A program made the position numbers and the translations under genes. From Eledone cirrhosa (taxonomy: Eukaryota), in contig OZ024745.1 in the NCBI GenBank assembly GCA_964016885.1, positions 52,762,001-52,826,000 of the forward strand: DNA of 64,000 nt. The letters are read 5' to 3'. The notes under the pieces are model-generated. The model saw nothing but the letters and a program-made list of their open reading frames with translations, was not told the origin of the DNA and did no database searches. Positions 1-64,000 of this stretch are shown here, one piece after another; within the stretch, counting starts at the first letter, position 1, and each line of letters opens with the position of its first letter.

Positions 1-322
1 CTTTGGAGTAACGTTACTTGATAGAGTACGTAGCTCAGAGATCAGAGAGTGACATCAGATAGAGCCACTACTTCACCAAATTGTGAGATCACATCTCCTA
101 TACTATGGCCCTGTAATAAGTATGTCTCAGGAAAGAACCGTTGGACAGATTTTACGGGCAAAACCAATCGGTAGGAGACCTAGGAGTAAACCCGGAGCAA
201 GATGTTTATATAAAATCCGTGAGCTTGCTTTTTCTCGCTGGGAGGAGTGTCTGAGTATTCCTCCCCCACGTGCCTCTCATGAATAATGATGAGAAGAAGA
301 AGAAGAAGAAGAAGAAGAAGAA
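1..322 (+). mobile_element. RTE-clade LINE, decayed 3' end with (GAA)n tail
   Basis: Translation GVTLLDRVRSSEIRE*HQIEPLLHQIVRSHLLYYGPVISMSQERTVGQILRAKPIGRRPRSKPGAR resembles the RTE ORF C-terminus (DRVRN.EIR...QLRWFGHV.RM...GRRPRGRPR.RW). It has a stop codon and is followed by a GAA repeat at ~291-321. Confidence 0.75.
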
Positions 323-1172
323 TTGGACTAATGAGAACAACAGTAATAACATAAAAAGGACTATATGTTTCTGCTCTTGATAATGATCTTGTAGTTGGCA
401 GCTTCCTCATTTCTTCAAAATGAATAATATTCTAGAGACTAATTACACGCTTAGAAATGTTGTTTATTTTTGTTATTGGGCTATGTTTCACATTTACATT
501 TAGATCTCGTATTGTTACTTTTTTCTTCTCACGTTTTCGTTATTCTCCTTTCATTTTGTCATTCTCACACGTTTTCTCCTGTAAGTGACAAAACCGCCTC
601 TTTTTCCTGGAAGCCATTAGAAAATGTATTAAAATATCTAATAGGAATGTTCTAAGTTTACGATTTATTGATTTAATTAACAAGTCGCTTCAGTAAAAAG
701 AAAATTATTCCTGTTCAATTAACGTACCGCTGTAGCACGTTTGAGGTGCCAACAAGTTTTTAAGTGCTTTCCAGACATCAGCTTTTATTTCTTCATAAGA
801 ACGGAAATAGAAATAAAACAAGCAGCGAATATCCAACAAGGAAATGTTATGGAGTGTTATCCTGGGCAAGCTGGTACTATTCGACGTTATTTTAATTACC
901 CTGGAAACACATTCTTTTACACAGCTTGCTGAGAATGAATATTTCAATAAAGCAGCCAACTAAAATGGTGTCCAGCAGTGAAGGTTTGGCTCGGACATTA
1001 GATAAGTAGGTAAATGGAATAGAATCGTTTGACGAAAGAAAACTATAGCGTAAGACATTAATTCTGAAATAGGCACCAGAGGTATCTATTTTAAAACATC
1101 AAATACTGACTCGAACTGGTACAGTTTATTTTATTTCATCATTAAAATGCATTAAATACAAATAGGATTGCT

Positions 1173-1329
1173 ACACATGCATACACAAGCGCACACACAC
1201 ACGCACACATACATACACACACACGAATACACATACACACACATATACACAGAAGCACACACTCACCACGCACTCACATATACACACACACACACACATA
1301 TACACAGAAGCACCCACCCACCACGCACT

Positions 1330-1364
<35 letters not shown>

Positions 1365-1365
1365 C
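1173..1365. repeat. Imperfect (CA)n/(TA)n microsatellite
   Basis: Seen directly in the sequence. Confidence 0.95.
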
Positions 1366-1699
1366 AAAGTAGAACAATACAGTAGATGAAGTAGGAGGGC
1401 TGGAGAGATTCTTAGAATTAACCATTATTTAACAAGAACCTATTTTCTTTTCTATTTTATTATGCCGCCATATTGAAGTATTGTTACAGTAATTAGCCTC
1501 ATATTTAGTGGGTGGGGGTGAGCTTGCTGCTGTCCACTTTTCATCTAGTAACCAGAAGCGCAAGCATATATCTGAGCGATGCAGCGATTTGGGGTTTTCG
1601 AGCCAGGTTATTTTAAAACTAAATTAAGCAACAAAGGAGAGAGAATGTGGGACAAAACGATAGATTGCACGAACTAGCGCGAGCGGTATATTTCAGCTG

Positions 1700-1945
1700 C
1701 GCTCCTCAGAAAAGAATGATGAAGACATTGTTGCGGAGAATGGCCAGGGACGCCTGGTGCTGCAACCACCCTACCGTACGGGGCTCCATCCTGTGTTTGG
1801 CTGCAGTGTTCTCGATCGGTATAACCCTAATATTTTGTTATTTTCCTCTCCTCTGCAGCATTGCAGGCAGTGGGGTATAGATTTGCGGCCTAAGATTGGA
1901 GGCCGAGAACGTTTCTAATCTTGTGGCATCCCAAGTTAGAAATAT
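1700..1945 (-). mobile_element. CRE-clade non-LTR retrotransposon fragment (restriction-like endonuclease C-terminus)
   Basis: Minus-strand frames give LTWDATRLETFSASNL, PTACNAAEERKITKY* and MEPRTVGWLQHQASLAILRNNVFII. These match the CRE motifs LxWDAT.xDT.A, AAE.RK..KY and GDPR...L.Q.lSLAIQRGN. Frameshifted and internally deleted. Confidence 0.65.
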
Positions 1946-2200
1946 ATCACTCACATATGTTGATAGTGATTGTCCGAAAGATGTTACCCACTTCTCTGTG
2001 TAGGACGCCTCCACCATTCTTCCCTTTAATTCCAATCCTTATAATGGCAACGTTTTGATAATGGATGTCCCACAGGATGTGCATAGAGGAGATGCTGGAA
2101 ATCTTTATCTGATTATGATTAGACTTTTATGTACTAAGGGGCGTGAAATCAGGGTCCAATTTAGGAATCCTAAACGCTTCATATTATTTGTTCATTAGAT

Positions 2201-2357
2201 GCCATGCTTTGACGCATAGAGTTACGGCCCTTTCCATTCTGAGTTCAAATCCCGCCGAGGTTAACTTTGCCTTTCATCCTTACGGGGTCGATAAAATAAA
2301 GTACCAGTAATACACTGAGCAATTGCTGGCCTTGTGCCTAACGTAGAAACAATTATC
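2201..2357 (+). mobile_element. tRNA-type SINE (Octopus-like family), 5'-truncated, with TSD
   Basis: Core GAGTTCAAATCCCGCCGAGGTTAACTTTGCCTTTCATCCTTACGGGGTCGATAAAATAAAGTACCAG (B-box-like GAGTTCAAATC). Flanked by TGTTCATTAGAT at 2189-2200 and 2358-2369. Confidence 0.85.
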
Positions 2358-3049
2358 TGTTCATTAGATCTAAAGTAAGCTCTAACTGGTTTACAATAAT
2401 TAGCTTATTCACCGAAAATTGTAAAAATTTGTATAATAACCTGCCTACTGTTGCTTGAGTGTACCCATTGGCGTTACTTGTGATAGGAAGAGCATAATAT
2501 CAGGGATGGGAAATCATACACAAGCAAATAGCTATAATACAAACAATCGCATACGTTCGCGCCGTCAAACAATCTGAAGCTGACGTGCAAGGTGCTGGAA
2601 ATGCTTCCCTCGCAGAAAGAAAAAAATAATGATATTTAGTTGTTTTATTTTTATTTTCAGCGATGCACTGGTAGAAATCAGTACGTTAACACGATATTTT
2701 AAAGGAATTCACATTTATCCCTACGGTTTAAATATCAGACAGAACAACGATCAAATGAAATATTCCATTCATATGTGTGGTGACCTCTATATTTCTTGTC
2801 TGCGGAGACCAATTCCTCACAGACCAAGCAATTCTAATAACCGAAAAATAATGAAGCAATGTTGGCATATATTCATGAAAACATCTCAGAAATTGACAGA
2901 GTCGTCTATCAACGATAATATTGCTTTCAATAAAAAGATTATTGATCGCTAACTTGAAAAGCAGGGAACATAGCTAAAGAAAAAAAATAAAGGTTTAATG
3001 TCTTTGTATACACATAGAGAGAGACAGACACACACTGAAACACGCGCAC

Positions 3050-3100
3050 ACACATATATATATATATGTATAGTATATATATATATAGTATATATATATG

Positions 3101-3136
<36 letters not shown>

Positions 3137-3187
3137 CATAGGAGGTAGTCCAACCATTAACATTCTCCCAAATATAATTATATATAA

Positions 3188-3270
<83 letters not shown>
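3050..3270. repeat. (TA)n microsatellite, interrupted
   Basis: Seen directly in the sequence. Confidence 0.95.
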
Positions 3271-3276
<6 letters not shown>

Positions 3277-5159
3277 CGTGAGTGTGTTTATGTTTATGTT
3301 TGAGTCTATCGTGATAATATTTAAGAATCAATAGGGTTACTAATCAAGGTACTTTTAAGCACTGCAATATTTTAATCAAAAATTCTTCTTAGTGAATGTC
3401 TGAATGGGATATTACATAGATCTACTGCCGCCTTTCAAGTCTCCTTTGAAGAAAAGGGAGTGCAAATGTTGAAGTAACCTTATTCATTCACGAAATATTA
3501 TTTCGCATGTTGAATACGTTTTCAAACAAAACATTTTGCTGAAACAATTCTTTATTCATAACAACTAAACATTTAGAAATGAAATAGGAAATGAATATCA
3601 CATATGTATCTAATTATATTATATATCATCGATGCATTTTAATGAATATGTTAATTATAATATTTTTTTATGAATCTTGAATGAAAAAGCAAAATGCCAG
3701 ATAGTGGTGAAATATTCTCATTAAAGCAAGTCTCCGATAAAAATTATAGACACTTTTAGGATCCACATAATTCACGGCAACAACATAGAGCTTGTAATTT
3801 CAATCAGGAATATATACATTATAAAATATGTAGACACTAATCAGTGTAAAGAAAAACATTTTAAAGATTTCTTGGTTTTATATGTTTAAGCAGATAACGG
3901 ATATTAATAGATATTTTTTCCTTCACTTTCTTTTAATTACGTGAAATATACGAAAACACGATTCCTTAGAAATAAATGCATTGAGTGTCCCAGAAGGTAA
4001 GGGGTGTGCAGGACATTGACAAGCGGACCATTATATCCATCAACTGTATAAGCTATATTACAAAATCTAAGTAAAAAAACACGGGTTATTTTTTTCACTG
4101 AATCACAAAGGGATGAATTAAGATTCATATATCTCTAATTTTCCGAACGAAATTTTTATAGAAATGTGTTCTATGAGAAAGTTTCAAGACGAATTTAATT
4201 AAGTAATTTTGACAAGAAGAGTCAATAAATTCAAAGCAATATGCATATAATTCAATTACGAAATACGTTGTTTAGTATTTTCTGCATATTTGGCGATCCT
4301 ATCCGACTTAATAGCGTGAAGTTATTTCATTGTAATTTGTTCAGTCACTGCTGTGATATTAACTCTGCATTCTGTTAAACCTACACATTCGTCCTATAAA
4401 TTTTATTTAACATATATAATCAACTCTAACATATATAATCTATAAATGCACCAAGAACAGTTGTATCTCCCTAAAGTCAAAATATGAAGTATTATTTTGT
4501 CATCATTTAATGTTTAGAATATGCGCTACAAATTTTGAAGTGATTACAAAAAGCATACGTACAGTTTTGGGTTATTAGAATTTTCAATGCTATTTTTCGT
4601 TTTTGGTGGCTAGCTTTAATTTGTTTAAACTGGCACTTTGTGACATAATCAGACAAGAGTCGGTGGTGCCTGTGCAAGTTGTCAAGGGCTTAAATATTTC
4701 AAGGGTGGATATTTCTCTCACGTTAAAAAATACGTTGTTAATTGGAAATACAACATGAATATTACGTGTGTATACCTGTATGATTACGTAAATTACTGAT
4801 TGTTTAATAACCTAATGAGTTGTTTGAAATGGGACAGATACTTCATAAATGACGTGAAAGTATTTCCAAAATCGAATGGCTACACTTTACATCTAACGGG
4901 AGCTTACCATCTTCACAGATGGTGGCCTAGTTCACTGAACTGAAATATCCGTGGTGCTATTTACTTCGAGATAATTGGTGACATTTTGATAAAAATTTCA
5001 TGTTTTTCAAATTGATTTTGATAATTTTTGTTGCGACCGTATTTGGCCCTGTTTCGATTGTTTCACATGGCAGTAGTGCTTCCAGGGATTTAGTTAGTAT
5101 GTGCTTCACAGCGGAATAGACTCAAATTTAAAAATGATTATTAATTTGGGCACACGGTG

Positions 5160-5330
5160 CACGATTACTTTTTTTGCGGGGGGGGGGTTGTAGTGTCAAT
5201 TATAGTTACCCAGTACCTGACTGGATCTTCATTCTATCAACCACTAAAATATGAAATACAAAGTTAAACTTGGCGTGACTTTAACTCAGAATGTGAATAT
5301 CATCTACAAATACCGCAATAGCATTTCCCA
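5160..5330 (-). mobile_element. Highly decayed SINE copy
   Basis: Residual CCCAGTAC..ACTGG and AAAGTTAAACTTGGCGTGACTTTAACTCAGAA resemble the reverse complement of the SINE core. Confidence 0.5.
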
Positions 5331-5978
5331 GCGTATATATATATAAATAAAACAATTCAGACCTATAGGCTGGTGTTATAGTCTGAAATATAATATTCTT
5401 TTAATATTAGGAAACTTGACATTTTAAGAACCTTAGAAATAATTTTGTTGAAATTTAAATGTTTGCTTGTCATCGTAATGATATTTACTGTTTCCCAAAA
5501 TGTTCCTTGATTCCTTACCTTAATTAAATCAAGGGCGTATTGGTTGTAGAAAACGTAATATACTGAAAAAGAAGTGGTAGTTATTAATGTATATAATATG
5601 TAAAAAATAATTAATATCACGCATTCTATGTGTGGCAGAGATTTGTGATCTTGTAAGTGAGTGAATAAACGAGTGAGGTCGAGAGTTTGACAAATAAAGC
5701 CACCATTTGGAATTATGTTTAGTTCGATAGGTAATGGTAAAAAATAAAGAGTCCGCTGGTGCCACTGTAGAGCTGGTTTATATGATACTTTCAAAAGTGT
5801 CAGAAAAGCACATTACTTGTTCACCGCCTTATTAGTTTAACTAATCTATCATTATCATACATTTTCCTTCTATATATTTAAATGAAAATAACATAAAACA
5901 CGTTTCAATTGAAAAGCTAAATGATGAAAAGCAAATAAATCGTTTAGTATAAGTAACAACACTGTTTCTCTCCGGCTG

Positions 5979-6009
<31 letters not shown>

Positions 6010-7307
6010 GAGTGTATGTATGTGTTTGTACTTGTGTACGTATGTGTACGTATGTGTTTGTGTGCTTGTATGAGCGTGTATTACAGAAGTGTAGCAGAGA
6101 TGTTAGTTTGTGTGAATAATAAGTAGGTGAGACTCTTCGTCTTGAATACGTATATATAAGTGACTACAGAATTGTTGAAAATGTTCATGTCAGATGTCAT
6201 TTGTTATCTATTCAATAGATTTCTTTACCTTGCCAGTCAAAATTCTCCTTAGGTCATTTCTTATGCTATACGGCCATATATTTATTGAACGATTGAACGT
6301 CAGATATAGAATTTTCTTATGTTTTAATGTAACACAGAAACGTTGATATAATTCTGTCTCGGACGACATTATGCACTTTTGACATCCATTTTTAATCCCC
6401 TGATGATGGTTAAGCAGTTCTATTTAAATGTTGTTTTTATTCTTTTTACTCTATTGTAAGATTCTGAATTGCTTTCTGTTATTTCCTTCGTTCTTTATGA
6501 ACAAATATATTTTTGTTAATGCAATTATGATTTTGTTTTTAATACAAAAACAAAACAAAAAGTGTGCACTATAATGTGTAAGAAAGATTGAATAGAAAAG
6601 TTGTATCTAGTTAAAAGAAATAAAATAGATTTAATTGCTTGACTTTTGCCAATGAGATATACCCAGGGAGTTGTGGCATTGATAGCTTATAAGAAAGATT
6701 TACTGATTAAAGAAAGATTATTTAACTACAAAGAGAGAACATGTTGTAATTGCCGAACCATCGCTTGATATTTTCTCTTCTCTGGACTATTTGCCAGAAT
6801 ATTTCTGTGAGTTAATTACGTTGTTCTAACCTAACCCCACGTTTGCCACTGATCTAGCCGAACCCTGAAATAATGGCATTGATTATCTAGAACAGATGCG
6901 ACAATCATATTGCTGACTTACTATGCATATTCCAGACTCATTGCAATATAGCCCCTTCTAGAAAATCGTGACTAATATTGTGGAGAACAGGGTGGCTGTA
7001 CAGAGAACCTTTCTTTCTTCAAAGTACAACGTACGTAGATATTTACCTAATGTTTGCATCTACAATTGATAAAGTTAGAGAAACCTCTGATATAACCTTG
7101 CAATTACTATTCATGTGGTATACACGGCAGTATAGGATTTGTGATTATCTTTGGGATTACTGTTCGCGATGTTCATATTTCACTCTGTTCACATACAGGC
7201 GAAAATATTTTTGTTTGGTTTCAAAGCCAATATTAGGAGTTAAATTTTGTGTATACCTATATTGAATTAAGCTACTTTAAACAGCCTTATATTCCATCAT
7301 TCATGCC

Positions 7308-7497
7308 AGTAGTGGATTGGCATTATCGGTAGAGGGTCGGCCGCCATGCTTTCCAGCATAGTTACGTCCCTTTACGGTCTGAGTTCAAATCCCGCCGAGG
7401 TTAAATTTGCCTTTCATCCTTACGGGGTCAATACAATTAAGTACCAGTAATGCACTGGGTAATTGCTGGCCTTGTGCCAAAAGTAGAAACAATTATA
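7308..7497 (+). mobile_element. SINE, near full length
   Basis: Head GTGGATTGGCATTATCGGTAGAG, the same core as 2201-2357, and tail GGCCTTGTGCCAAAAGTAGAAAC. Confidence 0.85.
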
Positions 7498-7825
7498 TTT
7501 AAATTGCTGCGTTTTCTTCTTATTCGTTATATTATTATTTATTTGATTATCTTTTTTTTCTATTTTGTTTTCCTACTTATTATTATTGTTTATACTTTGT
7601 TTTCTACGCACATTCCTCTTCTTTGATCCTATTACACTCTTCTATATGTTATCATTATTTATATTTCTGGGAACACATATACAATTACTGCGTTTCCACA
7701 TCGCAAATAAAGGTTATTAGATCTGGAGTATCGAGACTAAAAATATAAGGTGGCATAACCCCTGTCAGTTAATTAATATATCGATTAATCATGATCAATT
7801 CTTCTTCTGAAACGATCGTGAGCAA

Positions 7826-7925
7826 TGATTAACTTTGCCTTTCCTCCTTACGGGGTCGATAACATAAAGTACCAGTAATGTACTGGTTAATTGATGGCCT
7901 TGTGCCAAAAGTGGAAACAATTATA
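7826..7925 (+). mobile_element. SINE 3' half
   Basis: TTAACTTTGCCTTTCCTCCTTACGGGGTCGATAACATAAAGTACCAG...GGCCTTGTGCCAAAAGTGGAAAC. Confidence 0.8.
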
Positions 7926-10900
7926 TTAATTTCAATGTTGAGTGTGATGATTAAATGTTGTATAACACAATATTGTTTCAGTCACTTTTAAAGTTTTATA
8001 TTGTAATGTTTTGTTTGCCTTGTTAACTTAGTGTATATATACGTGGAATATTTATGTTCGTCATGGATCTATGGCCGTCAAACATTAAATAATAATTTTA
8101 CTTCTGGATTTATTATTGTAGTTTATATTAGTATTTTTTAAATATCTGATTCATCTCACCTAGTGGCATCTATTTTTCAACACTGAAGATATCTGAATTT
8201 TTTCAGGCATGCTGCTGCTCCTCTCCTTTTTGACTATAGACCTTTTTGCGGTTAGCTGGATAATTTGTGAGTATCAAGTCTTCTTTCAGGCCTATATTTC
8301 GAAAATTCTACTAATATATATATTCAGTCCCCTTAATGTCTGTCACGAGGGGTTAGCTAAGCCTGTAGCTGTTGTTTAGTAGTGCATGTGACGGAGTTAG
8401 GTCGTTATGTTTAGTGTAATATAAGACATGGGTGAGCTAGTAGGATTGTGTTATGACCATTTTATTCAAAAGAAAATTAACTACGTACATAAAATGAAAT
8501 TCTTTAAATATTACACCGACACATAGTTATATCTTTAGTTTAACAGTAAATCTATCCTGGTAGGAATAGCACACGACTCATGAAATATTAACTTATTGAT
8601 AATAGCATTGGAAAAACAAAATAATAATTATAGAAAGTCTATTATCTATTGATTCCCCGAATAAAACAATTCTGTAATTATAACAGATATAATCTATAAA
8701 AAGTGACAACCACTATAGAACAATATTTTCAAGTTTGTCTTTTGATTAGTTTTTAATTTTTTTTTTACCAAGATTTCTATTCTATAATTTCCTTTCGTTT
8801 TATTATTCATTTGTTTTTTTGTTTTTTTCAATTAGGTGCTGTAGATTTTGACTATAATTTTCGGGAAATTTGGAAACGTTTCAATCTTAATAACAGCATT
8901 AAAGGTGGAGTCACATCTAACAGAACAGGGAGTGTGTCGGACAATTTGCTTAAGTATCGATGTTCTGTTCATAGTCAATACACTTAACTGTCGTAGATGT
9001 AATGCACTTCGTTGTAAATTGGTAGAATGGATAGCTATAACTTACTTATTGTTAAAACACGTAGATATACATTATACCTAATAATGGCTTTGTTATATGA
9101 ATATAGCTTTTGTTAGAAAAATAAAATCTCCATGATAGATTTGTTTAAGGCCCTTAACCCGACTTAATTCTGGACGTTATATGAAGCGGTGCATGTAGCC
9201 TTTACCTAAATTCAGTATAAAATTCATCGCATATTTGGACCGTATACTTCCTTTAAACGATTCAATCCCCTAAACGCTCAACAATATAAAGCAACTTTTT
9301 TTGGTGGTGCAATACATACAAACATTGCAATATTAATTATTCCGTACATTATTCCAATATTTATAGGACTGATGACAAATATTAGAAGTACTTACAGCAT
9401 TTCTCAGTGATATTGTGTTGTTAACTCCGCATCATGCCTAACTACATATGCCAACGCTTAGAGCACGAGAATAGAAACACAGATACTGTGAGTAGTGTCA
9501 TTCTAATGTTGTGTCATATAACATAGTGTATATATAATTGTCATTGAAAAAACTCCACAATATATTCTTTTTTCACGTGATTTCATAGCCACCTGTACAA
9601 TATGCCTATTTGTATTACTAACTAAAACACGTTATTATGTTTATAGGATTTGAAGCACACTAGATATGGATTATAAATTTATCATTAAGAGTGGATATGA
9701 AACCTTAACTTAACATTACAGTTTTAATGAAAAACAAAAATATCATTATGCATAATTATTCCCGCGGAATTTGGATTGAACAACATCGGAATTTAGATTA
9801 ATTAAGAATGCAGAGGCGAGGGTGTATGGTTTATTTCCGAAGGGTTAAAAATTCGGGAATGGTTTGGTAATATTAGACGTGTCCATAAGTATGCTGCTGA
9901 ATACCCATTTACCAAGAAATTGTAGCTATAGATATTTTAAATGTAGAATTATAACGTACACATTATTTTTTATCTGCATGAGAAACCTGTCATTACAATT
10001 CAACGCACGTGCGTGGTTCTGTGTTTCCGTAGTGTTGTAGATCAGTGTCACAATTTCACTGAAGCCGTTGAGGAAAATGCATCACAACATATTGAGTACT
10101 ATTTTTCAAATCGCACAGCTTCTCCCATTTCCACATATGGATATCACTTCAATAGTTTGATCGAGTTCTTCAAGGCTTCGTCGTCGACATATGTATTCTT
10201 AGAAATATTTAGTGATGTTACACTAAAATCATATAACTCATCTACAAAACAATGATTCGAGTAGAGAGAAACACAAATGTGTAATTTAACTTTCATAACT
10301 TCTTTTCGAAATATAAAAAACGTTAACAAGTTGATCGAAATATATTAATTCGTAAATAAGAATAAATTGAAATGAAAACACATTAATAATATATGACAAG
10401 TGATCAGTCTTTTTATACAATTAATCTCTACGAGTGTTTCTATGTTTATTAATTATGTGTCATATATTCATTACTTTTCCTCTAATTTATATACTCATAT
10501 TCTAAACTGTATTAGTCATGAATAAGTTTGAAATATAATCACTAGTCGTATATTTGTAATCATTTTTGTTCGTGTCATACAGCGTTTATGGCAGACTTGG
10601 TAGATGTTAAGTTAATTTAGTCATTTATATTGTTTGCCTTGAAAATAATGTCTATACATGACATAAAATGTGAACCTTTTTTTTTCATATATTGTTATAT
10701 TACACAATATCGACTACATCCATCATTGTCAATTTATGTTAACTGGGAAGGATGTTCGAAGTATTATGAGATAATTTAGTAAGAAAAGTTTTAATCGATT
10801 TTAAATTCATATATTTTTAGATATTTAGTGCACCCATGTATAACAACAAGTACTATGCCTATAAAAAAACAATTCATATCAGTTTTATATATTTTATCTC

Positions 10901-10939
10901 AAATAAAATATTTCTCGTTTAGACATTGCTTTCATTCAT

Positions 10940-11500
10940 ATAGCATACCTAGACTTCGAAAGCTGTAGTGAAGTCAACCCGTCCAGGAGAGAAGACACAG
11001 ATATAGGTTAGAGAGGGCTCTTTAGTCTAGAAAGACAACCTCTCTAGTGCTGATGACACGAATTATGTACCCTTCTCTTGCTGTAAAGTGATACATGCTA
11101 TGAGAGTGGTGATGAACTATATACAAATAATGTAGAGGTCAAGTGGAAATTGGATCCATAGATGTGTTTGATAGCTCCTGCTATCTGGATTATCTAATTA
11201 GCAGCAGAGGAGGGTGCCGCGAGGCTATAATATCTTTACTAAGGATAGGATGGAAGACGTTTACAGAGCTAACCCCACTGTTGACAACAATATTATTCTC
11301 CCTAAGTAGAAAATGACGACTTAATGACGCCTGTGTGCGAAGTGCGATGCTGCATGCTAGTGTACTGTAAAGAGTGACTGCGGAGGACATGCGAAAACTG
11401 GTGAGAAATGAGGCATACCTTATTCTTTGGATGTTTAATGTAAATGTGAGAGAAAATTAAAACTTTGAAGAAATGAGAGGGGATATAGTCATATATTTAA
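10940..11500 (+). mobile_element. RTE-clade LINE internal fragment (RT C-terminal/thumb region), decayed
   Basis: The + frame reads IDVFDSSCYLDYLISSRGGCREAIISLLRIGWKTFTELTPLL...RLNDACVRSAMLHAS...VTAEDMRKLVRNEAYLILWMFNV, typical of RTE (FxYLG...GGC...RI..AW.KF.EL.PLL...LY.ACVR.AMLHGSETW). In-frame stops are present. Confidence 0.8.
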
Positions 11501-12811
11501 GAATATTTTATCTTGTTTCGTCGTGTTACAATTTCCTGTTCATTGGAAGGCCTTCTGATCAAAACATTGAGGGACATGATTTATAGTGATCTCTAAGGGT
11601 CAGTTGTGGTAATGTGGCTTGTCCATATGGTTTCTGTTGACCCCCCCCCCTCCCCCCGACAGAGAGTATAAGAAGATATAAAGATGCCTTGAAAATTCTA
11701 TCTCAAATATAATATGAACAATGAGAGGTATAGTATTTAATTCACAAGATAAAAAGAAAAAAATGTTTTACAGAAAAAAAAACAGTAAGACCAGCTCGAA
11801 AATGTTCATATCAAAGAACATAAAATGATACAGAATATAAATTACGACTAATTGGTGCATAGCGGTCGGCACACAGGCCACACCCGTAAACGCCGAAGGC
11901 TCAAAACATGTGTGCAGGGAAGAACAACTTCAATAATAAACGCAGCGGAAGGACTACCTATACATTTTGGTCAGTTCAACAGTCCCCGCCTCCACCGTGC
12001 TGAATGACTGACCAGCTGAAATAAACAGCAAGACAGATAGGGAAGAAAATGCCCATTAAACGATAATGTTTCTTATATAACACAACAATGTGTGTCACAA
12101 TGGGCATCATGTTTGTCTGCTACGTTCAGTCTACAATATTCAGCCATCATTAACGATATGGCTTCTTCCTGCTTGACATAATTCTACACAAACAGCTGGC
12201 CAGGATATACATAATAAAAAGAAATTTTGAATTTCCTATCCAGAATCATGACCATATGGTAAATTTATGTACATCTATTAAAGTAGCAATTTCAAAATGC
12301 GTTGGAATATATACATTTCATTAATACCATGTACATCACTTAACTGAACTATCCGTAATTAGTTTTCATCTACACAAATGTAGGTAAACCATCCGCGTGA
12401 AAAGCTAATAAGAATTTGATTTATAAGTATGCAAGCTGGTGCTTCTCCTCCGATATTAAGAGTGGGAATGTATATCATTTGTAAAGAATTTACCATCATT
12501 GCAGTCCTTATGAAGTAAATTTGAAAAACCTCGCGTAATTACGAGTCTCGTAAGTACATAGCATGTACGCTGTTCTCATTCCCAACTGTTTTTGTTAATT
12601 TTATTTTCAAGTGGTTATCGTTTATAGGGAAAGAATGTAATCCAGACTGCAAACTACCGGAAATGGTCTTCATTTATGCAGTGCACGTTCAGCTAACACA
12701 TTTAATTTTAGCCAATGCAATGTAACTTATTTTTAAATCAGAGAATGAGGACGCCGCAATGTAATTTCATTGTGCATAAAGACAATGCACATTTGACCAT
12801 AGCAGATTGAT

Positions 12812-15800
12812 AGATAGACATCTTTCTTTATTTGCCACAGGGGTGTAAAAAAACGGGATATTACAAGACGTGACGGCGGGGGTTTTACATAAAAATAACT
12901 TTAAAATTAAAAGATAACAATAAACCATATATAATAAAATAACAATTGAAATCCCTAATAGAGGGAAACGTTACTGCAGGGTTATTTTACACCCCGTGGA
13001 TAGAACAACTCTCAACACCAGGAACACGTTTTGTAGGTGTTCCTGTCTTCCCTCTGTTTATCTTCTTCAACCTATAGATTTATATACAGAGAAAGCCCAT
13101 TCACTCGGGCCATTTCCGCCACATTCACCCACCTGTCAGAGAATTTACTGGGGTGTAGCACCTCTCTCTCCATTCTCACCTTCCTTCTGAAGTGATACTT
13201 AAAGAAGGGGATAAGTTGTTGTCCGGAGAGAAATGTGTTTGCCCTTAGTCCTTTTTAACCTCGTCCACCATATTACATTTTCGCCATAGCCACCAGACAG
13301 AGGAAATCCGCCTCTCCTTCGTTCTTAAATGAAGGCGGCGGGGTGATCCTCATGATGGACTCGGCTGACAGCTGGATGCGTCCCACACGTGACAGTAGCT
13401 ATTTGACATAATTCCACAGGTCGGTCACCCCTGGCCACTGAACAATTGCGTGCAGAACGTTTTCGATGTCCTGCTCGCATCTTGCACAGCTCCTTTTGGC
13501 AGGATCTCTGCCAGGGCGTCCGTAACTGTAGATTTCGTCTCGAACTGGTGGAGCTCCTCAGTAGCACTGCCAGGCCAGAGACCTCTGGGAGTTATCCATA
13601 GGCCCTGGACGGAAAATCCTCCCGAACTCACAGGTCAGTTCATCCTACTGGATGCCTAGAGTTTCCCCTAGAACGTCGTCGCACTTATCCTCCACTAATC
13701 CCCTATAGAATGTCGAAGTGGAGTCTCCGCTGATTGCCGTTTCCACTTCATAGAGGGCTGTGAGCGCCTGTAGGCACTCGAGGTGCCAGGCACCCAGTTT
13801 GGGTCTTCGCTTGACCCAGAACTGCAGCTCTGTTAGTGAGACGAGTTGTGGAAGAGCTTGTCTCACAAACGACAGCCACACCGGTTCACCGGTCAGAAAT
13901 ACCTGGAGATGGCGTAGCCTCAGCGCGTGTTTGCGCATCATCAGCCACGGCATGCCCAACCCTGCGTTAGAATGGTGTTGACAGCAGATGGATCTCCTCA
14001 CCAATGGAGCCTGTTTCTTTCAGAGGAACTTGAAGAATAGGCGTTCCATTTTGGTAAGGTATTCGCGAGGGCAAAGCACGACTGTCAAGCGATAGTAGAT
14101 GACGGACGCTATGTAAGTGGTCGCCACCTCCGCTCGACCTTTCACGGAGCCTTTTCACTTAGCTCACTTCTGGCTGAGTGCAAACACTTTCGCCGTGACC
14201 TCATTCCAGTTCTTGTCAACCTGGATGTCTGGACCAAACCAGACCCCGAGAAATTTCACTGGCCCTTCTGTCCAGCGTTCAACGACACTGTCGGAAGGCA
14301 TGGGTTTGCCTCTCCATGTGCCGAGTTGCAAACCGACATACTTGTTTGGGTTTAGTCTTGCTCCTGTCAACGTTTCGTATCCCTGCAATATGTTGCCGAT
14401 TATCCCGATTTCCAAGGTTTTCAACGCCATTACGCTTATGTCATCGGCATAGGCCCACGTTGCTTTCCGCAGTCCTGGTTCGATCGGCATGCCCTGCAAC
14501 AGCTGCAACTTCCGCAGTAATGGCTCGAGAGTCAGTACATACAGAATGGAGGAGAGAGAGCATCCCTGATGGATGGAACGCATGGTTTGGAATGTCTCTG
14601 ATAGGTAGCCATTCACCTTGAGTGCCGACCAGATGCTGGTGTGCATGGCAGCAATCCAGCCTCTGAAGACGGGACCGAAACCGGCCGACTTGAAAACTGC
14701 TTCCAAGTATTGATGGTCGACCCTATCAAATGCCTTAGACCGATCTAAATTGATCAGAGCCCCACTGAAGCCAGGTTTACACCCACCCTCTCTATGATGT
14801 ATCGCATGAGGTGGAGGTTGTCGTGTATCGACCTGGTCGGGATTGCACACGTTTGCGCTTCCCCTACCAGGTTCTCGACGACAAGCGCCAGCCTCGCTGC
14901 TAACACCTTGGCCAAAATCTTTAACTCTGTGTTGTGCAGAGTTATGGGCCTGAAATTGCTTATCTCATCCCCCTTGTTCTCATCATTCCTGATCAGCGTT
15001 ACTACGGCTCTACATACAGAACTGGGAATCCTCCCGTCCTGCTGCCAGTTGCATTAGACAGCTTCGATGACGCCAGAGAACAAGTCTGGCATGCCTATGT
15101 AAAACTCATAGGGTAGACATCTAAACCGGGTTATTTGCGTTTCCCGCAGCGGCCTAGGGCATCTTCTATTTCGCCCGCTGTGATCGGCCTTTCGCAGCTC
15201 TTCGAGTCGTGGTACGCCGTCGAGGTAGGAGCTGAAATCCATCACCTCGCTCGATATACCGCTTTGCCCGAACAGTTGTGCAAAATGCTCCTGGAAGGCC
15301 GTGCACATCTGCTTGGATTCAAGTATAATGCGTCCATCTTTGTCTTGCAAAGAACGAATTGTGGATTTGTGGCCATCTTTCGCTTCTGCCACTCGGGCCC
15401 AGCTAACAGATTTGGCTCCCTCCTTTCTTAGAGCACCTGTTCTACTTCTGACAATACAACCTTCGTGTTTCACGTTTAAGAACTGGTCTAGTGCCGTTCT
15501 CGCCGCTAGCACGTCAGCAGTACTGCCATTCATAAGTACCTCTTCTATTTTAGCTACCAGTTCTTTTCAGTTTTGTTTGTATCTAAAGCTACTTCCTTGT
15601 TAAATGCTACCGATTCTATTCTAATTGCTCTCTTGACAGAGCTCCACCACCTATTGTTGACGATCGCCTCCGTCAACTGGCACTTAACTAAGGTGCTAAT
15701 CCGCTAACTGTAGGCCTTACGCGCCGGGAGCGACATGTTTAGCTTCCAGTATCCGGATCCCTGTCTATGTGTTCTATCTAGGTTGACTATGCAGGTGACT

Positions 15801-15900
15801 AATATGTAGTCTGAATAGGCAACCATGTGCATTTGTGAACAGCTTAATGTTTCCTTATTCTGTATAATTAAACATCTAAATACGATCTAGAAGATCCAGT
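12812..15900 (-). mobile_element. 5'-truncated Tx1/L1-clade LINE (APE C-terminus, RT, Cys-rich C-terminus) with 10-bp TSD
   Basis: GC-richer block containing the APE tail (LDRI, SDY, GSGYWKLN), RT motifs LDRSKAFDRVDH, QGCSLS, YADD and KFLGV, and CARC...VLHA. AATAAA lies near the 3' end (~12826-12831, minus strand). TSD GCAGATTGAT at 12802-12811 and 15901-15910. Confidence 0.92.
14164..14850 (-). pseudogene. Reverse transcriptase core of the Tx1-like LINE (frameshifted ORF2 piece)
   Basis: 228-aa ORF with DxSKAFDRVDH, QGCxLS, AYADD and VKFLGVWFG. Adjacent ORF2 pieces lie in other frames. Confidence 0.92.
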
Positions 15901-16676
15901 GCAGATTGATTTATAGATAGATAGAGAGATGGATAGATAGATAAATAGATAGATAGATAGAGAGTGGGGACATTGTGAGGGAGAGAGACATTTTGAGAGA
16001 GAGAAAGGGTGAAATAGATATGTATAGGAACAAAGAGTACAGTGCGAGTAGATCGTAATTGATCATTATAGAGAATATTATAAACAAGTTTGTCAGACAT
16101 GAATATCTCTCAATTGGCTAGATGCTACTAATATGTCGTTAAAAATGTTCAAATATGAACTGAAATTCTGTCCAGCATATAATTTTCAGTTAACATCCCA
16201 TTCAGAAGATCGTGAGTTATTTAAAAAATACATTGCGTCTTCCACATATACCCTCTTGTGTTTATTGTGTTTATGGCAAGTAAAGGCGGGTCATCACACC
16301 ATGGCGTTGGTATAGTTGAACAGTTAAGAACATATCCAAACCACGTGAATCTGGATTCTCTTCGACTGGCTGGTTAACACATTGTATTAGACTATTCAGC
16401 ACTGTTTGTAATGATAATGTTGTGCAGGAAAACCTTTGAGAGAATATGTATATATATATAGATATAGATATATATATATACATATAACAGTCTGTTCTCC
16501 TGTATTTTACTTCTCCACGTGCTTACGCTCTGCTATTTCTCTCGCCCACTAGATATTAACACTTCTAATATTTTGCACTGCCGGCACTAGCATTGAGCAA
16601 ACTCTAGATACGCTATTTGGAAAATAACTACATGTATCACCTATCCTCCTTTTCTCTCTCTCGATACGTAAATACT

Positions 16677-16910
<234 letters not shown>

Positions 16911-19349
16911 GGTAGTATCTGGATATAGATTTTTACCCACATTTTCTTTTATTTCCAATCATTTTATTTCCAAGAATATGAAAAGTGTGCGGAAAATGTG
17001 CAAGTTTTGCAATAACTATATCTATCTCATTCACGTTTAATTGCTTGTGCTGTTGTGGCCCAAACCACCGCAAATCTTATAGAAATATTATAACAGACAT
17101 TCTTGAACGGAACACATATATTTCATGCTTTTGTTTATAAGTTAACTAAGGTTGGCAAGGTGTGGTTCTTAGTTCTAGAAAGTAGAGCGAGAATTACATT
17201 AGAGAAATTCATGTTGGCTGCTTATAGTTAATGGACTTGTTGGTTTGGTCTGCACCGCTATCAACACTGAATTTAAATGACTGTAATGAAATGTTTTCCA
17301 ATTGTGTTTGTTTCAAAATTGAACATGTTTATTCGTAAGATTTTGTTATTGTTTATTTATATCTTCTTTGAAATTATTAACACTTCCCTCAATTCCTCTG
17401 ATTTTAAAATGCCACATTATGTCATGTTACCTGAAGATGGATGGTGGCTGCTACTATTAGTTGCTGTTGTCTATTCTGTAGATTTCAATAAAAAAAAAAC
17501 ATAATCATAAGATGACAAAAAACAAGATAACAATAATAATCATCATCATCACCATTTGGAGATGAAGATGATGATGATAATGATGGTTATGATGCCGACG
17601 ATGATGATGAGGATGATGATGAAATGATACTAAAAAGAAAGTGAAACTGAAGATGGAGTAGAAAATGACAAAATGGGAAATACATTAAGTGCAAAACAAC
17701 AAGATAAATAACATACATCTAAGATGTAATTATAGTTTTCTCAAGAAAAATCGTATCTGAAATCATATTCTAGCAGACTTTTAATCTTCAGAATTACGAG
17801 AAGAATGCGCATGTCTCGACATTATTTCTTTATTTGAGACAAACTTTGTTTTACAATACATCTCTTCTGTCGATTTCCTTATCATTTCTATTTTTTTCAC
17901 TGAAATAATCTTGCTATTTATCTATGTCACCAAATTTCCATATATCATACCCATTAGTGCTACTGGAAATATTTTTCGTCTGTACTTTCCTCAAGATATA
18001 TTACAAATACAAATTTGGAATACGGGAATTATTTCTATCATTCAGTAATCTTGGTTTCTCCGTTGATAAACAACATATTTTCATAACTTGATTTTATATA
18101 CATGTTCTTTATTTTCTATGAATTGGAATATCAGAACATAAAACTATATGACTTCAAATATCAACAGATTCAAAATTGTCTATGATCTAGTCGAGGTGTC
18201 ATAAATATAAAAAGTAAAGATAAGGATGTAGAAATAATTGTTTAGGCAGTTTTCTTGTGCCACCTGCGTCATGGAAATAAGTTTTTTTTTTCTAAAAGAA
18301 TTTGTACTTAGTCTATAAAGATATTTTACATTTTATACAATTGGTAAAGTGAATCATACCAATTTAATTTGCAAGCATAATTTACAAGGAGGCCACATGA
18401 CATAACGATTCAAGGTCAATGGTATGAATGTACAACTAATGCTAAATGTAATGGACTATTTGTAATGTAGTAGCTATTATTATAGGTACTCATAAACTCT
18501 TCGCAAATGTACATAACCGTATGTAGTGTCATGTAAGGGGAAATCTGCTGTGCCTTAATTTTAATAACACAGAACAGCAATATTATTCAACGAAAGTAAC
18601 ATATATTATCTTACATACTTAATGCAGTAAGGCATTATTATTTGGAAACTAAACCAAGCTCGTCGAATGAGCAAAAAGAAATACAGGATAAGCGACAGTA
18701 GCAGTTGTAGCCTCATTTACCTGCATTAATAACATTTCTGGCAATGTTATCTCTGTAAATTATTGTCGTGTGAACACACATGTAGATTTCGTTATTCGGT
18801 AATGTGTAATCTTAAAGTCAATGTTGAGATTTCAAAATGAAAAGCTCTATTAATGGTTGGAAATGAACGCTACTTGTAAGATAACAAATAATATGAACTT
18901 TTTATATATTTTTTGCAGCGGGTTTTATTCAATTTTCGCTCAAAGTAGATTCAGAAGGTGAGTGTTATAATGCAAAACAGTATAGATATAATACGGAAGC
19001 ACAATCTTAAATTACCTCCCGGGAGCCTACTCTGTAACTAACCTTTAATTCAAAGAACACTTTAATCTTCCGTTGTATTCTCTGACGGGCTTCAGTCAAT
19101 AGACAGCAGCGATGTAACGGCACCCTCTTAAATGGATTCAGCCTATTTTATTGACCTTAAAACAAAATTTATCGAACTGTATTTTTTTAACTGTATAATA
19201 TGGAGCTTAAATAAACAAATGACACTAACCTAAATATAAGCAACAACGAATCATGTTAATCAGTAGTTTCACCTGAGTACTTACAAGATAGATTGGATGA
19301 AACGCCTACCATTGTGAGGAATATAATTAATCTCCACTTCCGTATTAAG

Positions 19350-20539
19350 TGCTTATTGACACGTTGAGGACACATGTATTTTTAGTCATTATTTTATTGA
19401 ACTTCCATTTCAGAAAATAACTATGCTTATTAATAAAATGAAAAGGCCTGCTGTGATTGTGGCTTTGAAGGCTAAGCATGGGGATTTAGAAATTTCTCGT
19501 TTTCTAAAAGTTGCAAGATCTTTTGTCCACAAGATTCGGTGTGAGTTAGAGAAAGAAGAGGGAAGCGTATTACCTGTATCAAAACGTACAAAACATTCCA
19601 AACGCTCTGATTCTATCAGGACACCTGAATTTATTCTGAGAATCCAGGAAAATCAATGAAGTCAATTGCAAAAAATTTGGTGTGTCAGAAAAAACAATCA
19701 GAAATGTTGTGCATGAAGACATCTGAAACAAATATTACGCAATGAGGAGAGGTCGATTCATGTCAGAATAAACAAGAGAAAAGCGTTTAATCAGATCCAA
19801 AAGACTTTTGGACAAACTTAAAAATCCATCTGAGGATGGTGTGATTTGGTTTTCCTCACATGAGAAAAACTTTGACCAGGACCACAAAACTAACAGAAGA
19901 AATGACAGGTGGCTATGTGCAGAGCCTTCTGATACTCCAAGAGTAATGCACACATAATCTCCTGCAAGTGTCATGGTTTTGGGTGTTGTTAGCAATGAAG
20001 GACATGTGATACCTCCTCACTTTTTTCCACAAGAACTTAGGGTGAAAACTGCTGCATATATTGAGGTTCTGGATAAAGTTGTTAAGCCCTGGATCAACAG
20101 TGTATGCAAAGGAAGGCCTTATGTCTTTCAACAAGATTCTGCACCATCACACAAGGCTCAAATAACACAAGAATGGATGGCTGACAAGTTGCATGATCAC
20201 ATCACCCCAACATTTGGCCTCCTAATTCTCCAGATCTCAATCCACTGGACTACTATGTATAGAGCATCGTTGAGAAAAATGTCAAAAGATTCTTTGAAAG
20301 CCGCCATAATTCGAGTCATGTCCGATATGAACAAGGAACACTTAATCCGAGCTTGCAAACGATTTCAACCCCGCGTAGAGGCTGTTATTGATGCTTATGG
20401 GGGTTATATTGAATGAAATTATTAAATTGATAATTTAGCTTTATGTTTATGCTATTGTCATAAGAATACATTTTTTTTTTAATATGAAAAGCGTGTTTTT
20501 AAAACCATAAATCAGCCCTCAAATACAGTCCGCAACCTG
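19350..20539 (+). mobile_element. Tc1/mariner-superfamily DD37D (maT-like) DNA transposon, decayed; only the 3' TIR is visible
   Basis: Broken transposase 19423-20416: WFSSHEKNF, RNDRWL, VMVLGVVS, FQQDSAPSH and, after a frameshift, WPPNSPDLNPLDYY, giving 37 residues between the 2nd and 3rd D. The right end ...CAGTCCGCAACCTG|TA abuts (TA)n. Confidence 0.88.
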
Positions 20540-20940
<401 letters not shown>

Positions 20941-21290
20941 AAGTAGAGATACATATGGATACAGTTAGTTAGATATTCGAAGAAAACGTTAGACATACAG
21001 CATTGGAGAGATAGAAAATAGACAGTCGATATATAGCATTCTAAACTCTTATAATTCTAAATCAATATTGTTTTCTTCACTAACACTAAAATACATTTTG
21101 ATTCTAGAGTCAATAAAATGATTTATATTATTTACCCCTAATATTTATACAAAAATATATATTTGATGGGGGTTTATATCCAAACCAGCTGGAGCTGTAC
21201 CACATCAACCAGCAAATTTTACACATAATTATACATAATCTATTTTATCTTAGACCAAATTATATATATACAAGCATGCACACTCAGATA

Positions 21291-21396
<106 letters not shown>

Positions 21397-21900
21397 GGGT
21401 GCTATATAACATATATATGTGACTTTGTCCTATAGATTTCAGTACTTTATATCTACTTGATTCCCCTATAAGTGTATTGTTGTGTTCGTTTTGCTACTTA
21501 ACATGAGTGTATGAAATATAATACTTTCTGTGAAATTAAAAGCGGTGTCTTGTTAATAAAATCTGCATATAATCACAAAAAGGGATAAATTCCAGTACGC
21601 TACAAATATAGATTTTCTTCAGCATAAAATTGTTAATATACGTATTAACTAAATATTCAATACTTTCCTTCCTGTAAAATATTATCCGTACTATATAAGG
21701 ACGAATTCAACGGATTGTTACTTAAATAAATTTACCGAAGATACATTCAGAAATTTAACACAATAAAACGTGTGATTTTGTTCCATAAAATTCGATATAT
21801 ATATATATACAATCGGGAAAAAACTATGCACACACACACATATATATACATATATATATATATACACGCACACACACACATATGTATATATATGTATATG

Positions 21901-21985
<85 letters not shown>

Positions 21986-22750
21986 GTATTGTGTATGTAT
22001 AAGAATATGTATATATATATATATATATTAATAGTTTTTTCCCGAATATATTGATTTAGAGTACAATTTGTTAAAACAATAACAAAGGGGAATTAAAGAA
22101 AAAGACATATTTGAACAGATTCCAAAACTGTGAATCATTTGATAACATGCCAGAAACACTCAACTTTAGTATTCCATTGTGGCAATGGTTGACTTCTATC
22201 ACATTCTCCCCACTTACAAAGTCGATTCAATAACAATATTATCTAAAATATATATGACATCCATGTGATTATATTGATGAGGTTGGGCAACGAATAACAT
22301 TAAGCCCTAAAGCTGGATATAAATCGTTGCCAAAGGCAACCGAACTTTAATTTGCTTTACACATACATGCCGCAAAATATCCTCTCTCTTCTTTTACATA
22401 TGATATAATCTTATACCCATGCGTGTTGTGGATATATAAATGTGCGTGAAACTAGGCACTTGGGTATGTGTATATAAGGTTTGAATGTGTATAAATTCTT
22501 TAAGTATGCATGCGTGTATGTATTGTTGAAATTGAAACTTGTTTTGTGCCTGTGTTTCCCAATACAGAAATAGAAAACGAAATGTGTGTAATAGCTGTGA
22601 TGACAAAACGTATTATAGGAAACTCACCAGAAAATGAGAGCGTAAATCGAAATAGGGATGGGTATCTTAAACTATAGTTTTAATACGTACGTATGTAACA
22701 TTGAATGTATGTGTCGGTGAGTGGATATGTTCATGTATATTTATATACAC

Positions 22751-22786
<36 letters not shown>

Positions 22787-22837
22787 AAAGGATAACAAGG
22801 ACGATTGATTACTCCTTCATTGAATGTATTGATAGGT

Positions 22838-22916
22838 GACGCGCGTTTCGCCACTGATCAGCTCAAGGTTCGATCTGTATCGATCCTACAAGACTCAATA
22901 ATCGGCGGCTCGACGG
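22838..22916 (-). ncRNA. Degenerate hammerhead-like motif with long stem II, inside a (TA)n-flanked insert (22785-22983)
   Basis: Minus strand: CCGTCGA (cf. CUGACGA), GCCGCCGATT...GATCAGTGGC stem, then GAAAC GCGC GTC. The core has two substitutions and stem I is not evident. Confidence 0.45.
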
Positions 22917-22980
22917 AAGTGAACCTAATCATAGAGTGCTCACCCGAGTGAACCTGCAGTAACTCCAAGTTACACACCCT

Positions 22981-23024
<44 letters not shown>

Positions 23025-23051
23025 AAAAAAAGATGATATCGAAAATGCAAC

Positions 23052-23283
23052 TGGAGTCTTATTTTTAAAAAAATATATATATATTTATTTGGTTCCTTTA
23101 CCGGTTTCGCCGTTCTTCTGCTTTTCAAAAGTAGAGTTAAGATGGAGGGTCTGTAGTTTTCTGACACCATGTGAGAAAAACCACAGACCTCCATCTTAAG
23201 TCTACTTTTGAAAAGCAGAAGAACTGCGAAACCGGTAAAGGAACCAAATAAATATATATATATTATTTTTTAAAATAACACTC

Positions 23284-23285
<2 letters not shown>
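23052..23285. repeat. Long inverted repeat (fold-back, ~115-bp arms) with an HHR-like core in each arm
   Basis: Arms are near-complementary around ~23168. The right arm reads CTT-TTGAAAA-GCAG aagaa CTGC-GAAACCGGTA-AAG (23205-23240) followed by AATAAA. Confidence 0.85.
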
Positions 23286-23329
<44 letters not shown>

Positions 23330-23390
23330 ATATATAGAGAAACACACAGTTGCATGCGGACACATACATACACATGATGTACCAACCAGG

Positions 23391-23458
<68 letters not shown>

Positions 23459-23479
23459 CATTAATCAGTATACACTGAT

Positions 23480-23775
23480 CATGAAAAGCTCAGAGCTGTA
23501 TGGGAGCCTCCCAAATGTCAGCTCAAAGTGATTCAGAGGAGACCGAGGTGAGCTGGACATACTCACCGACATCCAGAGTTTACATTGCAATCAGTGCTCC
23601 TGTAGGAGCCCCTACATGGACACACTGGAAGAGGAAGTCCAAGTTTAACGTATGTTGATGCCCTAAGGACAGACACTGATCTGTTGGAGACGCAGGACAT
23701 GGCAGCGATAATGAGGGACAGAGACCGCTGGAGAGAGCTTGTCCATTGATTTCGGGAATTTTACCCGCCCTAGAT
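23480..23775 (+). mobile_element. RTE/RTE-X-like LINE 3' fragment
   Basis: [11 protein letters not shown]...RRPR*AGHTHRHPE...VLL*EP.HGHTGRGSPSLTYVDALRTDT...MAAIMRDRDRWRELV matches the RTE C-terminal consensus (RLRFAGH...LLW.P.HG..RGRP..TY.D.L..D...M.DR..WR). Confidence 0.75.
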
Positions 23776-23873
23776 ATATAACGAAAGATTAGTATGGTTC
23801 GTTGATTACTCAATGAATAGAATTTCACAATAGATTAGAAGCACTCAACAAAAACGTTTTCCTGGAGTATTTA

Positions 23874-24210
23874 ATATTATTCAAATTATTAATAAATGAA
23901 AAATATTCTCATAATCAAAATATATACTTTATTATACACATTTCAAAGGTACTGTATTGTTTTTTCAGTACGTCCTCATCAGACAAAATATATGATTTGA
24001 TATATGACATACCGCTACGGTCTTGATTATTCAATTCCAGTATTGGCAGTACTGGAATTGAATAATCAAGACCGTAGCGGTATGTCATATATGAAATCAT
24101 ATATTTTGTCTGATGAGGACGTACTGAAAAGACGACACAGTACCTTGGAAATATGTATAATAAAGAATATATTTTGATTATGAGAATATTTATCATTTGT
24201 TAATATTTTG

Positions 24211-24217
<7 letters not shown>
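23874..24217. repeat. Long inverted repeat (~170-bp arms), each arm with a CUGAUGA...GAAA hammerhead-like motif
   Basis: Centre ~24046. The + arm has CTGATGA (24110-24116), a GTACTG/CAGTAC stem and GAAATATGTA (24148-). The mirror copy lies on the - strand at ~23935-23982. Confidence 0.85.
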
Positions 24218-24306
<89 letters not shown>

Positions 24307-24397
24307 GTAAAGAGGGGGGGGGGGAGATAAATAAATAGATATAGGGACTGCAACGTCCAACTACTGTAATAAACAAATCGTCGTTGTTTTTATAATT

Positions 24398-24439
<42 letters not shown>

Positions 24440-24467
24440 TTATATATATATACATATAGATATATAT

Positions 24468-24530
<63 letters not shown>

Positions 24531-24531
<1 letters not shown>

Positions 24532-25322
24532 AATCATGTCTATAGAATCATCAGATATTATAATATATACTATTTCTTCTTCTAATTAGCATAATTAACC
24601 ATATACAAAATCAAATCTAGCAAGCTTTAAGAATAAATTTTCTTATGGGGAAATCTCCGACAAACAATTGATCATAGCCTCTTCGCGGCAGCCCCGTTCC
24701 ATTATTTATCCAACATTTCGGCAGCATGCAGAATCCGACCAAGTATACCATCAACCACACACAATTAGTTATAAAATTAAACTTAGAAGAAATGCGCACA
24801 TACCGTAATTATATCTCTACCATGGTTTCTTCCTTATTTAGGACATCCAAATAATAGGAATTATCCAGAGTTAGGATTCCTCAGGAGATGAACTCAAAAT
24901 CAGACATTTAGTTTTTCTAACTGATCGCGCCAAATTTAAATTAAAAAATTGCTAAAATCGCTATGTAGCTGTGTTCCAGCCAGAGAGAAAGCGTGTGATT
25001 GGTTGCTTACGGCGGGTAGGCTTGCTGCTAGAAAGCGCAGCCATATATCGCCAAATTTAATCTCAACCAATTGGGAGATTATTAAATATAAAGGTTATCA
25101 TATACATAAAACTAAAGGTATATATATGTTGCAACTGTTCACTTTTAAGCTCAATGAAGAATTAATAAATTAAAATAAAAAAATCAGAGCATTATATCAT
25201 AAATCATGTCTATAGAATCATCAGATATTAAAATATATACTATTTCTTCTTCTAATTAGCATAATTAACCATATACAATTGTTTGTCGGAGATTTCCCCA
25301 TAAGAAAATTTATTCTTAAAGC
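24531..25322. mobile_element. Unclassified non-coding element with 78-bp direct repeats and a 47-bp inverted repeat
   Basis: Direct repeat 24531-24608 = 25201-25278 (1 mismatch). Inverted repeat 24624-24670 vs 25276-25322. Adjacent to (TA)n. Confidence 0.6.
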
Positions 25323-25423
25323 GTTAATATCATCCACTACCCGGAATACCATAACTGGACTTTTATCTCTACATTGTCCTTCAGTACATCTTATGATATA
25401 TTCAGTACATCTTATGCTATATT

Positions 25424-25599
25424 CAATATAGCATAAGATGTACTGAAGGACAATGTAGAGATAAAAATATAGTGTACATAGGTGAGACAGCTGATAGTAT
25501 AGGGAATGGATAAATGAACACTGGCGAGACCTTCAAGATAGTAAAGAATCATCTGTACTCTACCAACATGCTAAAATAGAACATAAGGGTAAATTAGAG
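25424..25599 (+). pseudogene. GIY-YIG endonuclease fragment (PLE type)
   Basis: QYSIRCTEGQCRDKNIVYIGETADSIG/(frameshift)EWINEHWRDLQDSKESSVLYQHAKIEH fits the PLE pattern Y.I.C..C....YIGET.R....R..EH...S.L..H....H. Not in the ORF track. Confidence 0.82.
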
Positions 25600-25933
25600 A
25601 ACATAGAAATAAAAATAGAATCTACACACAGAAAAGACGCAAATGTTTAGACAAATCACAGAGGCAATAAACATAAATGAACTCCAAAAAAATTAAATAG
25701 AAAACATGAGTGGAACAGCAACAGCTCAACTTACAATTAAGGACAAAATGAAAACACACACGCACATAGAACAAACAACCAACCAGTAACATGTAAATAA
25801 ACACATAAATAAACGAATATAACAGACACCCGGATGTAACCCATGCAAAAGTAAGCACACAACACACACACAAAAACAAGATGGCGTAGGACAGAACAAA
25901 GGAGAGGCACACAAACAAAGAAAAGAATCCCCA

Positions 25934-25976
25934 GTCACTGAAGAGGTCACAAAATGCGTGACGAAAGAACTTTGAC
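25934..25976 (+). ncRNA. Minimal type I hammerhead ribozyme (PLE pLTR type)
   Basis: GTCA-CTGAAGA-G-GTCAC aaaatgc GTGAC-GAAA-G aa C TT-TGAC: stem I GTCA/TGAC, 5-bp stem II, minimal stem III, CUU triplet. Confidence 0.72.
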
Positions 25977-26146
25977 AATATATAAACAATCATCTGGTTG
26001 TGGAACCAACCAACCGGAAATTTATAAATTCCTAAATTTATAAATTTATTACAATAAATTGAAATGAAGGCAACTGGTGCGTGTATTTCTTATTGGCAAC
26101 ATGACCCTCCCAAAGTATAACAATATCGGTTTCAACACACAAATTA

Positions 26147-26291
26147 TCAGTTTTAGTTTTAAGTTTTTACCGGTTGCGCATTTCTAATGCTTTTCAAAAA
26201 TAGTTTTGAGATAGAGCGCCCGTGATGTTTGCTCTAAATTTTGAAAGGCATTAGAAATGCGCAACCGGTAAAAACTTAAAACTAAAACTGA
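26147..26291. repeat. Inverted repeat (~53-bp arms) with variant HHR-like core
   Basis: Arms 26147-26200 and 26238-26291. Each reads TTTGAAA(G/A)GCAT tagaa ATGC-GCAACCGGTA-AAA. Confidence 0.8.
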
Positions 26292-27064
26292 ATACTAACC
26301 AATACTTATTACTAATTTTTACTTATTCCTAATTAAATTATTTTTCACTTGGAACAATTTGTCAGCATTTTCTTTTCCTTTTACTAATATATCACAACTC
26401 GTGTGTTACACCTCTATTCTTTTAAATATATATATATAATTTAAAAATGTATGCTCTGTGCCTTTTTCCAAGCGGTTATTGTATCGAGCCTCTTTGAATT
26501 TGGTAAGAAACTGCTATTAGACCTAATTTATTCATATCCTTTATTGATATATATATATATATATATACATTCATTTTTTATGGCTATCGGTGAGCTTTCC
26601 TACTCTAAAGTTTCACCTGTGAACACACAGGATCACCAGTTTTGTCTGCTGAGTAGGCAGGTAAGTCTCTAGAATAACCTGGCTTAGCCATAATGAATGA
26701 ATGTTTAAACTGACCTTCGGTATTTTAGTTTTCATTCATACGTCCTTTAATTATTCACTTACTCTCAAGTCTTGAATAATAGTCGGCATCCCCCGCTTAT
26801 TAATTTATCAGTTTTCACCAATACACCCACCACCCCAACCCCGTTTTCATTACAACCATTTATTAAACTTTGCTCATATATCTCTGGCAAAATTCTATTG
26901 TAAGCGAGTCAGATTGATATAGTTAATCTAATAATAATATTCTACATTAAAAAATATGCTGTATGTCAAAAGAATAAAATTAGAAGAAACCCGATATTTC
27001 CGAACGTATATTATACAATTACTGATTTCCCAAGACACCCACCCACATTATTTGGGACCCGAGA

Positions 27065-27850
27065 GTGCCACCAAAATCTCCTCCTTCGATGTCTATCGCA
27101 CAAAATTATATTTTAATCCACCTCTCTGAATCTACTAAAACCAAACTATCTACCACGAAACCGCCTCTCCTATCCCACTCTCTATATCTAAGACTAATAC
27201 ACTCTCTACCTCTCTATAAATATTTACACTTATCTTTACCAGTCCCATTCTGTATATCAATTAACATCAAATTCTCCCAATCCATGTATCTACTACTCGG
27301 CAATCTCCCAATATCCCTATCTGCATATCTACAACCACCAAACTCTCCTCCTCTCTATATTTACTACTCAGTACACTCTACCAACACTCCTCTCTATATC
27401 AATTAACACCAAATTCTCCCACTCTCTATATCTAGAACACGGAACTCTCTCCCAACCCCCTCACTATATCAATTGCCACCAAACTATCCACTCTCTATAT
27501 CTACCTTACAAGACTCTCTCATCCCCTATCATTCTATGCATCCCTGCCAAACATTCCCCTTATCTATATCAATCCTCTCACTCTACTTATTAACACCAAA
27601 CTCTCCCCCTCGCTATATCTTCTACACGGAACCCTCTTTCAATCTCACTCTCTATATCAATTAAACGCCAAACTCTCCCTCTCTCTATATCTACTACATA
27701 AATGCTACTCTCTATATCAATAAACATTAATCTCTCCCTCTCTATATATCTAATATACAACAAACTCTCCCTACCTCCCACTCTACATCAATTACCTACA
27801 AACTCTCCACATTTCTATATCTATATTTATCCTTCCCATCTCTCTATACA
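27065..27850 (+). repeat. Degenerate minisatellite array (~35/71-bp CT-rich units: CTCTCTATATCTAC...CCAAACTCTCC)
   Basis: Recurrent CTCTCTATATC(T/A)A and CCAAA(C/T)TCTCC motifs, related to the reverse-complement array at 49970-50760. Confidence 0.75.
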
Positions 27851-28224
27851 TAACATGTACATATATTGCAGCGCACATACTAATAGATCTTTGTTTTGCT
27901 AGTTTTGGATGAAATATATAATTATTGGGGGCAGAGGGCATAGCCCTTTTCGACGGCCCCCCAGTTCTATAAACCCAGCGTTAAAACAAGCTGAATATCT
28001 CCCCTTCACCAGTTAATTTCGCAGTATGTTTCATGAGCAGCCACCATCTGGGCTTTAGTTATTTTGTCTCAGTAGCCAGTGAGTAGATGTTGCTGGTGGA
28101 GAATTAAAATTGAAGAATAAGATAGAACACTTATCGGACGTTATTCTGTCTTCAGGAACGAATGAGGTTAAACAATAGAGGAGGTACGATTGTTTGAAAA
28201 AAAGAACATCTTAGTATAAGAATA

Positions 28225-28297
<73 letters not shown>

Positions 28298-28326
28298 TTA
28301 TACATATATATATGTGTGTGTGTGTG

Positions 28327-28416
<90 letters not shown>

Positions 28417-28421
28417 TGTGT

Positions 28422-28636
28422 GGATTGGCAAAATCACTAGAGTGTCGTACAAAATATTTTACATTAATTGGTTATGGCCCTTTGCATTCTGAATTCAAAT
28501 CCCGGCCTGGTTAGCTTTGCCTTTCATCCTTACGGGATCAATAAAATAAAGTACCAGTAACGCAATGGGATTGATTTACACGACTCTCCCCTATACTTAA
28601 AATTGCAGGCCTTGTGCCAAATGTAGAAACAATTAC
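28422..28636 (+). mobile_element. SINE copy
   Basis: GGATTGGCAAAATC head, GAATTCAAATCCCGG...GCCTTTCATCCTTACGGGATCAATAAAATAAAGTACCAG core, GGCCTTGTGCCAAATGTAGAAAC tail. Confidence 0.8.
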
Positions 28637-31600
28637 AGTATATACACTTTTGATTTTGTGGTTGCGTTGTCACGGCATTCTCAATGTTGTGTGGTTGTGT
28701 TTAAATTCTGTTTGGTTTGTGACAGCTAAGATATAAGATTGTTATTTTAGAGTGAAATCGTGATTTATAATTTTATTGTGTTGATTTAAACTTGAAATAA
28801 TTGCTATATGATCGGATGGAGATCGGGATATCAATATGTTTTGACAGATTATTTTTCTCTTTCTTTACTGTCTGAATTATGTTATTAATGTTATAATGCT
28901 TTGTTGATGATTTCAAGTGAGTATTTATTTCTAATAGAAAACTGTCAAAACATAAAGAAAAATACTAGATATTTGGATTATATAGAATTTCACGAACTGC
29001 TGACACTATAATGCAATGATGCTGTGATTGTAGTTTGTCAGCGCTCTGAATCACTTATTATTCAAGTTTGATTCCGACTTTATATCTAGCATCTTAATGA
29101 AATGGTAATATGCCCAATAAAGGAAATGTCACATTCCCACGAATTGATTTTCTTATACAGTAATTTCAATGTCCGTGTGTCGTGTATTTCATAAATATTT
29201 TAAATCCGACGCCGGTGGCTTGTATTCATGCTTTTTGCAGATGAATATTGCGGTATAATGTTGATGATATTGAAATTCCTTTCTATTAGCTTAAACAACG
29301 GAGGGTGAACATTGTAACGCAATTGATCTCGATGATACGTAATTAGAAAGAGAGATATTGCCCCCACAGTCATGTCGATCGCATGTTCATAAATATAGCA
29401 TTCTATTAATGAACTACATTATATGTACATATGTGTGTGTGTGTAACAGTTTGATTTAAAAATTAGGCTCGGTTATTACAATGAAAATATCATTAAAACA
29501 CTTTGCGAAATATAGGAAACAGAAAACGCGTAAGACACAAATACATGGTCAATTACTGCCACCAGGCTGTCTTTCTGGGGATCATTATAGATGCGGGTGC
29601 TTTATAAGACAATACTATTCCCCAGCAGTGCATCAATAGAAACCACGGAGTTGTCCATGGATAGCGGTTCGGATATTGGACAGAAAAAATACACAAAAGA
29701 AAGGCAAGAATAACTACATACAGATATGGGACAGGCAAATTGCTACAATAGAAAGCAACACAAATTAGAGTTAGGTGACCGCAGTAAAAACGAAGAAATG
29801 AAGTAAATTAATACTAGTTCGAGCTGTAAGCCCTAGAATTAATTTTAAAAGAGGAGTCTTGGTGAAGATTAGTAATCGGTTCGGTGTCAAATCACAAAAA
29901 ACTATGATGAAGGCTTTGAAGGTTAGGCAGTGTTTAGCACTGAGGAAGAGGAGAAAAAAGATAGATAGATGGAGAAATAGTTTCACTGGTCGAGATAGTG
30001 AACAAAGAATCATAAATTCCATCTGGACAGAAAAGAACTTCCATTTTTTTATCATCATCATATCAGATCACATCATCAGGTGCAAGGAATGAGATGTGGT
30101 AGAGTCGGTGAAGCTGATAATTACTTGGATTCTAAAATATGGGGATCCAGAATGTATAGTTTGGTGATTGATGTGTGTATAACCAGTAGATGGAATATAT
30201 CACATATCTATAGATAGATATATGTCAGACGATTTGCTGAAACCAGCGATCTATCGTTGCTTAGTGCACTTCGACTTCGTTTCGTGTAAATCATTTAAGA
30301 GACAGGATGAATGATGCATTTGATGCATATATCTATATGAATATAGATCTTTGGTCCCGAATGGCACCACCAGACTCGTCAAATTACATACTGGTCTAAT
30401 GCATTCAGGTGAACGGAAACATCTAACTCTAACTTACAGCCTCAGACGCACATAAAGTCGTGCTCGTCCCTCCGAGTATATCTTATGTATCAAGGTATGG
30501 GATGAAACGTCTATAGGGTTGTTCCACCCCTTAATTCCACTTCGAATCATTCCCATCAATCTACTTAACCGAAATACTGAAAGAGCTTTTACGAAATTTC
30601 CCTTTACCAGAATGAACTGACACAGTGTTTATCAACTTCAGCAGGGCTCCAGTGTACATAACTTGCTCAAGGATATTCAGTGATGACATAATGAGTTATT
30701 CCTAAACACTACATAATGTAACTATATGGTAATTATATATGTTACTTTTAATTTAAATACATGCCCATACATGACACTGAAAATATTAAATCAATCATTA
30801 CACTGGTGCGTACGAGAAAGATTCAGTGAAAATGTCATACAAATAACATAGATAACAAAGAGACCCTATATATTGGAATTTATTCAAGATTTATGAAATA
30901 ACTACAAATTATTACAGCATTTGTTGCATCTAATGTCTCCATAGTATACCATATATTAATGTCAAAGTAGGGTAAAATATACAATCCCGATTATTATGTG
31001 AACCATGTAATACGAAATTTAGCAATTACAGGAAACATTTGATAATAGTTTTCGAATGGGCTACATGCAATATTCTAAGTTTCAAACAATTTGCTTAATT
31101 TTTGTTTTACGGAAATATCTCATTATGTAGTATTTGTTTTTATATCGAATTTCTGATTTCTAGACGTGATATGTATCTCAAGTACACACACATTGCCTAT
31201 TTAGAGCATTTAATTAATTTCTTAAGTTATTCAGTTCGTTTTAGTTAAAACAATTAAGGTCAGGCTGGAGTACAAATCAAGGGATAAAATGACACAAAAA
31301 ATGTTGTTTTATTCACATCACATAAGCCAATATAACATTTGAGATGTTTAGTTAGATGTGCTTCCTCCTTCTCATATTCTGTCTCGTTACATATGAAAGA
31401 AATGAATGTGTAATAACTATCACATAATGATAGAGTATTTTAAAATATATTGGTGATAATTATTATTTTATTTATTTGAGGTTTTTTGCACAAAATTAAT
31501 TTGAGTCACATAGTATACAATACTGAAAAGTTGGCTCTGTTGACTACATTTATTTAATGAAAACTGACCTTACTTCCAATTGTTCTAAGCTCCATTAATT

Positions 31601-32236
31601 CTGTCGAGTAATTTAAATATTCGATATTCTAATGTTGCCTATTCATTTATATTGAAGTTATTTAAAGAAACGATATCAGAACTCTATTAAAGGAATAAAA
31701 AACAAATAGACATTAAAAAACTGTATTATCCTATTCTATTTTGATTTTTACTATTTACTGTTTTCAAATACACATTCAACTTTAGTAATTTATTTTACTT
31801 TGTGAACTTGACGTCCAGACAGACCCTATAGAAATCTGGTCAGTTGCTTCTCAAAACTTCAATGGCGTACAAAGTTTGATTAATAAATGACATTTCAGCT
31901 TCCTCATAGAAACACACGGAAGAGTTGTATCGATCTTTTATTGATCGAGATTATAAGATTTATAATAATTATTCTACAATGTGTGTTTTTTATGCTAATC
32001 AACACATTTCCTGGAAAGTTGTCTAAGTGAATTCGAATTGTATCCAGGAGATATTGTTTTCTGAAATAACCAGCCATGAGTTTGAAATTAGATTTATTAC
32101 AGACGAGATAAGGAGTTTTTTTTATGTAGATGTAGATTCCATTGCTTGAATCTGTTTGACAGGAAATCGTGAGTAATATATTTCAACACACTTTCGTCAT
32201 TTTTAAATATTTAGGTTGCTATTTCAGTTTATACCT

Positions 32237-32341
<105 letters not shown>

Positions 32342-32344
32342 CAA

Positions 32345-32540
32345 AGGAGTTGTGGTAAAGAACCAGATGGATCATAACGCACCAGAATACTCAATACTTA
32401 GGTTAGTAGAGTGGGTAATAGGAACATATATACCCCACGGCAGAGCTCAAGCTGTTTTGACGGCTATTTCTGGACGGAAATAGCCGTCGAAACGGCTTGA
32501 GCTCTGCCGTCGGGGTCATACATTTTCCTATTAACCTCAT
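32345..32540 (+). mobile_element. Short hairpin element (~60-bp stem) next to (TA)n; MITE/Crypton-like
   Basis: Inverted repeat 32414-32536 (GGTAATAGGAA...CGGCAGAGCTCAAGC...GCTTGAGCTCTGCCGTCGGGG...TTCCTATTAACC). A second copy is at 49396-49553. Confidence 0.65.
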
Positions 32541-33093
32541 AATAATTCTATTGACAGATTAATTGCATAAGTTTATTTTAAAAACTACCCGGTTGAGTGC
32601 TTATTCGATTTCTGCTATTTATGCAATGTTTTACATATACACATACTGAATTCATTTGCCAAAATCTGGGTTGTTTCCCTTGTGAATTACACATGTGCTT
32701 TTACAAAGCTTTACGTCATTCACAAAGTTGGTACAGAGCAAAATACCTGTTGATAACGTGATATTCCTTGTTCGGGCATTATACCAAAAGCTTATAGTTT
32801 TAAGCAGACAGTATTATTGATTTAGGTGTCATAGAAACCCTGCATTTGGATTTTACCATCAATTCCAATGGGTCCAGGTCTGTTTTTATCATTTATTCTG
32901 TTTGACCTGTTTAGCTTGATTTGTTTTTTGGCTTAGGTGGTTAATACCTTCTTGACAACTTTTTTTTATTTTGTATGGCGTTTTAACACATTGTTTAGCT
33001 CTGGTTTTTGAACTATGGAGCGCTTGCCAGCATACCTCTAATTTTTGCGTTTCGTTTCGCTTTTTGTACCCGTCGAAATACGATTCTCGCTGA

Positions 33094-33132
<39 letters not shown>

Positions 33133-33182
33133 AAATAAAGTTAAATAAAAAGTCAAATGTTTCAAATTTAGCTTCGTTTATT

Positions 33183-33237
33183 ACTGCTATATATATTTCA
33201 GTGACAGCCATCTTTGGCTGTGACCTCTTCAGGCAGT
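33183..33237 (-). ncRNA. Type I hammerhead ribozyme with intact core
   Basis: Minus strand: ACTGC-CTGAAGA-GGTCACAGCC aaagat GGCTGTCACT-GAAA-T ATAT ATA-GCAGT, then AATAAA. Stem I is 5 bp, stem II has ACAGCC/GGCTGT, stem III is palindromic, triplet AUA. Lies in a ~225-bp insert between two (TA)n tracts. Confidence 0.75.
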
Positions 33238-33350
33238 TTGAATTAGTGTGGTATAGACAAGTACATGTGTTGTTGAGGTGTATAATTTTGTCAATACTCT
33301 GATATGCCCAGTTCCTGGTTGGGTTGTTATTTCACTGAGGAACTGGAATC

Positions 33351-33440
<90 letters not shown>

Positions 33441-33619
33441 GGTATACATTTATTTAAGGTGGGGCAGATAATGTTGTTAGAATTCAATGCAGTGTTTTAT
33501 AGTGATAGATTCATCAAAGAGATGCATTAGGGATTACATTTGGTAGTAGACTCTGGTCGCATAAGGTATCTTTGAATAATGTACAAAGGTTGCAGAGTCA
33601 ATAAAATAAGCGTATCTTG

Positions 33620-33960
33620 GACAATAAAAATGAAACAAAATCAAGTTTAGTTTGTTAAGAGTACTTTCTTATTTTACGATCGTTTCAGAGCGCTTATTAA
33701 TCATGGTAAATCAATTGATCGAACACTATTTAAGGGTTACATCACCACCTATTTTTAGTGCCGATAATCAAGATACACACGTCTATATCAGAAATAATGA
33801 CATTGTAGCAATTGATTATTTCTGAGTAGTACGGAGTCATTGATCTCGGATATCGACTTTAAAAGTAGGTGGCGAGGTAAACATTACCACCAGGTAATCA
33901 ATTATACTATTTACCATCATCAATCAGCACTCCAAATAGATCGATCGAACGTAAAACAGT
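33620..33960. repeat. Decayed fold-back element with GAAACGATCGTA motif
   Basis: TTTTACGATCGTTTC (33672-33686) is shared with 39647-39661. Partial inverted complementarity (CCACCTATTTTTA / TAAAAGTAGGTGG). Flanked by (TA)n. Confidence 0.5.
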
Positions 33961-34015
33961 GAAGAACGATATACAACCTACACCCATATATATATTATAT
34001 ATATATATATTATAT

Positions 34016-34092
<77 letters not shown>

Positions 34093-34394
34093 GGGCCTAC
34101 TCTGGGCCTGACATGTTGGCTGAAGTGTTCATAGAGGAAGATCTAGGTAATTAGGGTGGATTCGGATCTGTCGGATTTCCAAACTGCTCCTGGCTGATGT
34201 TACCCCTATTGGGAAATCCTGTTGTTTTAATTGATTGTTATCTTGTTCCCCGTTTTCCTTGTTTATGCGATTCCTTATATATATATATCCACTATACTTG
34301 CCTGTTTGTATTTTCCCTTAATTTTCAGACCTAGTGACTAATAATGGAATTATAAAATTTTAAGGAAATCATTACTATTATTTTTAGTAGTAGT

Positions 34395-34690
34395 GCTTTG
34401 CCGCATAGAGTTACGGCCCTTTATGATCTGAGTTCAAATCCCGCCGAGGTTAACTTTGCCTTTTATCCTTACGGGGTCGATAAAATAAAGTATCAGTCAC
34501 GCACTGGGGTCGATTTAATCGACTTTCCCCTCCACCCAGAATAATGGCCCTGTGCCTATACTATAAATCATTATTTTTAAATCCCGCCGAGGTTAACTTT
34601 GCCTTTCATCCTTACGGGGTCGATAAAATAAAGTACCAGTAATGCACTGGATAATTGCTGGGCTTGTGCCTAAAGTTGAAATAATTATTT
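34395..34690 (+). mobile_element. Two tandem SINE copies followed by (TAG)n
   Basis: SINE core at ~34428-34500 and again at ~34578-34645. (TAG)n at 34693-34733. Confidence 0.85.
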
Positions 34691-34691
34691 T

Positions 34692-34734
<43 letters not shown>

Positions 34735-36293
34735 TTTGGTGGTGGTGGTTGTAGTAGGAGTAGTAGTTTTGTTGTAGTTGTTGATATTGTTGAAATGGTA
34801 GGACGTGGGCCAGAGAATCAGAAGTCCGAAATAATGAATTATGTAATTTAGTTCCTCCCGATTCCTCCGTTTAAAATTGTATATATTTTAGAAAATCGAA
34901 AAAATTGTGTACCAAATGATTAGCGGGTTTTGTTCTGCCACTTTCCATTCAAGCATCTTCCCTATGATATATTTTCACTTCCTCCTTCCGGCATCGATAA
35001 AATATTTAAGAACCAGATACTAGGATGGAAATAGATCATTATATCACGCTTGTCATAACTCGTTAACTATCTAGGTGTCATTGACATTGTTCTTAAATGG
35101 TAGCCTTTTATATATGGTTTTCACTTCTGGATGGATAACAAAAGGACTGATGTTGCTGGAGTTGGTTTAATAACCGAAGATAGGTCCTTTATACAAGGAA
35201 TAAGAAGAAACATTCAATAATCAACATTAGCAGTATTTGAACTCGACATGTGGATTATCAAAAATCAATTGCGATAAAATGAAAGGCAAAATGTACCCTG
35301 TTGGTATTTGAACTCATTGACGACACGAAAAAAATGATATATAACATAGGTGCAGGACCTCCTGCATGGGAGAGGAATATATTCAAATATATATCCTTCC
35401 AAATTCGCATGTTACCTTAACATATCCACCTAATTGAATATACAGCACGGTGTGTTGGGACTAAAGGGCAATATTTAGAAATTAAATACAGTACAATAAA
35501 CAGAAGATATAGTGAGTGTAGACCCACCATATTGATATTTATTCCACTTTACTGCCTGAAGCTACAAATTAAGGCAATTTACGTCTTAATATAATCATGA
35601 TTTATATTGGACTCATCATGTGGGAACAGTCAGAATTCATTCGTATTAAGTCATACGCCTGTTTGCCACTAGTATTAATATTTAGCAGCTACTGCTAATC
35701 TTTCTTATTTTTCAGCTGAGTTAATTAAACAATGGCACTAACCAGCGCATGATTGGGGCTGGAACCCCTATATTAAGATCTTGAGTCTAATCGGTTAACC
35801 ACTTGTACAGGCAACGTAATATATTAAAAAGTTAGACAATTATTGTTTTAGCTTTTACAAAGTTTGTTTTGTTTGAAGTTGTTTTGTTTATAAGACTATA
35901 TAAATACATTTGATATAGATTATGAATCTCAAATACTTATGAAACATCTAAAGCAATTTCCTGAGTAATTGTATTTCTTTATATAATATGTTATCTGAAA
36001 TTAAAATATATTTGAAAAAGTCACAGATTTAGTAAATTATTTATTGTGTATAATATGAAAGAAAATCATAAAATTATTTATAATACTTTTATTAAAAATT
36101 GTTCGGTAGATGGCAGCTATTTTCAGAAGTGTTGTAAATCATAGACATAATATTTTACATATAGTTGCTTGACAATTTAATGTCAATACATCCATTGGTG
36201 AATTAACAATTGCTAAATCAAAATTATTTTAACAATATTTAAAAGTCAAACCACATTCATTAATACATTAATGTGTGTATACATATATATATA

Positions 36294-36421
<128 letters not shown>

Positions 36422-36470
36422 CGTGTGCGTGCGTTTGTGCGTGTGTATAATATATATATATATATATATA

Positions 36471-36695
36471 TAGTAATAATAATAAATTTGAAGACTAAAA
36501 TCCAAAGAGGCCTCGATAAGGATAAATATTATATCAAATATATAAGAACCGTAGAGCAAATATTTATTAAAATAACAGATTAAAGTTTAAGCAAAGAATC
36601 GCTGCTTTCACCCTTAACAGGATCTACTGAAACTGTTTCAGAAGATCCCGTTAAGGGTGAAAGCAGCGATTTTTTGCTTAAAATTTAATCTGTTA

Positions 36696-36703
<8 letters not shown>
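36471..36703 (+). mobile_element. (TA)n-embedded fold-back element (IR 36565-36703); same family as 62761-63001
   Basis: ~65-bp arms containing CAGAAGA-TCCC gttaa GGGT-GAAA (HHR-like, degenerate). The unique flank 36471-36565 matches 62905-63001 in reverse complement. Confidence 0.8.
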
Positions 36704-36756
<53 letters not shown>

Positions 36757-36847
36757 GGCGTAAATAAGAAAGCTATGAAAATTGACATACTTACTAAAAT
36801 TTCACTCCAACTAATTAGTTTCTGTAAGGGGATAAATATAGTTATGT

Positions 36848-36890
<43 letters not shown>

Positions 36891-39515
36891 CATATATATG
36901 TGTGTGTGTGTATGTATATATTTGTTAAACGAAGAAGGCATTTGTATTTGTTTGGAATCCCTACAGTTTTAAGATGTCACGCGGATCTGTATGTATGGTG
37001 CTTTTTAAAGAAATTATTACTAATTCTCTTTTCCATAATAGGTTATTAACAGATCTTTTATAATTATCATGTATCGTTCTGGAACTGTTTCCTATAATAT
37101 TTATATGCTGTCTTTTTTTTAATATAAAATCTTCGTTGAAATGTTTTGATGATTTTTAGGTGACAGTCGTAAGTCGGTAAAGATGTCTTGTGATTATAAA
37201 ATATAATGTTGGTAATTTCACTGGTTAACATTGCTCACAGTAGCCTAGTATGTATTGTTTCAGGGAACAACGTCTGCTATTATTGCAGCCCCACCTTCCT
37301 TGTATGTGATATTTGTAATCTGACTCGTTTGTATGGTTTATATTTTGCGGAAATTTGCCTGTGGTAGATTATTGATTTCTGTTAAGAATGAAAGGTTTTG
37401 TCCTGAAAGTAATCACCTCAAAATATATCATTGAAAATATTAATAATTTTTAAAGATTGAAAGTTGAAATATAGGCGCCCAACCGTATGAATTATTAGAC
37501 TGGGGTTTCTTAATCCGACCAACGGTTCTTTTCTTATGCGGGCAATTGAATTAAAAAGAACTTAAGTTACTCCATACAGTAATACCACAATCCGAGGCTT
37601 TTAGAAGATCAATACTGTTAGGAAAACAAATGTTAATGAGATAGTATCCATGGACAATGTTCCATAGCAAAGCGCAATATGTTCGATTGGAGATGTGTAT
37701 TACGATGGTATATTATACTTCATGTTTATCTATGCCTACGTTTACTCTAGGTACATGTATTTTACAAATCGCTTGAGTAACCATAGCACATTCTATATTG
37801 TAGAACTAACGAAAAACGAAAATACGCATAGATGTCGCTTAGTATGCATTTATTGTAGTATTCTAAGTATACTTTATATACAATTATATTTCCCAATTCA
37901 TGTTGAAGTGATCTCTCATCATATAAATTGGATATATTCCAAAAGAGCTCCAGGTTATGCTACAAACTCTTATGTGATATACGCAGTATATCACATAAGA
38001 GTTTGTAACACCCACATACGATGCATTCATTTTTAGTAAAAGGTATAATGAATAAACAATACATGGTTTTATATTAACAACGTAAAATAATGTGTTTCAC
38101 ACTCATGTAATATATATATCATTAAATGTTCACATTGTTTCACAAATATCAAAAATAAAGAGGTTTCTGGAATAACAATGTTAACCTCTACATGCATTTT
38201 TTTTTCTGTAACACTGAGTTAGTTTGTCTGAATATTCCTTCCGCATTAATATTCCCAAGTAAACGGTACCTCAATTTTTTTGTTTAATATCATTGCATTT
38301 TACATATTACGAATAGTTTTTAATAGAAATTTGTATTCAGCACACATACCTTGTATTGATTTTAAACCACCGTGTATAATATTATATCGGATTCCCATAG
38401 ATCCAATTTTTGCTCAACATTCATTCTTGATGCAAAGCTAAACGTAAGAACGAAAATATATTAACAATATATTAATCATAACAGAAGTTTTATCTATTCA
38501 ACAGGATGTGAATCGTTTTAAAAATCTTGATATCGAAATGACAAAAGCAAACCTAATTCAAATGTAAACATATCAATGCATCATCGTTTAGTTCTTTTTC
38601 AAAGTTGTTTATATATAGCAAAGTAGCGTATTATTTGGTTGAGAACAAATAGTGATTTGTTTAAGTTAACAACAAAAAATGTTACTTTATTGTTTTCAAG
38701 TACAACCAAAGTATAAATCGCATAAACATAAAGTTGACTTCACTGATAACAAACCAAATTAAGCTAAGTAATCAGCTTTAAACACTATCCAGTAGGCTTG
38801 TTTCCAAACACAGTTGTCTTCTACATGACTTTGGAGTCCTGTTACTGGATTCATGCAAGGAATTCATCCAAAGACAGGACTCAAAAGAAAATAGAATAAT
38901 AAAATAGAAATCTCTAATACGATGTCAATAATACCATGACTAGGATATGTAGATGTCAACAATTATCATAATTTAATGTTGATGGCCCGGAAGATCAAGC
39001 TCAAAAGGATATATAAGGAAACAACTACATATATTATACTTCATGTCAACACGTTTTTAGGATTGTTTAAGATCAATTTCCTGGAGGAGGTTATAAAGTC
39101 CCTGAGTGAAAACATCAAGGAATAACTCCAGAAAATAATTATTGACGTGAGAAATAAATAAAAACCAGGGGCCACAATGACATACAGGGCCAATGTAGTT
39201 TAACTGGAGGGGTAAAGAAGGCCTGATTAACAGTTTTGAAGGAACGGCAGAAATAAAACGTTGTGTATAAGAAGGTAGGGGAGAATCGTGGACGTGAAAG
39301 TGAGGTGGGTAAGAGACCAGTGCGAATCATCAACCCTGGAATAAAATAATGGGCAACAGCAATGTTATTTGTGACCCACTTAAAATACTAAGCAACTGAC
39401 TGCCAGTGTCATTGAGGAGAAAACAAGTTGTCTCCTCGCTGACTAGACCACTGTTATAAAAACATGATCTGAGTATTGTTAAAAGTTCGAAAAGACACCA
39501 AAATAGATGTACACC

Positions 39516-39575
<60 letters not shown>

Positions 39576-39585
39576 CATATATATA

Positions 39586-39853
39586 AATTAATAAAAACAA
39601 TGAAATAAAAACAAAGAACCAGTTCCTTATCTTAAAAAATTCATCATTTTACGATCGTTTCTAGGATGTATATGTGTGTTGCTATGTCTATCATATAGAT
39701 CTATGTAAAAATATTACAAATTATCAGAGGAAATATACATACCTTCACATATACATGCTGTCTTCATATACATCCTACAACTGATCGTGAAATGATGATT
39801 TTTTTAATATAAGGAACTTGTTCTTTGTTTTTATTTCATTGTTTTTATTAATT
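39586..39853. repeat. Inverted repeat (~88-bp arms) with degenerate HHR-like motif
   Basis: Arms 39586-39674 and 39765-39853. The minus strand shows CTGATAA (39721-39727) ... GAAAC GATC GTA (39650-39661). Confidence 0.8.
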
Positions 39854-39988
39854 CATCTTGCCTCTGTTTTCCTATGATTTTTATCGAAAATTTTTGAATG
39901 CATCTTCTCTTTTCATGATATTTGGATTACATTGAATTCTTCATACGGATTGGACACTACCGTATATTTTGGTAGATTTATCTACATA

Positions 39989-40035
<47 letters not shown>

Positions 40036-40515
40036 TCGTGTGTATGGGTGTGTGTGTATGTGTGTGTGTGTGTGTGTGTGTGTACGTGTGTGTGTGTGTG
40101 TGTGTGCGTGTGTGTGTGTGTGTGTGTGTGCGTGTAGCGTAGATATACAATACAACAGGAGGAATATAATAGTACCACTGACGATGATGAAGATGTGCAG
40201 AACTTTGTTAGACTATATATATGTGTTTGTGTCTATATTGTATCTGTATTTTTGACCGTTGGTCAGTAAATGGTATATACATACATACACACATATATAT
40301 ATATATGTACGTATGGATTTACCGAATATTTATTTAGTTAACATTTATTATAATACTAAGAGTGAGAAATGAAATTTCGTTTCATTTTTTCCGTCTATCG
40401 TTTTCGGTACCCCGGCCGACTAACTCACTCGATATGCAAATTAGGCTGCTCAGCCGTTAATATGCATACGGAAAGTATATACTTTCAGACGTTCAATCAT
40501 CTGGCAGGATGGTAT

Positions 40516-40557
40516 ACGATGCTGACGATAGCTAATAAGTTGAAATTTTTACATCGT
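40516..40557 (+). ncRNA. Type I hammerhead ribozyme, stem III mutated
   Basis: ACGATG-CTGACGA-TAGCT aata AGTT-GAAA-TTTTTA-CATCGT. Confidence 0.6.
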
Positions 40558-40944
40558 TCCTTTGTCAGTGTTGAACAAAAGAGTAACGATGGTTGCTAAA
40601 CACTGTACGGCTTACTTCGGGATGTTTGTTTACAAACACACCGAGAATTATAATAAATGTTCGGTAAATCCATACGTACATATATATATGTGTGCATGTA
40701 TGTATATATATATACATACTACTGTACGTCTGTATACATATATGTATGTACGTTTACATACTTATATTTAAGTAACAGCTGTACTAAGAGTGAGAAATGA
40801 AATTTCGTTTCATTTTTTCCGTTTATCGTTTTCGGTGCGCCCGGCCGATTAACTCACTCGATATGCAAATTAGGCTGCTCAGCCGTTAATATGCATACGG
40901 AAAGTATATACTTTCAGATGTTCAATCATCTGGCAGGAAGGTAT

Positions 40945-40987
40945 ATGATGCTGACGATAGCTAATAAACTTGAAACTAGTACATCGT
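40945..40987 (+). ncRNA. Type I minimal hammerhead ribozyme
   Basis: ATGATG-CTGACGA-TAGCT aata AACTT-GAAA-CTAGTA-CATCGT. Full core, one stem II mismatch, GUA triplet (predicted cut after 40981). Confidence 0.8.
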
Positions 40988-41254
40988 TCCTTTGTCAGTG
41001 TTGAACAAAAGAGCAACGATGGTTGCTAACTACTATAAGGCTTAATTCGGGATGTTTGTTTAAAAACACACCGAGAATTATAATAAATGTACGGAAATCC
41101 ATACGTATATATATATATGTGTGCATGTATGTATATATACATACTACTGTACGTATGTATACATATATGTATGTACGTATACATACTTATATTTAAGTAA
41201 CAGCCGTACTAAGAGCGAGAAATGAAATTTCGTTTCATTGTTTCCGTTTATATT

Positions 41255-41312
<58 letters not shown>

Positions 41313-44300
41313 CCACACCCACACACACACACACACAAGTATATGCAAATATGTAAGTATTCATTGGGGAATGCTTAATACATTTTATTAGAGCCTTAAC
41401 AATATCTACGTTTCTTTTTAATTCATGTTGTACCTCATATAACACTAATAACGTATTCGAAATAAAAAATAAAATCTATCAACATAATTTTTGCTTCAGT
41501 ATTTCATTTTAAGTTGCATATCGTTTACTCTCTATTTTTTCGCCACTTCATTTTTTTTTTTTGTCAGTCTTACCATAAATACCAGCCTCTTGTTATATAC
41601 TTTTCTTTCTCTCTATCTTTATTTCAATGTTTGTCCTTATCTTTGTATATATGCACAGATATATGGCAGTCGGCGTAACTGTATGCATATATATATAAGT
41701 GTTTGTATTATATATGCAATTGGTTATTGTGAAAAACTTGTTTTTAGCTTCAAATCGAACGGAATACACATTCTTCACGGAAATGTTAAATATGTTCGTA
41801 TAGAGAAGAGAGGGTGGAGGGACATAAAATTACGTCTTACACCCCAAAAGTGTTGCACATGTGCGAAATATTCTCTGTTCCAATTTACATTAGATTACAG
41901 AAAGACGAGGTGAATGATCAAAGAGAAATATATCATCAACAGACTGGAAATAAACTTAGTTTCTTTTATAATCAATGAAATCAATGTATTCCTTCTACAT
42001 ATAAAGTTGCAATAGCTTCTCGTTTCTTTCCTTTTCAACATAAAAAAAAATCAATCAACCTAACACCATCGAATCCAATCCAGAATATGAAACGGACACG
42101 TTCTTCAAATAATATAATCTCGAGCTACATATATTAGTTTGTCTGAGTCAAATGATATCATACAGACTATGAATAGTAACTTACATCAAAATATTGGACT
42201 CTGACGTAAGCACATCGCCAAATCTGGCTAGTGTTGTGGGGTCACAGTTGATTGAATTGTATGTTGTATATTTTCCTATTTATTACACAGATTACAGAAG
42301 AATAAACCTGTAAAGCTGACCCAAGAAGCTTTTCCAATTACAATGTAGATACATTCTGAAGCCGGTCTTGTCAGCTTTTCAACTTAAGGTATAAAGACTT
42401 TCTACATTCTCTCATGTTGTTAGTTATATTGGCTCTGTATTGTTCATGTCCAGTCACCAAACATGGATCGATGAAAAAGTAATTATACCAATAATCTCTG
42501 GTTTCTGGCGCAAGGTAACCACATTGTACAGGACGTAAATATTAAAAGCATTCAAAATCAACTCTATCCTGCTATTTATTTTATCAACATTCAGATTGCC
42601 GAATGTAAATGGTGGTGTAGCATTTCGTTACGTTTTCCATTATATCTATTTCGCTCGTGTTAATAAGGATATCTAACACAGATAAAAGATCACGCATTTT
42701 GGCAGATAATTATTAGACGATTATATAGAAGATATGTCTTGGTTGATAATTATTTTATCTCTCATAGAAGCTGAGAAGGTTGCTTCTTTCGTCTTAGATC
42801 AGTTTTGTACTCGATATGGGCTTGATTTTATTTCAGATTTGTATCTATTTCAGTTTGCTTTTGCAACGCAAACTCTGAAGTTAATGATGTGAAAATACTA
42901 GTAATGGCTACTGGGCTCCCTAGGTTTCGGTTACTGGAATCAAATATAAAGTATCCCGGTTTCTTCGATGCTGCGGTCAATAGTAATCTGAGACCAGAAT
43001 TTTCTGAGTCTACTTGATTTTGGCGCTGTAAATAAGATTGGCTATCGTTTTCTTTCTTCCTATGCTTCGTCAATCTCTCTGGGCAAAACACTTTAAGAGG
43101 ATCTTACACCTACACGTATAGAATTTTGGTTTCTTGTTTTGCGCAACGAGCCTAGTACCGTTTAGGTTTGCTACTTAATGGGGTATAACTCCAATGAAAT
43201 GTGTAATGTTAATGCAGACGTCATCCGTCCTTGCATATTAATACAGATTTTCCTCGTTCATATGTATATTCGTGCCACTACCATGCTTATCACTGCCCAT
43301 TAGCTGCGGCAAATGTGGAGTGATGCCTAGATTCAATATCCACAATTATGCTTTTGGGTGTAACATTTGAGTGGCGTCCCCACATGATGCAGAAGCATGG
43401 TTGGGCTTAAGCGGCGTTTTCACTCATATGCAATGTTCCTGCCTCATATGCAGCAAATATCATGACATGCGGTGCAGATCCTTTCGTGCAGATACATATA
43501 TAAAGACGTATAGAGACCGTTAAATTTTGGGAAAACTTGGATAATACAATTTGTTTTGTTCCTGTATTGTGTCTATTCATCCACTAAGAAGGCATTTCTC
43601 TTAAATCAAGCCACTGTCATGGTATATTCGTTTCTAGCAGCCCAGGTAATTAATACCCCTCTCATTGATTAGCAATTTGAGTGAAACGTTATATCTTCCT
43701 CTTAATATTAACAGAAACTAGATATGATGTCGTTTCTGTATATATTTCGGAAAATGTAAATATTCTGAAGTCTTTGCCTGATCCTCTACAATACTGTTGC
43801 AGGCAATTGACACTCTATTTAAGCACGAGACATTTATAGACGAAATGTGTTACCTATTGGAAAGGTTTTCCGAGACAATACACCTTAATGTAGCAGGATG
43901 TCACGCATTAACTCCGACAAAAATCTTCTTGATGTCAAATCATGTAGCAAAGCACCTAGATATAGATCTAACAACCTTTCAGATTCCTCGTGCAAAGCAT
44001 ATTGTATGCTTCAAAACCCCTCGACCCACTTGTATGGAATTGATAATTCTATAATATACAATTTAGCTTACAGACAGTGCACATATATTTGACATCATTT
44101 TCTCCGAAATATATTACATTAGAACACAATTTATCAAAATAGTAATGTACTGGAGTTTTCACAAGCGGGTTGCCTAGCGCTTGAACTGGGAACATTAAGG
44201 CAATTGTGATATGTATTGCATTTGTATTTGAATTGGTAAGATTCCAGATATACAGAAACATGTTCGTAAGAACGTTAGCAAAACGCCTGTACATATAGAG

Positions 44301-44325
44301 ATAAGAATCTTCCAAAATATAATAA

Positions 44326-44532
44326 ATGTTTCTACATTTGGCACCAAGCCAGCAATCCAAATGAAAGGGAGTAAATTAAATCGACTCCACTACATTACTG
44401 TTACCTAAGTTTTCGACCCTGTAAGGGAGAAAGAACACGTTAACCTCGGCAGATTTTGAACTCAGAACGTAACTATATGCCGCAAAGCATGTTGTCCTAT
44501 GCTCTATGGATACTGCCAATGCATTGCCCTCA
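44326..44532 (-). mobile_element. Older SINE copy with 15-bp TSD
   Basis: Reverse-complement SINE core (TTCGACCCTGTAAGGGAGAAAG...AACCTCGGCAGATTTTGAACTCAG). TCCAAAATATAATAA at 44311-44325 and 44533-44547. Confidence 0.75.
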
Positions 44533-44757
44533 TCCAAAATATAATAATAAAAGGCACTGACAACGTTCGTCAGTAATTCTTCTAAATGATTTGTTAAATG
44601 CGAACCTTTTTTCTAACCTCTAAACACAATTATTAAAATTAAAAATTCTGGTGAACATTGAACAAGTAACGCACTTGCCCCTTTCACCCGGTCATTGTTG
44701 GCCTAGTGCTTAAATGAGAAACCATTACTATTATAAATAGTTGTAGTTTCAGCACCT

Positions 44758-44817
<60 letters not shown>

Positions 44818-45449
44818 TGAGGCATATGTCACTTCTCTTCAATTACTGCATTGATATTGCCATAATTGCCATAATTACAAGACATTCATACCTTATGGAG
44901 TTACGTCAAATCGCTGCCATCACGTGAGAAGGGTTCCGGCTATTAGCTGTCTTTCATTATGAAAGTACCCTAACTGCCTTTTTCTGCAAGGGAGGGCAGG
45001 CATTACTTTACAGCTTGATGGCCATGCCGAAAGTGTTTGTGACGTGAACATGGTTGCAAATTTTGTAAACTGACAATTGTCACTATAAATGTTTTTTTTG
45101 TTTGTTTTTTTGTTCTGTTTTGTAAAGGATTTGAAATGGAAAGGGAAGTGTTGCTGTCCGGTAAATATCTGGAAATGCGTACGAGAGTGACTCTATGTCA
45201 TCGACATTATCGTCTCTGTTTGGTTTAGAGCTCACTGCAGCATTCAATAGTATTATTGGCGAAATTGCAGAATTATTATTTTGTCCGTCTAAATGTGGTA
45301 TGTAGTTACGTCTCTTTATTTGCCAAGTTCAAATCATTCTGTGATCAGTTTTGCCTTTCGCCCATGCATGGTTATTATAAAAGAGTATTCTCAGTTATTG
45401 ATTCGACAATTTTCTAACTCCATTCCTAAATTTGGAGTTATTGTGCTTA

Positions 45450-45735
45450 TCTCCTTATAATATATAACCAGCAATTTCTCTGTCTGTCTGTCCGACAGTG
45501 GAAACACGTGCGCGCGTGGTTGCTATCTCTCTCTCTCTCTCCAGCTATCCCTCTCTTTTAGTCTGTCTGTTCCTCTCACTCTCACTCTTTCTCTTTGTAA
45601 CACACTAACATTCCTCCCCACTATCGCTGTGACGAATGGTGAGATGGAGGAGGAGGAGGAGGAAGAGGAGAGAGTCACTTCGTCACTTCACCTCTGCCTT
45701 TCTTTCTCTCCCCTCTCACTCCCTCATTACGTACA
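45450..45735 (+). mobile_element. Possible Helitron-like 5' fragment
   Basis: TCCTTATAATATATAACCAGCAATTTCTCTGTCTGTCTGTCC resembles non-autonomous Helitron 5' ends (TC...TATATA...[CTGT]n). No 3' CTAG end was seen. Confidence 0.35.
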
Positions 45736-45740
45736 GACAT

Positions 45741-45936
45741 TAGGGCGGTGGATTGGCAGAATCTGTAGAGAGTCGGAGACCATGCTTCATAGCATGGAGT
45801 TACGTCTCTTTACGGTCTGAGTTCAAATACCGCCGAGGTTAACTTTGGCTTTCATCCTCACGGGGTCGATAAAATAAAGTACCAGTAATGTACTGGTTAA
45901 TTGTTGGCCTTGTGCCAAAAGTAGAAACAATTATTA
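45741..45936 (+). mobile_element. SINE, full length
   Basis: AGGGCGGTGGATTGGCAGAATC (A-box-like) ... GAGTTCAAATAC (B-box-like) ... core ... GTAGAAACAATTATTA. Confidence 0.88.
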
Positions 45937-46050
45937 GAAACATTGCTTCATTTTTACATATCTAAGCATTAGCAAAATAACTAATAATTTCAAAAGTAAT
46001 TTTTCAATTCCAATTGTTATAAACAGCAAAACATTAATAATAATTTTGTT

Positions 46051-46206
46051 CTAAGAAATATATATACATTTCTGTGTGTGTAATATATATATATATACAC
46101 ACACAGAAATATATATATATATACACACAGAAATATATATACATTTCTGTGTGTGTAATATATATATATATATACACACAGAAATATATATGCATTTCTG
46201 TGTGTG

Positions 46207-46291
<85 letters not shown>

Positions 46292-46360
46292 GAAATATAT
46301 ATACATTTCTGTGTGTGTAATATATATATATATATACACACACAGAAATATATGGGCATT
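46051..46360. repeat. Palindromic minisatellite ACACACAGAAAT-(AT)n-CATTTCTGTGTGT embedded in (TA)n
   Basis: About 4-5 copies or half-copies of the hairpin unit. Confidence 0.85.
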
Positions 46361-46895
46361 TCTCTGTTTGTCTGTCTGTCTATCTGTCTGCCCTTCCCTA
46401 AAACTCAAATGTAGGTGCTACAGAAATATTACCTTATCCTTCCTTTCTCCACTTTGGTACTACCAAGAGATACACTGTCGCTATAGAAACATTTCCTTCC
46501 CCTCTCCACTGACTTTGGTCACTGAGGCCGAGGGAATCGCTGGTTGCTATAGAGACACCTTGCACAAGCCAGAAGTAACCAGTTCGAGGCGGTTCTGACT
46601 TGACACCATGCCAAGGACCATTTGAAGATATATTTCCATCGTTATATCATAACGTTTATGTATCATAACGTTTATATTTCCGTCACTAATCTCTGTTTCT
46701 CCTTTTTCGTTTTAACATATATTTATTTCAAAGATTTCACCGTATAGATAACATATATTTATACATGCATAAAAGACACACCGAGAGACGGTGAACATGT
46801 GGTCCCGAAAACATTTCTCATCCAAATCTCAACAATATCAGTATATACACTAGATTTGCTAGCAGAAAACCACCCACCGGGTGGTTTTCTGCTAG

Positions 46896-47811
46896 TCTAT
46901 ATATATAAAACTGAGGATGTATGTCTATGTGTGCGTGAGTTTGAATCTCTAAAACTCGAGAAGCACTCAATCGATTGTTTTCAAACTTTACACATGTAAT
47001 ACTTATGTTTCAGGGAGTGTTCTGAGCACAAGAAATTCAAATTTCCAATGCCCTAGGGACCGCATTAGGCGATTTAGCGATATCTCTCTACAATTCTTAG
47101 TCTTTCTATTTTTAGATAGATACATACATATAACGTCGCGCCCTTATAATATATGTCTGTATGTCTGGCTGTCTGCCTTACGTTACTTCCCTGATGATGT
47201 ATGTCTGTGTCTGTGAGTTTGAATCCCTAAAACTCGAGACGTACCCAACCGATCTTTTTCAAACTTTACGTGTGTATTACTTATGTATCAGGGAGTGTTT
47301 TGCACATAAAAGAATTCAACTTTTTGATATCCTAGGGCACACATTAACTAAAAAATTGCGTTTTTTTAGCTTTTTATGGTCTTTTATAGGCGTTACGTCA
47401 GACCGATTTCCTTGAAATTGTAGCTATGTATTAGACAGTCTTCTTCATACCGTGAGCAAAGAAAATCCAACTTTTTTCTGGCCTATGGCCGGCATTAGGT
47501 GAATAACTTCATTTTTTCAGCTTTTTATGGCTTTTTGGAGGCGTTACGTCTAGCCGACTTTCCTGAAATTGCAAGGCATATTATGCACATTTAAAAAATT
47601 CATTTTCTTGATCTCCTTGGGCCCGCATTAGGTGAAAACGTGTATTTTTCCTGCTTCATCGAGGAAAATCTTAAAGATTATCCAGCCATCAGAGTATTGG
47701 GTTCATTTTCTTTACCTATTGTCCAGGCATGCAGTTTTTCCACGATTAGGTCTGTTGGCGGCCCGCGTTCCAAAATAACTTATCCCGTGCAACACCGGGT
47801 ACCACTGCTAG
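46896..47811 (+). mobile_element. Non-autonomous Helitron
   Basis: 5' end TCTATATATATAAAA. 3' end has the hairpin CCCG-TGCAACAC-CGGG followed by CTGCTAG|T. Internal direct duplication (~46915-47060 vs ~47195-47345). Confidence 0.8.
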
Positions 47812-49321
47812 TGATATATACAGAATAAGTACCAGTAATACACAAACGGACAATGAATATATGTTTCTATGTAAGTATGGGAAATTAGTTTTATTATTTG
47901 TTCAATAATGATTTAGATGAAGTTCGAATGTTATTTAAATAGAATATGTTATATATGTGTAATGACGATTTGGGTGAAATGTGTCTGGAGATGAAATTAT
48001 ATTCAGACGATGAGTTTACCGTACCAGAATGAAAGCATTAAAAACTAAAGATAACGGCTGATTTGAAAGCGCATAGGAAAATAGTATCATTTGAGATATA
48101 ATCAACTGAATGCCTACTGTATTGAACAATACATAAGAATTGCTGATTATTCTTGCAAGAATAGGTTAATTGTCTGGTAATCACAAGTTATACTCATTTA
48201 AAAAGGAATACGAATATGAATATTTGATGCAGCTGTATTGTAATGGAGTGTAAAATTATTTGGTCTCAACAATTATAGTTGGATAAATCATATCAAATAT
48301 AATAAGACACCTATAAAATAGAACCAATTAATTGTAAGAACATCGTATTGACTACCACTTTATATGACGTCAGTTCAACATTCATGGATGTAATTCTGTG
48401 ATATTATGTGGGAAAATGAAATTCACCAGTACTAATCCCTGGAAGTATAGATTGATAGGGGAATATATATATGAATATATACAAAACAATTAGTCAAATT
48501 CAAGATATAATGTAAACTGAAAATAATGGCTGTGTCTCTATTCACACCTAATTATTTTGTAGAATCCAGTAGGTATAAACTTGCTTCAAATAAAATATAT
48601 TTTAAAGCTAATATATGGAGCAATAGAGGATTTCCATTTTTCTCACGGTTTCAAAACATGTCTATGTTCATTTTTCTAGCATATAGGAACTATTGATCAT
48701 ATATTAATATAGGCCGGTGACCAAACTCAAAAGTTGATATGACAGATTATAGGAAAATGTGATATTTTTATGGAGGAGAAAAGCAAGTGCTTATGCATTT
48801 ATCAAAACTTTAATTAGGTGTGGCTTATCCATACAAAAGATTTGATGAAAAAATTCCCGAAATATATGTGATAATATCAATTTGTGTCGGGTAATGGGGA
48901 AATGATTGCATCCAAATCCATATGATTGAGAATTCATATAACTAACAGCACCATACTTTATGCAAGCAACTGTATACCAATTTAAGCTTGTTAATAATTT
49001 AAATTCCAAAACATTTGAAATAGTACGGATGTGGAAAAAGAAAATACCGATGATAGAAATGTTTCAGGCTGCGACAATTTCAGTATATATTAGTTTAGAC
49101 ACATATATGGGGTATGACAGAACAGATGTTCCTATTCATTGTATATCGATTGCTACATATGTTCCACAGATGATTGACTCGAGATACTCATTGATGAGGA
49201 TCTCGAGCCAATCATCTGTGTAGCATATGTAACTGTCCTTATAAAATAAAACTGTTTTAAAGGGAAATACGATATAGCCTACTGTATCTCTCTCATTCTC
49301 TCGATATATACATATATATAT

Positions 49322-49395
<74 letters not shown>

Positions 49396-49397
<2 letters not shown>

Positions 49398-49547
49398 CGA
49401 AGAAGGTATGGTAAGAAACCAGATGGACCATAACGCACCAGAGTACTCAATATTTAGGGTAGTAGAGTGGGTAACAGGAAAATGTTTGACTCAGACGGCA
49501 GAAATAGCCGTCGAAACGGCTTGAGCTCTGCCGTCAGGGTCACACAT

Positions 49548-49553
<6 letters not shown>
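49396..49553 (+). mobile_element. Second copy of the 32345-32540 hairpin element, with part of the left arm deleted, between (TA)n tracts
   Basis: AACCAGATGGACCATAACGCACCAGAGTACTCAATA...GAAATAGCCGTCGAAACGGCTTGAGCTCTGCCGTC. Confidence 0.75.
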
Positions 49554-49610
<57 letters not shown>

Positions 49611-49969
49611 TGTATGTATGCGAGAGACTCCTAGTCTTCATTAAGACGTCTCTCTTGGAGAAGGTCACTCTGATATAAAACCTGTGACTTCGTTTGCAAT
49701 CAATGATGTAGAATTTATGCGTAAATACATTCGATGTTCAGAGAGTGGGATTGGCGCGGTGCAAAGCCTTTCGTCTCTTACAAAAGATTCAAACACAGGC
49801 TTCGCTTGATATGTGGCGTTTTTTTATGATGCAGGATATTGCTGCCGACAGGATATTCCTCCCTAGGAGGAATAAAAGCCACATTTGTTGTGTTCACACT
49901 TATTTATCAAGCGATGGTATTACTGAAATCGAGTTGCAGCCATCATATATAAAAGCTGTGTGTAGTAGA

Positions 49970-50875
49970 TATAGAGAGGCGGGGTGCGATTAATTGTAAT
50001 AGAGATGGGTGTAGGGATAGAGTGTTGTATGCTTGATGTAGAGAAGGGGAGAGTTTGGTTGTAATGAATGGAGTGAGAGAATTGATAGAGATAGATATTG
50101 ATAGATATAGAGAGGGAGGAGTTTGGTAATGATGGATAGAGTGAGAGAGAATAAGAGAGAGTGTTGTATGTTAGATATAGAGAGGAGTATAGTTTGGTGA
50201 TAACTGATATAGAAAGGGTGAATGGGAGAGAGTGTTGTGTGGTAGATATAGAGAGGAGTATAGTTTGGTGATAACTGATATAGAAAGGGTGAATGGGAGA
50301 GAGTGTTGTGTGGTAGATATAGAGAGGAGTATAGTTTGGTGATAACTGATATAGAAAGGGTGAATGGGAGAGAGTGTTGTGTGGTAGATATAGAGAGTGT
50401 GATAGTTTGGTGATAACTGATATAGATAGGGCGTGTCTGAGACAGTGCTGTATGGTAGCTATAGAAGTGGGGTTCTGTAGTGATGTAGTTTTTTGAGTTA
50501 GAGGGAATGAGAGAGATTGTTGTATGGTAGATATAGAGAGGGGGAGAGTTTGATGGGAATTGATATAGTGAGGATGGTTAAGGGAGTACGCTGCATATTA
50601 GATATAGAGAGGGGAGAGCTTGATGTTTATTGATATAGAGAGGGGCATTGGGAGAGAGTTCCGTGTAATAGATATAGAGAGGGTGAGAGTTTGGTGCTAA
50701 TTGATATAGAGAGAGGGAGATTGGGAGAATATATGATATAATTGATGTAGAGAGGGGCACCGTTTCGACAGCTAGATCCGAACAGTTCGGAGCTCAGCCG
50801 TCGGAGTCCTGAATCTGTTCATATTATCAACTCTACTACTCTAAGTATCAAGTACTCTAGTATGGTATGGTCCAT
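49970..50875 (-). repeat. 71-bp minisatellite array joined to a head related to the 32.3/49.4-kb element
   Basis: Near-perfect period of 71 (AGTGTTGTG at 50231, 50302, 50373). Reverse complement of 50760-50875 reads GGACCATA...AGAGTACTTGATACTTAGAGTAGTAGAGT...CCGACGGCTGAGCTC...GTCGAAACGG. Confidence 0.8.
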
Positions 50876-51441
50876 ATATACATATACACATATACACACA
50901 CACGCATTACATTTCTCTGTGCGTGAGTGTGCGTACAGGCACTATGCGGAAGATTTCGAGCGAAGAGAATAAAAGTGAAAATTTTCGGTTGCCTACATTT
51001 CATAAGACTATGTATATATATATATATATATATATATACAAACATGTATACATATCTGTATACATACATGTTTGTAGGCATATGCGTATGTATTAGAATT
51101 ACACCTTGGCACCCAGCTTTTCCCCACAAAAAATATAAATATGTTCAAGTATAGAAATTTCAAGATTAGATATTTTATCCAAACTTTACTATTCATTACA
51201 GGCCAATCGTTACTGTGATGCATAGTAAACACGCACTACGAATTCAAAACAACCTTGTGGATTTCGAAGATTAGTGAAAGTGTATGAAATTTATTACATC
51301 CTTTGCACAAAAAAATACCTTATCATTTGTTATAGATATAAACTATCTTATAATCTTCTTTGCTCTCCATCCCACTCACTCACACACACACTCTCTCCCA
51401 CTCTCTCTCAATCTATCTATCTATCTGTCTCTCTACACCCG

Positions 51442-51604
<163 letters not shown>

Positions 51605-52589
51605 CAATTTAAATGCAGAGACTTCAATAGCTATTGCATTTTTATATTTTCTTTCCATATAGAATCAAAGAAGCGACTTTGAAAAACACCAGTCAGCAAA
51701 AATAAGTTTATGAAATATCGTGTTTAGGTCAATGGAGATTTTAGCGTAAACATTTCCCTGACATCCGTCAAACAAGACAACATGATAGAAATTGCAAATT
51801 ATATTGGAAATGTGTCCGAAGAAGTTTGAAAGAAAATTAAATGATGAAAGATAATAAGTCGTGCTTCTAATACGAGCATTAAATAACTGATAAAGTTGGT
51901 GTGTTCTGTCTCAGAATCAGCTTTGAAGTTACTAGGAGCGGTTTATTAAAGAGCAAACTTTCGGAGACGGATAAATAATGGATCGTTTCAGGTCTGATGA
52001 CATAGTGTGAGACTTTATAATTGCATATGCTTGTGTATTCAAGTATTAATCACCAATCTATTTCCGTCTTATTGTCTCCTTATAAATGTATTCTATCCAC
52101 CTCTGTTGCTGTGTTTCTTCTATTTCTCTTGTCTACCCTCCCAGATATCCGTCTAATGGCATTATACACACACACACACAAACATATATATATATATGTA
52201 TATATATATACCATACATATGTGTCTTAGGTGTATGTATAAGTGTGTGTGAGTAGGTGTGTGTATTTGCGTGCGTGTGTGTTGTTATGTGTGTGTGCGTG
52301 CATGTAGATATATTGTTGAATGTGTACAGAATAACACATTCTTTGAAACATATCTGAAGTTATCTAACGCCTGTATATGTACGTAGAATACATAATTAGA
52401 CTTCCAAACTGACCATATATCAACAAATATATCATAGAGGATTACATATATATACATACATTATATATATATAATAGCGTAAGGTCTTCGAAATGCTTTT
52501 AATTAAGCATACAGTGTATTGCAAAATACACTATATATACATCCATATACATATATATATATATATATGAATTATATATATATACATAC

Positions 52590-52642
<53 letters not shown>

Positions 52643-52645
<3 letters not shown>

Positions 52646-53265
52646 TTGAAAAGAATGAAACAAAATTTCATTTCTCACTCTTAGTACGGCTGATACTTAA
52701 ATGTAAGTATGTATGTATATGTACATACATATATGTATACAGACCTACAGTAGTATGTATATATACACATACATGCACACACATATATATGTACGTATGG
52801 GTTTACCGAACATTTATTATAATGTTCGGATTGTTTATAAGCAAATAGCCCGAATTACGCCGTACAGTGTTCAGGCAACCATCATCGCCTATTTGTTCAA
52901 CACTGACACAGGAACGATGTACTAGTTTCAAGCTTATTAGCTATCGTCAGCATCGTATACCTTCCTGCCAGATGATTGAACGTCTGAAAGTATATAATTT
53001 CCTTATGCATATTGACCGCTGAGCAGCCTAATTTGCATATCGAGTGAGTTAGTCGGCCAGGCGCACCGAAAACGATAAATGGAAAAGAGTGAAACGAAAT
53101 TTCATTTCTCACTCTTAGTACGGCTGATACTTAAATGTAAGTATGTATGTATACGTACATACGTATATGTATACAGACGTACATTGGTATGTATATATAT
53201 ATATATATATATATACATACATGAACACATATATATATGTACGTATGGGTTTACCGAACATTTAT
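52643..53265 (-). mobile_element. Second locus of the ~430-bp HHR repeat (1.4 units), between (TA)n tracts
   Basis: Reverse complement of the 40.3-41.3-kb unit. Period 434 (TTAGTACGG at 52681 and 53115). HHR at 52914-52956. Confidence 0.85.
52914..52956 (-). ncRNA. Type I minimal hammerhead ribozyme, fully intact
   Basis: Minus strand: ACGATG-CTGACGA-T-AGCT aata AGCT-T-GAAA-C TA GTA-CATCGT. 6-bp stem I, 4-bp stem II, palindromic ACUAGU stem III, GUA triplet. Confidence 0.88.
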
Positions 53266-53323
53266 ATATATACACATATATATAAACATATAAATACATA
53301 TATATATATATACATATGCATGC

Positions 53324-53396
<73 letters not shown>

Positions 53397-53422
53397 TATA
53401 TAATATATATATATATATATAA

Positions 53423-53524
<102 letters not shown>

Positions 53525-53989
53525 TAGTGACTCTACATTGCTCCATATCTAATGAGCTAATTCATTTCGGTGACCAGACACATGGTTGGATACTGGTAAA
53601 TTATTTATCTAATCGTATTTGGATGAGGCCTTTCAAATGTCAATAGGTATCCTGTGAATAAACATCTGTTAAGATATAATTCCATTTAACAATTATTTGA
53701 TACATTTACTCGCAGCGAGTGTTTCTGTTTGCTTGAAGTATTGTGTGATTTAAATGCTTATGTCTTGGAAGCCGCTAAAATGCACCTAATGCGTTTCCTA
53801 GAGTGGCATTATGCCGTTTAGTTGTTTGACTTGTGTATGTCTTTGTCCACGTATAACTATGTATACAAATTTAACATTTTCCAAGACGTGGATGCATCTC
53901 TCTACAGTAAGTATCATTTGTGCATTGTAGAATTTCATTAATTCTTTTATATTTAAGTGCAACATTTTTAGTGTACCTTTTGTTATCTG

Positions 53990-54660
53990 TTGCTATTTTG
54001 AAGAGAGCGCATTCTCATGGTGAAATCTTCAACAATTCATTGTGAACATTAGCATTTGGATTGATGGCGTGGTATTCCTGTTGCTTCTCAAAAATAAGAA
54101 GTGTGAAGTGTGAAAATGAGTTCTTAATAAGGAATAGGGCGTGTGTTGTACACAATGGAATCAACCTTTGGGTATCCTAATTAGTGCAAATGTACCATGA
54201 GATACCCAGAGTGTACGTAGATGGAGCTGGGCTGATGATGTTTAGAGACGAATGAGTGTGATATAATATGTACATAATTTGACGTTTTGGTTATGGCGTC
54301 TAGAAGTTCATTGTTGTAGAAAGGTAAGTGTGAGGTGACCAAAAATGACACTTTGGGCACATTAACGTTGAGAAAACTTTTACAGAGAATGCAGACCGCT
54401 CACGCTTTGATAGGTAGTGGGAGATACTGATAGAAAGCTTCCAATCCAAAAGATAAGCTACATTTGGATTTGCCAGAGAGGATCAAAACATTTAGTGATG
54501 TCATAATGAAAGACATTGTTTTCACGATATTCATATAGTTGAGAGAATTAGGTGTGATTGACGTCTTCACATGTAAGAGTTGCACATATTGATCGCTTGA
54601 GAATTATTAGAGTAAGAAGAGTGGCCCTACTAGGACATAGGTCACATTTTAGGGTAGCTG
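53990..54660 (-). mobile_element. Very decayed CR1/Jockey-like RT fragment
   Basis: Minus-strand remnants LSDQ, DITKCFDPLW (cf. DISKAFDRVW), VPKVS (cf. VPQGS) and FYNNEL (cf. FINDL). Many indels. Confidence 0.45.
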
Positions 54661-55151
54661 TCTATTTTGGCGACAGATGAGCCATTTCATTACTATGCAT
54701 CCCTTCAATTGAGATAACAAGACGATTACGTTAGACCATATCGGCAGTCTAGGAAACCAACCAATTTAAAATAACATCAGAAAATATCAAAATTAACGTT
54801 ATGAATCAGGGTAAGCGTGTGATGTTAAAAAGAAGAGTGGGCGATATACAATATGCAAAAGTAGAAACCAGCCATTCATTTTATGTTAAAGTTATGAGAG
54901 TAGTAGATAAAAATTCAAATATTGGAATATATTCTTTTGAGGATTTGTACTATTTATAATTTGTCTAGCCCTCTCTCTATCTCACACTCTCTCACTCTCG
55001 CCTTCTGTCCGCTGCAAACATGGTCAGGCATATATTCCTATTCAGGTTGAATTGCTTTTGATCACAATCCGAGTAGATTTTTGGTCAGATCATTCAATTG
55101 ATATAAGGCGAACTTTGGTATATTTCGTGTGACATTAATACGGATAGGTAG

Positions 55152-55467
55152 ATATATATGTATATGTGCTATATATATATGTATATGTGCTATATATATA
55201 TATATGTATATGTGCTATATATATATGTATATGTGCTATATATATATATGTATATGTGCTATATATATGTATATGTGCTATATATATATATGTATATGTG
55301 CTATATATATATATATGTATATGTGCTATATATATATATATGTATATGTGCTATATATATATGTATATGTGCTATATATATATATGTATATGTGCTATAT
55401 ATATATGTATATGTGCTATATATATATATATATGTATATGTGCTATATATATATGTATATGTGCTAT
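55152..55467 (+). repeat. Minisatellite (TA)n-TGTATATGTGC, about 14 units
   Basis: Fixed TGTATATGTGC core separated by variable-length (TA)n. Confidence 0.92.
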
Positions 55468-55799
55468 ACCAATAGTATTTTTTCTTCATCTGGAAACAGT
55501 GAGATTCGATACCTTATTTATGCATATTAGGTAAAGAACATGAAAATATTGATATTTGCTGATCGGTTGTAATTAAAAACACATTGATTCTACCACATAC
55601 TGGGGATCAAATAATCCGAAATGCACTTGCATCAAAGGACAAAGGAAGTTCAAGCCCTAACTGAATACTGTCCAATAAACGTGAAACTGTTGTCGCACAG
55701 CAGACAGCGGACGGGAAATGGAATAATAATATATGGGAAAAACAGAAAATTTGGCAATTAGATTAAAAAAAATAACCTATCCTACAATTTAGACGCACA

Positions 55800-55860
55800 A
55801 ACACATACACACACACAGTTGCGTATATGTATGTATGTGTATATATATATATATACACAC

Positions 55861-55893
<33 letters not shown>

Positions 55894-55915
55894 TATATAC
55901 ATATATATGTACATA

Positions 55916-55965
<50 letters not shown>

Positions 55966-56121
55966 CATATATATGTATATATATATCTATATATATATAT
56001 ACATATATATGTATATATATATATATACATATATATGTATATATATATGTATATATATATATATACATATATATGTATATATATATATACATATATATAT
56101 ACACATATATATATATGTATG

Positions 56122-56184
<63 letters not shown>

Positions 56185-56210
56185 TCATATATATATATAT
56201 ATATAAGATA
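55800..56210. repeat. Interrupted (TA)n microsatellite
   Basis: Seen directly in the sequence. Confidence 0.95.
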
Positions 56211-58766
56211 TTTGTGAAGTATTATGCATCCCTGTATACTTTTCCCTTTTAAGATCATCAATCTTCTTTCTACACACACATTGAGAAAAATAAGGAAAAA
56301 TTGCCAATTTATGTGTATGCATAATTCAATTTCTTTTGCCAAATTTCTCTTTTTCCCTGAAATCTTCCTTTCTTTCTTTTTATCTACCTATTGCTATTCA
56401 TTTCATTTACTTCCTATCTTTATCTAAGTCTAAAAATGTATCTGTGTATCTTATATATGTCAGATCGTAACTATGAATTATGCTACTGATGTAAATTGTT
56501 GCGTTTTAAAACCACATGATGTCTAGATTTCACATTTCTTTAAAAGTCATCGTTCCTATTTTCCTCTCTTCATGCGGCAAAATAGACAGGGCGTCTGATG
56601 GATCAAATAAGAGACGACAACTCACGCACCAACAAAATATGTTGCATGATACAGGCGAACAATAATTGCACAGGTTACTTTAGCGATGCTATGCTTTTCA
56701 AAGCAATCAACAAGTTGTTTGCATATTAGTGTGCCAAGAACTACTTTAGTCATATCATTATTGAGTTTTCAGAATCATTGGAGCATCAGACAAACAGTAG
56801 AGCATGTTTTGTTTCAAGCCTTTATGTTCTGATTTCGAATCCCATTAAGTCCAAATTTTGCAATTTATTCTTTCATTGTCAAACAACATACCAGCGAAGT
56901 ACAGGTATCGGTGGAATCGACTCACTCCTCTGAACATTTACTGTCGTCAGACTAAAACAATTGCTCTTAGTTAGTCTGAATTCTACCAAATTCACGCAGT
57001 ATCATATATATTATTTTTATCATAAACTGCTCGTTCAGCTTCTAAACGCTGAATAATGTCTATTTTTAGGAAGGGTTATTCGCTGTTCATGTTTTATGTT
57101 CTGAAGTGGAATGGAGCGTGGTGAATCTCCGTCATCTGCAAAATATTTGTTTTTTAATAGTAATGGGTGAGGTCTTAAAACGTGAAAAATAAAATAATAT
57201 GCAAACTCGGTTGCAGCATCATTATCAAACGTACCGCATGATAATTATAGATATACTATATTTTTTCTTACACCAGTAAATCATTGTAGTATTGTAGCGG
57301 CGCCATAGTGACATACAGCGTTTGTTAGTCATATTAAACAAGGCGGAGTTCATCTCCTCTTCAAGTCAGAGCACAACTAATTCCTTCATGAGAAAAAGAG
57401 AGAATAGTAGACAGCAAGTAAAACAAAAGAAGAATCGACTCCAGTACTGGACTGGTAATATTTTTATCGATCCATCCCCAAATAATACAATGATGTCTCA
57501 TTAATACAATGATGTTTCTTTCTTGCTTCCACTTTGGCTTTGCCTATGTTTCATGTTCATATGTCGCTTCGATCTACCGACTGATTTGCAATTTTTTTTA
57601 CAAACATGGCAATGGAACTGATTCTATGCATCAAAGTTGGATACTCAACTTGGACTTTAACATCATGTGCTTGTTGATATGACATCAAGCCAGAGTTCGA
57701 AAACACACCTTAGGGCACACTTGGAAACCAATGTTGGATGCGATAAATCTTTATTATTGTTGGTCTCATTCTTTCGCACTTTTCTTTTCAATTCTGCATG
57801 TTTTACCCTCTGCATTTCAACTTTTTTATCTCCATTCCAAATTGTTCTTGTATGAGTAAAAGGAGAGAGTGAGTATGTGTCTACGTGGTCATGTGAATGC
57901 ATATATTATATATTGAAAAACTACAATTATGAGAGTATACATATATTCTGCTGCATTATTGTACGATAACAAAGATGTAAAAAAAAATATCTAAAACTAT
58001 CGAGTATATACTCAATTAAAGAAAACATGATTAATACATTGGGATATAGATAACCGTCTCACTGGCTCTCTCTCACTCTATCTCTCTCTCTATGTCTCTC
58101 TCTCTCTCCTCTCTCTCTTTATATATATATAGAGAGAGAGAGAGAGGGGGAGGGGGAGGGAGAGAGAGAGAAATTGAAATGGGTAGTGTGTAGAGGGTGA
58201 AAGAAAGAGAGAGAGTGAGAGACAGACAAAGAGACAAGGAGAGTAAAGATGTGGAGAAAGTGAATATGTGTAGGGTTTCAACGATGCTGTTTGTTCCGAT
58301 AGATTCTCAATGCCAAAAGGACCCATATTATGCTAAGGTGTAAGCCAAACGCTTAGCAAATGTTTTAGTCTTACGCTTAACTGTAAGAAAGAATAAAAGT
58401 TCAACCTATTTGACACAACTATTCCTTTGATTGCCTGTCTGTACCAATGTAAGTTTGCTGTGCATATTTGCAAAATTATTTTGCAGTGCTCATAAGTATG
58501 TACTTCATTAGCAATTGGAATGGTATGTTTATTCAAAAACACTATGCCATTGGCAACAGCCAAAGGGATTTTGGATAATAGCCAGTTCCCAGCGATCGTT
58601 TCCTATTTCAGACTGTTAGCCAAACAACAAATATTAGGCAAACGGATAACTAGAACAAATAGGGCAAGAGAGCAAGGCAAGTGGAGTTGTGTGTGTGTAT
58701 GTGTGCGAAAGAGAGAAAAAAGAGAGAATGAGAGAGAGAGAGAGGGAGAGAGAGAGAGAGAGAGAG

Positions 58767-58838
<72 letters not shown>

Positions 58839-59058
58839 AAGAGGGATGAAGCAATATTGCATGTCCGTGTGTGAGAGAGAATGTGAGTGATAGAAAGTAA
58901 AATAATGAAAGGAAAAGAAAAAGTAAATAACATATGAGCGATAGAAAGGTGACCTCATTGACTCTAGCTGTAAACCTTGAAATAAGATAAATACCCAAGA
59001 TCTGGCTACATATAACAAAGCAATTTATGGTGTATATGACTATTTATGTGTAAATGTC

Positions 59059-59129
<71 letters not shown>

Positions 59130-59681
59130 ATAATGGTAGCTATAGTGCTTCCATACGCGGTATGACAAAATTAGTACTCAATATTCATACAGAGCAGAGT
59201 GTGGATAATATAACAAAACGAAATATCAGTGATGCATCTGAACTCAGTTTATTGCGTGTTACAATTTTTTCGTCGGCAGGTAGCTCGAGACATGATCACT
59301 GTATGGATCTGGCTGATTCTACAGCTGCAGTTTCCTTCGGACACGGACAGTCCTTCAAAAATATATATATATGATGAAATATATGGAGAATAGAAATGGC
59401 TGTGTAGTTGCTATTTAAGGTAACTTAAAATACAGTGGTAATACGAAGAAAGCAAGAACAGGGGTGGGGGAGTTTTCCTCATCAGTTGTCTACTGGGGAT
59501 CTAGGATATGTCTACACTTTAAAGACAAGATACCACTTTACCACAGGGCGTCAATAACTAGATAAGTTATTGGGAAAACGAAGGAAGGCGGGAAAGAAAC
59601 ATAGGGGAAGAAAAGAGAAACAGTAACAATATATATATATATATTTATATATATATATATATTTATATATATTTATATATA

Positions 59682-59771
<90 letters not shown>

Positions 59772-59776
<5 letters not shown>

Positions 59777-60664
59777 GAAAAAATGGGGAGAAGAATACTG
59801 CATATTTGCACATGGATTACATATTTTAAAATCAGTCCCTCATCAGTGATTTGCCAACGATCATTGGTATTTCATCGCATTAAAAATCATATAACTCAGG
59901 TTGGTGCGAGCAATAACTAAAATAAGCTGTTGGGACAAGTGAGTCGCGTAAAGCGAGTGAGACAAGTAAACAACATAGAAGGAAAAGCAAACCGAAGATG
60001 GGAAAAAAACAAGCAACATGGTTATCCGATCAGCATAAGCTGGGTGAATTTCATGACCGTTCAGAAAACAGACCTTTCGCTGTGAATGGGATGTGAGAAA
60101 GAAAGAATCCCACTCCTAGCGAACGGGAGGAAGTGAGAAGGGGAGAAACAGAGAGTGAGTGAGGGGAAGTGCGAGGAAGAGGTCTGTAGAGAGAAAGTGT
60201 TAACTGACAGAGGGGACGAAAGAAGGTAAGAGAAACAGAGAGAACGGGGGAGCAGTAAGAGAGAAAGAGAGAAACAGATAATCGCAGTTTAGGTAAATAT
60301 ATATGAAAAACATGGGGAGAAGAATACTGCATGGTTGCACATGGATTACATATTATAAAATCAGTTCCTCATCAGTGATTTGCCAACGATCATTGGTATT
60401 TCATCGCATTAAAAATCATATACCTGAGGTTGGTGCGAGCAATAACTAAACTAAGCTATTGGGACAAGTGAGTCGCGTAAAGCGAGTGAGACAAGTAAAC
60501 AACATAGAAGGAAAAGCAAACCGAAGATGGGAAAAAAAACAAGCAACATGGTTATCCGACCAGCATAAACTGGGTGAATTTCATGAGCGTTCAGAAAACA
60601 GACCTGTCGCTGTGAATGGGATGAGAGAAAGAAAGAATCCCACTCCTAGCGAACGGGAGGAAGT
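59772..60664 (-). repeat. Tandem ~529-bp repeat (1.7 units) with CUGAUGA HHR-like motif; probable PLE pseudo-LTRs
   Basis: 59772-60134 is repeated at 60301-60664. TCATCAG at 59840-59846 and 60369-60375. On the minus strand it lies downstream of the GIY-YIG at 61401-61690 and ends at (TA)n. Confidence 0.75.
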
Positions 60665-61400
60665 CAAAATTTAAAATTTAAACATCCAGGTCATTCTAAA
60701 TTTATGAAATATTTACGAGAGTTTACAAAAGAATAACCACTTAGTTATATTATAAAAACAATAAGGAATGTAAAGGAAGTTAGAAGTGATTTTTTAAGAA
60801 CTCAGATGACTCTAAGGATTAAATGTTATGAAGTTAAAAAGTTAAAAAATGTTTATCTTAAGAATATAATTAAAACATGAACCATATGTTATTTTATACG
60901 AAGTCATACATTTACTTGCTAAAAAGTTAAAACATTAACTTTAAAATTAAAACAATAACATTAAAATTAAAACATTAAAAAAAAGTTATCTTAAGAATAT
61001 ATTTAAAGCATAAACCATAGGTATAAAAAAAAATATATATATATATAAATCATGTTTTTCCACATGTATATAAACATTTGGATATATATATTAAAACGTT
61101 TGGAGATATAAAAAATATAAAAATATAAAAATATTGGAAGGTATGAAAATAATGGTTTCACTATATCTTTCAAAGGAGTTTCAAAAGATTTTTCCTAAAA
61201 CCTTCCGTAATTTTTTCAAGAAAAAAAATCTTCTTAAAGGAGTTTCAAGCAGTCATATAAAAAAATGTGATAATCTATCGATAGGTGTAATAATATAAAG
61301 TATATGTGAAGTAGAGATATGAATCATATATAGATATAGAAGACATTATGTAAAAGAGATAAATCATATATTACATTTTATATATATATTTAAAAGTTGA

Positions 61401-61690
61401 GTTTAAACGATGTTTGCAGGAACTGCATTTCGTAAATTAATAAAGTTCTTAATTGTTAGTATAAAAAATATTTCTTCAACACAAAGAGGACAATTTTGGG
61501 ATAAAGCAGTGTATGAAGGAGCTGTGGAAATAATTTTACAAAGCAAAGAATAGTTAATTCTCTTGGATTTCAGGTCCCATAATAAGTTAGATAGAGAAGT
61601 TGAAGATTTTTTGCCAATATTCGTAAAGGAACATTTATGGTTATTAAAACGAGATTTGAAGTCTGTGGAAGTAGAGCCGACATAGATGTT
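61401..61690 (-). pseudogene. GIY-YIG endonuclease of a Penelope-like element (type with C-terminal CxxC/CxH)
   Basis: Open frame NIYVGSTSTDFKSRFNNHKCSFTNIGKKSSTSLSNLLWDLKSKRINYSLLCKIISTAPSYTALSQNCPLCVEEIFFIL...NLRN, then frameshifted CKHR. Fits YIG.T...FK.R..NH..SF....T.LS..W.LK....Y....C.LC.EE...LN.R..C.H. Absent from the ORF track. Confidence 0.85.
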
Positions 61691-62325
61691 TAAATTTAAA
61701 ATGTTGACTTACAACTTTTAATAAAATAAACTATACTACTTTTGCTCTAATGTAAAATACTATATATTTATTTAAATAATTTATAATCCTTAACATTTAA
61801 ACTAACTATTAATATTAAATTATTAAATTAAATCTTTAATATTGAGGTAAATTTTAAACTTTAATTTTGATTTCTAATTTTTAATTTTGATTTAATTTTA
61901 ATCTAATTTTTCAACCTATCATTATAAGTATTATAATCAAAACGTAATGAATCCTGCATTATACATATTATTGTTCCACGGTATTCTCATTTCTTCTCTC
62001 ATTTAGATATACTTACGCTGTTTATATTTATCTCTTCATGCACTCTATTTTCACTATCAATATATATAATCGTTTTTTCTTTCCTCTTCTATCTTCTCCT
62101 TTCTTTTTTTCTTTTTTCTTTTTTTCTATTTTTTTCTTCTTCCAACAGTTTAATTTAAATAAACCGTTATCTTTTCAACCTTCCGGACACTTATTTGCAT
62201 ATTCACTCATAATTTTGTATCACCCTTAATACATGTATTATCTCCACTATCCAGGAAGCTCCAACAGTTAAGTTAGTGTTTTTTTCCGGGTATGTCAATA
62301 TTTATTTATAAAACAAATCTGTATT

Positions 62326-62382
62326 TTATCTGATGAAAGAGCACCATAATTTGCCTTGGTTGCCCTTGAAATATGTATAATA
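62326..62382 (+). ncRNA. Hammerhead-like motif (degenerate stems III/I)
   Basis: TTAT-CTGATGA-AAGAGCACCA...TGGTTGCCCTT-GAAA-TATGTATAA, upstream of (TA)n. The same GAAATATGTATAATAA ending occurs at 24148. Confidence 0.5.
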
Positions 62383-62425
62383 ACATAAATATGGTTTTAT
62401 AAATATAGTTTCCATTTATTAATAT

Positions 62426-62507
<82 letters not shown>

Positions 62508-62709
62508 CACATACACATAAATACACAAACACATAGATACATATATATATATATATATACACACATACATACATATACACATATATATATATATATATAT
62601 ATCGGCGTTATCTTATGGCCAAAACAGCACGACGTGCTGTGACTAGCGGCGACGATTGCCGCCGACAGACTGGTCTGTCAAGGTGAACATACATACGCAG
62701 ACATATATA

Positions 62710-62760
<51 letters not shown>

Positions 62761-62766
<6 letters not shown>

Positions 62767-62999
62767 TAAAATAACAGATTAAAGTTTAAGCAAAGAATCG
62801 CTGCTTTCACCCTTAACGGGATCTTCTGTTACTAACAAAGTCAATCTGTAAACGCAGAAGTGGATATTTCAAAAAACGTTGCTTAAACTTTAATCTGTTA
62901 TTTTAATAAATATTTGCTCTACGGTTCTTATACATTTGATATATATTTATCCTTATCGAGCCGTCTTTGGATTTTAGTCTTCAAATTTATTATTATTAC

Positions 63000-63001
<2 letters not shown>
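62761..63001 (-). mobile_element. Second copy of the 36471-36703 fold-back family
   Basis: Shares ATTTATTAAAATAACAGATTAAAGTTTAAGCAAAGAATCGCTGCTTTCACCCTTAAC and the ~95-bp flank. IR arms 62761-62792 and 62880-62911. (TA)n on both sides. Confidence 0.8.
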
Positions 63002-63033
<32 letters not shown>

Positions 63034-63187
63034 CACACACACACATATAATTATAAGAATAAATAAAAATCAATAAACAAACAAAATACATATACATGAA
63101 GTCAAAGAAAAGTCAAATATAAAAAATTAAAAATAAGGGAATAAAAAAATGATTAAGTTGACAGCGATGCGAAAGAGGAGAAAGGCG

Positions 63188-63218
<31 letters not shown>

Positions 63219-63222
<4 letters not shown>

Positions 63223-63402
63223 GTTTCTACTTTTGGCACTAGGCCATCAATTACCCAGTGCAGTACTGGTACTTTATTTTATCGACCCCGTAAGGATGAA
63301 AGGCAAAGTTAACCTCGGCGGGATTTGAACTCAGGTCATACAGGGAGGTAACTCTATGATTCAAAGCATGGCGTCCGACCCTCTACCGATATTGCCAATC
63401 CT
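63219..63402 (-). mobile_element. SINE copy
   Basis: Reverse complement of the SINE (CTGGTACTTTATTTTATCGACCCCGTAAGGATGAAAGGCAAAGTTAACCTCGGCGGGATTTGAACTCAG). Confidence 0.88.
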
Positions 63403-63453
63403 AGGCAAACAGAGGACTCGACCAAATAGTGCAAGAGAGCACGGCAGGTGGAG

Positions 63454-63454
<1 letters not shown>

Positions 63455-63539
<85 letters not shown>

Positions 63540-63625
63540 GTGTGTGTGTGTGTGTGTGCGTGTGTGTGTGTGTGTGCGTGTGTGTGTGTGTGTTTATCTG
63601 TGTGTCTGTGTGTGTGTCTGTGTGC
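63455..63625. repeat. (GT)n microsatellite
   Basis: Seen directly in the sequence. Confidence 0.95.
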
Positions 63626-64000
63626 GCGCGAGTTTCTGTGTGTTCAGGCTAATCGGTAGAATAGTCTCTAGCAATTCGATACATGCAAGACTGGCTTCCT
63701 ATGGGACATCCTGGTCATGTTCTCTCCTAGATAACTAATTGCAAATGTCTTATATCATTTATTCATATATTTATATATTTTATTCGAAGCTAATGCTTCC
63801 CTACGTCGTTGATCTGATGTATGTGATTAACGTTTCAGCGATATCGATAAATTATTTGGTAGACTTAGGGCGCCACCGTCCATATTTTCCAATATTTATT
63901 TGCTTATTTCAAATCCCTATGACGATAATGTTTCATTTAAATCAAACAATTGTATTTGAATAATTAGCAGCAGCATTTATATATTACAATGATTAACATT

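Follow-up and report, generated by a model that had tools for sequence, protein, structure and literature searches.

A truncated copy of a high-copy Eledone cirrhosa retrozyme family with a likely Penelope-like route of insertion

A short minus-strand repeat in the genome of Eledone cirrhosa is likely a 5′-truncated, single-ribozyme copy of a ~430-bp non-LTR retrozyme, inserted by a Penelope-like reverse transcriptase (RT)/GIY-YIG protein, probably of the Neptune type. The copy lies in a 64,000-nt stretch of contig OZ024745.1 (assembly GCA_964016885.1), hereafter the window, whose first letter is position 1. Its features, and a second locus of the same family, are:

52641-53265, minus strand: retrozyme copy spanning 1.43 monomers of 434 bp, with a variable (truncated) 5′ end at ~53265 and a fixed 3′ end at ~52641
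52914-52956, minus strand: type I hammerhead, assigned from sequence and folding
52908-52968, minus strand: stem I extension seen in the fold, comprising a 6-nt bulge (52962-52957) and an outer helix (52968-52963 with 52913-52908)
53075-53265, minus strand: 5′ overlap, a pseudo-LTR-like redundancy with 52641-52831
52641-52703, minus strand: Penelope-type 'tail' of ~63 nt with a small hairpin and a pyrimidine run, bounded by the two fixed 3′ ends, termed site S (after ~52704) and site T (~52641)
53137-53075, minus strand: second copy of the tail
52532-52642, no strand: (TA)n target tract adjoining the copy's 3′ end
53266-53524, no strand: (TA)n tract at the 5′ end of the copy, masking any target-site duplication
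40274-41251, plus strand: second family locus, in which ~2.1 units face a short inverted arm (~40274-40352) head-to-head; its 3′ end lies at site T

The original prediction of a minus-strand copy with period 434 (52641/53075), lying opposite in orientation to a locus ~11 kb away, was correct: the 40274-41251 locus is inverted relative to it at a separation of 11.8 kb, with 85-88% identity. The terminal redundancy is also real, although the overlap of the ends measures ~188-191 nt and not the proposed ~175 bp. Aligned against 52641-52831, the 53075-53265 segment differs at 11 of 174 columns, apart from a 14-nt expansion of TA; the mismatches would correspond to about 3% change per end, provided that both ends began identical. 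Beyond the TA tract, the left flank (52473-52560) is the end of another repeat that adjoins the retrozyme in 10 of 199 fetched loci at 92-96% identity, likely through nesting in a shared TA target.

All elements of the predicted hammerhead were found. Stem I has 6 bp (ACGAUG/CAUCGU, 52956-52951 with 52919-52914), CUGACGA occupies 52950-52944 and GAAA 52929-52926, the 4-bp stem II (AGCU/AGCU) carries an AAUA loop, stem III is the palindrome ACUAGU, and the predicted cut, at a GUA triplet, falls between 52920 and 52919; the canonical CUGANGA, GAAA, U16.1 and H17 are thus all present within 52914-52956. The description of this ribozyme as textbook-intact with a perfect core did not stand. Pair 10.1/11.1, which closes stem II (52943/52930), is U·U and not G-C or R-Y, and Rfam hammerhead models gave no match to 52840-53100 up to E=10, nor a hammerhead among the 150 of 237 matches listed for the whole window; Rfam miRNA matches in the window were microsatellite-driven, below the gathering score, and were rejected. 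In the accessible text of Cervera and de la Peña 2014 (PMC4209133), G10.1-C11.1 is called highly conserved, and the mismatch may weaken the ribozyme. A U·U mismatch likewise occurs at the foot of helix II in axolotl HHR_Amex2; its monomer is reported to reach 22% cleavage in one hour, and its dimer to cleave much better (PMC7229834). The stem I extension probably contacts loop II, judging from the fold; its outer pairs are kept only in part among copies, disregarding pairs 304:353 and 303:354, which were set out of register.

In the minimum-free-energy (MFE) fold of the monomeric ribozyme, C3-U4-G5 pair with stem III in an inactive form (z -1.07), and the MFE cofold of two ribozymes is a stem II kissing/duplex structure, not the active dimer; a duplex of the stem III palindrome amounts to only -4.8 kcal/mol. 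Modelled folding neither shows nor excludes an active dimer. The proposal that the palindromic stem III allows two hammerheads to pair before cleavage is compatible with these folds and with the literature (PMC4209133, PMC7229834; the dimer model is repeated in PMC6765202), yet it finds no dimer in cis in this copy. The copy contains one ribozyme and no recognisable inverted arm, and because the ribozyme is single, neither cis dimerisation nor release of a circle is possible from it. Two consecutive ribozyme-bearing units, by which Li, Clavereau and Pollet 2026 (10.64898/2026.07.22.740005) define 'active' elements, are absent here, which weakens the claim for this copy and not for the family; unless paired in trans, the copy is a dead end and an ordinary decaying insertion.

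The family proved mobile far beyond the two loci from which mobility had been proposed. Exact matches to a 33-place ribozyme pattern number 11,708 in the 3.0-Gb, 1,796-contig genome (reversed control, 0), a first look gave 1,931 candidates of the family, and an exact 30-mer outside the ribozyme occurs 1,530 times, fewer than the ribozyme pattern because subfamilies differ in this anchor. We analysed 154 loci (30 found by BLAST, 84 by anchor and 40 by ribozyme pattern) after removing repeat loci that occupied another locus's place (L035, L048, L049, L051, L053 and L057); the anchor-selected sample under-represents the commonest subfamilies, and the fetched anchor and ribozyme loci are all on contig C1. 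At least two ribozymes on one strand occur in 34 of these loci and at most one in the other 120, with up to five in tandem. Cut-to-cut monomers (n = 36) span 414-511 nt, mostly 419-438, with GC of 0.33-0.37 in the 8 measured; no real open reading frame (ORF) was found in the unit. All eight monomers folded as circles, out of the 36, gave z from -4.4 to -12.7 against 25 dinucleotide shuffles each, to which TA/CA-rich palindromic parts contribute. Judged by sequence criteria, the family classes as a non-LTR retrozyme.

The departure at 10.1/11.1 extends across the family: a purine at 10.1 occurs in 78 of the 11,708 pattern matches, and among 194 aligned units the pair is U·U in 145, C·A in 36 and C·G in 4. 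Position 17 is A in 130 units and U in 64, and stem I pair 313:349 is A-U in 85, G·U in 54 and U·G in 38, subfamily states that represent a few inherited events and not 194 independent ones. All 11 core bases are kept in 50 of 67 anchor-selected copies. At G000:C1:96.98-97.04 Mb, many same-strand matches to ribozyme variants lie at multiples of ~420 bp; we read it as a long tandem array of the family and a candidate source locus.

The ends of these insertions carry the evidence on how they were made. Across the 154 loci, 100 ends at site T lead into TA and 6 into other sequence, and at site S, ~63 nt upstream, 74 lead into TA and 8 elsewhere; as regards target-site duplication, the ends lie within TA tracts. 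The 5′ ends are spread round the unit: 6 of 141 are close to the cleavage site. Of 107 fixed-end arms, 83 continue >40 nt beyond that site. Because arms run past the cleavage site and 5′ ends are scattered, the template would have been a circle or an uncut multimer, which yield identical genomic copies. Head-to-head inverted arms are present in 44 of 84 anchor-selected loci. When inverted loci with TA-flanked ends on both strands were classified, 39 of 40 had one S and one T end (expected 19.6, p=1.6e-11), the tail therefore being on a single arm, and the remaining locus was TT. These counts use a corrected motif; in the first version, the T motif was also hit by the tail hairpin's other strand, and the tally was 35 ST and 7 TT. 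A cruder tally from BLAST ends paired S with T in 17 of the 21 pairs whose ends were both fixed, with an unclassified end in 22 further pairs. An inverted truncated arm and a tail at one end are described as features of Penelope elements (Craig et al. 10.1101/2021.04.23.441226; PMC3846280), and Frangieh et al. (PMC11167929) identify the tail as the sequence separating two internal RT start sites and report that a Penelope protein nicks AT-rich DNA on either strand and extends both. In the inversion with its one-sided tail, the retrozyme thus bears a direct fingerprint of insertion by Penelope machinery.

The genome contains 10,597 GIY-YIG candidates, and all seven long GIY-YIG ORFs inspected combine an RT with a C-terminal nuclease; six of the seven have a Neptune-type CxxCxxC linker. 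One young Neptune-type family with this linker (L141, L142, L146, L149, L150 and L152; open frames of 844-938 aa) served as a positive control: its insertions also end in (TA)n at two places separated by ~64 nt, and in all 5 of the 5 loci where both strands could be classified each arm has a different one of the two ends. This is the architecture of the retrozyme, and the family is a candidate partner. Direct resemblance is weak: the retrozyme tail scored 43.5-46, ranking 3-4 among 1,140 junctions, below two unrelated ones, and the end that it resembles in the Neptune family is the first and not the last. The Neptune-type elements carry their own minimal hammerhead, with UUGAAAA instead of CUGANGA and a palindromic stem III, ACCGGU; this U3/A8 core variant is described for Schistosoma (PMC4209133).

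The window holds further elements. A second hammerhead family at 25930-25985 (plus strand) is of the minimal Penelope type, with a bulged G, a 5-bp stem II and a 4-bp stem I, and the repeat around it matches 13 of the 199 fetched loci; a third at ~33175-33240 (minus strand), whose stem II is long and whose stem III is an AT palindrome, has matches in 8 of the 199. The head-to-head inverted repeat at 23850-24220 has a long central palindrome, ends in TA and bears a CUGAUGA/GAAA-like motif in each arm; its sequence suggests that it is probably another short Penelope-mobilised element. Broken LINE-like RT frames lie at 13600-15600 (minus strand), oppositely oriented arrays of a 71-bp minisatellite at 27253-27520 and 50028-50757, and a 152-aa frame at 19958-20416 (plus strand), which we take to resemble the end of a mariner/Tc1-type transposase.

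Two other accounts of mobilisation were weighed. The unit could be a pseudo-LTR belonging to an autonomous Penelope-like element, of which the copies would be 5′-truncated remains, given that every end feature is that of Penelope pseudo-LTRs and that Li et al. 2026 (10.64898/2026.07.22.740005) derive retrozymes from pseudo-LTRs. What lies upstream of a unit, however, is more unit (the 36 cut-to-cut monomers and up to five tandem ribozymes), no ORF with RT and GIY-YIG endonuclease was found in the retrozyme unit, and tblastn with six Penelope ORFs matched 4 element loci only, leaving the window unmatched. The retrozyme copies near GIY-YIG ORFs at L151 and L152 were rejected as candidate associations, being nested insertions that sit behind a TA tract past the ORF family's own end, and the retrozyme hammerhead has the canonical 6/4-bp build and not the minimal Penelope one. 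We regard the pseudo-LTR origin as improbable.

We likewise give little credence to a Naiad element or a twin-priming LINE, instead of a Penelope-like element with a C-terminal endonuclease, as the mobiliser. The window does contain a LINE-like RT fragment (14164-15566), but the retrozyme carries neither a poly(A) tail nor a simple-repeat tail of its own, and twin priming, to our knowledge, does not produce two fixed ends divided one per arm; a LINE is unlikely. A Naiad may yet be the mobiliser: Naiads favour (TA)n targets, and their insertions show tails as well as inversions (10.1101/2021.04.23.441226), yet they lack hammerheads, and the nuclease is C-terminal in all seven GIY-YIG ORFs inspected.

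The original prediction had also proposed that the ribozyme is better preserved than the surrounding unit and hence under selection. Divergence at 52820-52895 is indeed 21-22% relative to the 40-kb locus, but the 43-nt ribozyme differs from the two units there by 9.3% and 4.7%, and conservation is just as high in its 5′ flank (7.5% different) and directly 3′ of it (5.6%); the core had seemed better kept because it was compared with the most variable block. Genome-wide, among otherwise intact 35-mers, G12 is mutated in 317 copies versus 266 at a TTGA control outside the ribozyme, and A13 in 126 versus 129 at a context-matched control (pooled, 443 versus 395). Comparing copies inside and outside the hammerhead, the check proposed at the outset, therefore shows no better preservation of the core, and inserted copies decay neutrally at G12 and A13.

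A mild core deficit does appear in a small sample of 67 copies picked regardless of ribozyme (17 of 84 anchor loci did not span the tested stretch and were omitted). Relative to the subfamily majority, 14 of 666 core positions changed versus 380 of 9,317 outside (p=0.01; 61 clustered copies); base-matched, 16 core changes were observed against 24 expected (p=0.054), and with singletons only, 8 of 721 compared with 132 of 10,129 (p=0.86). The genome-wide, context-matched count is the stronger test. Host selection on inserted copies could also draw on the ribozyme of the 52641-53265 copy, which equals the family majority at 43 of 43 positions. Against this, an intact 43-mer is common at ~3% change per site, and both hammerheads of the 40-kb locus (40522 and 40951) have stem damage. 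On average, host selection is already contradicted by the counts, and we hold it to be highly improbable. Constraint is visible between subfamilies only: the core is unchanged, with 0 of 23 subfamily-diagnostic columns falling within its 11 positions (p=0.25 by itself), and stem I changes retain pairing, one pair alternating among A-U, G·U and U·G. The remaining constraint lies on the propagating source elements, as expected for any retrozyme.

The family resembles the metazoan non-LTR retrozymes of coral, Mytilus and axolotl (PMC7229834) in its type I hammerhead, its low-GC, non-coding tandem unit (150-450 bp in that group), its thousands of copies and its strongly self-paired monomer. It differs in consisting mostly of dispersed one- to two-unit copies with strict (TA)n targeting, and in having 3′ ends fixed at two sites together with head-to-head inversions, neither of which is described in the accessible text of that paper. 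With Penelope-like elements (Neptune clade; Poseidon PAc, PMC11167929) it shares partial tandems, an inverted 5′-truncated arm, an optional tail at one end, an AT-rich or microsatellite target and a hammerhead with palindromic stem III; unlike them, it lacks an ORF, has a canonical and not a minimal hammerhead, and has a tail of ~63 nt versus the 30-40 bp given in the Penelope literature consulted. A literature search covering openly available articles and preprint main texts retrieved no description of this family, nor of the tail and inversion signature on any retrozyme.

Which enzyme moves animal retrozymes is a question that still rests on co-occurrence and sequence likeness. LINEs or Penelope elements are named as candidates in PMC7229834, and Li et al. 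2026 conclude that animal retrozymes are non-autonomous Penelope derivatives, in a preprint whose available text calls its own life-cycle evidence limited. Our conclusion on the mobiliser agrees with theirs, and their monomers correspond to the single-ribozyme copies seen here; their basis is co-occurrence and pseudo-LTR similarity in 35 genomes, none of them molluscan, whereas ours is insertion anatomy. The present case places a high-copy retrozyme with the Penelope-specific pattern of tail and inversion beside an autonomous family with the same ends.

In the cycle that we propose, loci with at least two units would be transcribed, and two hammerheads would pair through the ACUAGU palindrome and then cut; the monomer would be ligated into a circle, or the RNA would remain an uncut multimer. 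A Penelope protein would nick (TA)n and start reverse transcription inside the RNA at either of the two sites ~63 nt apart, a mechanism modelled on PMC11167929 and matching the observed ends, and would read through the ribozyme site to give the more-than-unit copies found. Priming of the second target strand, often from the other site, could then produce the observed head-to-head inserts with a tail on one arm. Selection would act on the source elements, and inserted copies, including that at 52641-53265, would decay neutrally. Against a working ribozyme in this cycle, the accessible text of Li et al. 2026 (10.64898/2026.07.22.740005) reports that 8 of 9 predicted Xenopus retrozymes showed no cleavage, and the Anolis Penelope ribozyme is described as dispensable for insertion in vitro.

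We see an even chance that the following, more specific reading is right: the family's thousands of insertions bear the whole Penelope priming signature, in that a single Penelope ribonucleoprotein primes both (TA)n strands from a pair of fixed sites, separated by ~63 nt, in a circular RNA of ~430 nt, with the unit as the minimal Neptune-type cis signal and the family-wide 10.1/11.1 mismatch tuning the ribozyme to dimer- or protein-assisted cutting. The unit offers a system that can be tested in vitro, with a 430-nt template, two predicted start sites and a (TA)n target. If true, the minimal-cis-signal reading would settle which machinery moves animal retrozymes.
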